Part shown: positions 1-8,301 of the stretch, piece by piece | Layout: each line of letters opens with the position of its first letter | How positions within the stretch are numbered: position 1 is the stretch's first letter | From: a virus | Lineage: Duplodnaviria > Heunggongvirae > Uroviricota > Caudoviricetes | Virus record (IMG/VR): IMGVR_UViG_2609460356_000006 | Length of the DNA stretch: 8,301 nucleotides | Strand: one strand, 5' to 3' | The notes under the pieces: generated by a model | Told to the model about the DNA's origin: nothing | Seen by the model: the letters and a program-made list of their open reading frames with translations, nothing else | Databases searched by the model: none | Program-made: the position numbers and the translations under genes

Positions 1-348
1 AAATCGCGCCAGCGCTGGCTGTTTTACGCGTATGACAGGCTCCGGAAGACGGTTGTTGCGCACGTATTCGGTGAACGCACTATGGCGACGCTGGGGCGTC
101 TTATGAGCCTGCTGTCACCCTTTGACGTGGTGATATGGATGACGGATGGCTGGCCGCTGTATGAATCCCGCCTGAAGGGAAAGCTGCACGTAATCAGCAA
201 GCGATATACGCAGCGAATTGAGCGGCATAACCTGAATCTGAGGCAGCACCTGGCACGGCTGGGACGGAAGTCGCTGTCGTTCTCAAAATCGGTGGAGCTG
301 CATGACAAAGTCATCGGGCATTATCTGAACATAAAACACTATCAATAA
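1..348 (+). CDS. insB: IS1 transposase InsB, C-terminal part (5'-truncated by window edge)
   Basis: Frame 1 is open from nt 1 ([38 protein letters not shown]...HYLNIKHYQ-stop); the 82..348 ORF is the tail of this frame. Recognised as InsB from memory. Confidence 0.9.
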
Positions 349-363
349 GTTGGAGTCATTACC
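1..363 (+). mobile_element. IS1 insertion sequence, right-hand portion only (left part lies outside the window); right terminal inverted repeat ends at 363
   Basis: Sequence 1-363 matches the IS1 3' region from memory, including the characteristic terminus ...CACTATCAATAAGTTGGAGTCATTACC ending at 363; frame 1 encodes the InsB C-terminus. Confidence 0.9.
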
Positions 364-390
364 CACCTTTTAAAAGAAAAACCCTTTAAA

Positions 391-491
391 GGTGAACAGG
401 TGAATACTTGGTGAACACTTCAATAAAAAGTGTTCCCCCCTTAACTATCTGTTAAATAGACGATTTTATCCACGGTGAATAGTGGTGAACA
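391..491. repeat. Iteron cluster, 5 copies of GGTGAAYA (reverse complement TRTTCACC), crr-like cis replication region just 3' of the helicase gene
   Basis: GGTGAACA at 391-398, 410-417, 484-491; GGTGAATA at 399-406, 474-481; plus inverted copy GAACACTT/AAGTGTTC at 413-420/428-435. The octamer equals the P4 alpha-protein type I iteron TGTTCACC as I recall it. Confidence 0.6.
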
Positions 492-500
492 CTTTTCCCA

Positions 501-2270
501 TTACTTTTGATTTTCTCCACTGTTATGAGATGTATCATTCCACATAGGCATCCAGTCTTCTGAGTCGTCGTGAAGCGTGACGTTTGACCTTATGCCATGT
601 TTTGTTTTGCGCTTCTGGTACTCCTTGCCATATTCAGCCATTGCGCCTGGCATATCCGTACCGAACCTCATCAGCGATACCGGCTTGCTCAGACCATTAG
701 CCCGCATATAAGCCAGATAAGCGTGATACAGATAACGGCGCGGGCTGAATGGCACGATCTCGGCATTGCCAATCAGCATTCCATCACAAACCACCGAAGC
801 CATCAGGTAGCCGCAAAAGTCCACCAGTGAATCCCCTTCACGTTTGATGGCCAGCGCTTCTTCTGATTTCTGCTGCTCATGCAAAAGCTGTTTGGCTTCG
901 TCCTGCCTGGAAAAGCGAGTGAGCAGGTGGCGAATGATTACAGCCAGCTCACCTTCAATCTTCTCGGCCAGCATAGGATCGCGTTCGTTTTCCGGTACCA
1001 CTTCGGAGAAGTTGAAAATCACCCGCCGTCTGGAAACCCCCCCGCTTCTGTCGCTGAACGACATGGCATTGTTATTGACGGCAAGCACCACCGCTGGAAT
1101 ACGGGTTGAATATGGCGCTTTGTGTTTAGGGTCAATGGCTACCTTATCCCCGCCAGTGATAGCTTTAATCCCTGCGCCGTCGCCAGCGTACCGGGTCATA
1201 TCCGGCATGATAATCAGCGAATAGCCCACTACCAGCGCCCTTTCCCTTGGGTTCTCCAGCGCCGCCATGCTCGCTGATACGGTGTTGGCCTTGCCCGCCA
1301 GCATCGTGCAGATCTCAGCCATAACACTTTTACCACTTCCGCCCGGCCCCGTTACCTCAAGAAACAGCTGCCAGTCGTACCGGTTCGCCAGCACCATAAA
1401 CAGCGCAGACAGTACGCGGTCTGCTTTTCGGTCATTATCCGCCACTGAGCGGCGGAGCCATTTCCAGAAGTTCGGCGCATGGGTTGCCAGAGTCTCTCCT
1501 TCTGCTGGTTCGCTGAATGGCAATTCGCTCGCAACGATAAGCCAGTCCTTTTTATCATGCGGTCGAAATTGGCCTAACCGGGTATCAAAAACCCCGTTGC
1601 TGAAACCAATAAGATTTCGGGCTGTATTACCCATCACTGGCAGACCCAGCTTCATTGTATCGACAGCGGATTTAATCGCGTTCTGCGAATAGGCGACTTC
1701 GGCATCAATAAAAATTTGCGCCATTTCCCGCTGTAGCTCTTTATCCGAAAGCGGAACCCACACCACGCCGTTGTAATGATGAACCGTGTCAGAATCAGCA
1801 TGGATCGCCAGATTGCCATCGTAATGAGCAAGCAGAACCTCCCCGCGCTGGCTGGCTCCCATCTGGTTAAGCGCTGGCGTAGCACTACCCCTCGTAGTCA
1901 CCATTAGGGGCTCGTCTTCCAAACGCTTCATTAATGGCGTCCAGTCCTCTTTCTCACCTTTTTCGTTGATAAACTCAGCATTGGTAACGCCAGCCTCACA
2001 CAGCTTATTTGCAATCATGCTGATTTGGTTTTGCTCGATAAGTCCGGCCTGACAGACACGAGCAAACCGACGGCCTTTATCAACAATGCGCAGGTGTGGC
2101 AATTCCGCCAGTTGGGTGTGATCCAGAACCACAGGTGGAACATCGTCTCCATGCTCGCCCTTGCCTTTCTGGTAATCCTGAGCGGCTTTCCATGCTCCCG
2201 TTCCAGCAAAGATGATGGCCTCCTCCATTTTGTCGCGCGGGAGGGTTTTCACATTAGGCGCGTTTTTCAT
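501..2270 (-). CDS. P4 alpha-like replication protein: P-loop (SF3-type) helicase of the phage/plasmid primase P4 family, probably with C-terminal iteron-binding domain
   Basis: 589-aa ORF with Walker A GPGGSGKS (aa 308-315) and Walker B-like LIIMPDM; sits at the end of a small-gene operon and directly upstream of the TGTTCACC-type iterons. Confidence 0.85.
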   Translation of the reverse strand: MKNAPNVKTLPRDKMEEAIIFAGTGAWKAAQDYQKGKGEHGDDVPPVVLDHTQLAELPHLRIVDKGRRFARVCQAGLIEQNQISMIANKLCEAGVTNAEFINEKGEKEDWTPLMKRLEDEPLMVTTRGSATPALNQMGASQRGEVLLAHYDGNLAIHADSDTVHHYNGVVWVPLSDKELQREMAQIFIDAEVAYSQNAIKSAVDTMKLGLPVMGNTARNLIGFSNGVFDTRLGQFRPHDKKDWLIVASELPFSEPAEGETLATHAPNFWKWLRRSVADNDRKADRVLSALFMVLANRYDWQLFLEVTGPGGSGKSVMAEICTMLAGKANTVSASMAALENPRERALVVGYSLIIMPDMTRYAGDGAGIKAITGGDKVAIDPKHKAPYSTRIPAVVLAVNNNAMSFSDRSGGVSRRRVIFNFSEVVPENERDPMLAEKIEGELAVIIRHLLTRFSRQDEAKQLLHEQQKSEEALAIKREGDSLVDFCGYLMASVVCDGMLIGNAEIVPFSPRRYLYHAYLAYMRANGLSKPVSLMRFGTDMPGAMAEYGKEYQKRKTKHGIRSNVTLHDDSEDWMPMWNDTSHNSGENQK

Positions 2271-2445
2271 CTTTCAGCCCCCAGCTAACGAAAGTGAACT
2301 CTTTAACGAACCTTTCCAGCGGAAAGATGCACGGAAAATCGTAACCATCACGCACAAACGTTACCCGGTTAAATGCGTTATCTTTCACCGTGACCAGTTC
2401 GCCGCGCTTATCCTTCCAGCTATCGTTGATTTCAGGATTTCGCAC
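2254..2445 (-). CDS. Small conserved phage protein (63 aa), tentatively DUF4222-like
   Basis: ORF overlaps the helicase start by 17 nt and the upstream gene by 14 nt (translational coupling); motif RVTFVRDGYDFPC resembles DUF4222-type proteins as I remember them. Confidence 0.55.
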   Translation of the reverse strand: MRNPEINDSWKDKRGELVTVKDNAFNRVTFVRDGYDFPCIFPLERFVKEFTFVSWGLKDEKRA

Positions 2446-2647
2446 TGTAAGCCTCCCGCGCCTTCACCAGCTCGCCGATAGATTTGTGCAGCAGAGACAT
2501 AATTGCTCCGACACGGCACGCTTCCTCACGGTGTTCTTCACCGTCGGGAATGCTGTCAATCCACATGCTCAGCACAGACATTGCGCACTCACTTTCTGAA
2601 AGGGCATTTTCAGCGTGCATCAGGACTTCAAAAGGAACCTGTCTCAC
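2432..2647 (-). CDS. Hypothetical small protein (71 aa) in the replication operon
   Basis: ORF tightly packed between neighbours with 4-nt ATGA-type overlap upstream; plausible acidic helical protein; no family recognised. Confidence 0.5.
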   Translation of the reverse strand: MRQVPFEVLMHAENALSESECAMSVLSMWIDSIPDGEEHREEACRVGAIMSLLHKSIGELVKAREAYSAKS

Positions 2648-2838
2648 TTTGTCTCTCCCATGTGCAGCTCGGCGATTAATGCCCGGTGAATTTCCTGATT
2701 AAAATCACACGCAATAGAAATCAGATTCAGCAGCGTTTCTGAACATTCAGCAGAGGCTTTTTCCAGGATGGTTTCGTAAAGTGATGAAGCCAGCGCTGAT
2801 TTATATTCGGCCTGCTCCAGACAGATTGGCTCACGCAT
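2644..2838 (-). CDS. Hypothetical small protein (64 aa) in the replication operon
   Basis: ORF overlapping both neighbours by a few nt; no recognisable motif. Confidence 0.5.
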
Positions 2839-3022
2839 AGCGAACCTCCTGAACTGGTAGACGGCCAGCGCATACCATCACGCAGCCAGCCGGTGATTGC
2901 TCACGGGCTTCGCGCTCAGTGTTAGCTGTGATGTGAATGACGTTGCGACCGATGGCGCTCAGTGCAAGAAAACGCCAGATGTAGGACTTCCGCCCTTGCG
3001 GGTGTGTGATATGATCTTTCAT
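2831..3022 (-). CDS. Small Ash/Icd-like protein (63 aa), first gene of the leftward operon (position analogous to P4 kil)
   Basis: Internal ATG at 3022-3020 of the long 2831..3805 ORF, preceded by GAGG 5 nt upstream; product [63 protein letters not shown] resembles the Ash/Icd-like small proteins of P4-like islands (from memory). Confidence 0.6.
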
Positions 3023-3109
3023 AGCTGCCTCGTTACTTTCGCTAACGGTGGTGGTTAGAGGCCCGGTTAGTGTTCCACCACTGCCGGGCTTTGCTTTACT
3101 AAAAGTCAT

Positions 3110-3169
3110 GCAATGTAGTACATTGTCAACTCCACTACAGACTAGACCACAGGAGTTGACAATGTCAAC
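3110..3169. promoter_or_regulatory. Divergent control region with palindromic operator-like sites
   Basis: Perfect palindromes CAATGTAgTACATTG (3110-3124) and GTTGACAaTGTCAAC (3155-3169, centred on the RHH start codon), extra half-site TTGTCAAC (3123-3130); 13-bp inverted repeat CATTGTCAACTCC (3121-3133) / GGAGTTGACAATG (3152-3164). Confidence 0.5.
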
Positions 3170-3335
3170 AAGCGAAAATAAAGAGCGCCATGTTGTGCAG
3201 CTCAGACTCGATAAAGAACTGTCAGAGCGGCTCGCTTTAGCGATGAAAGAAGACGGTGACGATAATAAGTCGGGATGGATAAAACGCCTTTTGCGCCGTG
3301 AACTTGATAAGCGCGGCATCGAGCCAAAAGGCTGA
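3162..3335 (+). CDS. Ribbon-helix-helix-type small DNA-binding protein (57 aa), candidate repressor of the divergent operon
   Basis: ATG at 3162 preceded by AGGAG (3151-3155); N-terminal beta-strand pattern [12 protein letters not shown] followed by two predicted helices. The 3048 start of the ORF track lacks an RBS. Confidence 0.65.
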
Positions 3336-3421
3336 ACAGGGTTACTCCCCGTAATGCTGTGGACTGCCCCTCTTAAAAAGGGTCTGTTTTGCGCAACTAT
3401 TAATGAGTTGTGCAGAGGCTC

Positions 3422-3445
3422 CCCTCTTAAAGAGGGTTGGTTATC
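3422..3445 (+). terminator. Possible weak hairpin terminator
   Basis: CCCTC-TTAAA-GAGGG stem-loop (3422-3436) followed by a T-rich stretch; a similar but weaker copy at 3367-3382. Confidence 0.3.
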
Positions 3446-3654
3446 TTCGCAGCTCTCTACGTTTTTCGTCGGAGCCTCTAAACCACGTTTAACGTTGTTT
3501 TGCCATGAACCCGAATACTGTTCGCCTTTGTCTCGATCTCCGTACGTTAAACGTACGCGGTTAATTTGTGCGTACGGATTTCGTCGGCTCAAGGTTTGAC
3601 CACCAGCGGCAAGCCTGGTAATCTGGCGATGTTTCTGTAAAGCGGTATTGCACT

Positions 3655-3683
3655 GGCGGCCCGGCATGGCCGCCTTTGTTTTG
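3655..3683 (+). terminator. Rho-independent terminator for a plus-strand transcript
   Basis: Stem GGCGGCC (3655-3661) / GGCCGCC (3668-3674), 6-nt loop, followed by TTTGTTTTG (3675-3683). Confidence 0.6.
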
Positions 3684-3687
3684 CCTG

Positions 3688-4380
3688 TCATACAATAGCC
3701 TCCACTTTCAGCCCGCCAGCGGTATACCCCTGAACCCGAACACCATCGACGCGATGACGCTTTTTCGTCAGAAAGCGGATGTGATCTGCGTAGACGTACT
3801 GCCATTTACCATCGAGTGCCACACGTTTAAACCACGGATGAGGCTTAGATATGGTCTGGACAACTGGCGCGGAAGCCTTGCAGGGCGTGGGTTCTGCTGT
3901 GCATACCCCCTTATCGTTACCCGTTACTCTATACAGCCAGTAACTTGCCAGCTTCCCGGTCAATTTACGGGTGCGCACGGGGATATAACCCGCCTCACGC
4001 ATCGCCTTACCAAAAGTGGCATCGTCCGGGTAATACTGGCGGCGTAGTTCCGTAGATACTGAAACGGCAAAGCTGCGTTTAGTCGGGTATTCCTGCCACT
4101 GGCCGACAAATTCAAAAGGAAGACCATTAACCCTTCCTTTGGTCTTGTCCTTGCCGCTTATCCCTACATCATGGTCTGCCTCATGCACGGACACGCCGGA
4201 ACGCAGCCACACCAGCCCGTTACCGTTGTGGCGCAACCCCAGATCGGCAAGCGTAAATTCACCGCGATTAATGGGCGACCAGTCACCGGAAATAACCTGT
4301 TTACGGTTCGCTGAAATATCGTGCTGGCTGGCTACAGGGTGAGCGAATCCCTGCCCGTGGAGGGCATTAATCTTTTTCAT
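3688..4380 (-). CDS. Conserved hypothetical protein (230 aa) downstream of alpA; possibly the inovirus Gp2 / YfjJ-like family (low confidence)
   Basis: Long ORF with SD-like AGGT about 9 nt upstream, 20 nt after the AlpA-like stop (operon). Family guess rests on synteny in P4-like islands only. Confidence 0.75.
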
Positions 4381-4400
4381 CTCAGATTACCTGTGGTTAA

Positions 4401-4685
4401 TTAAGCAGATTTACGGCTGTATGGGTTATTGACGTTCTCTACTGCTGGCGGATTACGAACCCACCAGAGCACATCCGAAAGAAGCCAAGCACAGCTATTG
4501 CGGCCAAAGTGACAGCGCGGAGGGAAGCGCCCCTGCTGCTCCATCTTCCAGCGGCTGGAACGGGAAAGACTGGTGATCTCGCTGCATTCATCTTCACGGA
4601 TTCGGCGATCAAACTTAAAGCCGTACTCTTCTAAAAGGGTGCGGCGCTGTTCAGGATTTGGCGGGGTAAAGGTTATATTTTGCAT
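4401..4685 (-). CDS. alpA: AlpA/Vis-family phage transcriptional regulator (MerR-like HTH), 94 aa with N-terminal extension
   Basis: SLSRSSRW...GRFPPRCHFGRNSCAWLLSDVLWWV aligns by eye with the AlpA HTH and W-x3-EVxxW motifs; GGAGG upstream of the ATG. Confidence 0.8.
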   Translation of the reverse strand: MQNITFTPPNPEQRRTLLEEYGFKFDRRIREDECSEITSLSRSSRWKMEQQGRFPPRCHFGRNSCAWLLSDVLWWVRNPPAVENVNNPYSRKSA

Positions 4686-4737
4686 GCTGCCTCCACTGTT
4701 TCAATGTTATGCGAAGAGATTAGTGGATAAACGACCA

Positions 4738-4807
4738 GAATTTCCATTGATTCTGGAATCCTTTAAAAGAACATGCAATTCCATTGAAAGATAGAAATTC
4801 CATCAAG
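4738..4807. promoter_or_regulatory. Repeated AATT(T)CCATYRA motif upstream of alpA (three direct copies plus palindrome GATTCTGGAATC)
   Basis: TTCCATTGA at 4742-4750 and 4779-4787, TTCCATCAA at 4798-4806; palindrome 4750-4761; inverted copy TTTCAATG at 4698-4705. Confidence 0.35.
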
Positions 4808-4940
4808 ATAACGCTCCCCTGTTTAAAACAGTTTCCACAGTAATTTCAACGGCTGTCTCGAGAGAAAAAATCATGAATTTCAATAACTCGCCGAAGATCA
4901 CCGTTCTTTAACGATTTGATTCACCTTGGATTGTTCATAA

Positions 4941-5000
4941 CAAAGATGAACAATGATGAACGCTGATGAACAGTGATGAATAACCATGAACAAAGATGGA
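4941..5000. repeat. Six tandem 10-bp units nnnGATGAAC (iteron-like, TGTTCATC on the other strand), candidate ori
   Basis: GATGAAC at 4945, 4955, 4965, with GATGAAT at 4975, CATGAAC at 4985, GATGGA at 4995, all in strict 10-bp register; inverted TGTTCAT at 4932-4938. Confidence 0.5.
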
Positions 5001-5040
5001 AAAAGTTAGCAAGTAATGACCTAGTAGGGACCGTGGATGG

Positions 5041-5140
5041 AGCTAGGTATTGTTAGGTGCTGTCGGGTGCCGTTACGTGTCATAACGTGTCATTACGTGT
5101 CGTTGAATGCTGTTGAATGCTGTTGAATGCTGTTGAATGT
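5041..5140. repeat. Phased decamer array continuing the 10-bp register
   Basis: TGTYRGGTGC x2 (5051-5070), CRTWACGTGT x3 (5071-5100), YGTTGAATGY x4 (5101-5140); no unique spacers between units. Confidence 0.6.
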
Positions 5141-5275
5141 AACGGTAATACACATCAAATATAACAATTGAATCTCCTTGGCGATCATAGAATCGCCAAA
5201 AGCTCCAACAAATATAATTAATTAGTATTTTCACATGAAATATAAATAATACCTACTAACACTGCAAAATAATAT

Positions 5276-5926
5276 TCATTCCGTATAATAAATCGAATTT
5301 AATGCCTTTCGAATTTTCTCATATATTGCTGATTTAGATAATCCAGTTTTAGATATACCTTCCTCATCAGCTAATTTATATAGTTCGTTTAAAATAGCCG
5401 AGATGCTTGGTTTTTTAGAGGTGCCAAACGAATGGCCTATCTTATGTGCTATAAGCTTGACCAGCATCCCCATTAATTTATCATTATATTCCTTTTCATC
5501 TTCTTTACGATGCAAGCCGCGTTTGCTGCTTTTCAATGCAATTCCGACCTGTAAAAGCTCATCCCCTCCCATAGCATAAAGATGCTCTTTTCCTTTGTTT
5601 TGATTAGCAATTATAGCCACCGCCGCAAGGCATCTGTCCTTTATGGGTTGTGGTGTAATATCTTCATCAATAAGAGGATATGCCAGAGCAAACATATAGT
5701 CTGCGGGATAGGCTGTTGAGTTTCCACCTCGAAATAATTTAGATGCTGATAACCATCTACTCAGTTGTCGATAGTATATATTGTAAGCTTCAACTTTCGC
5801 TTCAGGGATATCAGCAGTTTTAACTGTCGGATCTACCCCACACATAAGTAGTGCAAGTTGTTTAATATTTAGCTCCGGGGCTTTGGCTTCTCGCTCGAAA
5901 ATACCCAATTTTAGAAAACTAGTCAT
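5276..5926 (-). CDS. AT-rich cargo protein of unknown function (216 aa) with a C-terminal HTH-like segment, start/stop-coupled to int
   Basis: ATG (5926-5924) overlaps the integrase stop as TAATG; sampled 60-nt lines give roughly 27-45% G+C against about 65% in a sampled line of the replication module; C-terminal ISKTGLSKSAIYEKIRKAL resembles an HTH; no family recognised. Confidence 0.75.
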   Translation of the reverse strand: MTSFLKLGIFEREAKAPELNIKQLALLMCGVDPTVKTADIPEAKVEAYNIYYRQLSRWLSASKLFRGGNSTAYPADYMFALAYPLIDEDITPQPIKDRCLAAVAIIANQNKGKEHLYAMGGDELLQVGIALKSSKRGLHRKEDEKEYNDKLMGMLVKLIAHKIGHSFGTSKKPSISAILNELYKLADEEGISKTGLSKSAIYEKIRKALNSIYYTE

Positions 5927-7146
5927 TATTCAGCCTTATTCAACAAAACAATGTTAGTGAATCCACCTGATAAAATATCAAGTCTGTCATACCATTTATT
6001 CAACGCATCCAGTTTCTCAGGCAAGTACAGACTACGGTTATAAATCGCCATGACTCCCGGCATTGAGTGCCCCAGCAACTGTTCGACAACGTGTGGTGCT
6101 ATACCCATATTATTCATATGCGTTGCTAAAGTTCGTCTTAGATCGTGCAGTGTCCATGGTTCAGAATGCCCTAGCTTTTTATAAACGCCGCGGCCCCACT
6201 GACTTACCGCTTCACTGCCTTTAACCGACCCAAGCAAAAGGCCGGATCGTTTCGTTTCATCATGCAGTATTTCAATGAATTTGCGCATGGCATCCGGCAC
6301 AGGTCTTACAATCTTCTCGCCACCCTTGCTGTGCTCTTTGGGAACTGTCCAGACCCAGGCATCCATATCCCATTCACTCCACTCTGATAGCCTGGCCTCC
6401 TGCGTTCGGCACCCAAACACTATTAAGATTGTCAGTAGCCTGGTGTAGTAAGGCATGAAGCAAGTGCCAGAGGAAATGGCAGCCCATAAATCGCCAGCCT
6501 CTTTATCGTTTAATACCCGGTCTTTTTTTGCCTGTTTTTTACCGACATCTGGAATTGTTAAATCTTCAAGCGCGGTACTCACAGCATAGCGACGAACCCG
6601 GCAGAATTTCAGGGCTTGTTTGCACATCTGGAACACATAACCTGCGGCGACTGGAGTTTTCTTTTTCATCCTGTCAAAGCAGTCAAGCCAGTATCGTGTT
6701 TCACAGTCAGCGAGCGCCATTTTCCCTATATAAGGATAAATGTGTTTTCGCAGCTCCGCTTTGTGCCGTTCAACATTCGCGCGGTTCTCTTCTGCATATT
6801 CGCGTATCCAGTATTCTATAGCTTCCTTAACAGTGACCGGTTTAAGGGTTTCCTGAGTAGTCAACGCCAACTGGTGCTTTGGATCTTTACCTGAGGCCAG
6901 CCACTGGCGGCATTTATCACGCGATGAACGGGCTTCTTTGAGGCTCATATCCGGGTATCGTCCCAGAGTCAGACGATGCAGCTTCTGCCCGTCAAGTCGG
7001 TAAGTAAACACCCAGCTAATACCACCAGCTTTAGTTACCTTGGCGCTCAGCCCGGCACCATCAGCATAGAACTCAATCTTACTGGCCGGGATACCATGTA
7101 ATCCCTTTAACTTCCTGTCGCTCAGTTTGTTAAGTTCGCCAGCCAT
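5926..7146 (-). CDS. int: Tyrosine site-specific integrase, P4-like family (406 aa)
   Basis: N-terminal arm-binding-type region (LSDRKLKGL...WVFTYRLDGQKLHRLTLGRYPDMSLKEAR), catalytic motifs HDLRRT, LLGHS and downstream Tyr; N-terminus faces the host junction. Confidence 0.9.
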   Translation of the reverse strand: MAGELNKLSDRKLKGLHGIPASKIEFYADGAGLSAKVTKAGGISWVFTYRLDGQKLHRLTLGRYPDMSLKEARSSRDKCRQWLASGKDPKHQLALTTQETLKPVTVKEAIEYWIREYAEENRANVERHKAELRKHIYPYIGKMALADCETRYWLDCFDRMKKKTPVAAGYVFQMCKQALKFCRVRRYAVSTALEDLTIPDVGKKQAKKDRVLNDKEAGDLWAAISSGTCFMPYYTRLLTILIVFGCRTQEARLSEWSEWDMDAWVWTVPKEHSKGGEKIVRPVPDAMRKFIEILHDETKRSGLLLGSVKGSEAVSQWGRGVYKKLGHSEPWTLHDLRRTLATHMNNMGIAPHVVEQLLGHSMPGVMAIYNRSLYLPEKLDALNKWYDRLDILSGGFTNIVLLNKAE

Positions 7147-7164
7147 AGACCACCCAGCCCAAAG

Positions 7165-7254
7165 TGTTTATACAAATGTTTATACAGAATTGCTTGCATA
7201 ATAGCATAAACAAAGAAAAACACTGGAACAATATACAGGCATGAATTTATACAA
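7165..7254. promoter_or_regulatory. Repeated TTATACA(R) motif in the int upstream/att region, candidate arm-type integrase sites and int promoter region
   Basis: Tandem TGTTTATACA at 7165-7174 and 7177-7186; related ATATACAG at 7231-7238 and TTTATACAA at 7246-7254; AT-rich. Confidence 0.35.
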
Positions 7255-7316
7255 CGCATTGATTATTATATGAATATTAAAATCATCTAAAAGCATGAAA
7301 ACAGCTAATATGACAG

Positions 7317-7331
7317 TACGGCATGAACTAA
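7317..7331 (+). other. fis: Displaced 3' end of host fis (codons Y-G-M-N-stop), marking the island/host junction (att core region)
   Basis: TACGGCATGAACTAA encodes YGMN-stop, matching the Fis C-terminus ...KKYGMN as I recall it; upstream codons are CAG preceded by an in-frame TGA, so similarity to fis breaks here. Confidence 0.45.
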
Positions 7332-7358
7332 TTCAGGTTAGCTAAATGCTTGATTAAA

Positions 7359-7392
7359 AAGGCGCTACTCGGCATGGGGAAGCGCCTTTTTT
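7359..7392 (+). terminator. Rho-independent terminator, probably the native fis terminator
   Basis: Stem AAGGCGCT (7359-7366) / AGCGCCTT (7381-7388), 14-nt loop, then TTTTTT (7387-7392); A-run on the 5' side makes it potentially bidirectional. Confidence 0.65.
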
Positions 7393-7416
7393 ATAGGTGT
7401 CACAAAGGGAGTGACC

Positions 7417-8301
7417 ATGAGAACAGGATGTGAACCGACCCGGTTTGGTAATGAAGCTAAGACCATTATTCACGGTGATGCCCTTGCCGAACTTAAAAAG
7501 CTACCTACTGAAAGCGTCGATCTGATCTTTGCCGACCCACCGTATAACATCGGTAAAAATTTTGATGGTCTGATCGAAGCCTGGAAAGAAGATCTGTTTA
7601 TCGACTGGCTGTTTGAAGTGATTGCAGAGTGCCACCGCGTTCTGAAAAAGCAGGGCAGCATGTACATTATGAACAGTACGGAAAACATGCCCTTTATCGA
7701 TCTCCAGTGCCGCAAGCTTTTTACCATCAAAAGTCGCATCGTCTGGTCATATGACAGTTCTGGAGTACAGGCGAAAAAACACTACGGCTCCATGTACGAA
7801 CCCATCCTGATGATGGTGAAAGACGCAAAGAACTACACATTCAACGGTGATGCTATTCTGGTAGAAGCCAAAACCGGATCGCAGCGCGCGTTGATCGATT
7901 ATCGCAAAAATCCTCCACAGCCATACAATCATCAAAAAGTACCGGGTAACGTCTGGGATTTTCCGCGCGTGCGTTATTTAATGGATGAATATGAGAACCA
8001 CCCGACGCAAAAACCGGAAGCCTTACTGAAACGCATTATTCTCGCCTCTTCCAACCCAGGCGATATCGTTCTCGACCCGTTTGCCGGTAGCTTTACTACC
8101 GGTGCCGTAGCCATCGCCAGCGGACGAAAATTCATTGGTATTGAGATCAACAGCGAGTACATCAAAATGGGGCTTCGACGGCTGGATGTCGCGTCGCATT
8201 ACTCCGCGGAAGAACTGGCGAAAGTGAAAAAAAGAAAGACGGGCAACCGGTCAAAACGATGCCGGGTTAGCGAAGTTGACCCCGATCTCATTGCAAAGTA
8301 A
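7417..8301 (+). CDS. yhdJ: DNA N6-adenine methyltransferase (beta-class, DPPY motif), host gene
   Basis: ATG at 7417 preceded by AAGGGAG (7405-7411); product MRTGCEPTRFGNEAKTIIHGDALAELKK...DLIFADPPYN, 294 aa, recognised from memory as YhdJ. The GTG at 7411 in the ORF track is probably not the start. Confidence 0.85.
   Translation: MRTGCEPTRFGNEAKTIIHGDALAELKKLPTESVDLIFADPPYNIGKNFDGLIEAWKEDLFIDWLFEVIAECHRVLKKQGSMYIMNSTENMPFIDLQCRKLFTIKSRIVWSYDSSGVQAKKHYGSMYEPILMMVKDAKNYTFNGDAILVEAKTGSQRALIDYRKNPPQPYNHQKVPGNVWDFPRVRYLMDEYENHPTQKPEALLKRIILASSNPGDIVLDPFAGSFTTGAVAIASGRKFIGIEINSEYIKMGLRRLDVASHYSAEELAKVKKRKTGNRSKRCRVSEVDPDLIAK

Follow-up and report, generated by a model that had tools for sequence, protein, structure and literature searches.

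Does the DNA between positions 364 and 7316 of this locus represent a complete, minimal satellite of the P4 type, or a part of a larger island of another kind? The window, i.e. the whole 8,301-nucleotide stretch analysed here (IMG/VR record IMGVR_UViG_2609460356_000006), was described in a sequence-only reading as a minimal P4-like element with integration, regulation and replication modules and no capsid-hijacking genes. With a probability of about 0.9, this span is instead the int-proximal 7 kb (integration, regulation and replication) of a ~16.6-kb capsid-forming phage-inducible chromosomal island (cf-PICI), a kind of phage satellite, of which it makes up ~42%. In the same reading, the island is integrated between fis and yhdJ, at the fis 3' end, with an IS1 inserted in the AT-rich spacer of its origin. 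The minimal appearance of the element is a truncation artefact of a draft genome broken at the IS1, and the island is a further cf-PICI, a type that is already known.

The IS1 break and the second contig

Draft contig JNNC01000090.1 (GCA_000700585.1) stops inside an IS1, 2 bp past window position 1, and its end matches the window with 100% identity. The C-terminus of InsB is encoded by the ORF at 82-348 (PF03400, DDE_Tnp_IS1, called on locus L007), and window positions 1..363 share 99.7% identity with the IS1A in locus L002. IS1 generates 9-bp target duplications, and one copy of such a duplication follows the element here (Table 1); position 364, previously taken as the island end, is this IS1 junction. 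The draft state of the genome explains why the island is split into two contigs at the IS1. Contig JNNC01000089.1 of the same assembly (locus L019) opens with the other IS1 end, followed by TAAAAGGTG (L019 346-354), a second iteron set, cargo, the genes from the major capsid protein (MCP) to TerL, and fis. The 9-bp target is present once in the uninterrupted island of locus L003, and comparison of window 341-372 and L019 320-354 with L003 11890-11910 gives the pattern of a simple insertion. Moreover, L019 346-10217 and L003 11899-21770 have 100% identity, and L003 shares 99.975% identity with the window. The matching IS1 ends and the target duplication, rather than a spanning read, indicate that the two contigs are adjacent through one IS1; a rearrangement between two IS1 copies that retained both copies of the duplication is formally possible but far-fetched. 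The IS1 lies in the AT-rich spacer of the replication origin, where it pushes the two iteron sets 768 bp apart and adds 777 bp (4.7%) to the island genome. The IS1-bearing copy is therefore probably impaired in replication and perhaps also in packaging.

Table 1. Features of the window and of the capsid and packaging half on contig JNNC01000089.1 (L019).
Feature	Position	Strand	Remarks
IS1, right-hand part	1..363	+	insB 3' end and terminal inverted repeat ending in GTCATTACC; outside island
IS1 target-site duplication, 9 bp	364..372		CACCTTTTA (= TAAAAGGTG on other strand)
Origin half, rep-proximal	373..500	-	six TGTTCACC-type iterons directly 3' of rep
Rep, 589 aa, SF3 helicase/origin-binding protein	501..2270	-	Pfam D5_N, DUF5906, Pox_D5; phrog_864
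DUF4222 small protein, 63 aa	2254..2445	-	PF13973, E 9e-20; 33% identity to O157 homologue
71-aa protein, no assigned function	2432..2647	-	phrog_2196, E 3e-19
64-aa protein, no assigned function	2644..2838	-	phrog_35285, E 8e-40
Icd-like protein, 63 aa, first gene of replication operon	2831..3022	-	NF033153, E 4e-15
Conserved 57-aa protein, opposite to rest of island	3162..3335	+	PGAP gene WP_162842356.1 in L001
Conserved structured non-coding stretch, 355 nt	3336..3690	+	ends in GC-rich terminator 3655-3684
230-aa protein downstream of alpA	3688..4380	-	annotated CDS in relatives
AlpA-family regulator, 94 aa	4401..4685	-	PF05930; phrog_2790, E 1.5e-39
Three 10-bp tandem repeat arrays upstream of alpA	4939..5139		GATGAACA-like x6, ACGTGTCATA x2.7, GTTGAATGCT x3.8
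216-aa low-GC cargo gene in int-alpA accessory slot	5276..5926	-	phrog_30524 sole match
Tyrosine integrase with arm-binding domain, 406 aa	5926..7146	-	Pfam Arm-DNA-bind_3, Phage_integrase
Candidate integrase arm-type sites	7165..7186	+	TGTTTATACA x2, 12 bp apart
att core, int-side junction (attR)	7317..7332		TACGGCATGAACTAAT, copy of last fis codons and stop
MCP (Phage_capsid)	L019 1935-3101		65% identity to O157:H7 island
Prohead protease (Peptidase_S78)	L019 3153-3713		63% identity to O157:H7 island
Portal, head closure, connector (Phage_portal, Phage_HCP, Phage_connect_1)	L019 3715-5575		81%, 53% and 63% identity to O157:H7 island
HNH, TerS, TerL	L019 5575-8295		62%, 81% and 81% identity to O157:H7 island

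Capsid and packaging genes

The other half of the island encodes an HK97-type MCP, an S78 prohead protease, portal, head-closure and connector proteins, HNH, TerS and TerL. The capsid genes come before hnh-terS-terL, in agreement with the proteobacterial cf-PICI order of capsid, protease, portal and connectors, then hnh-terS-terL (10.1101/2022.09.08.507074). The window supplies the PICI-type left module, comprising int, an AlpA-type regulator, rep, and an iteron origin 3' of rep, and the same gene set occurs in intact relatives according to RefSeq annotation. Between fis and yhdJ, no tail or holin/lysin genes were found by family or annotation in the full gene lists of L001, L003, and L019 plus L007, a family- and annotation-level result with structural checks on part of the unnamed cargo ORFs at most.

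The prototype cf-PICI is EcCIEDL933 (O-island 51 of E. coli O157:H7). The O157:H7 island compared here matches it, and its MCP bears the five residues reported for EcCIEDL933 (10.1101/2025.02.11.637232). On the rep side, both islands have int, alpA, a hypothetical gene, an Icd-like gene, small ORFs, DUF4222 (likewise just upstream of rep in O157:H7), rep, and cargo, and on the packaging side MCP, protease, portal, closure, connector, HNH, a small ORF, TerS (P27 family), and TerL. Their packaging proteins are 53-81% identical, and neither has tail or lysis genes. In contrast, the new island is integrated at the fis 3' end and the O157 island in the icd/phoQ region. The Rep body of the new island is P4-alpha-like and accompanied by TGTTCACC iterons, whereas that of the O157 island is of the DUF927 type. 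The sizes are 16.6 kb and 15.4 kb, respectively, with an IS1 in the origin of the new copy. The new island has an antisense ribbon-helix-helix (RHH)-like gene and a 355-nt structured spacer, while the annotated O157 island shows neither a gap nor an antisense gene at that place. The cargo also differs, being Aga-nuclease-like in the new island and comprising ssb and perC in the O157 island.

vB_KppS-Ant (LR881103.1) from Klebsiella pneumoniae DSM 30104 belongs to the same family, with 93-96% nucleotide identity over int-alpA and rep, 97.6% amino acid identity in the primase, the same packaging genes, a length of 16,548 bp, and no IS1. It was recovered from a phage preparation and described by its authors as a filamentous induced prophage, not as a satellite (PMC8006926). 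The ends of its record adjoin terS, and its cargo after TerL differs and is annotated as a tape-measure protein.

Replication protein and origin

Rep is a mosaic, with a first part (residues 1-116) similar to the N-terminus of the DUF927 Rep of the O157:H7 cf-PICI (45% identity) and a second part (residues 134-579) similar to residues 327-775 of P4 alpha, with 51% identity over the 449 C-terminal residues. Tblastn and alignment with P4 alpha revealed no counterpart in Rep of the N-terminal primase part of alpha (1-326). The TGTTCACC-type iterons are positioned at 391, 399, 410, 431 (plus strand), 474, and 484, and the cluster at 391-491 holds three exact and three one-mismatch copies; none of 200 shuffles contained three exact copies. 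TGTTCACC is the octamer annotated as the type 1 repeat of P4 ori and is also found in P4 crr. The other iteron set of the origin lies beyond the IS1, on JNNC01000089.1. An origin directly 3' of rep, in which an AT-rich region separates two iteron sets, is the layout described for PICIs (PMC6092414), and the origin of the new island agrees with it. Judged by the P4 ori annotation, the 10-bp repeat arrays upstream of alpA lie where P4 has its ori repeats. Their copy number differs among relatives, and island lengths vary in 10-bp steps.

Relation to P4 and other elements

P4 (NC_001609) and the new island share the iteron octamer, an iteron cluster just 3' of the replicase gene as in crr, a second repeat cluster upstream of the AlpA/Vis gene as in ori, a tyrosine integrase with an arm-binding domain, and an AlpA/Vis homologue. 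The int, alpA, alpha-like helicase, and ori- and crr-like repeats listed in the sequence-only reading are all present; of the several Icd-like small genes, a single one stands. That reading took the span for a minimal or decayed P4-like satellite with int, alpA, alpha and ori/crr only, which lost or never had sid-delta-psu and cos and moves by another route. The similarity of Rep to P4 alpha, the crr- and ori-like repeats, and the lack of sid, delta, psu and cos speak for it. When the window and the complete islands in L003 and L001 were searched by tblastn with the P4 proteins, sid, delta and psu had no match below E = 2, nor any family match in Pfam or PHROGs, and epsilon (Ash) had none below E = 3. 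The P2/P4 cos 19-mer GGCGAGGCGGGGAAAGCAC (start of NC_001609) is absent within 3 mismatches in the window and within 4 mismatches in L019, L003, and L001, and the earlier claim that sid, delta, psu and a P2-type cos are missing is thus confirmed. SatelliteFinder, on the other hand, defines P4-like elements by int, alpA, alpha, epsilon, sid, delta, and psu, and int, alpA and a primase alone do not discriminate between satellite families (PMC10085698). The int and AlpA-type components are present in the new island, but four of the seven (sid, delta, psu, and epsilon) are absent. Moreover, Int and AlpA are nearer to the O157:H7 cf-PICI proteins (50%, in a partial comparison, and 47% identity) than to P4 Int (23%) and P4 Vis/ORF88 (31%). 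Only the iterons and, in Rep, the helicase/origin-binding part are P4-like. Decisively, the head and packaging module is complete on contig JNNC01000089.1 of the same assembly, which refutes the P4 reading and leaves it hardly any probability. The sequence-only reading had pointed beyond the IS1 for sid, delta, psu, or a P2-type cos; none of these is there, but an HNH-TerS-TerL packaging system is, and the "minimal" reading is thus undone by genes other than those it had named. Unlike P4, the new island lacks the alpha primase domain, is integrated in fis instead of a tRNA gene, and has its own capsid, portal, and terminase, which makes it independent of P2 heads.

The phage-type head and terminase genes (Phage_capsid, Peptidase_S78, Phage_portal, and TerL) and the deposition of a relative as a 'phage' would also fit an HK97-like prophage remnant without tail, lysis, and lysogeny genes, i.e. 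a decaying phage rather than a satellite. This is very improbable, as the island keeps a constant length of ~16.3-16.6 kb and an identical gene order across many genomes, and fragments of tail or lysis genes are absent. Of 5426 complete E. coli genomes, 538 contain related packaging modules, and always as small islands in the rows inspected. In addition, the int-alpA-Icd-DUF4222-rep module is of the PICI type, and the architecture agrees with that of EcCIEDL933, which was experimentally shown to be a satellite using helper tails (10.1101/2022.09.08.507074). The left-hand module and the origin 3' of rep are equally shared with classical, non-capsid-forming PICIs that remodel helper capsids, like EcCICFT073. 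These likewise have an AlpA-dependent regulatory module, nearly one-directional transcription, and two iteron sets around an AT-rich region (PMC6092414), and an 11.1-kb classical PICI of Klebsiella uses the same fis site and has the same antisense RHH-like gene. However, classical PICIs use helper capsid proteins and have no portal, connectors, or TerL, whereas the new island has all three. Portal and head-tail connector/attachment genes are forbidden components in the SatelliteFinder model of classical PICIs, and portal, connector, closure, and TerL separate cf-PICIs from PICIs (PMC10085698). A classical PICI is thus ruled out by gene content, and its probability is negligible.

Proposed life cycle

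By analogy with EcCIEDL933 and EcCICFT073, the cf-PICI reading predicts that a helper siphovirus would turn alpA on, AlpA would activate the island, and Int would excise it at the fis core. Rep would bind the TGTTCACC iterons beside rep and unwind the AT-rich spacer, and the host primase would probably do the priming, given that Rep lacks the P4 primase domain. Since Rep is not of the EcCIEDL933 type, the details of replication may differ. Island proteins would make small heads, HNH-TerS-TerL would package the island DNA, and the particle would be finished with helper tails, the only parts taken from the helper phage. The alternative allowed for in the sequence-only reading, a distinct island lineage with another mobilisation route, was correct in substance, as cf-PICIs have their own capsids and use helper tails only. 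For the helper, induction, capsid size, and cos, the expectations likewise come from relatives. The recovery of one relative, vB_KppS-Ant, from a Klebsiella phage preparation is indirect support for such a cycle.

Antisense gene and structured stretch

Gram-negative PICIs and cf-PICIs are described as one-directional in transcription and, to our knowledge, without a known master repressor. The new island has a plus-strand gene between the alpA unit and the Icd-rep operon. Its 57-aa product is probably an RHH DNA-binding regulator, as suggested by a weak match to RHH_1 (E 0.05) and an AF2 model (pLDDT 79) whose best Foldseek matches are RHH proteins, none of them significant. More than 100 homologues of 57-58 aa exist across Enterobacterales, and an unrelated classical PICI of Klebsiella has the same antisense gene in this position. 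vB_KppS-Ant has a different RHH-looking allele in its place, with conserved flanks. The adjoining structured stretch shows at least 95% conservation, including where another gene takes the place of the RHH gene, and has fold z-scores of -5.0 (plus strand) and -5.6 (minus strand); no Rfam family was matched. The terminator in it is predicted to serve the plus-strand transcript. The gene and the structured region might form an undescribed repressor or immunity switch (protein, antisense RNA, or both) that silences the replication/packaging operon and sets helper specificity, a tentative proposal that we consider rather unlikely.

The claim that the plus strand holds nothing longer than 57 aa does not survive the counting of GTG and TTG starts, with which there are 17 ORFs of 58-141 aa. 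Fifteen are wholly antisense to minus-strand genes. Of the remaining two, one extends the 57-aa gene to a GTG start (3048-3335), and one is an 81-aa ORF within the non-coding stretch (3354-3599). The 57-aa gene is the sole plus-strand gene annotated in the related RefSeq genome (L001).

Integration site and small genes

The right boundary at 7316 was placed correctly, and the att core next to it was defined by alignment with the empty K-12 site and the fis-side junctions. The native fis terminator follows from 7333 and yhdJ from 7411 onward. On the other arm, a third exact copy of TGTTTATACA is found at a distance of ~80 bp from the core (L019 9882), and the TGTTTATACA copies are candidate arm-type sites of the integrase.

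The Icd-like protein shares 54% identity with that of the O157 island. A 324-aa ORF (2831-3805) encloses its gene, and the part upstream of the short start is probably spurious; PGAP annotates the short gene alone in L001. The 230-aa protein downstream of alpA had no match in Pfam, PHROGs, NCBIfam, or PADLOC. The 216-aa cargo gene has a GC content of 33-40%, and related islands carry DUF6387 or antirepressor genes in this slot instead. In locus L002, the 216-aa cargo gene is broken by another IS1.

The complete island and its interruption by IS1

Looked up by its exact Rep protein, the window matches one end of contig JNNC01000090.1 of draft assembly GCA_000700585.1 at 100% identity, and this contig terminates within an IS1. 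Position 364, which the sequence-only reading took as the start of a minimal P4-like element lacking capsid-hijacking genes, is the IS1 junction and not the end of the island. By megablast, the segment 364-8301 is present at about 97% identity in six of 5,426 complete E. coli genomes. Leftward in those six genomes are more iterons, cargo genes, and the genes for a major capsid protein, an HK97-family prohead protease and a portal, and onward a head-closure protein, head-tail connector, HNH endonuclease, P27-family small terminase (TerS), large terminase (TerL), and fis. The IS1 junction of the window was found neither in the 5,426 complete genomes by megablast nor in contigs of one genome per species by exact search. 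The complete, uninterrupted islands of the type represented by locus L003 differ from the window at 2 of 7,938 bases.

The first gene past the insertion point retrieves contig JNNC01000089.1, also from GCA_000700585.1. It consists of the opposite end of IS1, TAAAAGGTG, the remaining island, fis, and dusB, in that order. The intact allele has TAAAAGGTG in a single copy, and the window carries it as its reverse complement at 364-372; it is the 9-bp target duplication left by a simple IS1 insertion. Positions 346-10217 of the contig are 100% identical to L003 11899-21770. Since JNNC01000089.1 carries the remaining island with the matching duplication, the source genome holds a complete island. 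Looking beyond the IS1, as had been proposed as a check, thus reveals capsid, portal, and terminase genes up to fis in the same assembly, and the minimal appearance is an edge artefact, with the head and packaging genes lying past the IS1 on the neighbouring contig. The island measures 16,582 bp from core to core in L003, to which IS1 and the duplication add 777 bp (4.7% of the genome length). In general, an island that looks "minimal" where a contig or window ends at an insertion sequence may simply be truncated. Another IS1 has inserted independently into an island of this family in E. coli TUM9754 (L002 17064-17831) and in DETEC-P61, where it disrupts the 216-aa cargo gene beside int.

Gene content of the window

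The minus strand holds all credible genes of 364-7316 but one. The gene inventory drawn from sequence alone was essentially right, apart from position 364, the number of Icd-like genes, which is one and not several, and the statement that nothing longer than 57 aa lies on the plus strand. Counting GTG and TTG starts, 17 such plus-strand ORFs exist; 15 are entirely antisense to minus-strand genes, and of the remaining two, one extends the 57-aa gene from a GTG start (3048-3335) and one, of 81 aa, falls in a non-coding stretch (3354-3599). A 324-aa ORF at 2831-3805 is not accepted as a gene, as it has no family match and its translation is low in complexity and rich in R and S; the RefSeq annotation is limited to the final 63 codons. 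The 216-aa and 230-aa proteins have no informative match in Pfam, NCBIfam, or PADLOC. Rfam at E <= 1 gives three chance-level matches and no C4/CI-type immunity RNA, the STnc40 match being merely the fis terminator.

Features of the window and their coordinates
Feature	Coordinates	Strand	Domain or family
IS1 end	1-363
Replication protein Rep, 589 aa	501-2270	-	D5_N, DUF5906, Pox_D5
DUF4222 protein	2254-2445	-
Two small proteins, function not assigned	2432-2647 and 2644-2838	-
Icd-like protein	2831-3022	-	NF033153
57-aa protein	3162-3335	+
230-aa protein, function not assigned	3688-4380	-
alpA	4401-4685	-
216-aa low-GC cargo gene	5276-5926	-
Tyrosine integrase with arm-binding domain	5926-7146	-
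yhdJ, chromosomal gene	from 7411

Classification as a capsid-forming PICI

P4-like satellites are defined by int, alpA, alpha, epsilon, sid, delta, and psu (PMC10085698). [quoted passage not shown] This trio therefore cannot separate P4-like satellites, PICIs, and cf-PICIs. The reported absence of sid, delta, and psu is borne out, as P4 Sid, Delta, and Psu have no tblastn match, and P4 Epsilon has none either. The P2/P4 cos 19-mer, which opens the P4 record, is likewise not found, in line with the reported lack of a P2-type cos. The island thus lacks four core components of the P4 definition as well as its cos, and it shows every feature of a cf-PICI that can be checked in sequence. Its gene order is the same as that of the cf-PICI of O157:H7 strain 86-24, whose proteins are 53-81% identical in the packaging module, 50% in Int, 47% in AlpA, and 54% in Icd, whereas identity to P4 is 23% for Int and 31% for Vis. 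The capsid protein of the 86-24 island has D257, K290, D295, E319, and R345, the residues reported for the experimentally studied prototype EcCIEDL933 (10.1101/2025.02.11.637232).

The neighbouring contig rules out a decayed P4-like element, and the presence of the portal, connectors, and TerL rules out a classical PICI. The island is unlikely to be a degraded HK97-like prophage: its size and gene order are constant across genomes, no remnants of tail or lysis genes are present, and the island closely matches an experimentally proven satellite. The element belongs to the known cf-PICI family, has a P4-type replicon, and is interrupted by IS1. It adds one cf-PICI to a family carried by roughly 10% of complete E. 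coli genomes, related packaging modules being present in 538 of 5,426. A genuinely decayed copy occurs at L018 8258-12395 (ERR4165458), where a Rep shortened to 467 aa adjoins acrF, with yhdJ, int, and alpA deleted and part of the capsid-protease-portal region missing.

vB_KppS-Ant (LR881103.1) is a 16,548-bp relative that was sequenced from a Klebsiella phage preparation and that its authors took to be an induced, filamentous Klebsiella prophage. Its gene content makes it a cf-PICI, in the same family as this island. The ends of its record adjoin terS in the HNH-terS spacer, which hints at the region of cos rather than at its exact site; both its recovery from a phage preparation and these ends fit a packaged satellite. 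Its cargo slot, which follows TerL, encodes a "tail length tape measure protein" (2036-4333) that is probably misnamed.

Integration site

Alignment of the empty K-12 fis-yhdJ site with both island junctions yields a common att core, TACGGCATGAACTAAT, comprising the final codons and stop of fis. In the window the core lies at 7317-7332, one base past the end (7316) assigned in the sequence-only reading. The fis reading frame is unbroken after integration. The native fis terminator (7333-7396) stands right of the core, moved toward yhdJ, and at the fis-side junction the island supplies a different terminator-like hairpin with a T-run directly after fis (L003 21420-21520). No tRNA gene is found in a scan of the window, and the island is therefore not of the tRNA-site type. 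TGTTTATACA is present as two exact copies at 7165-7186 and again on the opposite arm, at a distance of about 80 bp from the core; these repeats are candidate integrase arm sites. In Klebsiella GCA_021918485.1, an 11.1-kb classical-looking PICI (L021 756-11858) with a 406-aa integrase, a DUF927 Rep, a fused protease-capsid gene, and Abi_C cargo uses the identical core; the 3' end of fis is thus a site common to PICIs and cf-PICIs.

A hybrid replicon

The DUF927 Rep of the O157 island shares, at its N-terminus, 45% identity with Rep residues 1-116, and P4 alpha shares, in its helicase and origin-binding part (327-775), 51% identity with Rep residues 134-579. By these alignments, Rep is a mosaic of an O157:H7 cf-PICI-type N-terminus and a P4-alpha-type C-terminal portion of ~450 aa. 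No counterpart of the alpha primase region was detected in Rep despite the annotation "DNA primase family protein", and priming is presumably carried out by the host.

The ori- and crr-like repeats had been recognized correctly, as the P4 type-1 iteron TGTTCACC clusters within 391-491 in three exact copies and three with one mismatch; three exact copies were obtained in 0/200 shuffles. The ori and crr repeat of P4 in its GenBank annotation is the same octamer. In the intact allele, two iteron sets flank an AT-rich spacer directly 3' of rep, which is the layout reported for all PICI origins (PMC6092414), and the IS1 sits precisely in this spacer. The iteron location matches the position of crr in P4. 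Upstream of alpA, at 4939-5139, three 10-bp tandem-repeat arrays, one of them GATGAACA-like, take the place of the P4 ori, where 10-bp tandem repeats ("type 2") are likewise present. The arrays are kept in relatives (L001 19327-19926; L004 7016-7585) except for copy number, which varies between near-identical islands, and island lengths therefore step by 10 bp (16,562, 16,572, 16,582, and 16,602 bp). PICI Pri-Rep proteins are reported as only distantly related to alpha (PMC6092414), and this island is therefore a closer P4/PICI replicon hybrid than those. This agrees with the gene flow noted in PMC10085698, and a P4-alpha-type helicase and origin module with identical iterons beside a cf-PICI packaging module illustrates module exchange between satellite families.

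Proposed cycle and the effect of the insertion

By analogy with the classical PICI EcCICFT073 and with EcCIEDL933, a helper siphovirus with HNH-dependent packaging would activate alpA. AlpA would turn the island on, Int would carry out excision, and Rep would fire the origin. Small heads would be built from the island capsid, protease, and portal, filled with island DNA by HNH-TerS-TerL, and joined to helper tails via the closure and connector proteins. In the IS1-bearing copy, replication is likely crippled and packaging is possibly affected. Deletion of pri-rep in EcCICFT073 lowers transfer ~100-fold and does not abolish it (PMC6092414), which makes residual mobility of the IS1 copy plausible. 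This natural insertion in the origin spacer is a ready-made test of the extent to which cf-PICI transfer depends on replication.

Antisense gene and structured stretch

The 57-aa gene, the sole one on the plus strand, has the alpA unit on one side and the Icd-rep operon on the other, and belongs to a family whose length of 57-58 aa is conserved in many Enterobacterales. A weak RHH_1 match (Pfam E 0.05) and the best structural neighbours of its model, which are ribbon-helix-helix repressors, none significant (Foldseek E >= 0.7), tentatively suggest an RHH-type protein. A perfect 14-nt inverted repeat (arms 3120-3133 and 3152-3165) overlaps the Shine-Dalgarno sequence and start codon of the gene with its distal arm; considered as an RHH operator, this palindrome is not conserved in the Klebsiella PICI with the same gene. 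There, the gene (L021 9001-9177) is again antisense between alpA and the rep operon, in an otherwise unrelated classical island. Directly after the 57-aa gene, 355 nt (3336-3690) are non-coding, end in a strong terminator, and fold far better than shuffles on both strands. vB_KppS-Ant has a different RHH-looking allele in place of the gene (about 8990-9290), with the 355-nt stretch still at least 95% identical. No paper combining PICI, alpA, and ribbon-helix-helix was found in the literature searched, and a conserved antisense RHH-like gene could bear on how Gram-negative PICIs stay silent.

Cargo between the origin and the capsid gene

Cargo in this slot varies among relatives and, from its family matches, looks defensive. 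In L003 (12410-13255) and on JNNC01000089.1 (857-1702), the slot encodes an Argonaute-associated-nuclease-like protein (PADLOC Aga_Nuclease, E 1e-84; Pfam pP_pnuc_1/2), and in the related locus L001 (13006-14563) it holds a PDC-M18A/B pair.

Follow-up and report, generated by a model that had tools for sequence, protein, structure and literature searches.

An octamer cluster directly 3' of a helicase gene as the probable rep-proximal half of a replication origin in a capsid-forming PICI of E. coli

The stretch of DNA analysed here, 8,301 nucleotides that we call the window, carries at 391-491 a cluster of octamers immediately 3' of a helicase gene, rep. Comparison with related elements makes it highly probable that this cluster forms one half, the rep-proximal one, of the origin from which a capsid-forming PICI replicates; the element sits in E. 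coli between fis and yhdJ. PICI-type origins are a kind already known, and common. Following a model taken from PICI and SaPI Reps (PMC6092414; PMC9371898) together with P4 biochemistry, the C-terminal winged-helix domain of Rep would bind the TGTTCACC/TATTCACC octamers on both sides of an AT-rich stretch, and the SF3 helicase part would load itself, assemble and presumably melt the 35 bp between them. Induction of the satellite would then set replication going. Where the element is intact, a second, crr-like block directly adjoins the first, and the two blocks would act as one origin.

Scanning both strands of the window for GGTGAAYA gives five exact matches, all on the plus strand, with starts at 391, 399, 410, 474 and 484, and these are the five octamers that an earlier note on this DNA had reported. 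A scan that allows one mismatch adds a sixth copy at 431-438, which is inverted and reads GGGGAACA on the minus strand. The earlier note also placed the cluster directly 3' of an alpha-like helicase gene, and indeed 9 bp separate the stop codon of the 589-aa open reading frame from the nearest iteron. Read in gene orientation, two direct iterons are followed by the 35-bp AT-rich stretch, one inverted iteron and three further direct ones, with start-to-start distances of 10, 43, 21, 11 and 8. The features of this end of the window are as follows.

1..363, plus strand: 3' part of an IS1 inserted into the origin, with an InsB C-terminus ORF at 82-348 and its right end (...GTTGGAGTCATTACC) at 363
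364-367, no strand: CACC, the surviving piece of a degenerate iteron (GGTGAAGG in gene orientation) split by IS1, from comparison with L005 and L003
364..390, no strand: what remains of the linker joining the two halves of the origin, from comparison with the intact siblings L005 and L003
410-417, 399-406 and 391-398, minus strand: three direct iterons, TGTTCACC, TATTCACC and TGTTCACC (gene orientation), in columns kept across 14 relatives from 8 genera
431..438, plus strand: single inverted iteron, mutated, TGTTCCCC on the plus strand (A436C by comparison with the intact sibling)
439..473, no strand: AT-rich spacer of 35 bp, 24/35 A/T (69%), presumed DNA unwinding element, read from the sequence
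474..491, minus strand: two direct iterons nearest the rep stop, TGTTCACC at 484-491 and TATTCACC at 474-481 (gene orientation)

In the intact sibling the A/T content of the spacer peaks at 75-80% in 20-bp windows, and among 14 relatives its length is kept while its sequence varies. We considered a DnaA-box-like TTATCCACG at 465-473, which abuts the iteron at 474, as an origin element and rejected it, as it is found only in this lineage and is not conserved in other relatives. Its 8/9 match to the DnaA box consensus is probably fortuitous.

The origins of Gram-negative PICIs lie immediately 3' of the replication initiation gene and consist of two iteron sets around an AT-rich region (Fillol-Salom et al. 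2018, PMC6092414). Both properties are found here: the first iteron follows the rep stop closely, and two iterons on one side of the AT-rich stretch face one inverted and three direct iterons on the other. In the replicon of EcCICFT073, plasmid maintenance needs both pri-rep and ori, and this replicon is sufficient in E. coli DH5alpha (PMC6092414). In that element, located by its published coordinates, 288 bp follow pri-rep. Their iterons point as in the window and are spaced by 9, 48, 20, 11 and 9, and a comparable distal block is present, of the design seen in intact siblings of the window element. The Pri-Rep of EcCICFT073 is 41% identical to the window's Rep over its full length, and its N-terminal domain is of the same type. 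The cluster has, in other words, the architecture of an experimentally validated PICI origin, less the distal part that IS1 has cut off from the window. The two systems differ in their word, which is TGTCTACC in EcCICFT073 and TGTTCACC in the window, and in that EcCICFT073 is a classical PICI whereas the host element of the window is probably a capsid-forming one.

SaPI origins offer a further parallel. Their Rep helicases are self-loading, and each iteron is five or six nucleotides long (Qiao et al. 2022, PMC9371898). The iterons lie directly downstream of rep, the AT-rich centre has opposite-pointing iterons on each side and, as proposed here, a C-terminal winged-helix domain reads them (PMC9371898). 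The SaPI iterons are shorter, however, and the proteins are distantly related (PDB 7OLA against the helicase core, E=1.7e-9).

The initiator encoded next to the cluster has the following parts.

501..2270, minus strand: rep, 589-aa initiator-helicase (Pfam D5_N, DUF5906, Pox_D5)
546-836, minus strand: C-terminal winged-helix origin-binding domain of Rep, aa 479-575 (PDB 1KA8)
1026-1352, minus strand: SF3 helicase core of Rep (Pfam DUF5906)
1452-1841, minus strand: D5_N of Rep (Pfam)
1872-2270, minus strand: N-terminal domain of Rep, of unknown function, aa 1-133

The model of iteron binding and melting by the P4 alpha protein comes from the work of Ziegelin, Lanka and Calendar. Rep and alpha have the helicase and the origin-binding domain in common: Rep is 51% identical to alpha over alpha residues 327-775, and Rep residues 479-575 match the P4 origin-binding domain (PDB 1KA8) with E=2.2e-25. 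This winged-helix domain is the putative reader of the iterons, as the C-terminal domain of alpha is at P4 ori. The two proteins differ at the other end, where alpha residues 1-326 hold a primase zinc ribbon and a Toprim domain, both missing from Rep, whose counterpart is a different N-terminus of 133 residues. We could recognise no primase domain in Rep, and residues 1-133 lacked a Pfam match even at E<=1. A PDB profile search with this domain gave nothing meaningful, its fold was equally uninformative and a protein search returned 7 fragments only. As these 133 residues lack a primase match, the helicase part is all that supports the public label 'DNA primase family protein'; and with no primase domain recognisable in Rep, either the host or an unrecognised activity must supply the priming. 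Among relatives the N-terminal domains swap independently, with three types on the same helicase and origin-binding body: that of the window and EcCICFT073, an unrelated second type (MSDALFSC...) and the P4-type zinc ribbon plus Toprim (loci L013-L028, L094).

An alternative reading, and the one that the earlier note leaned towards in stating that the cluster sits where crr lies, is that it corresponds to P4 crr and acts in cis as an enhancer for a separate origin elsewhere in the element. Our P4 reference was GenBank X51522, with ori at 9310-9413 and crr at 4291-4590, just 3' of alpha. This record labels TGTTCACC and close variants 'ori type 1 repeat' in ori and crr alike, so the octamer is the P4 iteron that the note had named, and both the word and its place directly 3' of an alpha-like gene are as in crr. 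The layout and spacing, however, are those of P4 ori and not of a crr unit. P4 ori has the identical octamer and six iterons, whose arrows point as in the window when both are read along the initiator gene and whose spacings are 10, 43, 22, 11 and 10; its AT-rich stretch corresponds to the 35-bp spacer of the window, and in the alignment similar bases, C(C/T)TTAACT..CTGT, come right after the inverted iteron. P4 crr consists instead of two 120-bp direct repeats with another iteron arrangement, and the cluster has neither. The repeat search that recovered the P4 pair of 120-nt repeats at 4291-4410 and 4471-4590 found no direct repeats of at least 20 nt in 364-520 of the window or in the origin of the intact sibling. 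Nor is there a separate iteron cluster for an enhancer to serve, either in the remaining 8.2 kb of the window or elsewhere in the intact 16-22 kb relatives. We therefore regard a crr equivalent as very unlikely. What stands of the earlier placement is the position 3' of the helicase gene; the number, orientation and spacing of the iterons, and part of the spacer, are those of ori.

A likeness to crr does exist, and it lies in the block that the window lacks. Each crr unit is arranged as two direct iterons, a T-rich spacer, two or three inverted iterons and one direct one, and only the distal block of the intact siblings, beyond the site of IS1, resembles this. Placed the same way round with respect to the initiator gene, that block aligns collinearly with each P4 crr unit and also with the crr-like cluster downstream of alpha in a P4-like element of Erwinia. 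These alignments indicate that P4 ori would be the counterpart of the proximal half, and P4 crr that of the distal half, of a contiguous PICI-type origin. P4 ori stands at the start of the left operon, some 4.7 kb away from crr, whereas the window cluster is 3' of rep; and type 2 repeats stand beside P4 ori, with none like them in the window or the sibling. The correspondence is possibly new, being unstated in the literature that we searched, which covered little of the older P4 work, and a full-text search for TGTTCACC gave primer-type matches only. Possibly new as well is the finding of one word and one geometry in P4, in classical PICIs (L004) and in this capsid-forming lineage.

Alternatively, the repeats might act mainly in transcription, as a rep terminator or as operators for autoregulation by Rep or for control of the packaging genes downstream. 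Arguing for this, the third direct iteron pairs with the inverted one in a hairpin of 9 bp, and the folding of the region is better than that of its shuffles (z = -2.6); in intact relatives, moreover, the next gene follows the distal iteron pair at a distance of about 40 bp. Counter to this, the hairpin lacks a U-tract, 330-640 contains nothing like a terminator or a sigma-70 site, there is no Rfam match, and P4 ori and EcCICFT073 ori, both documented as functional origins, share this architecture. A mainly transcriptional role is very unlikely in our view, although such a function on the side is conceivable.

The enrichment of the octamer, which the earlier note had made a test of its reading, is strong. 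All five exact copies fall in the cluster, with none on either strand of the window outside 391-491, and dinucleotide-preserving shuffles contain 0.46 copies on average and 3 at most, so that 0 of 200 reach five. In 90 kb of the E. coli CFT073 chromosome the octamer occurs 10 times (0.11 per kb) and never more than once per 101 bp, which puts its density in the cluster about 450-fold above that background. That the copies form a functionless chance or low-complexity cluster, for which only the shortness of the motif speaks, is hardly credible given these numbers and the retention of the cluster across genera while the spacers drift.

Homologous origins are present in 667/5,426 complete E. coli genomes; in 664 the match spans 80% or more of the origin, and no annotated feature lies under any of the 667. 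A scan for relatives, limited to one genome from each species, gave 80 loci. When 14 origins from Escherichia, Citrobacter, Klebsiella, Raoultella, Pluralibacter, Kluyvera, Pectobacterium and Serratia are aligned, conservation is 94% in the iteron columns and 79% in the spacer columns (Mann-Whitney p=4e-10). The short-form Reps of Citrobacter, Klebsiella, Raoultella, Pluralibacter, Kluyvera and Pectobacterium have the same word and layout directly past the stop codon. Long-form, primase-bearing alpha-like proteins of Xenorhabdus and Photorhabdus have arrays of TGTTCACC/TATTCACC right past the gene, and P4-like elements of Erwinia, Pantoea and Mixta have an ori-like cluster about 3 kb upstream and a crr-like one about 0.9 kb downstream, as in P4.

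In some relatives the word itself has been exchanged. At four loci the helicase part is 76-95% identical to that of the window and the origin-binding domain 68-72%; here the layout is kept and the word is TGTCTACC. Relatives at 89-95% for the helicase part and 69-72% for the origin-binding domain show this exchange. Other relatives use further words (CTGTCCGCC, TCTCCACC and CTATACACC). The architecture is thus constant and the word varies in step with the C-terminal domain, as expected if this domain reads the repeats. We rejected a 5-aa wing insertion, GPDKG, as the determinant of TGTCTACC specificity, since the EcCICFT073 domain uses TGTCTACC without it, although the other users of TGTCTACC have such an insertion; further evidence against it comes from L081 and L084, which have similar wings and different words.

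Homology to the intact siblings begins exactly at 364. Positions 1-363 match sequence annotated as IS1 family transposase in E. coli genomes, and L009 has a DDE_Tnp_IS1 gene at the same junction, which is absent from all complete E. coli genomes searched. In the intact siblings the gap of about 270 bp between rep and the next gene is full of iterons: after the six proximal copies comes a distal block of GGTGAAGG, GGTGAATA, GTGAATAC and TCTTCACC, a 36-bp A-rich stretch and a final GGTGAACAGGTGAACA. We propose that in intact elements the proximal and distal blocks constitute one origin of about 240 bp. IS1 inserted after the GGTG of the first distal iteron, exactly at the boundary of the two blocks.

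Over 7,938 bp the window differs from the intact sibling by two substitutions, one at 3801 and the other, A436C, in the inverted iteron. This iteron is an exact GGTGAACA in the intact relatives and an exact or near-exact one in 14/14 aligned relatives, and position 436 is kept in all 14. By chance, one of the six octamers would be hit in about 1% of cases. A436C could reflect relaxed selection after the IS1 hit, or it could be a coincidence. The copy of the origin in the window's strain is probably impaired by IS1 and A436C, and the satellite of this strain, its origin disrupted, may have lost replication.

The element itself, to judge by siblings encoding an identical Rep, is most probably a capsid-forming PICI between fis and yhdJ in E. 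coli. Starting inside IS1 (1-363), the window crosses the cluster and rep, then several small ORFs, a regulator of alpA type and a tyrosine integrase, and reaches the host gene yhdJ. It has int, an alpA-type regulator and a pri-rep gene at the left end, as capsid-forming PICIs do. Its remaining features are these.

4401..4685, minus strand: alpA-type regulator (Pfam Phage_AlpA, E=5e-10)
4939-4998: (GATGAACAnn)x6 array
5075-5101: (ACGTGTCAtn)x3 array
5102-5139: (GTTGAATGCT)x4 array
5926..7146, minus strand: tyrosine integrase (Pfam Arm-DNA-bind_3, Phage_integrase)
7167..7186, no strand: candidate att core of 20 bp (TGTATAAACATTTGTATAAA, rep orientation) at the integrase end, recurring at the fis end of L005 (21435-21454)

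The 20-bp repeat TGTATAAACATTTGTATAAA is likely the att core, and would set the right boundary of the element in the window. The identical Rep occurs in several assemblies, and the element is intact in six (L005-L008, L010 and L011). Past the origin these six encode a 114-aa protein, a nuclease-like protein, major capsid, protease, portal, head-closure, connector and HNH proteins and the small and large terminase, followed by fis. Capsid and packaging genes are also present in the relative L003, and the gene set of the intact siblings is that of a capsid-forming PICI (PMC10085698). By definition such an element has capsid, portal, head-tail connector and large terminase genes of its own and none for tail or lysis. 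The window is 100% identical to contig JNNC01000090.1 (GCA_000700585.1), which ends inside the same IS1; the packaging region of this strain would be on the far side of IS1, which the window does not cover and where the contig stops (L009). The earlier suggestion of a satellite-type replicating element thus holds as regards a replicating phage satellite, but the satellite is most probably a capsid-forming PICI and not P4-like, and its Rep is without the zinc-ribbon and Toprim primase domains.

The octamer and the ori geometry are common to P4, classical E. coli PICIs and this capsid-forming lineage, which suggests that their origins and initiators could be functionally interchangeable, with P4 ori/crr a split PICI-type origin. 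We put this forward as a tentative possibility, and rather doubt it. If it is true, satellites from different families that share a cell could cross-fire, titrate or exclude each other, and the IS1 insertion in the window's strain would be a second, natural split of a contiguous PICI-type origin. More directly, a common but unlabelled cis element gains an annotation tied to a specific initiator, Reps of the 'DNA primase family' turn out to be without a recognisable primase domain, and the ori/crr correspondence links two satellite families that have been described with different replication regions.

Several further observations concern the element and its relatives. The 590-bp gap upstream of alpA contains the three adjacent tandem arrays listed above (4939-5139), each with a 10-bp period, and the int-alpA gap of EcCICFT073 has a similar array with a GAACA core (L094 2188-2241). 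These arrays are probably sites for a regulator or the integrase, not for Rep. We rejected the GATGAACA 10-bp array (4939-4998) as a second Rep site comparable to the distant P4 ori, because EcCICFT073 has a similar array despite its other origin word.

The minus-strand ORF at 2831-3691 encodes 286 aa, of which the C-terminal 45 residues match the Icd-like host cell division inhibitor family (NF033153, E=7e-14). At the same position L003 and L006 have a stand-alone Icd-like gene of 63 aa in place of the 286-aa ORF.

Some of the related elements are filed under other names or in unusual arrangements. E. coli A33 (L004, NZ_CP028742.1 4250362-4269846) carries two or three PICI-like elements in tandem, each with a TGTTCACC-type origin, and many of their genes are annotated as frameshifted. 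A region 93% identical to the window occurs in LR881103 (L002), a 16.5-kb record deposited as an induced 'phage'. The int-alpA-rep-origin-capsid-portal-terminase layout of this record, LR881103.1 'Escherichia phage vB_KppS-Ant', is that of a capsid-forming PICI rather than of a complete phage.

Follow-up and report, generated by a model that had tools for sequence, protein, structure and literature searches.

The left operon of P4, a close described counterpart of the locus reported here, is arranged as vis(orf88), eta/kil with the CI RNA and seqA inside, epsilon, orf151, cnr and alpha. Antisense control of a leader ORF that is coupled to a replication gene is represented by CopA/tap/repA of plasmid R1, and in the SymR/SymE type I module the SymR promoter is located just inside the coding sequence of its target. 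In the immI region of P1 (c4 RNA, icd and ant), RNA control at the icd ribosome-binding site has reportedly been established by Riedel, Heinrich and Schuster. For P4, it has been described that eta is coupled to the alpA homologue, that translation of eta prevents termination and that Kil is a truncated form (PMC10111431, citing Forti et al. 1999); Kil kills cells (PMC10111431), and P1 Icd inhibits cell division via FtsZ (PMC11897509). Capsid-forming PICIs (cf-PICIs) spread from one enterobacterial genus to another and have attracted study as vehicles of gene transfer, and in the papers on them that we consulted there is no description of the small genes between alpA and pri, of the ribbon-helix-helix (RHH) regulator gene or of the long frame explained below.

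The window, i.e., the whole stretch of 8,301 nt analysed from the virus record IMGVR_UViG_2609460356_000006, has the gene order int, a 216-aa gene, alpA, a 230-aa gene, an eta-like long frame with a short ORF (A) inside, three further short ORFs (B, C and D) and a helicase gene. Three of these, int (5926-7146), alpA (4401..4685) and the helicase gene (501..2270; annotated as 'DNA primase family', 589 aa), all lie on the minus strand and adjoin yhdJ, in keeping with cf-PICIs, in which int, alpA and pri/rep share one orientation at a chromosomal att site. The alpA product belongs to the PICI activator/excisionase family (PF05930 at 5e-10) and is a homologue of P4 Vis, with 31% identity to P4 ORF88/Vis. 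The 230-aa gene downstream of alpA (3688..4380, minus strand) is a variable module for whose protein profile searches gave no family match, and it has been described as a variable, function-unknown gene in cf-PICIs (bioRxiv 10.1101/2025.02.11.637232). Near-identical islands, which match the described cf-PICI family, have genes for capsid, protease, portal, connector, HNH, TerS and TerL, and relatives with 99.8% identity over the segment (e.g., L001) carry the full capsid and packaging module; in the window, the helicase gene is followed on its left by an IS1 fragment and then by the window end, the packaging module being known from the relatives alone. We take the relative from K. pneumoniae ATCC 13883 (L005) to be probably KpCIDSM30104, on the assumption that ATCC 13883 is DSM 30104. 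When A was searched against phage records by tblastn, the sole match was a cf-PICI deposited as 'phage vB_KppS-Ant'. On the basis of this gene content, we assign the element to the capsid-forming PICIs at fis-yhdJ, with a P4-type early operon, and it is not P4 itself. The explanation that best accounts for the data jointly, with a probability of roughly 0.6 in our judgment, is that the small genes are the part nearest the promoter of a cf-PICI early (replication) operon of the P4 type, in which the relay and repression steps proposed below would operate.

The four short ORFs, A (2831..3022, ATG start, 63 aa), B (2644..2838, ATG start, 64 aa), C (2432..2647, GTG start, 71 aa) and D (2254..2445, GTG start, 63 aa), were found on the minus strand exactly where the earlier note had placed four overlapping ORFs of 63-71 aa (2254-3022). 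The overlaps, for which that note had given 4-17 nt including the one with the helicase gene, were measured to be 8 nt for A/B (ATGCGTGA), 4 nt for B/C (GTGA, the GTG start of C lying on the stop of B), 14 nt for C/D and 17 nt for D/helicase, and these lengths are kept in 29/33, 35/36, 12/16 and 18/24 unique relatives, respectively. Pooled pairwise dN/dS in the annotated frames was lowest for B (0.16, from 29 unique sequences), followed by D (0.21, from 8), C (0.36, from 34) and A (0.39, from 31), and no in-frame stop was present in any of the four among the 8-34 unique sequences per ORF; the other frames gave ratios above 0.9, mostly above 1, together with many stops, except for the expected mirror antisense frame. 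Equally frequent synonymous and nonsynonymous changes or broken frames, which the earlier note had regarded as counting against these genes, were looked for, and ratios of 0.16-0.39 with zero broken frames were obtained instead. The conservation signal exceeds chance by far; all four small ORFs are real genes that purifying selection maintains, joined by conserved stop/start overlaps.

The overlap at the 3' end of A has a special form. At 2831..2838 on the minus strand there is a coupling junction with the 8-nt overlap, in which a GGAGG within the final codons of A is followed by the start codon ATG of the next gene and then by the stop of A, and its geometry is the same in 34/38 unique variants regardless of the next gene, at least ten unrelated N-termini being attached there. 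The kil/epsilon junction of P4 is identical in layout (GTGCGTAA). These comparisons show that A ends in a conserved SD-ATG-stop junction into which unrelated genes have been plugged across islands. Such a conserved junction would explain the exchange of small accessory genes, and it flags B, C and D as candidate helper- or host-interaction factors. Every start has a Shine-Dalgarno (SD) sequence of its own (GAGG for A, AGGAGG for B, GGGAGAG for C, GGGAGG for D and GGGGG for the helicase gene), so that translation of each gene need not depend on the upstream gene, and the modules A, B, C, D and RHH are exchanged mosaically among islands, D being an optional module that is missing in relatives whose helicase is 99% identical. 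The separate SDs, the separate exchange and the dispensability of D agree with an explanation in which the four ORFs are independent accessory genes, each translated from its own SD, and the overlaps reflect genome compaction with no regulatory relay. We regard this explanation as unlikely, because exact overlap lengths have been kept across divergent sequences and because compaction alone hardly explains an 8-nt junction that P4 has as well and that 34 of 38 variants retain irrespective of the gene behind it.

Concerning the proteins encoded by B, C and D, the earlier note had ascribed a family resemblance only to A and D among the four, and this held: B and C match only PHROGs of unknown function, phrog_35285 at 8e-40 and phrog_2196 at 3e-19, respectively. 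B is an acidic orphan with one invariant Cys and another nearly invariant one, and its family is very small, comprising only 41 clusters among 1.84 billion representatives. Homologues of C are found in 83 clusters, are about 68-73 aa long and have a conserved N-terminus; C is predicted to be a two-helix hairpin (pLDDT 92.8), and Foldseek with this model returned only generic helical hairpins at E >= 0.78, with no significant fold match. For D, the tentative DUF4222-like assignment of the earlier note has become firm (PF13973, 70.4 bits, E = 9e-20, profile positions 2-52 of 53, against a gathering score of 27 bits), and a five-stranded SH3/Tudor/KOW-like barrel is predicted. For both C and D, the fold comparisons gave generic results only. 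No match was obtained for B in PDB and PADLOC searches; PDB sequence searches with all four of A, B, C and D gave nothing significant, and PADLOC applied to these four and to the RHH, 230-aa and 216-aa proteins found no defence family at E up to 0.1. B fills the slot that is held by epsilon in P4, and BLASTP and phmmer comparisons of B, C and D with P4 epsilon, orf151 and cnr (a six-sequence database) gave nothing better than E ~0.01-0.07. B, C and D form exchangeable accessory cargo, the products of which most likely bind helper or host proteins; a function in helper derepression or host takeover is a guess.

The helicase that follows them is of the SF3/D5 type (Pfam D5_N, DUF5906 and Pox_D5; TIGR01613) and is homologous to P4 alpha in the helicase and C-terminal part, with 51% identity to residues 327-775, but it has no counterpart of alpha residues 1-326, which are the N-terminal primase domain of alpha. 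B, C and/or D might then be replication accessory factors for this primase-less helicase, such as loaders or recruiters of host primase or RNA polymerase; their position immediately upstream of the helicase gene and their coupling to it are in line with this, as are the absence of the primase domain and the modelled fold of D, which is like the RNA polymerase-binding Tudor/KOW domains of UvrD, PcrA, CarD and Spt5. We nevertheless judge a replication role of this kind to be quite improbable, and retain the early operon with exchangeable cargo as the preferred reading.

A itself can be placed more precisely. The earlier note had tentatively called it Ash/Icd-like, of which the Icd part has become firm: A matches NCBIfam NF033153 (Icd-like) over residues 14-57 with 55.5 bits and E = 4.3e-15, above the curated cut-off of 25 bits, and the P4 kil/eta ORF matches the same model with 73.9 bits (7.8e-21). 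The Ash part was not borne out, neither A nor the 286-aa frame giving a match to Pfam Phage_ASH (PF10554), to which P4 eta ORF matches at 4.5e-23. Pairwise BLAST did not link A to P1 Icd or P4 Kil, the relation being visible via the family profile only; by this profile A and P4 Kil are members of one Icd-like family, and we regard A as a P4 Kil homologue. By analogy with the FtsZ-directed action of P1 Icd and the killing by P4 Kil, A is probably a cell-division inhibitor, and among the small proteins it is the only one for which homology provides a functional lead. A has its own SD at 3028-3031, and this internal SD and ATG are present in 38/38 leader variants.

Upstream of A, the divergent RHH regulator gene (3162..3335, plus strand, 57 aa) is located antisense within the eta-like frame. 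Its product has weak RHH_1 and Arc matches; the gene is conserved at 34-100% in relatives, and pN/pS reaches its minimum, 0.42, in the frame of the gene itself, where zero stops occur, which indicates selection; other relatives have different small regulator genes in this position, one of which matches DUF3950. A repeat search detected a perfect 14-bp inverted repeat (ACATTGTCAACTCC / GGAGTTGACAATGT) together with two TTGACA motifs at 3120..3165, and we regard this as a candidate operator and divergent promoter region, the promoter being read by eye; a sigma-70 consensus scan called no promoter in the RHH-A intergenic region.

Between this region and A lies a hairpin, H1 (3061..3089, plus strand), followed by TTTGCTTT (3090-3097). 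We read the two as the intrinsic terminator of a plus-strand RNA antisense to the operon, since the H1 stem has compensatory changes and is stabler on the plus strand in 32/33 variants (mean -18.5 vs -14.9 kcal/mol; G-U pairs 50 vs 11). The candidate cis-antisense RNA, about 75 nt long (3022..3097, plus strand), would cover the start codon and SD of A and a leader hairpin H2 (3032-3046), and a putative extended -10 element for it, TGaTATGAT, is present at 3007-3015. A -10-like hexamer is found at a fixed distance in 38/38 variants and is retained through amino-acid changes; the element lies within conserved codons of A, and its conservation is thereby confounded. The fold of an 80-nt RNA from this site has -34.5 kcal/mol with z = -3.4. 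With SymR (Rfam RF01809), the segment 3023-3095 on the plus strand scored 22.4 bits (E = 0.09) against a gathering score of 61 bits, so that the resemblance to SymR is architectural only. In a search of the whole window and the leader with permissive filters, no Rfam family reached its threshold; C4/CI and isrK/seqA RNAs were found neither in the window with these filters and E values as high as 10 nor in 13 relatives at the gathering score, whereas P4 as the positive control gave 74.9 bits for C4 and 60.8 bits for isrK.

Several other elements of the leader were considered. A C4-like RNA on the operon strand was rejected, for H1 is systematically stabler on the opposite strand and inspection by eye found no conserved sequence close by that could pair with the H1 loop; a possible pseudoknot, GTGGTGG/CCACCAC, in the window is not conserved among relatives. 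A hairpin followed by UCUAACCAC has only a partial likeness to a BoxA/nut-like or put-like antitermination site. A search of the leader for rut-like C-rich composition gave nothing notable.

The candidate RNA is placed like SymR relative to symE, starting at the start codon of A and lying across the SD of A. This position and the weak SymR-like match could also be taken to mean that A and the RNA constitute an addiction module of the type I toxin-antitoxin kind, in the manner of SymE/SymR, which stabilises the island instead of regulating the operon; the family of A, toxic division inhibitors, would suit this role. We think this very unlikely: the Rfam score is well under the threshold and the RNA is a candidate only, and A heads a conserved coupling chain into a replication gene and is nested in the eta-like frame, which points to a part in controlling the operon, the situation known from P4 and P1.

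The eta-like frame argues for the P4-type early operon from a different side. This frame of 286 codons (2831..3691, minus strand) is in frame with A and runs antisense through the RHH gene. The frame of A is open upstream as far as 3805, and a conserved SD (GGAGG) and ATG are located at 3691, where the ATG overlaps the stop codon of the 230-aa gene as ATGA; this coupled start was found in 17/20 unique contexts. In 14/14 divergent relatives the frame has zero internal stops over 830-1370 nt, in contrast to 5-33 stops in each of the other frames, and at least 150 open codons precede A in 29/38 variants (median 234 vs 4-5 in the other frames). A long opening is present in another frame in 3 of the 38, and 6/38 leader variants have no long open frame, showing that the frame is not indispensable. 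Its amino acids are unconstrained (pN/pS 0.80; variable columns 23:19:25), and we conclude that the frame is kept stop-free while its amino acids drift. An origin as a shadow ORF was considered and rejected: the opening across RHH itself is unremarkable, but stops are likewise missing from about 160 codons outside RHH and from insertions that reach 42 codons in length. Just inside the start of the frame, a terminator scan detected a GC-rich hairpin followed by TTTGTTTT (3655..3674, plus strand), an intrinsic terminator whose stem is conserved with compensatory changes (GGCGGCC/GGCCGCC vs GGCAGCT/AGCTGCC). A long frame that is in frame with a Kil-like ORF and starts at the end of the gene on the alpA side is also the nested arrangement of P4 eta/kil. 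If this reading is correct, the frame would be a clean natural case of selection on translation rather than on the protein product, and long gene calls and Pfam Phage_ASH, which may partly model non-protein features, should be treated with caution. An untranslated leader in which the small ORFs, or some of them, would not be genes, as the varying RefSeq annotation of relatives (C with 49 aa in one record; A with 63, 89 or 324 aa) might suggest, can practically be dismissed in view of the low dN/dS (0.16-0.39) in the annotated frames only, the absence of stops in 8-34 unique sequences per ORF and the constant lengths of homologues.

In the mechanism that we propose for the early operon, transcripts from the helper-induced alpA promoter would be translated without a break from alpA through the eta-like frame (cf. 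P4 eta/kil), and this unbroken translation would guard them from premature (Rho-dependent) termination, for which the avoidance of stops in a frame with unconstrained amino acids gives indirect support, and override local repression; ribosomes would then reach the helicase gene by termination-reinitiation, handed on via B, C and D. Before induction, a local promoter would be held down by the RHH protein and the ribosome-binding site of A blocked by the short cis-antisense RNA, the two together replacing the CI RNA of P4; a protein repressor thus apparently stands in for the immunity RNA of P4. A more detailed joint reading, which we offer tentatively as possible rather than probable, is that RNA immunity of the P4 type has been replaced by an antisense-embedded repressor gene plus a SymR-like cis-antisense RNA at the kil/icd start, that the eta-like frame acts as a 'ribosome conveyor' and that the junction at the end of Kil is a universal plug-in site. 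If so, the eta-like frame would be translated, unconstrained in sequence and kept only so that ribosomes on transcripts induced by the helper are ferried past the repressor gene, and satellites would swap accessory genes via the SD-ATG-stop junction under the same control.

Finally, we compare the locus with the known systems. The order of elements is that of P4: downstream of an AlpA/Vis homologue comes a long frame that is coupled to the gene before it and has an Icd-like C-terminus, which can also be made separately as a nested short protein; an 8-nt SD-start-stop junction connects this to the first of a series of small genes, and an alpha-type helicase gene closes the operon. It differs from P4 in that the window has neither C4/CI nor isrK/seqA RNA and no Phage_ASH match, an antisense RHH gene bracketed by plus-strand terminators lies within the long frame, B, C and D bear no relation to epsilon, orf151 and cnr, the helicase is without the primase domain of alpha, and the 230-aa gene is additionally present between alpA and the long frame. 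The earlier proposal that this position is equivalent to that of kil, eta, epsilon and the CI RNA in P4 therefore stands in part: it is right as to the kil/Icd-like A (NF033153), the eta-like frame and the alpha-type helicase, but not as to the CI RNA, absent from the window and the 13 relatives, or to B, C and D, which have no similarity to epsilon, orf151 or cnr, and the element is a cf-PICI. As in the cf-PICIs EcCIEDL933, EcCIGN02175 and KpCIDSM30104, int, alpA and pri have one orientation at fis-yhdJ; unlike those copies, the present one has an IS1 fragment after the helicase gene, and a packaging module was observed in its relatives. As in P1 immI, the end of an Icd-family leader ORF overlaps the start of the next gene; the window, however, has no C4 RNA and encodes no Ant-like protein downstream, and RNA control at the icd ribosome-binding site, established in P1, is proposed here with a cis-antisense RNA instead of the same-strand processed RNA of P1. 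With R1 CopA/tap/repA and SymR/SymE, the locus would share, by analogy only, the logic of a short antisense RNA that covers a small ORF at its ribosome-binding site, translation of this ORF being tied to downstream genes; the RNA here is a candidate and belongs to neither sequence family. As far as can be read from gene order and family matches, the early-operon layout copies that of P4 kil/eta with different cargo genes, and inheritance of this design together with a different immunity device would provide concrete points at which induction is controlled, namely the conveyor frame, the candidate antisense RNA and the repressor of the RHH type.

The four small ORFs ahead of the helicase gene were re-derived from the window sequence, and the coordinates, lengths and range of overlaps in the earlier note were correct. 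All lie on the minus strand: A (2831-3022, ATG start, 63 aa), B (2644-2838, ATG, 64 aa), C (2432-2647, GTG, 71 aa) and D (2254-2445, GTG, 63 aa), with the helicase gene (501-2270, minus strand, 589 aa) 3' of them. Successive genes overlap by 8 nt (A/B, ATGCGTGA), 4 nt (B/C, GTGA), 14 nt (C/D) and 17 nt (D/helicase), and these overlaps are kept in 29/33, 35/36, 12/16 and 18/24 unique relatives, respectively; when D is absent, C overlaps the helicase gene by 17 nt in 8 of 9. Because each of the five genes has its own Shine-Dalgarno (SD) sequence ahead of its start, coupling is perhaps not obligatory. For ORF C, the RefSeq/PGAP annotation has a 49-aa product that begins at an internal ATG (L001, E. 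coli TUM9754, 12233-12382). Its homologues start at the 4-nt overlap with B (ATG in 28 and GTG in 7 of 36 loci) and their first 22 residues are strongly conserved; judged from these features, the true form is that of 71 aa, not 49 aa.

Selection on these ORFs was measured in 80 related loci (3 annotated records, 26 GTDB genomes and 51 IMG/VR contigs), as pooled pairwise Nei-Gojobori dN/dS over the annotated frames of unique sequences. The ratio was 0.39 for A (n = 31), 0.16 for B (n = 29), 0.36 for C (n = 34) and 0.21 for D (n = 8), and no in-frame stop occurred among the unique sequences compared (8-34 per ORF). In the other frames, the expected mirror antisense frame excepted, the ratio exceeded 0.9 and usually 1, and stops ran into the dozens. 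Synonymous and nonsynonymous changes are thus not equally frequent and the frames are unbroken, so A-D are genes, and they add new members to an operon type that is already known.

In a profile search, A hit NF033153, the Icd-like model, at 4e-15, and by analogy it probably blocks cell division like P1 Icd, which acts through FtsZ (PMC11897509). B comes from an orphan family of very small size, with 41 clusters in 1.84 billion representatives; one member is fused behind an Ash-family ORF. C is confidently predicted to be a two-helix hairpin (pLDDT 92.8) with no informative fold match, and none of the four has a PADLOC match or a PDB sequence match. The identities of A, B, C, D and the regulator gene described below vary independently between islands, as mosaic modules, and D can be present or missing beside a 99%-identical helicase; B, C and D would be exchangeable accessory proteins.

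At the 3' end of A-like ORFs, GGAGG is followed after a few bases by the ATG of the next gene and then by A's own stop. The 8-nt overlap is found there in 34 of 38 variants regardless of the following gene, and the genes that follow have at least 10 unrelated N-termini. The same junction is present in P4 kil/epsilon (GTGCGTAA). Conservation of this junction explains the swapping of cargo genes, and we regard it as the strongest sequence evidence for handing translation of a Kil-like ORF on to downstream cargo.

The frame of A is open upstream as far as 3805, and a GGAGG-ATG at 3691, whose start forms an ATGA with the 230-aa gene's stop, opens a 286-codon ORF (2831-3691, minus strand). This eta-like frame has no Pfam match and crosses in antisense the gene for a 57-aa ribbon-helix-helix (RHH) regulator (3162-3335, plus strand). 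The corresponding 830-1370 nt contain no internal stop in 14/14 divergent relatives (GC 0.38-0.51), against 5-33 stops in each of the five remaining frames. In 29 of 38 unique leader variants the in-frame stretch upstream of the A-like ATG is open for 150 codons or more (median 234, vs 4-5 in other frames); three further variants have a long ORF in another frame and six have none. The start is an SD and ATG overlapping the upstream gene's stop, or 8-10 nt after it, in 17 of 20 unique contexts. Because the frame is stop-free in all these relatives, long in most variants and mostly linked at its start, its openness is not due to chance. Outside the RHH gene it shows no protein-level constraint (variable columns 23:19:25 by codon position; pN/pS 0.80, not below other frames), and where the two overlap, selection at the amino-acid level acts on the RHH gene rather than on the long frame (pN/pS 0.42). 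Insertions in the frame are many and every one preserves it. The stretch from the RHH stop to the eta-like start (3336-3691) is made of short reshuffled modules, with plus-strand terminator-like hairpins at 3422-3436, 3541-3557 and 3655-3674, and all its indels between relatives are multiples of three.

In all loci examined the long frame contains a small regulator gene on the other strand (RHH-type in the window), and T-tract hairpins in the orientation of that gene flank it. Compensatory changes occur in the hairpin a short way upstream of A (3061-3089); for 32 of 33 variants its plus-strand version is the more stable one (G-U pairs, 50 vs 11), and TTTGCTTT follows it on that strand. All 38 variants have a -10-like hexamer within the first codons of A, at a constant distance (window element TGaTATGAT, 3007-3015), and it survives amino-acid change, e.g. 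TATGAT to TATAAT with His to Tyr. The predicted plus-strand RNA of 75-80 nt folds at -34.5 kcal/mol (z = -3.4) and has a weak, below-threshold SymR-like Rfam match (E = 0.09). Spanning the SD and start codon of A, this is a candidate cis-antisense RNA.

The window contains a tyrosine integrase gene, a 216-aa gene, alpA, the 230-aa gene, the divergent RHH gene, A-D and the helicase gene, and yhdJ (7411-8301) adjoins the island. Relatives 99.8% identical over the segment, located between fis and yhdJ, continue into genes for major capsid, prohead protease, portal, connector, HNH, TerS and TerL; judged by these relatives, the element is a capsid-forming PICI (cf-PICI) of the EcCIGN02175/KpCIDSM30104 type, not P4. 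The segment is seldom found: of 5426 complete E. coli genomes, just 7 contain 80% or more of it. Klebsiella, Citrobacter, Enterobacter and other genera also have it. An IS1 transposase fragment lies directly downstream of the helicase gene (1-~400; ORF 82-348, plus strand; DDE_Tnp_IS1, 5.7e-48), where relatives have hypothetical genes and the capsid module; the window ends just there, and its island copy may be interrupted or truncated. The 216-aa gene between int and alpA (5276-5926, minus strand; phrog_30524) is intact in the window and split by IS1A in E. coli TUM9754 (L001 15239-16484); at its position L002 and L008 have the Rfam int-alpA RNA (RF02996), which was not found in the window. 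Close to where the attachment site is expected, between the integrase gene and yhdJ, there is a terminator-like hairpin (7325-7392, plus strand) that matches STnc40 weakly (E = 0.5). LR881103 ('Escherichia phage vB_KppS-Ant', 16.5 kb) was deposited as a phage obtained from an induced prophage, but its genes (int, alpA, A-B-C cassette, pri, capsid module) are those of a cf-PICI; its protein identities to the window in the int-to-helicase region are those of the K. pneumoniae ATCC 13883 island, and its eta-like frame is annotated as a 324-aa protein.

We propose that, on helper-induced, AlpA-driven transcripts, unbroken translation across the 230-aa gene and the eta-like frame would shield the transcript from termination and override the RHH and antisense controls, and that ribosomes would then move on via A, B, C and D to the helicase gene. 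The long frame is not indispensable, being absent from six leader variants.

The early region is P4-like in its alpha-type helicase, AlpA/Vis and Icd-like A. AlpA shares 31% identity with P4 Vis, and the helicase shares 51% with residues 327-775 of P4 alpha. The helicase has no counterpart of alpha's N-terminal primase domain; its residues 1-130 (1881-2270, minus strand) have no Pfam match and match only phrog_2850. This N-terminus is swapped among relatives, L012, for example, having a 784-aa alpha-like protein. [quoted passage not shown] 1999, as summarised in PMC10111431). The analogy fails for epsilon, none of B, C and D being similar to P4's epsilon, orf151 or cnr; for Ash, the long frame having no Pfam match; and for CI. 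Unlike P4, where CI (Rfam C4) and seqA (isrK) RNAs were detected inside eta, the island's long frame holds the opposite-strand regulator gene, and neither RNA was detected in the window or 13 relatives. Within the P4 eta ORF, the match to Pfam Phage_ASH covers residues 37-161 (L081 8330-8704), a stretch encoding CI (C4, 8420-8507) and seqA (isrK, 8615-8692), and the 'Ash protein family' may largely model translated RNA genes. In the literature on cf-PICIs and P4 that we consulted, we found no description of the antisense repressor, the unconstrained frame or the universal junction; as read from the sequences, these three features make the whole operon a variant of the P4 design.

Follow-up and report, generated by a model that had tools for sequence, protein, structure and literature searches.

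Gene organization of the island

The window, meaning the whole stretch of viral DNA that was analyzed (8,301 nucleotides), is a phage-satellite island of the PICI/cf-PICI type inserted beside yhdJ. Profile searches and annotated relatives revealed an integrase, AlpA, and a primase together in the island, the combination that marks membership in the PICI/cf-PICI group. The minus strand carries the integrase gene (5926-7146), whose relatives are annotated as tyrosine recombinases, a 216-aa gene (5276-5926), the AlpA gene (4401-4685; PF05930, E = 5e-10), and a 230-aa gene without a family match (3688-4380). On the same strand, an Icd-like gene (2831-3022; NCBIfam NF033153, E = 4e-15) leads a leftward operon that extends to a D5-type primase gene (501-2270), which was identified by Pfam matches and the annotation of relatives. 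Three small ORFs, including one for a DUF4222 protein, are listed between the Icd-like gene and the primase gene, also on the minus strand. Among the PHROGs, the Icd-like protein matches families that carry the annotation transcriptional repressor, and its gene is present together with the leader in 1429 of 5426 complete E. coli genomes. A search of phage records returned one partial match and did not find P4 homology. The gene order of the window is retained in L001, a 98.5% identical locus of E. coli, in which HK97 capsid and protease genes follow. Because L001 runs on into this HK97-type capsid and protease, the island is assigned to the capsid-forming PICI type; it is cut after the primase gene within the window.

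The sole plus-strand gene of the island in the window is a 57-aa ORF (3162-3335) encoding a ribbon-helix-helix (RHH) protein, a candidate repressor; PGAP has the same CDS in a 98.5% identical relative. The palindromes described below are located in the 139-bp gap between this RHH gene and the leftward icd-like/primase operon.

Properties of the 57-aa RHH protein

The 57-aa protein showed weak matches to Pfam RHH_1 (E = 0.05, 14 bits against a cutoff of 20.5) and to the NikR N-terminal model (E = 0.035). Sequence and profile searches of the PDB with this protein gave nothing significant, NikR appearing at E = 0.53. The RHH protein of a related locus, L002, which is approximately 41-42% identical, matched YlcI_YnfO_N with a score of 30.1 (cutoff 30) and an Arc-like PHROG at 4e-6. 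An AlphaFold (AF2) model built from 26 homologues had a pLDDT of 80.4 and consisted of an extended N-terminus and helices at residues 18-31 and 36-50. The model is consistent with an RHH fold, that is, an N-terminal strand and two helices within approximately 45 aa, and DSSP calls no strand in this monomer model. The top Foldseek matches in the PDB were Arc, NikR, ParG, CopG, and ParD, all of which are RHH proteins. The match to NikR had an rmsd of 1.1-1.2 Å over 39 residues and a probability of 0.96, and the Foldseek E-values were weak owing to the small size of the protein. The family comprises about 100 clusters, all unnamed, across Enterobacterales.

A type II toxin-antitoxin module was also considered and rejected. 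No credible ORF follows the RHH gene, the region 3336-3687 is non-coding and contains terminator-like hairpins, and no toxin gene is annotated beside the RHH gene in the relatives.

Palindromes and repeated boxes at the start of the RHH gene

The original prediction described a perfect 15-bp palindrome centered on the ATG of the RHH gene, together with a second palindrome and a half-site upstream, and all three elements were confirmed. The first palindrome, GTTGACAaTGTCAAC, is located at 3155-3169, with its center at A3162 of the ATG (3162-3164), and the second palindrome, CAATGTAgTACATTG, and the half-site, TGTCAAC, are located at 3111-3125 and 3124-3130, respectively. An inverted repeat over the SD and AUG had also been claimed. 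This repeat is present and its arms are 100% complementary, but it is 14 nt long and not 13. The 5' arm, ACATTGTCAACTCC, lies at 3120-3133, and the 3' arm, GGAGTTGACAATGT, which holds the SD (GGAG, 3152-3155) and the ATG, lies at 3152-3165 on the same plus strand; 18 nt separate the two arms. To estimate how often such features arise by chance, the region 3023-3200 was shuffled 5000 times with its dinucleotide composition preserved. One shuffle contained an inverted repeat that was 14 nt or longer with a loop of at most 60 nt, and 138 (2.8%) contained a palindrome whose arms were 7 nt or longer; the actual sequence has two such palindromes. Ten independent contigs carry the identical intergenic sequence.

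These elements can be described by an 11-bp box, ACAWTGTCAAC, which occurs three times, at 3120-3130 (box 1), 3155-3165 (box 2, inverted), and 3159-3169 (box 3). Box 1, ACATTGTCAAC, recurs in direct orientation at 3159-3169 (10 of 11 matches) and in inverted orientation at 3155-3165; L005 is the only subgroup-1 relative in which it is changed. Boxes 2 and 3 together make up the palindrome at 3155-3169, the right half of which (TGTCAAC) is invariant throughout the family, whereas the left half is found in subgroup 1 only. Boxes 1 and 2 are copies of a single site in opposite orientations, and this probably accounts for the 14-nt inverted repeat. Sequences of subgroup 1 retain the arms and vary in the 18-nt spacer, which points to selection on the arms. 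The palindrome at 3111-3125 places CAATG/CATTG at a 10-bp offset from ACATTG, and this arrangement recurs in most relatives. The possibility that the 14-bp hairpin is an intrinsic terminator was ruled out by the absence of a T-run after the hairpin on both strands. A search of Rfam with the palindrome region gave nothing meaningful, only miRNA-type matches to the bare hairpin on both strands.

Predicted promoters facing each other

A total of 79 loci encoding RHH relatives was gathered from genomes, viral contigs, and metagenomes, giving 53 distinct upstream regions, in each of which the best sigma-70 match per strand was determined. Two elements are essentially invariant among the relatives: ATGTCAAC at the start of the RHH gene and TACATT 37 nt before the ATG. 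The former reads GTTGACAT on the other strand and contains the consensus −35 sequence TTGACA. The best minus-strand match had its −35 on RHH codons 1-3 in 51 of the 53 regions (48 at +7 and 3 in which the start coordinate is offset by one codon), and in most relatives this predicted promoter, P_L, takes the form TTGACA-16-TATATT. In the window, the P_L −35 (TTGACA) is the minus-strand sequence 3168..3163, the complement of codons 1-3, which accounts for the invariant Met-Ser-Thr at the start of the RHH protein. The −10 of P_L is weak in the window and lies within 3139-3146, being either TAGTCT at 3144..3139 (18-nt spacer) or TCTAGT at 3146..3141 (16-nt spacer). Its predicted start is at approximately 3132-3134, and T3143 is invariant in the alignment. 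P_L is predicted to drive the icd-like/primase operon leftwards.

On the plus strand, the RHH gene is preceded by a predicted promoter, P_R, with the −10 sequence TACATT at 3119-3124 and a modest −35 sequence, TTTACT, at 3095-3100 (18-nt spacer). TACATT was the best plus-strand −10 in 37 of the 53 distinct regions, always 37 nt before the ATG, and none of its six bases varies among the 34 distinct sequences that were aligned. The predicted start of P_R is near 3131, within the 5' arm of the inverted repeat. Both promoters are weak in the window, where P_R reads TTTACT-18-TACATT and P_L has a poor −10, and a stricter scan found neither. In 48-51 of the 53 relatives, conserved −35/−10 matches have fixed positions on the two strands, with the starts being predicted. 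If these predictions are correct, P_L and P_R are oriented head-on, their starts almost coincide, and a polymerase at one promoter would cover the other. Another plus-strand promoter, using TTGACA at 3156-3161, was rejected since its −10 (TAAAGA) is poor and unconserved.

Relative to these promoters, box 1 overlaps P_R at its −10 and predicted start and P_L at its first transcribed bases. The palindrome at 3111-3125 overlaps the same −10, and that at 3155-3169 covers the RHH start codon and the P_L −35.

A cis-antisense RNA adjoining the palindrome region

A well-supported small RNA adjoins the palindrome region on its left, on the plus strand (~3022-3098, ~77 nt). Its promoter, TGaTATGAT (3007-3015), contains a TAnnnT hexamer whose T, A, and T are the only invariant bases inside the 5' end of the icd-like coding region, and they are kept where the protein differs. 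Two hairpins (3024-3035/3043-3055 and 3058-3067/3083-3092), the first beginning approximately 7 nt downstream of the hexamer, are followed by a U-tract. In an alignment of 45 sequences, 97% of the cells were paired, and 93 cells showed a double change, against a value of 31.5 for shuffles; not one of 500 shuffles did equally well, and the slid controls reached 27-49%. The pairing includes 177 G-U cells, and a transcript of the opposite strand would have an A-C mismatch at each of them. The strand assigned in this way makes the RNA antisense to the leader, SD, and AUG of the icd-like gene. This RNA probably controls the translation of the icd-like gene and belongs to the same switch as the palindromes.

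A full-length but weak match to Rfam SymR (RF01809; model 1-77) was obtained at 3023-3095 on the plus strand, with 22.4 bits against a threshold of 61 and E = 0.022 in a 181-nt search. Being below the gathering threshold, the RNA is similar to SymR in architecture and is not a member of that family. Searches for the Rfam C4/P4 CI immunity RNA gave no match, either across the window (E ≤ 1) or, with the limit relaxed to E ≤ 10, within 2995-3175. A c4/CI-type RNA on the operon strand of the icd-like leader was rejected, because the G-U pattern places the structure on the opposite strand and no C4 match exists. A pseudoknot between GGTGGTGG (3048-3055) and CCACCAC (3076-3082) was likewise discarded; it is not conserved, for example in L007.

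Folding of the RHH leader

It had also been proposed that the inverted repeat pairs the SD and AUG in the RHH mRNA and thereby controls translation. When the RNA 3100-3180 was folded in silico, as the original prediction had suggested, the hairpin was indeed predicted, with 14 perfect pairs, −24.0 kcal/mol, and z = −4.65 relative to shuffles. The complementarity runs past the palindrome into the SD (CTCC/GGAG). In addition, two independent relatives that differ in sequence also pair upstream bases with the SD/AUG region: L014 forms 11 bp (ACATTGGTGTT/AACACCAATGT), and L042 folds at −19.9 kcal/mol with its SD fully paired. However, the conserved −10 TACATT and the predicted start near 3131 overlap the 5' arm at 3120-3133, and the predicted RHH mRNA therefore begins without the hairpin. 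The RNA 3131-3200 folds like its shuffles (z = −0.15), just a 6-bp local palindrome hairpin being left.

The pairing itself is poorly conserved. The 14 pairs were formed in 75% of cells among 34 distinct relatives, compared with 97% for the genuine RNA located 60 nt away. The inner pairs are broken in 35-60% of the sequences, pairs 8-10 in more than half, and the end that pairs with the SD (CTCC) is the least conserved part of the hairpin: TCC at 3131-3133 is changed to ATT, TCT, or TCG without compensation in L006, L021, and L062. The non-Watson-Crick positions comprise 20 G-U and 53 A-C, the opposite of what is expected for a plus-strand RNA helix. Furthermore, the copies in subgroup 3 are direct and not inverted (GAACACCA ... 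GACAACCA), and the partner of the 10-nt repeat in subgroup 4 lies upstream of the −10, and so outside the mRNA. The long hairpin is confined to the subgroup of the window (11-14 bp) and to L014; other subgroups pair 5-8 bp, no more than the complementarity of TACATTG and CAATGT provides.

On the other hand, mirror pairing exceeded the shuffle and swap controls, both in covariation (0.194 versus 0.109) and in the number of Watson-Crick pairs (4.5 versus 3.3). These values indicate some selection for dyad symmetry, which is predicted alike by operators and by RNA pairing. A narrower version of the translational explanation restricts the hairpin to transcripts started upstream, such as those reading through from the 3007-3015 promoter past the terminator, so that translation of RHH would depend on its own promoter only. 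Both the upstream plus-strand promoter and a terminator with an interrupted U-tract exist, and read-through transcripts of this kind could be the most plausible form of control at the RNA level. Taken as a whole, control of RHH translation by the hairpin is unlikely, and the repetition of the sites has probably produced the hairpin incidentally.

Exchange of the boxes together with the RHH protein

Autoregulation at the DNA level had been put forward as well, and comparison with relatives supports it: the boxes lie on both predicted promoters, and when they are exchanged, the DNA-binding half of RHH is exchanged with them and nothing else is. Between L002 and the window, AlpA, the Icd-like protein, and the primase are nearly identical (97%, 94%, and 99%, respectively), whereas the N-terminal DNA-binding half of the RHH protein differs and the boxes change completely. 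L002 carries two copies of ACGTACGTACAT, 35 bp apart, the second of which lies on the ATG. The reverse swap was also found. Boxes of the window type and an RHH protein 91-98% identical to that of the window occur with an Icd-like protein of 39-50% identity and an AlpA of 37-84% identity, in the absence of the 230-aa gene; even identical boxes accompany an Icd-like protein of 40% identity and an AlpA from this same range. In other islands, the same slot is occupied by YlcI/YnfO-type RHH-like proteins; each has a triple box of its own (GGTGTGTTTCA in L003, GGTGTATTTCA in L004) that overlies the predicted promoters. A divergent branch of the RHH family, with the beta-strand KQIAFRVD, has GTGTCAGACAC repeats in place of the window boxes. 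Four unrelated box types are found at equivalent positions in the relatives. A DNA pattern scan of viral contigs for further variants detected only known family members and chance matches. Because natural recombinants separate the candidate binding proteins, these comparisons show that the boxes follow the small RHH protein and no other nearby gene product.

The alternative that the boxes are operators for another protein, such as AlpA, the Icd-like protein, the 230-aa neighbor, or a factor of the helper phage or host, is unlikely. It draws on the assignment of the Icd-like protein to PHROG families labelled transcriptional repressors and on the fact that AlpA is a known activator of Gram-negative PICIs (PMC6092414). 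Binding of RHH to the boxes is itself a prediction, and the RHH proteins of subgroups 1-4, which are 77-90% identical, share the beta-strand VVQLRLD even though their extended repeats differ. This difference is also the chief weakness of the favored explanation, in which RHH binds the boxes. The variable N-terminal arm of RHH may set the specificity and so explain the differing repeats among these subgroups; alternatively, RHH may recognize the shared core ACATTG/CAATGT alone, and the subgroup extensions would then need another cause. The natural swaps rule out AlpA, the Icd-like protein, and the 230-aa protein as the box binder, and the N-terminal half of RHH alone tracks the boxes. A trans-acting factor of the helper phage is a possible binder.

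It is similarly improbable that the symmetry has no dedicated regulatory role and results incidentally from promoter hexamers that overlap (TTGACA, present on each strand; TACATTG versus CAATGT) and from a recent inverted duplication of the region around the RHH ribosome site. The part of the repeat found throughout the family, ACATTG/CAATGT, coincides exactly with the P_R −10 and with the P_L −35 plus the start codon, and the left arm read on the minus strand is the exact SD-spacer-AUG of RHH, as a duplication would give. However, positions 3125-3130 have no promoter role, yet 14 of the 15 distinct sequences of subgroup 1 retain them unchanged next to a variable spacer. The occurrence of four unrelated box types also argues against a by-product, as does the rarity by chance of an inverted repeat of this length.

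Proposed mechanism and its meaning

On balance, the palindromes are best explained as operator boxes for the 57-aa RHH protein, placed on two overlapping, head-on predicted promoters of a satellite of the PICI/cf-PICI type. This explanation, which is built on comparative sequence evidence, is rather more probable than not overall. The original interpretation is supported in part: candidate operators on promoters predicted to be face-to-face speak for the compact switch, and sequestration of the RBS is not supported. The right-hand box pair covers the predicted P_L −35, and the left box and the 3111-3125 palindrome cover the predicted P_R −10. With predicted starts within a few bases of each other (~3131 on the plus strand and ~3132-3134 on the minus strand), only one promoter could be occupied by RNA polymerase at a time. 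Binding of RHH to 3155-3169 would shut P_L and keep the island silent, and binding to 3111-3130 would restrict production of RHH itself. Transcripts of the RHH gene from P_R would not include the 5' arm. The simplest mechanism is repression of the replication operon combined with negative autoregulation, to which the cis-antisense RNA, lying opposite the ribosome site of the icd-like gene, probably adds further control of the same operon.

In Gram-negative PICIs, no global repressor is known, and AlpA acts as an activator (PMC6092414). Their HicB, YlcI, and small RHH genes are counted among the accessory genes (PMC13612085). Our literature search found no paper giving a repressor role to the RHH gene of these satellites. 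We tentatively propose, as a possibility and with less confidence than the operator assignment itself, that an RHH (or YlcI/YnfO-type) gene, the boxes on abutting head-on promoters, and the cis-antisense RNA form the repression (immunity) module of Gram-negative PICI, cf-PICI, and P4-like satellites. In such a module, RHH would keep a near-consensus promoter of the replication operon shut, and the antisense RNA would block the leak; AlpA induced by the helper would have to overcome both. The first three codons of the repressor would double as the −35 of the promoter that it represses. Palindromes at the start of an RHH gene are by themselves an ordinary feature of an autoregulated repressor, and a switch of this kind is familiar. 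If RHH indeed represses the replication operon through the boxes, it becomes a candidate for the global repressor of Gram-negative PICIs.

Comparison with known systems

The closest parallel in arrangement is immI of P22, in which the RHH repressors Arc and Mnt, the overlapping promoters Pant and Pmnt, and the sar antisense RNA are found together. Both regions combine a small RHH repressor with palindromic operators on tightly overlapping opposed promoters, all of which are predicted in the present case, and both have a small antisense RNA in the same region and an operon that decides between quiescence and activity. On the other hand, no sequence relationship is detectable, and only the L002 variant matches the 'Arc-like repressor' PHROG. 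The controlled operon encodes the Icd-like protein and primase here and the antirepressor in P22. Moreover, a single RHH gene is present here, and the opposing −35 lies within the first three codons of the repressor.

In P2 (Pe/Pc) and 186 (pR/pL), the starts are approximately 35 and 62 bp apart, respectively, the transcripts overlap, and the repressors are not of the RHH type. If the predicted promoters are correct, the present region would share with them the face-to-face promoters, the transcription of the repressor gene across the lytic promoter, and the repressor sites on that promoter. It differs in that the starts nearly coincide in the predicted geometry and in that the candidate repressor is an RHH protein.

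The Icd-like first gene and the satellite or prophage context recall immI of P1/P7 (c4 RNA-icd-ant) and the CI RNA of P4, and control of Icd-like translation by a small RNA is plausibly another common property. In contrast to those systems, the RNA is cis-encoded here on the opposite strand and is not co-transcribed, it has no Rfam C4 match, and a candidate protein repressor is also present. The arrangement is not a member, by sequence, of the P22 immI, P2/186, or P1 c4-icd systems.

In the Gram-positive PICIs (SaPIs), the regulator Stl/Rpr is transcribed divergently beside the replication operon (PMC6092414). A divergent candidate regulator beside the replication operon is likewise found here, and its role would be the same if RHH is the repressor, although the fold and size of RHH are unrelated to those of Stl/Rpr.

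Finally, the RHH antitoxins and CopG-type plasmid repressors have the same fold and repeated or palindromic sites over their own promoter or ribosome site. Unlike in these systems, the RHH gene of the island is followed by 350 nt of non-coding DNA in place of an adjacent toxin gene, and the candidate operator also covers a second, opposing promoter.

Dual constraint and a minus-strand mini-ORF at the RHH start

The first three codons of the ribbon-helix-helix (RHH) gene (ATG TCA AC; positions 3163–3170) were invariant in the window and its relatives, and a consensus −35 hexamer is encoded on the other strand opposite these codons. A dual constraint, from the protein and from the opposite-strand −35 sequence, accounts for the fixed Met-Ser-Thr N-terminus of the RHH protein.

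In the related locus L009 (ca. 3993–4023) and in other loci of subgroups 2 and 3, CAACCAA (or AACCAAA) was present in two to three copies with a 10–11-bp period at the beginning of the RHH coding region, across the start codon. These repeats may form a tandem array of operators embedded in the coding sequence.

The minus strand at positions 3106–3133 reads GGAG-TTGACA-ATG TAC TAC ATT GCA TGA, that is, a Shine-Dalgarno sequence followed by a five-codon mini-ORF, with which the predicted leftward transcript would open. This arrangement arises because the left arm of the inverted repeat (3120–3133) copies the RHH ribosome site exactly, in inverted orientation, and the mini-ORF is probably a by-product.

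Non-coding gap and variable slot downstream of the RHH gene

The convergent RHH and 230-aa genes are separated by a 350-nt gap without coding sequence (3336–3687), part of which is conserved in the related locus L002. This gap contains two similar hairpins, CCCCTCTTAAAAAGGG at approximately 3367–3382 and CCCTCTTAAAGAGGG at 3422–3436, and a strong terminator-like hairpin with a T-run on the plus strand (3655–3674), which is directed into the end of the 230-aa gene.

No family in Pfam, NCBIfam or PHROGs was matched by the 230-aa gene (3688–4380, minus strand), which occupies a variable slot. L002 retains just the first 27 residues of its product, an AntA/AntB antirepressor replaces it in L004, and it is missing from L024 despite the near-identical flanks of that locus. 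This slot looks like an accessory hotspot.

Ends of the island

The island in the window appears to be cut immediately after the primase gene, unlike that of L001, a relative whose island runs on into capsid genes. Within positions 1–350, ORF 82–348 reads like the C-terminal part of IS1 InsB. Between yhdJ and the integrase end of the island, positions 7325–7392 (plus strand) weakly matched the Rfam family STnc40 (25.6 bits versus a threshold of 45; E = 0.5), and the matched segment amounts to little more than a hairpin and T-run of terminator-like appearance.

Candidate antisense RNA opposite the icd-like leader

The 5' end and leader of the icd-like gene (2990–3095) were much more widely spread than the RHH module. 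Of 5426 complete E. coli genomes, 1429 were matched by a related query; Nissle 1917, ATCC 25922 and O157:H7 strains were among the matches, and a YlcI/YnfO gene often adjoined the matched region.

On the plus strand, a candidate 77-nt cis-antisense RNA (3007–3098, including its promoter) faces the icd-like gene across its leader, Shine-Dalgarno sequence and AUG. Its region carries a −10 sequence with an invariant TAnnnT (TGaTATGAT), and the candidate RNA comprises two covarying hairpins and a U-tract. Paired cells amounted to 97% in the comparison of relatives, and the G-U pattern was compatible with the plus strand only. A weak, full-length SymR-like match scored below the threshold.

Follow-up and report, generated by a model that had tools for sequence, protein, structure and literature searches.

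A candidate allele-specific ribbon-helix-helix repressor facing the replication operon of a capsid-forming PICI-type satellite

The gene of interest encodes a 57 aa protein with a predicted ribbon-helix-helix (RHH) fold, and faces the Icd-like-to-primase operon of an E. coli satellite island across a gap that contains non-random, operator-like repeats. Across related satellites, these repeats change together with the class of the RHH protein. We propose that the protein is probably an autoregulated and allele-specific repressor of the Icd/replication promoter.

A single opposing gene in a capsid-forming PICI-type island

The window (the whole 8,301 nt stretch of DNA analysed here) covers one end of a chromosomal island of E. 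coli, with yhdJ next to it (position 7411 onward). With one exception, the island genes in the window all lie on the − strand (Table 1). The exception is the RHH gene, which bears out its initial description as divergent from the Icd-like-to-primase operon. An IS1 fragment occupies the end of the window beyond the primase, and homology to sister islands starts only at position 364, indicating that the window copy is cut or interrupted just past the primase gene. A complete copy of the island, 98.8% identical, is found in E. coli OW1E2 (NZ_CP067245); beyond the primase, this copy carries major capsid, prohead protease, portal, head-closure, connector and HNH genes. In Klebsiella copies, fis lies at the far end of the island, and fis is a known PICI integration site (PMC10111431). 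A tRNA scan of the window found none; the att site is fis/yhdJ, and not a tRNA.

Because the complete copies themselves encode capsid, protease, portal, connector and HNH proteins, the element belongs with the capsid-forming PICI-type satellites (described in 10.1101/2022.09.08.507074). The hallmarks of Gram-negative PICIs and cf-PICIs are all present: (i) int, alpA and primase genes that are co-directional (− strand), (ii) capsid and packaging genes of the element's own (in the complete copy), and (iii) a specific att site. Judged by its genes, the element is a capsid-forming PICI-type satellite at fis/yhdJ, truncated by IS1 in the window. Neither orf230 nor orf216 has a family in Pfam or NCBIfam; the single hit of orf216 is to a PHROG whose function is not known.

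The initial annotation had read the island against phage P4, a frame that does not fit. No sid, delta, psu or epsilon was found among the annotated ORFs of the window and complete copies have their own capsid genes, and a P4-like satellite was rejected on these grounds. P4-type immunity (a CI RNA with seqA/seqB) was likewise rejected: an Rfam scan of the whole window, at E values up to 1, returned three chance-level matches only, and no C4, isrK or other immunity RNA. The known control in Gram-negative PICIs is instead the activator AlpA (PMC6092414).

Table 1. Features of the window, in order of position
Feature	Position	Strand	Remarks
IS1 fragment	1–348		
D5/P4-type primase gene	501–2270	−	
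Three small ORFs, including a DUF4222 protein	between Icd-like gene and primase gene	−	in the operon
Icd-like gene	2831–3022	−	NCBIfam phage_ICD_like 5e-15; first gene of the operon, facing the RHH gene
HP1, small stem-loop	3031–3047		CGTTA-N7-TAACG; beside the Shine-Dalgarno sequence of the Icd-like gene
Conserved box	3052–3059		TGGTTAGA; between HP1 and HP2
HP2, stem-loop	3061–3089		GCCCGG..AGTG/CACT..CCGGGC, then CTTTGCTTT; in leader of the Icd-like operon; terminator-like on + strand only
Putative RHH promoter	3095–3124	+	−35 TTTACT (3095–3100), 18-nt spacer, −10 TACATT (3119–3124)
Site B, perfect 15-bp palindrome	3111–3125		CAATGTAgTACATTG (CAATGTA-G-TACATTG); two inverted CAATGT hexamers; candidate operator, over −10 of putative RHH promoter
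Perfect 14-bp inverted repeat, left arm	3120–3133		ACATTGTCAACTCC
Putative leftward promoter of the Icd-like/replication operon	3139–3168	−	−35 TTGACA (3168 to 3163), 18-nt spacer, −10 TAGTCT (3144 to 3139)
Shine-Dalgarno sequence of RHH gene	3152–3155	+	GGAG; 6 nt before ATG; inside right arm of 14-bp inverted repeat; read from sequence
Perfect 14-bp inverted repeat, right arm	3152–3165		GGAGTTGACAATGT; covers RHH Shine-Dalgarno sequence and ATG
Site C, perfect 15-bp palindrome	3155–3169		GTTGACAaTGTCAAC (GTTGACA-A-TGTCAAC); centre is the A of the RHH ATG; candidate operator over leftward −35
RHH gene	3162–3335	+	57 aa; ATG at 3162
Noncoding stretch, RHH stop codon to terminator	3336–3654	+	unusually structured (z = −5.0 for 3336–3690)
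Intrinsic terminator of RHH transcript	3655–3684	+ only	GGCGGCC-loop-GGCCGCC, then TTTGTTTT
orf230	3688–4380	−	convergent with RHH gene
alpA	4401–4685	−	Pfam Phage_AlpA 5e-10
orf216	5276–5926	−	
Integrase gene (int)	5926–7146	−	

The RHH ORF is a gene under strong purifying selection, and no chance ORF. In a 98.8% identical E. coli island, RefSeq lists the same ORF, with the same coordinates, as a hypothetical protein. The 102 homologues found (at least 72% identity) are distributed across the Enterobacterales—including Escherichia, Klebsiella, Citrobacter, Morganella, Serratia, Yersinia, Pectobacterium, Photorhabdus, Xenorhabdus, Regiella and others—and every one of them is unnamed or "hypothetical". 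Twenty-one positions are invariant in a sample of 25 homologues. Copies from Photorhabdus and Raoultella retain 42 of 43 core residues despite synonymous sites that are near saturation (pS 0.65–0.95), as expected of a genuine, selected gene; of the synonymous sites, 65–78% differ in these comparisons.

Structure prediction, which had been proposed as the means of confirming the RHH fold, was carried out on the monomer. The resulting model consists of a β-strand (HVVQLRLD, residues 10–17), helix 1 (residues 18–31), helix 2 (residues 36–50) and a GIEPKG tail. This predicted strand-helix-helix fold of ~45 residues is that of the RHH (Arc/MetJ/CopG) superfamily, and CopG-family structures are among the best fold matches. 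Matches by sequence are weak: the Pfam model RHH_1 gives 14 bits, below its cut-off of 20.5 (E = 0.05), the NikR N-terminus gives E = 0.035 and an Arc-like PHROG E = 0.034, and a PDB search by sequence profile returned no meaningful relative. In the dimer, the two strands are assumed to pair into a DNA-reading sheet; repeats that vary with the strand residues (see below) lend this indirect support. The 57 aa RHH-like protein of the initial annotation is therefore a real, conserved gene product, with an RHH fold in the predicted structure.

Repeats and putative promoters in the Icd/RHH gap

The Icd-like gene starts at position 3022, rather than 3040, which gives an Icd/RHH intergenic gap of 139 bp. 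The repeats in and around this gap (sites B and C, and the 14-bp inverted repeat; Table 1) are non-random. Site C holds a third CAATGT hexamer (3160–3165), such that half of the CAATGT hexamers of the 8.3-kb window (three of six) fall within 55 bp, and the core of site B (CAATG-N5-CATTG) is nearly invariant across the window-type family. When one mismatch is allowed, a search of the complete island with its flanks (19 kb) finds the 11-mer ACATTGTCAAC three times, each time in the RHH/Icd region; none of 200 shuffles reached three copies. No copy of the operator motif was found upstream of alpA or elsewhere in the island. Confinement of the motif to the RHH/Icd promoter region argues for a local regulator rather than a proven island-wide master repressor, and a simple island-wide regulon was rejected for the same reason, as was the protein acting by itself as a master repressor of the SaPI Stl type.

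Two other palindromic elements in the gap, HP1 and HP2, are of a different kind. Both are conserved across 15–16 loci of different genera, including islands with other RHH classes. Compensatory changes are seen at 5 of the 11 pairs of HP2, and the arms of HP1 apparently change together across loci (CATTA/TAATG, CGATA/TATCG; read by eye from the alignment and unscored). By this comparison, HP1 and HP2 are leader stem-loops of the Icd operon (or, on the + strand, a terminator-like hairpin), and not operators. Two more specific roles for HP2 were considered: a scan of positions 2900–3800 located no + strand promoter within the Icd gene from which a possible antisense RNA against the Icd start, ending at HP2, could arise, and an attenuator in which GUGGUGG of HP2 pairs with a downstream CCACCAC was dropped, the pairing not being conserved in the Klebsiella copy. 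The initial view that the palindromes in the gap are operator-like thus stands for sites B and C and the 14-bp inverted repeat, and falls for HP1 and HP2.

The same scan of positions 2900–3800 called no promoter in the window, neither leftward nor rightward; the putative promoters in Table 1 were positioned by alignment with promoters called by consensus scan in relatives. Leftward promoters with a −35, TTGACA, that lies over RHH codons 1–3 were called in four other islands: L021 and L012 (both with a 16-nt spacer and TATATT, 11 of 12 matches), L002 (18-nt spacer, TAGCAT) and L037 (18-nt spacer, TATGTT). A rightward TTTACA-18-TACATT promoter was called in L012. The TA at positions 3143–3144, within the putative leftward −10, is invariant at 15 loci, and the TACATT of the putative rightward −10 is nearly invariant in the locus alignment. 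In the window the leftward −10 is poor, and hence the promoter may be weak or may need an activator.

The arrangement of the two putative promoters has several consequences. Firstly, the leftward −35 is the reverse complement of RHH codons 1–3. The N-terminal Met-Ser-Thr (ATGTCAAC) is kept among classes that are otherwise 39–51% identical, in keeping with an additional constraint imposed on them by the −35 of the opposite strand. Secondly, the starts predicted from these inferred promoters nearly coincide (rightward near 3131, leftward near 3132), such that polymerase could not occupy both promoters simultaneously. Thirdly, site B, placed over the putative rightward −10, would span approximately +7 to +21 of the predicted leftward transcript; in other classes, the repeat that corresponds to site C lies in the spacer of the leftward promoter.

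Co-variation of the repeats with RHH class

Every satellite inspected has a small + strand gene in the slot occupied by the RHH gene: tail-to-tail with the alpA side, and head-to-head with the Icd-like gene across a gap of 127–199 bp. The slot is shared by islands that differ in their replicases, integrases and att sites. The satellites inspected were (i) Klebsiella islands with a DUF927 replicase and a protease-capsid fusion, (ii) E. coli PICIs at tRNA-Pro, cspD, nfeF and other sites, (iii) a P4-like element, and (iv) the 15-kb Pasteurella element Pmp8.

The proteins in the slot were compared at 18 loci, and fall into eight classes according to their β-strand: HVVQLRLD (the window type), PTFQIRIT (the type of sister island L002, annotated "HicB family antitoxin"), PPFHMRIA, TKKNIRFE (annotated "YlcI/YnfO"), PPFQFRLD (IncR plasmids), PQYQMRLA (Pasteurella), and QSVTARIA and QMTTVRIP (YlcI/YnfO proper). 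The classes differ chiefly in this predicted DNA-reading strand. Common to all are the strand Arg, a Gly turn and a W-x-K that opens helix 2, with an RGIEPKG end in most classes. The window family and the PTFQIRIT protein could be aligned at 94.6% probability. The YlcI_YnfO_N cut-off of 30 bits is passed by the L002-type (30.1), L035-type (31.1) and L028-type (64.8) proteins, and the PTFQIRIT type also matches the Pfam HicB RHH region; the window protein has no match to NF041551, DUF3950 or HicB at E values up to 1. By the curated models, then, the window protein is a relative of YlcI/YnfO and not a member.

The repeat differs from class to class, and its two positions stay the same: one copy over the putative RHH −10, and the other over the −35 or spacer of the leftward promoter. 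Classes with shorter gaps have one copy ~42–46 bp before the ATG and another that abuts or covers it; the YlcI-proper classes have theirs ~76 and 31 bp ahead of the start codon. The window family has ACATTG... / ...CAATGT. The TKKNIRFE class has TGGTACGTACCA, twice, and this repeat is common to four islands that differ in their primases, integrases and att sites. The Pasteurella repeats are ATGGTAATTACCAT and GGTATATACC. Other class repeats are ACGTACGTACAT (twice; the repeat of the L002 region), ATGTGTACACCTAT / ATAGGTGTACACAT, TGTAATG / CATTACA (several copies), TGTCTTACAC (three times) and TGAAATACAC (twice), and GTGTACACCTAT is also among the class-specific motifs. Across the 18 loci, each motif is present in at least two copies with its own class and never with another, the exception being the IncR plasmid class, in which the 8-mer used for scoring gave a single match and the further copies were identified by eye.

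Several loci separate the RHH gene from its neighbours. The island of Raoultella (L005) has an identical 14-bp repeat and an RHH protein that is 91% identical to that of the window, together with an AlpA, Icd and integrase of only 38%, 40% and 61% identity, respectively. In the islands of Photorhabdus (L004) and Symbiopectobacterium (L019), the repeat is kept and no AlpA homologue is detectable. It is the RHH class that the motif follows, rather than AlpA, Icd, integrase or primase.

The reverse situation is provided by the closest sister island, L002, in which the Icd (94%), AlpA (97%), integrase (98%) and primase (99%) proteins are nearly those of the window, and the nucleotide sequence over the Icd, leader, primase, alpA and int stretches is 88–97% identical. 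A block at 3098–3314 is unalignable between the two; it consists of exactly the repeats and RHH codons 1–51. Three further segments also differ (2286–2530, 3532–4313 and 4709–5982), and hence the L002 pair alone does not single out the RHH gene. Taken with the 18-locus table, the pair points to the RHH protein as the reader of the repeats. The initial proposal of a candidate island repressor accordingly gains strong comparative support for the repressor part—the repeats co-vary with the RHH class—and loses the island-wide scope, the motif being found at one promoter region only.

Candidate roles of the RHH protein

The probable role, that of an autoregulated repressor, would work as follows. 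A small dimeric RHH protein would recognise CAATGT-type repeats in the 139-bp region, at two sites: (i) site B, over its own putative −10 and just downstream of the leftward transcript start, and (ii) site C, over the −35 of the leftward promoter that would drive the Icd-like gene, the three small ORFs and the primase gene and, in intact islands, probably also the co-directional genes beyond the primase. With both sites filled, the Icd/replication promoter would be shut in the resting island, and the same binding would keep the level of the protein low through negative autoregulation. Protein and sites would together constitute one exchangeable specificity cassette, other RHH classes having their own repeats at the same positions. 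The binding of the repeats, the promoter positions and the sign of the regulation are inferred here.

Comparable arrangements are known from phages. Mnt and Arc, of the phage P22 immI region, are small, stand-alone RHH repressors with palindromic operators in a compact region of interlocked, opposed promoters, and in the immI region of phage P1 the controlled operon, icd-ant, begins with icd; the window operon that faces the RHH gene likewise begins with an Icd-like gene. Beyond the fold, however, there is no detectable sequence relationship with Mnt or Arc (15–18% identity). P1 and P4 employ an antisense or CI RNA at this control point, whereas no such RNA was found in the window, and the downstream operon consists of replication genes rather than an antirepressor.

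How such a repressor would be lifted is a matter for speculation. Between alpA/orf230 and the Icd gene, terminator-like sites were found only on the + strand, and hence transcription from the alpA side could run leftwards, past the RHH gene, into the Icd operon. In PICIs, AlpA activates downstream island genes (PMC6092414), and a Pseudomonas protein also named AlpA is a processive antiterminator (PMC7969949, PMC9371919). On this layout, one may speculate that derepression involves AlpA-dependent leftward read-through, antisense to the RHH gene, which would bypass or displace the repressor.

A wider reading, which we put forward tentatively, is that the RHH-plus-operator cassettes are the missing repressor layer of Gram-negative PICIs. 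Like the imm regions of lambdoid phages or the Stl alleles of SaPIs, they would be modules of the immunity type that keep the Icd/replication/packaging operon silent and that sort co-resident or incoming satellites into mutually exclusive specificity groups. Helper induction would remove or bypass them, for example through AlpA-driven antisense read-through or through a factor that docks on the GIEPKG tail found in most classes. The Stl proteins are larger, helix-turn-helix proteins. As with SaPI Stl/Rpr—a satellite-encoded regulator that lies opposite the replication module and exists in many allelic forms (PMC6092414)—the window RHH gene is opposite the replication module and allelic. Unlike the RHH gene, Stl points in the same direction as int; its control extends over the entire island and is relieved when it binds a helper-phage protein (PMC6092414); the RHH gene is opposite int too, and its motif is at one promoter region.

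A less probable role, though one compatible with all of the data, is that of a CopG-like copy-number brake: dosage-dependent repression of the replication operon, which would prevent runaway replication of the excised island. The biochemistry would be the same as that of the autoregulated repressor; the role and the timing would differ. CopG (pMV158) and omega (pSM19035) are RHH proteins of 45–70 aa that repress a replication-gene promoter via short direct or inverted repeats. The window protein, which has no sequence similarity to them, is of CopG size and has CopG-family structures among its best matches, the operon that it faces ends in a primase/replicase gene, and the motif is found only at the promoter of that operon. 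A brake would also be useful, given that overexpression of AlpA alone leads to uncontrolled and harmful PICI replication (PMC6092414). Two observations sit less well with it. The window gene is on the opposite strand to the operon that it faces, whereas CopG is the first gene of the operon that it represses, co-transcribed with the rep gene. Moreover, decayed remnants and IncR plasmids keep the RHH gene and an Icd-like stub without any replicase.

Such remnants, in Leminorella, in Kosakonia and on about 109 plasmids, retain just the RHH/Icd corner of the island, as would be expected if the RHH and Icd-like proteins were an addiction-type pair in which the former represses or neutralises the latter, a putative cell-division inhibitor. 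Other points are in keeping with this antitoxin-like guardian: the annotation "HicB family antitoxin" is found among relatives, most complete islands inspected have an Icd-like gene at the head of the facing operon, and P1 Icd inhibits cell division. We nonetheless regard it as unlikely. No toxin is co-transcribed with the RHH gene: in the window, as the initial annotation had noted, no partner toxin ORF is visible, the gene being followed by 352 bp of noncoding DNA (3336–3687) and then by the convergent orf230. In relatives it is followed directly by a terminator and a convergent alpA. The position and shape of the terminator after the RHH gene are kept, with a changed stem sequence, in Klebsiella, Raoultella and YlcI-type islands, and only the last ~95 nt of the noncoding stretch are common to distant islands. 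After helix 2 the protein has a tail of only seven residues (RGIEPKG), and no toxin-binding domain as a type II antitoxin would have. Finally, remnants of the Kosakonia type have an intact RHH gene beside an Icd-like ORF that is reduced by decay to 40 aa.

More improbable still, if only slightly, is that the inverted repeat acts as RNA—its 14-nt arms hiding the RHH Shine-Dalgarno sequence and AUG, or pausing leftward read-through—with the protein directed at a target elsewhere, such as a helper phage or a rival satellite. The right arm does cover both the Shine-Dalgarno sequence and the ATG, the arms change together between sub-lineages (TCAAC/GTTGA versus GGTGTT/AACACC), there are other stem-loops in the region (HP2 with scored compensatory changes), and the mutual complementarity of sites B and C in the shorter-gap classes would suit an RNA or cruciform hairpin; however, with predicted starts near 3131–3132 neither transcript would have both arms, the purely direct repeats found only in YlcI-proper classes cannot pair, and a protein operator would be expected to show just such palindromes, fixed in position relative to the promoters and varying with the residues of the strand.

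In the literature searched, no paper assigns a function to the slot of the proposed autoregulated, allele-specific repressor. In Gram-negative PICIs, the existence of a repressor was called "unclear" by the founding paper, and the contrast with Gram-positive islands a mystery (PMC6092414). A survey of fis-site and helper-embedded PICIs, in which a few thousand PICIs are catalogued, distinguishes integration, Bro, replication and late zones, with genes that are essentially unidirectional (PMC10111431), and all that the cf-PICI preprint mentions is a variable gene, of unknown function, that lies downstream of alpA. In a 2026 survey of Enterobacter, HicB and YlcI/YnfO appear among the accessory genes of PICIs, cf-PICIs and P4-like elements, with no function assigned to them (PMC13612085). 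The YlcI/YnfO (NF041551, DUF3950) and "HicB family antitoxin" proteins of PICIs share with the window protein the slot, the length, the layout of strand, helix, Gly-rich turn and W-x-K helix and, in most classes, the GIEPKG end; they differ from it in that the window protein matches neither model and has homologues that are all "hypothetical". No function for YlcI/YnfO is described in the literature searched, nor is there a functional report of an RHH, YlcI/YnfO or Icd-linked regulator in PICIs or satellites in that literature, which mostly did not extend to subscription journals. As a candidate small RHH repressor, the protein is of an ordinary type; what appears to be undescribed is its proposed position in Gram-negative satellites, where it would form an allelic specificity cassette at the replication promoter.

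The slot spans the Enterobacterales to the Pasteurellaceae, and cf-PICIs move between genera. If the proposed role is correct, satellite regulation would become a directly testable two-layer switch, and genes that are presently filed as "hypothetical", "YlcI/YnfO" or "HicB antitoxin" would acquire a function. Satellites could then be sorted into immunity groups, and the cassettes would offer orthogonal repressor/operator pairs for engineered PICI vectors.

Elements in and around the RHH gene

The leader of the Icd-like operon, which the ribbon-helix-helix (RHH) gene faces, contains two conserved stem-loops, HP1 and HP2, together with an invariant TGGTTAGA box. Both the box and the stem-loops are common to islands carrying different RHH classes. 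Compensatory changes are present in HP2, which is terminator-like on the + strand only; no gene lies upstream of it on that strand.

Within the RHH gene, the last seven codons (RGIEPKG) are common to RHH classes with different DNA-reading parts, as seen by comparing the window with its closest sister island (L002) and with loci L035–L037, L043 and L044. The segment swapped between the window and L002 has its right-hand boundary within the gene, near position 3314. The RGIEPKG tail may simply be conserved as part of the backbone; alternatively, it may serve the classes as a shared signal for docking or degradation.

Downstream, the noncoding stretch 3336–3690 folds far better than its shuffles (−129 kcal/mol, z = −5.0). 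It contains paired CCCCTCTTAAA(A/G)AGGG hairpins and inverted repeats rich in CGTACG, and has no match in Rfam. Only its last ~95 nt, within which lies a + strand terminator, are common to Raoultella, Klebsiella and other islands. The stretch could be (i) a long 3' UTR, (ii) a small RNA, or (iii) protein-binding DNA.

Feature coordinates in the window and in compared loci
Feature	Sequence	Coordinates	Details
Region with IS1 fragment	window	1-363	
InsB C-terminal part	window	82-348	ORF in IS1 fragment
Icd-like operon leader	window	3031-3089	HP1, HP2
RGIEPKG codons	window	3315-3335	
Tandem array AACAATGATG	window	4939-4998	x6
Tandem array ACGTGTCATA	window	5075-5101	x2.7
Tandem array GTTGAATGCT	window	5102-5139	x3.8, match 100%
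Three-gene slot	E. coli SCU-171 PICI (L028)	6192-7096	
RHH-gene remnant	Leminorella (L029)	7358-8177	
RHH-gene remnant	Tenebrionibacter (L031)	7340-9188	
RHH-gene remnant	Kosakonia (L033)	7153-8174	
Plasmid RHH locus	NZ_CP076012 (L043)	3760-4180	

The island end and the repeats upstream of alpA

The IS1 fragment abuts the island a short way beyond the primase stop, and sister islands can be aligned to the window from 364 onward only. The capsid/packaging module has probably been lost, or separated, from this island copy, which may be immobile.

Upstream of alpA, the alpA–orf216 interval holds three 10-bp tandem repeat arrays (4939–5139). These resemble iterons; they may serve as sites for AlpA, for the integrase arm or for an origin.

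The RHH slot in other satellites, chromosomes and plasmids

In the PICI of E. coli SCU-171, the slot between the alpA side and the Icd-like gene holds three + strand genes; stacked cassettes are therefore possible in one slot. From the promoter region, these encode a YlcI/YnfO protein, a 74-aa coiled-coil-like protein, and an RHH protein of the window type, whose start codon is read as TTG. Pasteurella Pmp8 (OR544139, 15.3 kb; L044) was deposited as a phage, yet has a capsid-forming satellite layout: excisionase/AlpA, slot RHH, Icd-position gene, primase and large terminase. Its Icd-position gene is labelled 'transcriptional repressor', as are the Icd-like families in PHROG; the label looks inherited rather than tested.

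Some chromosomes keep the RHH gene and one or two facing small ORFs alone, with housekeeping genes on either side. Some of these remnants have two tandem RHH paralogues, or a following 316-aa gene; in Kosakonia-type remnants the RHH gene is intact and the Icd-like ORF is down to 40 aa.

Finally, about 109 plasmids besides the IncR plasmid NZ_CP076012, from Klebsiella, E. coli and Salmonella, encode a 59-aa RHH homologue (49% identity). It is accompanied by the same leader hairpins as in the island, by its own repeats (TGTAATG/CATTACA), and by an Icd-like N-terminal stub. These loci are a piece of the satellite regulatory corner resident on plasmids.

Follow-up and report, generated by a model that had tools for sequence, protein, structure and literature searches.

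In the 8,301-nt window of viral DNA that we analysed (the whole stretch under study), positions 3336-3687 form a gap between a plus-strand regulator gene and a minus-strand operon that converges on it, and the question raised by this locus is what the gap is for. The initial annotation held that it contained no credible ORF and, because the terminator closing it is oriented for the plus strand, that it was probably transcribed as a long 3' UTR or a separate small RNA. We find that the terminator is strongly supported, that the transcript is probably much shorter than supposed, and that the claim about ORFs does not hold, since a minus-strand frame is open throughout the gap and is kept open in relatives.

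The DNA belongs to a phage satellite (PICI) that has integrated at the 3' end of fis, and the window covers its integrase-proximal half. On the minus strand it carries a tyrosine integrase (7146-5926), a 216-aa gene, alpA (4685-4401), a 230-aa gene (4380-3688) downstream of alpA that shows the substitution pattern of a normal coding gene, a 63-aa Icd/Kil-like gene (3022-2831) that is the first gene of the primase operon, three small ORFs and then the primase itself (2270-501). On the plus strand lies a 57-aa ribbon-helix-helix (RHH) gene at 3162-3335, assigned from an RHH_1 match (E = 0.05), an Arc-like PHROG (E = 0.034) and its annotation in relatives. At 7317-7331 lies the block TACGGCATGAACTAA, and after it come a terminator and yhdJ; this is the att identity block known from PICI satellites that use fis as their integration site (PMC10111431). 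Like the window, the Gram-negative PICIs at fis described by Mageeney et al. 2023 (PMC10111431) have this block adjoining yhdJ and the same order of zones, namely integration (int, alpA), Bro and replication. That paper uses P4 eta to illustrate a Bro-zone gene with several layers of regulation, and describes neither a long ORF antisense through a repressor gene nor a small antisense unit. Of 5426 complete E. coli genomes only 6 contain a near-identical island; such islands are also present in Klebsiella, Citrobacter and Intestinirhabdus.

In the window copy of the gap one minus-strand frame contains no stop codon and the remaining five frames contain 1-9 stops each. The open frame belongs to an Eta-like ORF of 286 codons, which we call the bridge ORF (2831-3691, minus strand; ATG at 3691-3689, stop at 2831), and the gap supplies its codons 2-119. 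From the gap it continues through the RHH gene, which lies wholly antisense inside it, before passing the promoter/operator region and then the Icd leader. It terminates in frame as the Icd/Kil-like protein; its C-terminus matches NCBIfam NF033153 (phage_ICD_like) at 51.6 bits, with a cut-off of 25. The stop-to-stop frame reaches up to 3805. The bridge ATG overlaps the TGA of the 230-aa gene (3690-3688) in an ATGA at 3688-3691, and a Shine-Dalgarno sequence, GGAGG at 3699-3703, lies 7 nt upstream of the start within the last codons of that gene; at the equivalent place other variants have GGAGG or GGGGTGGGG. Such coupling is present after three different kinds of upstream gene. In some relatives the bridge starts in a GTGA or ATGA after a ~270-aa gene of the AntA/AntB type (Ant/Bro-like), with TAATG in L050, and where it follows alpA the upstream stop lies 10-13 nt before a start with a strong GGGGTGGGG-type Shine-Dalgarno sequence. 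Automatic start-codon picking mostly took the in-frame ATG of a hairpin loop described below, so Shine-Dalgarno statistics obtained in that way are unreliable.

Relatives were gathered in three ways, with the 230-aa protein, with a 17-nt palindrome and with a pattern made from bases 3594-3691. All are satellites of Enterobacteriaceae that are related and have recombined segments in common, and the counts of loci given here are therefore not counts of independent events. The bridge frame was open in all of 17 related loci, over 286-455 codons. Between the anchors these loci are mosaics, with spans of 666-1173 nt, at least 7 different regulator cassettes and insertions of 48 or 150 nt. Fifteen variants together had 0 stops in the bridge frame as against 8-26 in other frames, and when distinct codon contexts were counted the bridge frame had 0/1723 stops compared with 123/1719 and 107/1724 for the two alternative sense frames. 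Shuffling rarely preserved the frame: among 20000 shuffled versions of the window gap just 50 left it open, and among 5000 of the longest variant none did. Furthermore, all gap indels in the alignment of relatives were multiples of 3, including those inside the conserved block at 3594-3691. The 111 loci with this block yielded 95 distinct bridge ORFs, of which 94 were open over at least 176 codons (median ~330), the sole short frame being that of L106 with 60 codons. The Icd-like domain was carried in frame by 79 of the 95, and the other 16 were not in frame with Icd. In more remote fis satellites, retrieved by BLAST at ~75% identity over 90 nt, the filler is unrelated, yet bridge ORFs of 263-423 codons are present; the unrelated filler sequences of L064-L066 are stop-free, the frame of L065 stops 19 nt before Icd, and that of L063 crosses the Icd gene in another frame and then joins the next gene.

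Two families account for the regulators embedded in the bridge ORFs of relatives, namely RHH proteins with GIEPKG at their C-terminus and YlcI/YnfO-like proteins, and both lie in a constant phase relative to the bridge frame with no antisense stop. For a single regulator gene, zero antisense stops is only mildly unlikely (P = 0.2-0.8). Taken over the aligned sequences, in which the open frame and its start overlapping or adjacent to the upstream stop can be read directly, a conserved, stop-free minus frame with a predicted translationally coupled start is the dominant constraint on the region.

The same constraint does not seem to extend to the encoded peptide. Among 14 window-type variants, variable sites in the gap part were spread evenly over the three codon positions (34/37/38), and synonymous to nonsynonymous codon changes ranged from 2:21 to 9:44. 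In contrast, the 230-aa gene, used as a control from the same loci, gave 15/10/28 by position and a ratio of about 20:14. The gap-encoded peptide had no family match in Pfam, PHROG or NCBIfam. A few short motifs, for example KTKAA..GR and AGGQ, recur in bridge peptides, and these coincide with nucleotides of the promoter and terminator described below. Purifying selection on the gap-encoded amino acids thus appears to be absent, and the gap appears to be a translated spacer of shuffled, hairpin-containing modules.

These data bear directly on whether the long ORF could encode a real protein of several domains, a regulator of the Eta or Bro-network type with a gap-encoded N-terminus that has its own function. 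Such a protein would be in keeping with the conservation of the ORF, its coupled start and strong Shine-Dalgarno sequence, with the recurrent peptide motifs, with the annotation of a 324-aa protein in phage vB_KppS-Ant, and with the treatment of P4 Eta as a Bro-network protein (PMC10111431). We nevertheless consider it unlikely, because the gap part lacks a third-position bias, has an excess of nonsynonymous changes and is without domain matches, because about a third of the ORF mirrors a repressor gene that is exchanged between families, and because the L063 frame passes Icd out of frame; the recurrent motifs, as noted, fall on promoter and terminator nucleotides.

On the plus strand, an 81-aa ORF at 3354-3599 was considered as a gene and rejected; it had no match in Pfam, PHROG or NCBIfam, and its frame is not kept open in relatives. 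The feature of the plus strand that stands out is the 98-nt block at 3594-3691, which is at the same time coding sequence of the bridge ORF and is nearly invariant in close relatives except for a patch at 3645-3654. It contains a candidate sigma-70 promoter (3596-3624), with a -35 TTGACC at 3596-3601, a 17-nt spacer, TG at 3616-3617 and a -10 TAATCT at 3619-3624, and an intrinsic terminator (3655-3683), GGCGGCC-CGGCAT-GGCCGCC followed by TTTGTTTTG, with a 7-bp all-G+C stem and a 6-nt loop. The terminator corresponds to codons 3-12 of the bridge ORF, with an in-frame ATG within the loop. When distant copies were aligned, the order of the block was TTTGACCACCAGC with the -35 TTGACC, a 17-nt spacer ending in CCTGG, a -10 TAnnCT, a G at the predicted +1 (3631), 20-25 variable nt with indels of 3 or 6 nt, the hairpin and a T tract. 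Promoter spacing is fixed, and in 73 copies the A at position 2 of the -10 is kept in at least 90%, the T at position 6 in 100% and the predicted +1 G in at least 90%. Part of the invariance of 3594-3691 is forced by the search pattern used to gather the copies, which set the -35 and CCTGGT columns; only the BLAST-found L063-L066 are free of this bias. In a promoter scan L079 and L065 passed at 9/12 with TG, and a terminator was also called in both; the window copy, with its weak -10 TAATCT, scored 8/12, below the scan threshold.

The terminator stem pairs in 511 of 511 cells (73 distinct copies), with compensatory changes in 3 of its 7 pairs, and slid controls pair at only 21-66%. Sixteen of these cells are G-U pairs, whose minus-strand equivalents would be C-A mismatches, and the T tract hardly varies among the 73 copies. 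The full pairing, the compensatory changes and the G-U pairs that exist on the plus strand only argue that the hairpin is selected as plus-strand RNA, which bears out the strong terminator of the initial annotation. Covariation across islands, which had been suggested as a check for the region as a whole, was found for this stem.

Because the promoter-like unit lies only about 30 nt upstream of the hairpin, the predicted RNA would be ~53 nt long (3631-3683) and not 350. A separate small plus-strand RNA, as proposed earlier, is plausible, although not one spanning the gap. The 5' part of this RNA would be variable and its 3' part would be the terminator hairpin. It complements nt +9 to +61 of the bridge ORF, that is, codons 3-20 and the first nucleotide of codon 21, a span that excludes the bridge Shine-Dalgarno sequence and ATG. 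Judging from conservation and covariation, both directly visible in the alignment, a ~53-nt antisense RNA against codons 3-20 of the bridge ORF is the probable product of the unit. In another class of islands the bridge starts on an Ant-type gene and the unit is missing, which means that the sRNA is not essential to the bridge ORF.

The patch at 3645-3654 is hypervariable, with two alleles, a GGTATTGCACTG-type and a GTTGAGACTCAG-type, on a near-identical background. Between the window and L008 it is the sole cluster of differences in 2300-4700, and no second site co-varying with it was seen when the window was compared with L008 or L001. Searches of Rfam with the whole window and with 2980-3720 at permissive thresholds gave nothing relevant in the gap, where the best match, L20_leader at 15.3 bits against a gathering threshold of 58.7, amounts to no more than the terminator. 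Beyond the gap the top match was SymR at 3023-3095 (22.4 bits against 61), and neither C4 nor IsrK RNA was matched at E <= 10. A literature search for antisense RNA in PICIs found nothing useful.

The remaining structures reported for the gap, its hairpins, palindromes, third CGTACG and ACGTTTAACGT, are all in place, as are the terminator and the RHH stop at 3335, and the region is indeed dense in structure. Two plus-strand hairpins, CCCCTCTTAAA(A/G)AGGG, at 3367-3382 and 3422-3436, are copies of one 22-nt repeat with T-rich tails and flank a central hairpin, CAACTATTAATGAGTTG, within 3367-3436. The CCCTCTTAAAGAGGG hairpins may serve as weak terminators of the RHH transcript. Positions 2900-4000 hold 4 terminator-like sites compared with 1.0 +/- 1.1 in shuffles, three of them inside the gap and all on the plus strand. 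The folding of the gap gave z = -4.2 for the plus strand and -4.7 for the minus strand, and 0 of 100 shuffles folded as well on either.

One could still hold that the gap is non-coding and used on the plus strand only, either as a long structured 3' UTR of RHH or as a single long sRNA running to the terminator. The terminator is real, three further hairpins have plus-strand T-rich tails, and the plus-strand fold is better than that of the shuffles, all of which fits this explanation. We give it little probability, since it leaves the stop-free minus frame, the in-frame indels and the coupled start without explanation. Moreover, the middle of the gap is swapped wholesale in relatives, its palindromes are found in only 15 of 95 bridge ORFs, there is no Rfam match, and an untranslated tail of 350-860 nt would itself face Rho.

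The palindromes themselves raise the question of a function at the level of DNA. The palindrome CGTACGTTaAACGTACG lies at 3541-3557, with a related CGTACG at 3571-3576 and ACGTTTAACGT at 3485-3495. The exact 17-mer, CGTACGTTAAACGTACG, is present in 39 IMG/VR contigs and is kept in the otherwise very divergent islands L049 and L050; in L049 it lies 4 nt past the stop of the regulator and lacks a T tract. Phage-like contigs carry it as well, beside baseplate genes and not within a long ORF. Conservation of the palindromes in homologous islands had been proposed as a check; of the bridge ORFs of the 3594-3691 type, only 15 of 95 have the palindrome. Given this distribution, we classify the CGTACG palindromes as lineage-specific accessory modules. 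As a terminator or a universal core element the palindrome was rejected, given the missing T tract in L049 and its restriction to 15 of the 95. A genome-wide repeat of the REP/ERIC/MITE type was likewise rejected, since the gap sequence has matches in 23 of 5426 E. coli genomes, at 1-2 places each.

A further repeat lies inside the bridge ORF but outside the gap. A perfect 14-nt inverted repeat, ACATTGTCAACTCC / GGAGTTGACAATGT, at 3120-3165 surrounds the RHH start and is a likely operator of the divergent promoter region, and in other variants different repeats surround a TTGACA -35. As a promoter of the Icd operon, no sigma-70 site in the window copy scored above the scan threshold; operator-like inverted repeats and TTGACA boxes are present, and in some relatives TTGACA-16-TATAGC can be read from the alignment inside the bridge ORF. 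On the minus strand, C>G 'rut' bubbles were modest only and uninformative.

If the gap acted mainly as DNA, it could supply protein-binding palindromes, an origin or packaging site, or recombination linkers for swapping repressor cassettes. The retention of the exact palindrome without a T tract in very divergent islands points in this direction, as do the sharp mosaic breakpoints at 3327 and at module borders and the occurrence of modules similar to those of the gap beside cargo genes in phage-like contigs. The chance that this is its main function seems to us slim. There is no iteron array, the palindrome is missing from most relatives, and origins of such satellites have been reported near the replication genes (PMC10111431). 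By itself a role in DNA would also leave stop avoidance unexplained, and it is compatible with the bridge ORF as an added layer. Finally, that the open frame is a functionless by-product of base composition, of mirroring a coding gene or of recent common descent is highly improbable, for although the mirror frames of genes are naturally stop-poor and many loci share recent segments, the gap has no plus-strand gene to mirror, and the shuffles, the codon counts, the indels in multiples of 3 and the unrelated, stop-free filler of L064-L066 all speak against it.

We return to the bridge ORF, whose arrangement is the eta/kil layout of P4 with different contents, together with an antisense RNA that is a new candidate. 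It is because eta is translated that P4 transcripts from the late promoter escape Rho termination (PMC10111431, citing Forti et al. 1999, J Bacteriol 181:5225). The P4 eta ATG (8767-8765) overlaps the vis stop (8766-8764) in an ATGA, just as the bridge ORF overlaps the 230-aa gene; eta then spans the internal early promoter (8728-8699 in our scan) with its leader and ends as the 65-aa Kil, as the bridge ORF ends as an Icd/Kil-like protein. Both proteins match NF033153 at their C-termini, P4 Eta at 73.3 bits compared with 51.6 for the bridge ORF of the window, and both ORFs lie upstream of small ORFs and the primase. The contents differ, however. The N-terminal parts show no similarity (BLASTP E = 22), and the bridge ORF is modular and longer (286-455 codons, compared with 197-199 for eta). 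The P4 stretch houses the CI immunity RNA and seqA/seqC, whereas the window has no C4 or IsrK match and, unlike P4, has a whole protein repressor gene antisense inside the ORF. P4 lacks an antisense promoter-terminator unit like that at 3594-3691, and in the satellites, unlike P4, another gene (the 230-aa gene or Ant/Bro) may sit between alpA and the bridge ORF.

A second comparison is with the immI region of P1 and P7, where the c4 antisense RNA reportedly blocks translation of an ORF of the Icd family, and the loss of icd translation is said to result in Rho-dependent termination before the downstream genes. The c4 RNA is reportedly a processing product of the same transcript, with two sites at which it acts in trans. 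The likeness lies in an Icd-family ORF combined with a small RNA directed against translation, which here is predicted. In contrast to c4, which corresponds to the C4 family of Rfam, the RNA predicted here would be a cis-antisense RNA with its own promoter, and its target would be the far-upstream start of a long ORF rather than icd itself.

In plasmid R1 (CopA/tap/repA) and in the IncI-alpha and IncB plasmids (RNAI/repY/repZ), a short cis-antisense RNA, made constitutively and bearing a terminator hairpin, lies over the start of a leader ORF whose sole role is to be translated for downstream expression, and small changes in these antisense RNAs create new specificity groups. The two-allele patch at 3645-3654 is comparable to such specificity changes. 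However, the leader ORFs of these plasmids are translationally coupled ORFs of 24-30 codons, with nothing like the ~860-nt shield against termination proposed here; the systems control plasmid copy number and not satellite induction, and we found no sequence relation to them.

By analogy with P4 eta/kil, we think it reasonably probable that the bridge ORF is translated in order to carry transcription of the alpA operon past the repressor, and that this is gated by the antisense RNA. We infer that transcription, translation, Rho and the sRNA would act at this locus as follows. In the uninduced state, the RHH protein would hold the Icd-primase promoter and the RHH transcript would end in the gap. 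The antisense RNA would cover the start of the bridge ORF, leaving read-through from the alpA operon untranslated past the 230-aa gene, and because the bridge ORF is then untranslated, Rho would terminate such stray transcripts. The terminator hairpin would in addition keep plus-strand (RHH) transcription out of the alpA operon. Upon induction, strong transcription of the alpA operon would outrun the antisense RNA, and ribosomes coupled from the upstream gene would translate the bridge ORF. Their cover over the ~860-nt stretch would shield the transcript from Rho-dependent termination, so that transcription would reach the replication genes whatever the RHH repressor does at the internal promoter, and read-through across the repressor cassette would oppose RHH expression on the way. 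Selection would then act on the open frame alone and not on the peptide, and the frame being kept open while its amino acids vary freely lends indirect support to a role against Rho.

More tentatively, the bridge ORF, the sRNA and the patch could jointly form a three-layer switch, so far undescribed, that is common to enterobacterial fis-type satellites; we see this as possible, with the odds somewhat against it. Its first layer would be a bridge ORF of 260-450 codons, irrelevant as a peptide and translated in order to cross a swappable antisense repressor cassette. The second would be the ~53-nt cis-antisense RNA, absent from Rfam and present in more than 70 sequence variants, that gates bridge translation, and the third would be the short hypervariable patch within this RNA, which would set specificity between co-resident satellites.

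If this is correct, it would explain how widespread satellites bypass their own repressor after induction, and it would extend to many PICIs an ORF translated solely against Rho polarity, which is known only from P4. The locus would also be an extreme case of overlapping information, in which a repressor gene, operators, a promoter-terminator unit and hairpins are accommodated within one frame that is constrained only by the absence of stops. The predicted sRNA would be a testable addition to RNA family libraries. Annotation pipelines already disagree at this locus: PGAP leaves the gap empty, and Prokka predicts a single protein of 324 aa at the expense of the RHH and Icd genes.

The long minus-strand frame of the window (the bridge ORF, 286 codons from 3691 to 2831, ending in frame as an Icd/Kil-like protein) has counterparts in related loci. 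A shorter fis satellite of E. coli GPEC1186 (L063, 2565-3599) carries a bridge ORF of 344 codons, which crosses the annotated Icd-like gene out of its frame and is in frame with the next gene, so that three reading frames are used over ~200 nt. Annotation pipelines also conflict over this stretch, as seen when phage vB_KppS-Ant (LR881103; L003, 2438-3412) is compared with a RefSeq counterpart (L001). One annotation treats the entire bridge ORF as a single protein of 324 aa and leaves out RHH and Icd, whereas the other calls these two genes and shows nothing in the gap.

The regulators embedded antisense to the bridge ORF, at window 3162-3335 and in the homologous cassettes of L003-L146, belong to two families: RHH proteins with a C-terminal GIEPKG, and YlcI/YnfO-like proteins with the pattern MATG..GEIKRRQRK. 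These cassettes, each accompanied by its own operator repeats, have been exchanged among otherwise similar islands; the breakpoints, of which window 3327 is one, are sharp.

Near the start of the frame, a 10-12-nt patch with two alleles (3645-3654) lies in the 5' portion of the plus-strand sRNA predicted at 3631-3683. The surrounding background is almost identical over 2.4 kb, and in the comparison of the window with the related locus L008, this patch is the sole cluster of differences. It may be a specificity determinant. The loop of the terminator hairpin holds an in-frame ATG (3664-3666), the ninth codon of the bridge ORF. Many copies have this ATG, but not all, and in some TTG stands in its place.

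The leader of the Icd-like gene (3023-3095) contains two small stem-loops. The first is formed by GCCCGG..CCGGGC with an AGTG/CACT stem inside; the second, GTTA..TAAC, adjoins the SD. Across 10 variants, compensatory changes were observed in 4 of the 12 pairs. In phage P4, the corresponding place is occupied by the CI RNA. A weak resemblance to SymR was seen on the plus strand of 3023-3095 (E = 0.09, 22.4 bits vs 61).

Between alpA and the bridge ORF lies a 230-aa gene (3688-4380) that had no matches in Pfam, PHROGs, or NCBIfam. Related islands have AntA/AntB-type genes, or nothing, at this position.

At 7317-7392, the att identity block of fis, TACGGCATGAACTAA, precedes the fis terminator, with yhdJ next in order, an arrangement that identifies the window island as a fis-integrated PICI. 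An STnc40 match at the fis terminator region was weak and sub-threshold (25.6 bits vs 45). The ORF at the left edge (82-348) looks like a C-terminal piece of InsB, the transposase of IS1, which suggests that the island is interrupted or truncated beyond the primase gene.

The palindrome module, whose palindrome lies at 3541-3557 in the window, also flanks cargo genes adjoining phage baseplate genes in phage-like contigs (L060 3400-5400, as well as L036, L038, and L061). A second module, resembling the gap fillers, flanks cargo genes in the same contigs. Both modules lie there outside any long Icd-ending ORF.

What the first reader, a model, noticed from the sequence alone, without database searches (positions are those of the whole stretch)
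5276..5926. AT-rich 216-aa cargo gene fused to the integrase stop codon is the best candidate for an undescribed function
The gene starts inside the int stop codon (TAATG) and is clearly more AT-rich than the rest of the element, so it looks like recently acquired cargo. Its position, just 3' of int, is where P4-like satellites carry variable and often anti-phage cargo, as I recall from the literature. I recognise no family for it. The C-terminal HTH-like segment suggests DNA binding, so it may be a regulator or a single-protein interference factor, possibly working with the adjacent repeat block.
Basis: partly seen in the sequence, partly recalled or inferred. Interest (0 to 1): 0.75.

Follow-up and report, generated by a model that had tools for sequence, protein, structure and literature searches.

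The report
Integrase-coupled regulator candidate with phased repeats
The 216-aa gene is real and belongs to no described family, but it is not loose anti-phage cargo: in phage satellites of many enterobacterial genera it always sits after the integrase and before 10-bp repeat arrays and conserved boxes upstream of the master activator gene alpA, so it is most likely a DNA-binding regulator of satellite induction.

Summary
A 216-aa ORF (5276-5926, minus strand) starts in the integrase stop codon (TAATG). It is AT-rich (GC 0.38, GC3 0.30, against 0.48-0.57 for neighbours). It matches no Pfam, NCBIfam or PADLOC family, only PHROG 30524 (function unknown), and its confident AlphaFold model matches no known fold.

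The element is not P4-like. It is a capsid-forming PICI of the KpCIDSM30104/EcCIGN02175 type, inserted at the fis/yhdJ site and cut here by IS1.

The gene belongs to a small Enterobacterales family, detectable down to 25% identity. In all but one of the loci examined the order is int, then this gene (start within 4 nt of the int stop), then a 290-730 bp AT-rich spacer, then alpA. The spacer holds blocks of 9-10 bp phased direct repeats (11 of the 12 tested) and a conserved box region, CA(C/A)TGGAAT x3 plus an inverted ATTCCAG.

Boxes and arrays follow this gene, not the alpA type or the replicase. Sister islands with 97%-identical AlpA carry a different gene in the slot and have neither.

My best reading (about 0.4) is a DNA-binding regulator, probably a repressor, of the alpA promoter, exchanged with its cis sites as one cassette. 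Defence cargo remains possible (about 0.2). Nothing was tested experimentally.

The parts
5926..7146 (-). Tyrosine integrase (406 aa). Its stop codon overlaps the start of the 216-aa gene.
   Evidence: Pfam Arm-DNA-bind_3 5.5e-19 and Phage_integrase 5.2e-18; TAATG junction.
5276..5926 (-). The 216-aa gene, called X here. It is all-alpha, with a neutral N-terminal domain, a conserved R-G-x-H-R-K segment (residues 136-141) and a basic C-terminal HTH-like pair of helices (175-213).
5178..5199 (-). Hairpin TTGGCGAT-tctatg-ATCGCCAA, about 80 nt after the X stop codon. It is a possible terminator of the int-X transcript.
   Evidence: Read from the sequence. Comparable GC-rich hairpins follow the gene in L007, L009 and L010. 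The terminator scan did not call it because no T run follows.
5102..5139 (-). Repeat block A: GCATTCAACA, 3.8 perfect copies. The copy number varies between islands.
   Evidence: TRF score 76. Copy number is 2-10 among loci whose X is at least 98% identical.
5042..5101 (-). Repeat block B: GACACGTAAY x3, then degenerate units (GCACCCGACA, GCACCTAACA, ATACCTAGCT) in the same 10-bp register.
   Evidence: TRF; register read; copy number 2-6 in near-identical loci.
4939..4998 (-). Repeat block C: six imperfect decamers, (T/C)(G/A)TTCATCnn, ending in the inverted copy ATGAACAA. The copy number is stable in nearly all near-identical loci.
   Evidence: TRF, 6.0 copies. 16 of 19 scorable loci have 6 copies and the other three have 4-5. 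GTTCAT/GTTTCAT blocks recur in most genera.
4740..4805 (-). Conserved box region upstream of alpA: TGATGGAAT (4797-4805), TTTCAATGGAAT (4778-4789), inverted ATTCCAG (4753-4759) and CAATGGAAAT (4740-4749). This is the candidate operator and promoter of alpA.
   Evidence: The 5-mers CTGGA and TGGAA are enriched (z 10-12). Four of four evaluable public loci with the box pattern have X upstream.
4712..5938 (-). The exchangeable cassette: the stretch with no DNA similarity to sister fis/yhdJ islands. It comprises X, the arrays and the box region.
   Evidence: blastn breakpoints lie at 4708-4711 and at 5939 or 5983 against L002-L004.
4401..4685 (-). alpA, the master activator of PICI induction and the presumed target of the cassette.
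   Evidence: Pfam Phage_AlpA 5.3e-10; the role of AlpA is from PMC6092414.

Best explanation
The 216-aa protein (X) is a satellite-encoded DNA-binding regulator of the alpA promoter, most likely a repressor. It would keep the island quiet while integrated. X is translated together with integrase from the constitutive int transcript. Its basic C-terminal HTH-like domain, preceded by a conserved RGxHRK arm, would recognise TTTCA-containing sites. Such sites occur in phase in the fixed decamer block C and in the three boxes plus one inverted box around the alpA promoter. Cooperative binding on one face of the DNA would then occlude or loop the promoter. The neutral N-terminal domain would mediate oligomerisation or sense a helper-phage signal. 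Gene and cis sites move together as one exchangeable, immunity-like cassette. Shown here: the gene, its conservation, the synteny, the co-occurrence with arrays and boxes, and the cassette boundaries. Inferred: DNA binding, the identity of the sites, the direction of regulation and any response to a helper phage.
For: (1) The order int, X, spacer, alpA holds in all loci examined except one degenerate copy (L024), across about 10 genera, X identity 100% down to 28%, three integrase types and several replicase types. The X start lies within 4 nt of the int stop. (2) Phased 9-10 bp arrays exceed the 99th percentile of shuffles in 11 of 12 X loci and in none of the 4 sister-island spacers, which are only 89-138 bp long and so a weak control. 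(3) The arrays do not follow the replicon. Each island's true ori, with its own iterons, lies after pri. L014 has the window's arrays but different ori iterons and a different pri allele. (4) The box region accompanies X with both the 94-aa and the 71-aa AlpA types. It is absent (0 matches to CWNTGGAAW) in L002-L004, whose AlpA is about 97% identical to the window's. (5) Homology to sister islands breaks at 4708-4711 and at 5939 or 5983, so the gene, arrays and boxes are one cassette. (6) The box pattern found blind in IMG/VR and metagenomes has X upstream in 4 of 4 evaluable loci. (7) TTTCA is enriched in the spacers (52 observed, 16 expected), is biased to one strand (91 against 46), and is spaced at 10, 19-21, 30 and 40 bp. 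It occurs in both block C and the boxes. (8) The protein looks like a binder, not an enzyme. The only invariant positions in the wide alignment are P92, G137 and G195. The C-terminal part is basic, and the GLSKSTFYxKI motif aligns with the AlpA recognition helix. (9) Context from the literature: no repressor is known for Gram-negative PICIs (PMC6092414), and SaPI Stl and the P2 C repressor also lie next to int.
Against: There is no experimental evidence and no significant homology to any DNA-binding family; all HTH hits are below threshold. Blocks within one locus have unrelated sequences. Serratia, for example, has at least 5 different decamers, which one sequence-specific protein cannot read, so at best only some blocks are X sites. 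Blocks A and B vary from 2 to 10 copies between near-identical islands, which suits neutral slippage as well as function. L004, which lacks X, has CTGGAAA and ATTCCAG words upstream of the same alpA, so the boxes could still be AlpA sites. The co-variation between the Tyr/Asp residue of the putative recognition helix and TTCCAG/TTCTTA is confounded by phylogeny. Sister islands manage without X, so it is not essential to the island type. The promoter scan found no convincing sigma-70 promoter at the boxes.
Confidence: 0.4

Rival explanations
1. X is anti-phage or anti-satellite interference cargo: a single protein, expressed with int in the resident state, that blocks a helper or competing phage.
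For: The int-alpA slot is a recognised place for accessory genes in PICIs (PMC10085698). The slot differs between sister islands, and all its occupants are AT-rich orphans. KpCIDSM30104, which carries this gene, lowers its helper phage titre more than 100-fold by an unexplained mechanism (bioRxiv 10.1101/2025.02.11.637232).
Against: Neither X nor the four sister slot proteins hit PADLOC. X has no conserved catalytic-type residues. Its linkage to a conserved cis-regulatory region upstream of alpA holds across very divergent islands, which free cargo should not show. The authors who study cf-PICIs place the immune hotspots on either side of the packaging module.
Confidence: 0.2
2. The phased arrays are landing pads for other proteins: AlpA itself, or Cox/Apl/Xis-type recombination directionality factors of helper phages. 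Such binding would switch on alpA, as P2 Cox switches on P4 PLL. X would be only a co-regulator, or unrelated to the arrays.
For: Directionality factors bind at least 3 direct repeats spaced one helical turn apart, cooperatively. P2 Cox activates the P4 late promoter through at least 6 cox-boxes (PMC3936717 and PMC7498355). Here each block has 3-10 units at a 9-10 bp period, and the blocks differ in sequence within a locus, as expected for several different binders. alpA is known to be induced by an unidentified helper factor.
Against: The arrays occur only with X, not with the same alpA in sister islands. No array unit matches the cox-box TTAAAGNCA by eye. No helper phage sequence was available to test.
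Confidence: 0.13
3. X coats the arrays as an architectural or centromere-like complex. Its purpose would be something other than alpA control: segregation or tethering of the excised episome, insulation of alpA from int read-through, or silencing of AT-rich DNA.
Confidence: 0.12
4. X is an accessory factor of the integrase, controlling recombination direction or att-site architecture. That would explain the translational coupling.
For: The X start lies within 4 nt of the int stop in every locus, with three unrelated integrase types.
Against: The arrays lie about 2 kb from the att core. A separate 12-bp repeat (7162-7185) sits beside int as a probable arm site. AlpA-family proteins already fill the directionality role in related elements. 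Sister islands with the same int lack X.
Confidence: 0.05

Closest known systems
Stl master repressors of SaPIs (Gram-positive PICIs)
   Same: Both are encoded next to int, beside the switch region that controls the island's induction genes. Both are highly variable between related islands. Both would have a DNA-binding part joined to a variable part that could sense a helper protein.
   Different: There is no sequence or fold similarity. stl and its target are divergently transcribed, whereas here all genes run the same way and the target is an activator gene (alpA). Repression by X is not shown.
P2 C repressor and int operon, and P2 Cox / 186 Apl operators
   Same: The regulator is co-transcribed with int. 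The operators are direct repeats at one or two helical turns. In those systems at least 3 adjacent phased sites bind cooperatively and bend DNA. There is also a precedent (Cox acting at P4 PLL) for phased repeats upstream of a satellite's key promoter.
   Different: X is 216 aa and unrelated to C (99 aa) or to Cox and Apl (about 90 aa). The gene order is int then X, not C then int. The arrays are much longer (about 200 bp), have several blocks, and vary in copy number.
Centromere-binding systems with phased repeats (ParR/parC of R1, TubR/tubC, pSK1 Par)
   Same: Arrays of 10-12 bp direct repeats lie beside the gene of a small helical DNA-binding protein. pSK1 Par works as a single protein with an HTH and a coiled coil.
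cf-PICI KpCIDSM30104 / EcCIGN02175 (also deposited as 'phage' vB_KppS-Ant, LR881103)
   Same: This is the same element family. X is 99.5-100% identical, and int, alpA, the 230-aa gene and pri are near-identical.
   Different: The window copy lies in E. coli at fis/yhdJ and is cut by IS1 inside the ori. In the text I searched from the papers on these islands I found no function assigned to this gene.

Membership tests
   Intact relatives L001 and L022 carry major capsid, HK97 protease, portal, connector, terS and terL. No psu, sid or delta was seen. alpA, a D5-type primase and TGTTCACC iterons are shared with P4.
Capsid-forming PICI (cf-PICI) | int, alpA, pri-rep plus own capsid, protease, portal, head-tail adaptor and connector, terS and terL; no tail or lysis genes; about 14-18 kb | tested here: met
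   Met in the full-length relatives (L001; L022, 16,548 bp; IMG/VR contigs of 15-18 kb). L006 is K. pneumoniae ATCC 13883 = DSM 30104, host of KpCIDSM30104. The window shows only int to ori because IS1 cuts it.
HTH DNA-binding proteins (Phage_AlpA/HTH_17, resolvase HTH_7 and similar) | A significant profile match or a fold match to an HTH domain | tested here: inconclusive
   Only sub-threshold hits: Phage_AlpA best E 0.0035 in 3 of 20 members; HTH_7, HTH_10 and SpoIIID. The PDB profile search found nothing. hhalign against AlpA gave probability 8% but aligned the GLSKSTFY motif with the AlpA recognition helix. The model shows two C-terminal helices with a turn.
Known anti-phage defence systems | A match to a PADLOC model, or a recognisable effector domain with conserved catalytic residues | tested here: not met
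   PADLOC found nothing at E<=0.1. Across the wide alignment only P92, G137 and G195 are invariant.
Zinc metalloprotease (matrixin / archaemetzincin; weak Pfam and NCBIfam hits) | An HExxHxxGxxH zinc-binding motif conserved in the family | tested here: not met
   The window has AHKIGHSFG, with K in place of E and no third His. These His residues are replaced in homologues (AKKVGH, ANKVGG).
Replication origin or iteron control region of the island | Repeats that match the iterons bound by the island's own Pri-Rep and that co-vary with the replicase | tested here: not met
   The ori iterons (TGTTCACC in the window at 391-491) lie after pri in every island and differ with the replicase. L014 has the window's arrays but GTAGACAG iterons. 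Block C (TGTTCATC) differs from the window's iteron by one base, which remains unexplained.
RDF-type operator arrays (Cox, Apl, Xis) | At least 3 direct repeats spaced one helical turn apart, with cooperative binding and DNA bending | tested here: inconclusive
   The DNA anatomy fits: 3-10 units at a 9-10 bp period. Binding, cooperativity and bending cannot be tested with these tools.
Stl-like PICI master repressor | Binds the operator at the island's early promoter, represses it, and is relieved by a helper-phage protein | not testable with these tools
   Only the position (next to int, upstream of the switch), the cassette-like variability and the linked cis sites are shown.

The most novel reading that the evidence does not exclude
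X and its spacer form a new kind of induction switch for Gram-negative phage satellites. It would have three parts: a fold-orphan repressor made with integrase; a fixed phased array and promoter boxes as its operator; and next to them hypervariable decamer arrays that gain and lose copies in steps of one helical turn. Those variable arrays would act as tunable landing pads for helper-phage DNA-binding proteins, for example Cox/Apl/Xis-type factors, so that repeat number and sequence set which helper phages can wake the island and how easily.
Probability: 0.12. Interest if true: 0.8.

Novelty: new variant of a known kind. Interest (0 to 1): 0.58.

Why it matters
How Gram-negative PICIs and cf-PICIs stay silent, and how helper phages switch on alpA, is an open question. 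The founding paper says it is unclear whether a repressor exists and that the helper-encoded inducer is unidentified (PMC6092414). This gene sits in KpCIDSM30104/EcCIGN02175, the cf-PICIs now used to study transfer between genera. A defined candidate regulator with mapped candidate sites therefore makes the question directly testable in an existing genetic system. The 10-bp arrays, which change copy number between otherwise identical islands, are an unusual and unexplained feature of a bacterial regulatory region. If the gene instead proves to be a defence factor, it would be a single-protein system with a new fold.

Tried and rejected
1. Metalloprotease: the weak Peptidase_M10 and archaemetzincin hits rest on AHKIGH, which lacks the Glu and is not conserved. 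Rejected.
3. PDB sequence-profile searches, with the whole protein and with the C-terminal domain, gave nothing meaningful.
4. Arrays as the island's ori or iteron control: rejected, because the ori lies after pri and varies independently.
5. Arrays as integrase arm sites: rejected on distance (about 2 kb from att). A separate 12-bp repeat lies beside int.
6. Arrays or spacer as a known RNA: Rfam found nothing at the gathering threshold or at E<=1.
7. The small ORF 5073-5234 (53 aa, GTG start) inside the arrays has no PHROG hit and reads through the repeats, so I treated it as non-coding.
8. Plasmid or phage origin: the family occurs only in islands, in their excised circles, or in chromosomes mislabelled as plasmids.
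9. Homology of X to the sister slot proteins: BLASTP found nothing (E>0.5). Three sister proteins share a 40-aa N-terminal HTH-like motif with one another only.
10. I first read the palindromes after the sister slot genes as private operators. They may equally be terminators of the int operon, so I do not use them as evidence.
11. The E. coli-wide search with the box region of L015 found nothing, because that variant is absent from complete genomes.
12. The sigma-70 and terminator scan of 4600-6000 was uninformative.

Full report
**1. The observation.** The window carries a minus-strand gene row: int (5926-7146), a 216-aa ORF (5276-5926), a 590-bp spacer, alpA (4401-4685), a 230-aa orphan, small genes including DUF4222, and a D5-type primase (501-2270). 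yhdJ lies on the plus strand at 7411-8301, and an IS1 fragment occupies 1-363. The ORF's ATG overlaps the int TAA by one base (TAATG). Its GC is 0.381 and its GC3 0.295, against 0.48-0.57 for the neighbours. The window has no tRNA gene. The ORF is a real gene. It has full-length homologues at 51-100% identity in Klebsiella, Enterobacter, Rahnella, Yersinia, Serratia, Brenneria, Pectobacterium, Xenorhabdus, Proteus, Providencia and Edaphovirga. A profile search of 1.84 billion representative proteins found only 46 hits, colinear down to about 25% identity. Near-identical copies differ mostly at synonymous sites, 18 against 3 over three non-independent comparisons.

**2. What the element is.** It is not P4-like. 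The nearest intact relative in E. coli (strain OW1E2, 97.6% identical over 364-8301) continues past the primase with two orphan genes, then major capsid, HK97 protease and portal. A 16.5-kb copy deposited as 'phage' vB_KppS-Ant also has terS, terL and connector genes. The copy in K. pneumoniae ATCC 13883 (= DSM 30104) has an identical alpA and a 99.5% identical 216-aa protein. That strain hosts KpCIDSM30104, a capsid-forming PICI studied together with EcCIGN02175 (bioRxiv 10.1101/2025.02.11.637232). The island sits at the fis/yhdJ site used by 'fis PICIs' (PMC10111431). In the window, IS1 cuts the island inside its replication origin, where three exact TGTTCACC iterons lie at 391-491. Only 7 of 5,426 complete E. 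coli genomes carry the gene.

**4. Synteny.** In all but one of the loci recovered, the gene directly follows an integrase, with its start within 4 nt of the int stop. A 290-730 bp AT-rich spacer follows, and then alpA. The loci came from the genome collection, exact-protein look-ups, plasmid and phage records, IMG/VR and metagenomes. The order holds for three integrase types (some only 25% identical to the window's), for the 94-aa and 71-aa AlpA types, and for D5, Toprim-D5, DUF927 and P4-type primases. It holds in both classical PICIs and cf-PICIs. The exception is a degenerate copy on a Salmonella IncHI2 plasmid, where the integrase is broken and there are no arrays.

**5. The repeat arrays.** The window spacer has three blocks in one 10-bp register over about 200 bp. 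Block A is GCATTCAACA x4 (5102-5139). Block B is GACACGTAAY x3 followed by degenerate units (5042-5101). Block C is six TGTTCATC-like units (4939-4998). Self-identity at lag 10 (lag 9 in two loci) exceeds the 99th percentile of shuffles in 11 of 12 loci with the gene, including homologues of 28% identity. It does so in none of the four sister-island spacers, although those are only 89-138 bp long. Unit sequences differ between genera and between blocks of a single locus; Serratia has at least five different decamers. One type recurs in most loci, GTTTCAT or GTTCAT. TTTCA is three-fold enriched, biased to one strand, and spaced at 10, 19-21, 30 and 40 bp. Among 22 loci whose protein is at least 98% identical, block A has 2-10 copies and block B 2-6. 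Block C has 6 copies in 16 of the 19 loci that could be scored. Spacer length runs from 560 to 650 bp, always in steps of 10.

**6. The arrays are not the origin.** Each island has its own iterons just after pri: TGTTCACC, TGGTTCA, AGGTGTAACA, ACCGACAAC, GTAGACAG and others. These change with the replicase. The Enterobacter island has the window's arrays but different iterons. The arrays are also too far (about 2 kb) from att to be arm sites. A 12-bp repeat at 7162-7185 beside int fits that role better.

**7. The box region.** Between the arrays and alpA lies a stretch of about 75 bp that is conserved across genera. It has two boxes of the form TTTCA(C/A)TGGAAT about 21 bp apart, followed by CTTTCAAAAGATTCCAGACTCACTGGAAT, which is an inverted ATTCCAG plus a third box. 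In the window it spans 4740-4805. Proteus, Providencia and Pectobacterium have variants (CTAGAAAT, ATTCTTA). These coincide with a Tyr-to-Asp change in the putative recognition helix, but that co-variation is confounded by phylogeny. The boxes accompany the gene with both AlpA types. They are missing (0 matches) upstream of alpA in three sister islands whose AlpA is about 97% identical to the window's. One caveat: one of those islands (L004) has CTGGAAA and ATTCCAG words. A blind search for the box pattern in IMG/VR and metagenomes returned five loci, and all four evaluable ones have the gene upstream.

**8. The cassette.** Sister islands at the same chromosomal site are 86-97% identical to the window up to 4708-4711 and again from 5939 or 5983. 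In between they carry a different single AT-rich gene: DUF6387, or one of three orphans that share a 40-aa HTH-like N-terminus. Their spacer to alpA is only 89-138 bp. None of these proteins hits PADLOC. The unit of exchange is therefore the gene together with its arrays and boxes.

**9. Interpretation.** The best-supported reading is that the protein regulates the alpA promoter, most likely as a repressor. It would be made with integrase in the resident state and would act through the TTTCA-containing block C and the boxes. This fits three things: the open question of what keeps Gram-negative PICIs silent (PMC6092414), the position of Stl and the P2 C repressor next to int, and the known habit of small phage regulators to bind at least three direct repeats one helical turn apart (PMC3936717, PMC7498355). 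I put this at about 0.4. It does not explain why each locus has several unrelated, fast-changing blocks. Those may be binding sites for other proteins, such as AlpA or helper-phage Cox/Apl/Xis-type factors, following the precedent of P2 Cox at P4 PLL. They may also be largely slippage products. Defence cargo (0.2) is not excluded: KpCIDSM30104 reduces its helper more than 100-fold by an unknown route. It has no positive support, however, and sits poorly with the strict linkage to a regulatory region. Architectural or centromere-like roles and integrase-accessory roles are less likely.

**10. Novelty and verdict.** The gene is annotated 'hypothetical' in every annotated record I examined, and the papers and passages I searched on these islands assign it no function. 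The family is a fold orphan, and its association with phased, copy-number-variable decamer arrays appears undescribed. The general kind of thing, a mobile-element regulator with phased operators, is well known. I therefore rate it a new variant of a known kind, with interest 0.58. Its interpretation is partly supported: a regulator linked to the repeats, yes; P4-like, recently acquired, probably anti-phage cargo, no.

Noticed in passing
window 1-363 and 364-500: An IS1 fragment (InsB C-terminus, ORF 82-348) abuts the island's replication origin. Three exact TGTTCACC iterons, identical to the P4 type I iteron as I recall it, lie at 391-491. In intact relatives the origin extends further, so this copy of the island is truncated and probably cannot replicate or be packaged.
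   Followed up: partly
window 4939-5139, compared with L001, L006, L014, L022 and L036-L052: The perfect decamer blocks behave like a VNTR. Block A has 2-10 copies and block B 2-6 among islands whose neighbouring gene is at least 98% identical. Spacer length always changes in steps of 10 bp, and the imperfect block C almost always stays at 6 copies. One IMG/VR copy (L043) has a spacer of about 1.8 kb, presumably from an insertion.
   Followed up: partly
window 7162-7185: A 12-bp direct repeat (AAGTGTTTATAC AAATGTTTATAC) lies just upstream of the int start. It is conserved beside int in E. coli, Klebsiella, Enterobacter, Brenneria and Proteus islands (TRF consensus TGTATAAACACTT). It is probably an integrase arm-type site or an element of the int promoter.
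   Followed up: no
window 7358-7400: A GC-rich hairpin followed by a T run (aaaaaggcgctactcggcatggggaagcgccttttttat) lies between the island end and yhdJ. It looks like the fis terminator retained at the attachment site, in line with the 'fis PICI' integration site described in PMC10111431.
   Followed up: no
window 4686-4720; L002, L003 and L004 upstream of alpA: Just before the alpA start the sister islands have CCTCCAC-N14-GTGGAGG, an inverted repeat that would pair with the Shine-Dalgarno GGAGG. The window has a weaker version (CCACT...CAGTGGAGG). This suggests possible translational control of alpA.
   Followed up: no
window 4909-4921: AATCAAATCGTTA, between block C and the boxes, fits the IHF consensus WATCAANNNNTTR. 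It may be chance, or a bend site between the arrays and the promoter.
   Followed up: no
window 3688-4380: The 230-aa gene just after alpA has no Pfam, PHROG, NCBIfam or PADLOC match. It is the position that the cf-PICI authors describe as a variable gene of unknown function downstream of alpA. Sister islands have AntA/AntB or Bro-N proteins there.
   Followed up: partly
window 2831-3805 (minus strand): A 324-aa ORF in the mechanical list spans the region where relatives are annotated with small genes (Icd-like on the minus strand, and a YlcI/YnfO or HicB-like gene on the plus strand, compare ORF 3048-3335). One deposited record annotates this long ORF as hypothetical, but it is probably spurious.
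   Followed up: no
L003, L004 and L005 slot genes (sister islands at fis/yhdJ): Three otherwise unrelated slot proteins (309, 272 and 245 aa) share a 40-aa N-terminal motif (I-P..Y..LE.A..LGCE..DL...G; 40-45% identity, E 1e-6 to 1e-10). It resembles an excisionase/MerR-type HTH joined to variable C-terminal parts, an Stl-like architecture that deserves its own study.
   Followed up: partly
L009 and L010 (Xenorhabdus), spacer positions about 480-690: The Xenorhabdus islands have an extra small AlpA-like HTH gene between the box region and the 94-aa-type alpA, so they carry two AlpA-family genes in tandem.
   Followed up: no

Follow-up and report, generated by a model that had tools for sequence, protein, structure and literature searches.

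The junction between int and yhdJ very probably marks attR of a capsid-forming-lineage PICI at the 3' end of fis

How do the last codons of fis come to stand in front of yhdJ, downstream of an integrase gene and without the rest of fis? The question is raised by a stretch of 8,301 nucleotides of viral DNA (Caudoviricetes; IMG/VR record IMGVR_UViG_2609460356_000006), here called the window at its full length, in which positions 7147-7392 lie between int and yhdJ. An earlier note, made from the letters of this DNA, had read the locus as an island that inserted into the end of fis and displaced the original 3' end of the gene to this junction. We arrive at much the same reading: with a probability of roughly 95%, 7147-7392 represents attR of a PICI of the capsid-forming lineage, which its own tyrosine integrase has placed at the 3' end of fis. 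The window carries the right junction, with fis and attL lying outside it, and integration at fis is proved in relatives of the element, not in the source genome. The features on which the following is based are collected in Table 1.

Table 1. Features of the window, with positions counted from its first nucleotide.
Feature	Position	Strand	Remarks
IS1 right end	1-363	+	InsB C-terminus ORF 82-348; relatives align only from 364
Primase/helicase replication protein	501-2270	-	Pfam D5_N, DUF5906, Pox_D5; PHROG DNA primase
AlpA-family excisionase/transcriptional activator	4401-4685	-	Pfam Phage_AlpA; phrog_2790 'excisionase and transcriptional regulator'
216-aa gene between int and alpA	5276-5926	-	phrog_30524, unknown function
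Tyrosine integrase, fis-targeting clade	5926-7146	-	Pfam Arm-DNA-bind_3, Phage_int_M and Phage_integrase; PHROG integrase
P arm of attR	7147-7316	no strand	island DNA from the int start codon to the crossover core
Doubled word TGTTTATACA-aa-TGTTTATACA	7165-7174 and 7177-7186	+	putative integrase arm-type sites
Conserved P-arm block AACACTGGAACAATATACAG	7219-7238	+	nearly invariant from E. coli to Proteus
Core identity block TACGGCATGAACT	7317-7329	+	common to attL, attR, attB and attP
Displaced native fis 3' end, codons Y-G-M-N and TAA stop	7317-7331	+	TACGGCATGAACTAA
Native fis intrinsic terminator	7356-7395	+	found by folding; identical to K-12; now separated from fis by the island
yhdJ, DNA adenine methyltransferase	7417-8301	+	Pfam N6_N4_Mtase; chromosomal gene flanking attR

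The fis end itself is confirmed. Its sequence occurs a single time in the whole window, and the translation agrees with the YGMN-stop that the earlier note had given as the C-terminus of Fis; allowing up to two mismatches, 0.03 matches would be expected by chance. The note had proposed an alignment with an island-free fis-yhdJ region. With K-12 MG1655 every position agrees from 7317 up to 7420, the last one aligned, through the fis end, the spacer and the terminator into the beginning of yhdJ; left of 7317 there is no relation between the two. The reading frame that enters from the left is indeed a foreign one and is ended by TGA at 7311-7313, so that translation across the junction reads '...*QYGMN*', with asterisks for stops. 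The terminator, likewise announced by the note, escaped a consensus terminator scan owing to an internal mismatch in its stem, and folding was used instead: the hairpin at 7356-7391 with its U-run gives -24.2 kcal/mol (z = -4.1). ARAGORN found no tRNA gene in the window, and neither a tRNA/tmRNA gene nor a 3' fragment of one is present at the junction, in line with the statement that the island does not sit at a tRNA gene. An Rfam scan of the window returned no family at gathering threshold; permissive thresholds produced just sub-threshold chance matches, over the terminator and elsewhere.

The left counterpart of this junction was found in relatives. Among 5426 complete E. coli genomes, 5309 have an empty site in which fis is directly followed by yhdJ, while 19 carry the int-yhdJ junction of the window. 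In relatives with the latter junction TACGGCATGAAC(T) is present at both ends of the island. The island of strain OW1E2 measures 16,257 bp from core to core, and an intact fis (98/98 aa) stands at its far end; S163-2 possesses a version deleted by IS1 (9,665 bp), again with an intact fis and with the core at both ends. The second junction and the repeated core, which the earlier note had suggested looking for, are thereby at hand, and the displacement of the original fis end is supported. A second core copy closing an intact fis, i.e. attL, was met not only in OW1E2 and S163-2 but also in EA2 and in Scandinavium.

At attL of the relatives, the fis coding sequence ends with ...AAAAAATACGGCATGAACTGA and the island supplies the stop codon, TGA for TAA. 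The island also brings its own version, nearly identical, of the fis terminator, with a folding energy of -18.3 kcal/mol as compared to -24.2 kcal/mol for the native one. Island DNA in this way restores fis. The identity block comprises 13 bp, i.e. the four terminal codons of fis plus the first stop-codon base, and as it is common to attL, attR, attB and attP, strand exchange must fall within it. The window-type island shares only these 13 bp with the attB of E. coli because its attP continues in the Klebsiella style (TGATAC), whereas E. coli-adapted islands, e.g. that of strain EA2, have ~80 bp in common with attB.

Starting from fis, the island of OW1E2 consists of a DUF3892 gene, genes for TerL, TerS, an HNH protein, head-tail connector, head closure, portal, prohead protease and major capsid protein, followed by two hypothetical genes, a primase gene, a DUF4222 gene, an Icd-like gene, an AlpA-type regulator, the 216-aa gene and int, beyond which lies yhdJ. 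Together these genes make up a capsid-forming PICI, and the window is the right part of an OW1E2-like element. Relatives of 15-16.5 kb contain capsid and packaging genes and lack a tail module and lysis genes, the one exception being a CDS annotated as tape measure in the accessory region. No minor-tail genes appear in the annotation of the relatives, and none of the 10 window ORFs scanned matched a tail family in Pfam. The gene order also corrects the idea that int had been placed next to the gene of a global regulator: int adjoins yhdJ, ~16 kb away from fis, and is transcribed toward the interior of the island. The fis-proximal end holds the packaging and accessory genes.

Further observations were made at the same site. 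A gene of ~2.3 kb with the annotation 'tape measure protein' lies at the fis-proximal accessory end of two different fis islands (GenBank LR881103, here L030, 2036-4333; L028 10618-12906), with no other tail genes near. In E. coli WCHEC035148 (L028 10526-10600) the fis core is used by a different element of 9.5 kb, whose integrase is 54% identical and which encodes a VapE-type replication protein and lacks capsid genes; it brings an unrelated terminator rather than a copy of the fis terminator. At two Xenorhabdus loci (L016 ~640-740; L018 ~9690-9790) the attR core is followed by a terminator copy and then by TTTATACAAATGTTTATACA, which is the P' arm word of another integrase subtype. This suggests that a second island, or a remnant of one, resides there in tandem at fis.

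The integrase was used to assess how widely this arrangement extends. A scan with one genome per species yielded 20 relatives with 64-100% identity, from Enterobacter to Xenorhabdus, the hosts being Enterobacter, Klebsiella, Pluralibacter, Brenneria, Pectobacterium, Rosenbergiella, Rahnella, Proteus, Xenorhabdus, Serratia, Erwinia, Yersinia, Scandinavium and an Enterobacteriaceae MAG. In all 20, TACGGCATGAAC is found 170-200 bp upstream of the int start (with a single mismatch in Proteus mirabilis), and it is absent next to int in three matches of at most 47% identity. In other fis islands of E. coli the integrases share 54% and 62% identity with that of the window; across fis-sited integrases the range is 54-100%, expressed as pairwise identities. 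Phage integrases do not exceed 34% identity, two records excepted. At the other extreme, the integrases of K. pneumoniae ATCC 13883 and E. hormaechei are ~99.5% identical to the window's, i.e. 2 residues apart.

One match came from a search of phage records with the integrase: LR881103 (vB_KppS-Ant), 16.5 kb, whose integrase is 99.5% identical and whose record title reads 'Escherichia phage'. The DNA derives from particles on K. pneumoniae DSM 30104, was reported to be >99% identical to a region of that genome and was described as a filamentous ssDNA prophage (PMC8006926). Between its last late-region gene and int, LR881103 contains a joined attP made up of the P arm, TACGGCATGAAC, TGATAC..., the terminator copy and the doubled TGTTTATACA. 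The junction of the circular or packaged form, for which the earlier note had proposed a PCR, exists in particle DNA. The P arm of LR881103 shows 1 mismatch to 7144-7316 of the window, and the integration module as a whole (3534-7400) is 97.4% identical. Further left, identity is only 87% at 2443-2974 and 93% in the primase gene, and no alignment of at least 200 bp was obtained for 2975-3533; from this unevenness we conclude that the window element is a mosaic. With the island in the chromosome of K. pneumoniae ATCC 13883 (L006), LR881103 shares 99.9% identity. We take ATCC 13883 and DSM 30104 to be the same strain, and on this assumption, together with the >99% statement of the particle study, the ATCC 13883 island is equated with KpCIDSM30104. 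By sequence, LR881103 would be the packaged form of the capsid-forming PICI of DSM 30104/ATCC 13883, with attP intact.

Within the window, the island genes follow the same plan, with several details worth recording. The integrase obtains no family name from NCBIfam (PRK09692 scores 72 bits, the cut-off being 434), and for the 216-aa gene neither Pfam nor NCBIfam gives a match. Between this gene and alpA, 590 bp (4686-5275) are without any ORF of more than 53 aa and probably constitute the control region of alpA. Downstream of alpA, a gene for 230 aa (3688-4380, minus strand) matched no entry of Pfam, NCBIfam or PHROG; the gene in this place is termed variable region in the literature on capsid-forming PICIs. 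An ORF of 324 aa (2831-3805, minus strand) runs uninterrupted both in the window and in K. pneumoniae ATCC 13883 (L006 13456-14430) and is annotated as CDS in LR881103; for OW1E2, the RefSeq annotation is limited to an Icd-like gene of 63 aa at the 3' end of this ORF, whose upstream two-thirds translate into an odd Arg/Ser/Gly-rich sequence, give no Rfam match and may be non-coding regulatory DNA. The P arm, which probably also holds the int promoter, displays conserved blocks in an alignment spanning 10 genera or species. A promoter search of the P arm returned one promoter-like site (7291..7262, minus strand), no more than chance gives. The AACACTGGAACAATATACAG block is retained in Rosenbergiella and Xenorhabdus despite their different arm word, and may bind an accessory protein or form part of the int promoter.

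The fis site is well documented. Tommasini, Mageeney & Williams (2023, NAR Genom Bioinform; PMC10111431) mapped 2642, later 3565, 'fis' genomic islands, classed them as PICIs and gave TACGGCATGAACTAA as consensus block, which can reach into the terminator. For one of these islands, Kpn47.16.fis of K. pneumoniae BAA-2146, mitomycin C-induced excision within TACGGCATGAACTGATAC and replication are on record in earlier work cited there. The earlier note had called a fis-end site unusual; this does not hold, since it is the published and experimentally backed target of a whole integrase clade. In the supplement of the same paper, the attR displayed for Eco10135.17.fis, ~135 nt that span the junction, agrees by eye with the window, and the attL given for this entry agrees with those of OW1E2 and S163-2. 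The window shares with the published fis PICIs the TACGGCATGAACT(AA) block at the fis terminus followed by the fis terminator, a tyrosine integrase of the fis clade adjoining attR, and AlpA in the absence of any tail-family match among the window ORFs scanned. The published islands, e.g. Eco10135.17.fis and Kpn47.16.fis, have the same target and identity block as window-type islands, the same int-alpA integration zone followed by a replication zone, and a terminator copy that extends the identity block. Nothing essential differs; the copy in the window also has IS1.

Capsid-forming PICIs were defined as a family in bioRxiv 10.1101/2022.09.08.507074, and induction, packaging and inter-species transfer were described for KpCIDSM30104 and EcCIGN02175 (bioRxiv 10.1101/2025.02.11.637232). 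Their order of int, 216-aa gene, alpA, variable gene and primase is that of the window. Their packaging module (capsid, protease, portal, head-tail adaptor/connector, HNH, TerS, TerL) is present in the closest relatives, whereas the window ends at IS1. The accessible parts of these two papers make no mention of fis as attachment site. Restoration of the target is likewise known from other integrases that target gene ends, e.g. at icd (PMC10111431). As in those cases, attP of the fis islands replaces the displaced end and the target stays intact, but only 4 codons are concerned here and the replacement is mostly stop codon and terminator.

From these elements a course of events can be proposed. 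Recombination inside the 13-bp core of the island attP and the chromosomal attB yields the two junctions: attL, at which the fis coding sequence is whole and takes stop codon (TGA for TAA) and terminator from the island copy, and attR as in the window, with P arm, core, original TAA, native fis terminator and yhdJ. The N-terminal arm-binding domain of Int would bind the doubled TGTTTATACA words at -152 in the P arm and at +81/+83 in the P' arm. Judging from its domain content (Arm-DNA-bind_3 plus catalytic domain) and from established tyrosine-recombinase biology, Int would bridge arm sites and core, and on the same grounds AlpA would act as excisionase and activator upon induction by a helper phage. 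After induction the island would be excised, replicated by its own primase and packaged. A regulatory link to Fis, either through int lying beside fis or through read-through from fis into the island, was considered and is ruled out by the geometry, because int is at the far end and the island's own terminator directly follows fis.

Three other explanations deserve consideration. That the 15 nt of fis arose by chance, or are left over from an unrelated rearrangement or deletion of fis, could be entertained as only four fis codons are in the window and fis itself is outside. We regard the likelihood of this as negligible: in addition to the low number of matches expected, the K-12 identity runs through the fis-yhdJ spacer up to 7420, the core lies beside every related integrase in 20 species, and relatives with intact fis and duplicated core as well as the joined attP in particle DNA have already refuted it. 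It is also very improbable that we are dealing with a small temperate phage or with a P4-like satellite instead of a PICI. LR881103 was deposited as a phage, and the architecture of Arm-DNA-bind_3 plus catalytic domain is common with P4-type integrases. To this extent the label 'P4-family' in the earlier note is justified; it fails for the element, which is a PICI of the capsid-forming lineage and resembles P4 only in the domain architecture of its integrase and in its D5-type primase. The set of features that marks P4-like satellites (Psu, Delta, Sid, Epsilon, alpha primase, tRNA site) is not what the window presents, and among those of its ORFs that were scanned with Pfam and PHROG there were no Psu, Sid or Delta domains. 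AlpA together with a D5-type primase is the layout of PICIs, the relatives have capsid and packaging genes without tail module or lysis genes, the single CDS annotated as tape measure aside, and the integrase shares no more than 34% identity with those of phages, two records excepted. Moreover, no prophage was recorded at fis among the 3565 islands (PMC10111431).

A more serious alternative accepts the junction as real but takes this particular copy for an immobile, decayed remnant, in which the island portion to the left of the primase gene, perhaps with the packaging module or attL, was split or lost through IS1. IS1 does adjoin the island at 363/364, 137 bp past the stop codon of the primase gene, and this IS1 junction has no match in any complete E. 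coli genome, the best of which is 97.6% identical to the window. IS1 is also met in other islands of this kind: it removed the replication region in S163-2 (L001 17582-18279), and it is located inside the island in TUM9754 and DETEC-P61. On the other hand, int, the 216-aa gene, alpA and the primase gene are full-length, the P arm is one base off particle DNA, and a simple insertion of IS1 into non-coding DNA past the primase gene need not block excision. We consider decay of this copy possible, without favouring it; the assignment of 7147-7392 as attR of a PICI of the capsid-forming lineage at fis applies to a remnant as well.

Since site, junction sequence and element family have all been published, the finding as such adds little. 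Something further may be learned from the attP arms. Doubled words of 9-10 nt with a 12-bp period start at -152 to -154 from the core in the P arm and at +81 to +83 in the P' arm, where they lie just past the terminator copy. Both arms were available from reconstructed or observed attPs of three integrase subtypes, represented by OW1E2, S163-2 and LR881103 (window type), EA2, and Scandinavium (positions: window 7165-7186; L004 2792-2814; attP arms of L029, L022 and L030). In four elements the doubled word of the P arm returns at +81/+83 in the P' arm. In the P arms of the 20 integrase relatives the -152 position is occupied in 18. The exceptions are one Xenorhabdus locus (L018), which failed the simple test by a mismatch, and Proteus columbae (L014), in which the word is tripled with the first copy at -164. 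The more distant E. coli WCHEC element (L002/L028) has no clear doubled word.

While the position is kept, the sequence of the word varies with the integrase subtype. It is TGTTTATACA for the window type, TGACTGCAC for EA2, GTGATACAC for Scandinavium, GACTACAC for Yersinia, Serratia and Erwinia, GTACCCCAC for Rosenbergiella and GATTACCCCAC for Xenorhabdus. Two cases separate the parts of the integrase. The Proteus integrases are 79% identical in residues 1-95 and 65% in the rest, and the word TGTTTATACA is kept. The Rosenbergiella integrase shows the opposite, with 61% in residues 1-95 and 80% in the rest; its N-terminus resembles that of Xenorhabdus, and so does its CCCCAC-type word. In these comparisons the arm word tracks the N-terminal domain of Int and not the catalytic part.

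This bears on a published distinction. HE-PICIs possess a doubled attP motif, tgTGTATTGCantgTGTATTGCa, at 81 and 132 bp from the centre, which was called unique to them and absent from the attPs of fis PICIs (PMC10111431). HE-PICIs belong to related integrase clades according to the same paper, and they have one tandem doubled word per arm, co-oriented and at fixed distances, as do the fis islands; they differ in targeting late genes of prophages instead of chromosomal fis, and in the word, which varies also among the subtypes of fis integrases. In our reading the doubled-word architecture would be common to HE-PICIs and fis PICIs, with only the word being different. From sequence comparison, we think it likely that the doubled attP motif is a general feature of the integrase clade, as it is present in every fis subtype examined bar two unclear cases, with the word following the N-terminal domain and the core being fixed by the coding constraint of fis.

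For annotation, the locus shows that the 170 bp separating int from the remnant of fis are an attP arm rather than junk, and that a short 'fis end' of this kind is an att core and not a pseudogene. As to its biology, the island would be a mobile satellite of the capsid-forming type, the integrase of which recurs almost unchanged, 2 residues apart, in E. coli, Klebsiella and Enterobacter. The covariation of arm words with the integrase is a modest, testable refinement of attP recognition in this clade; if true, recognition of arm and core would evolve as separable modules in these satellites.
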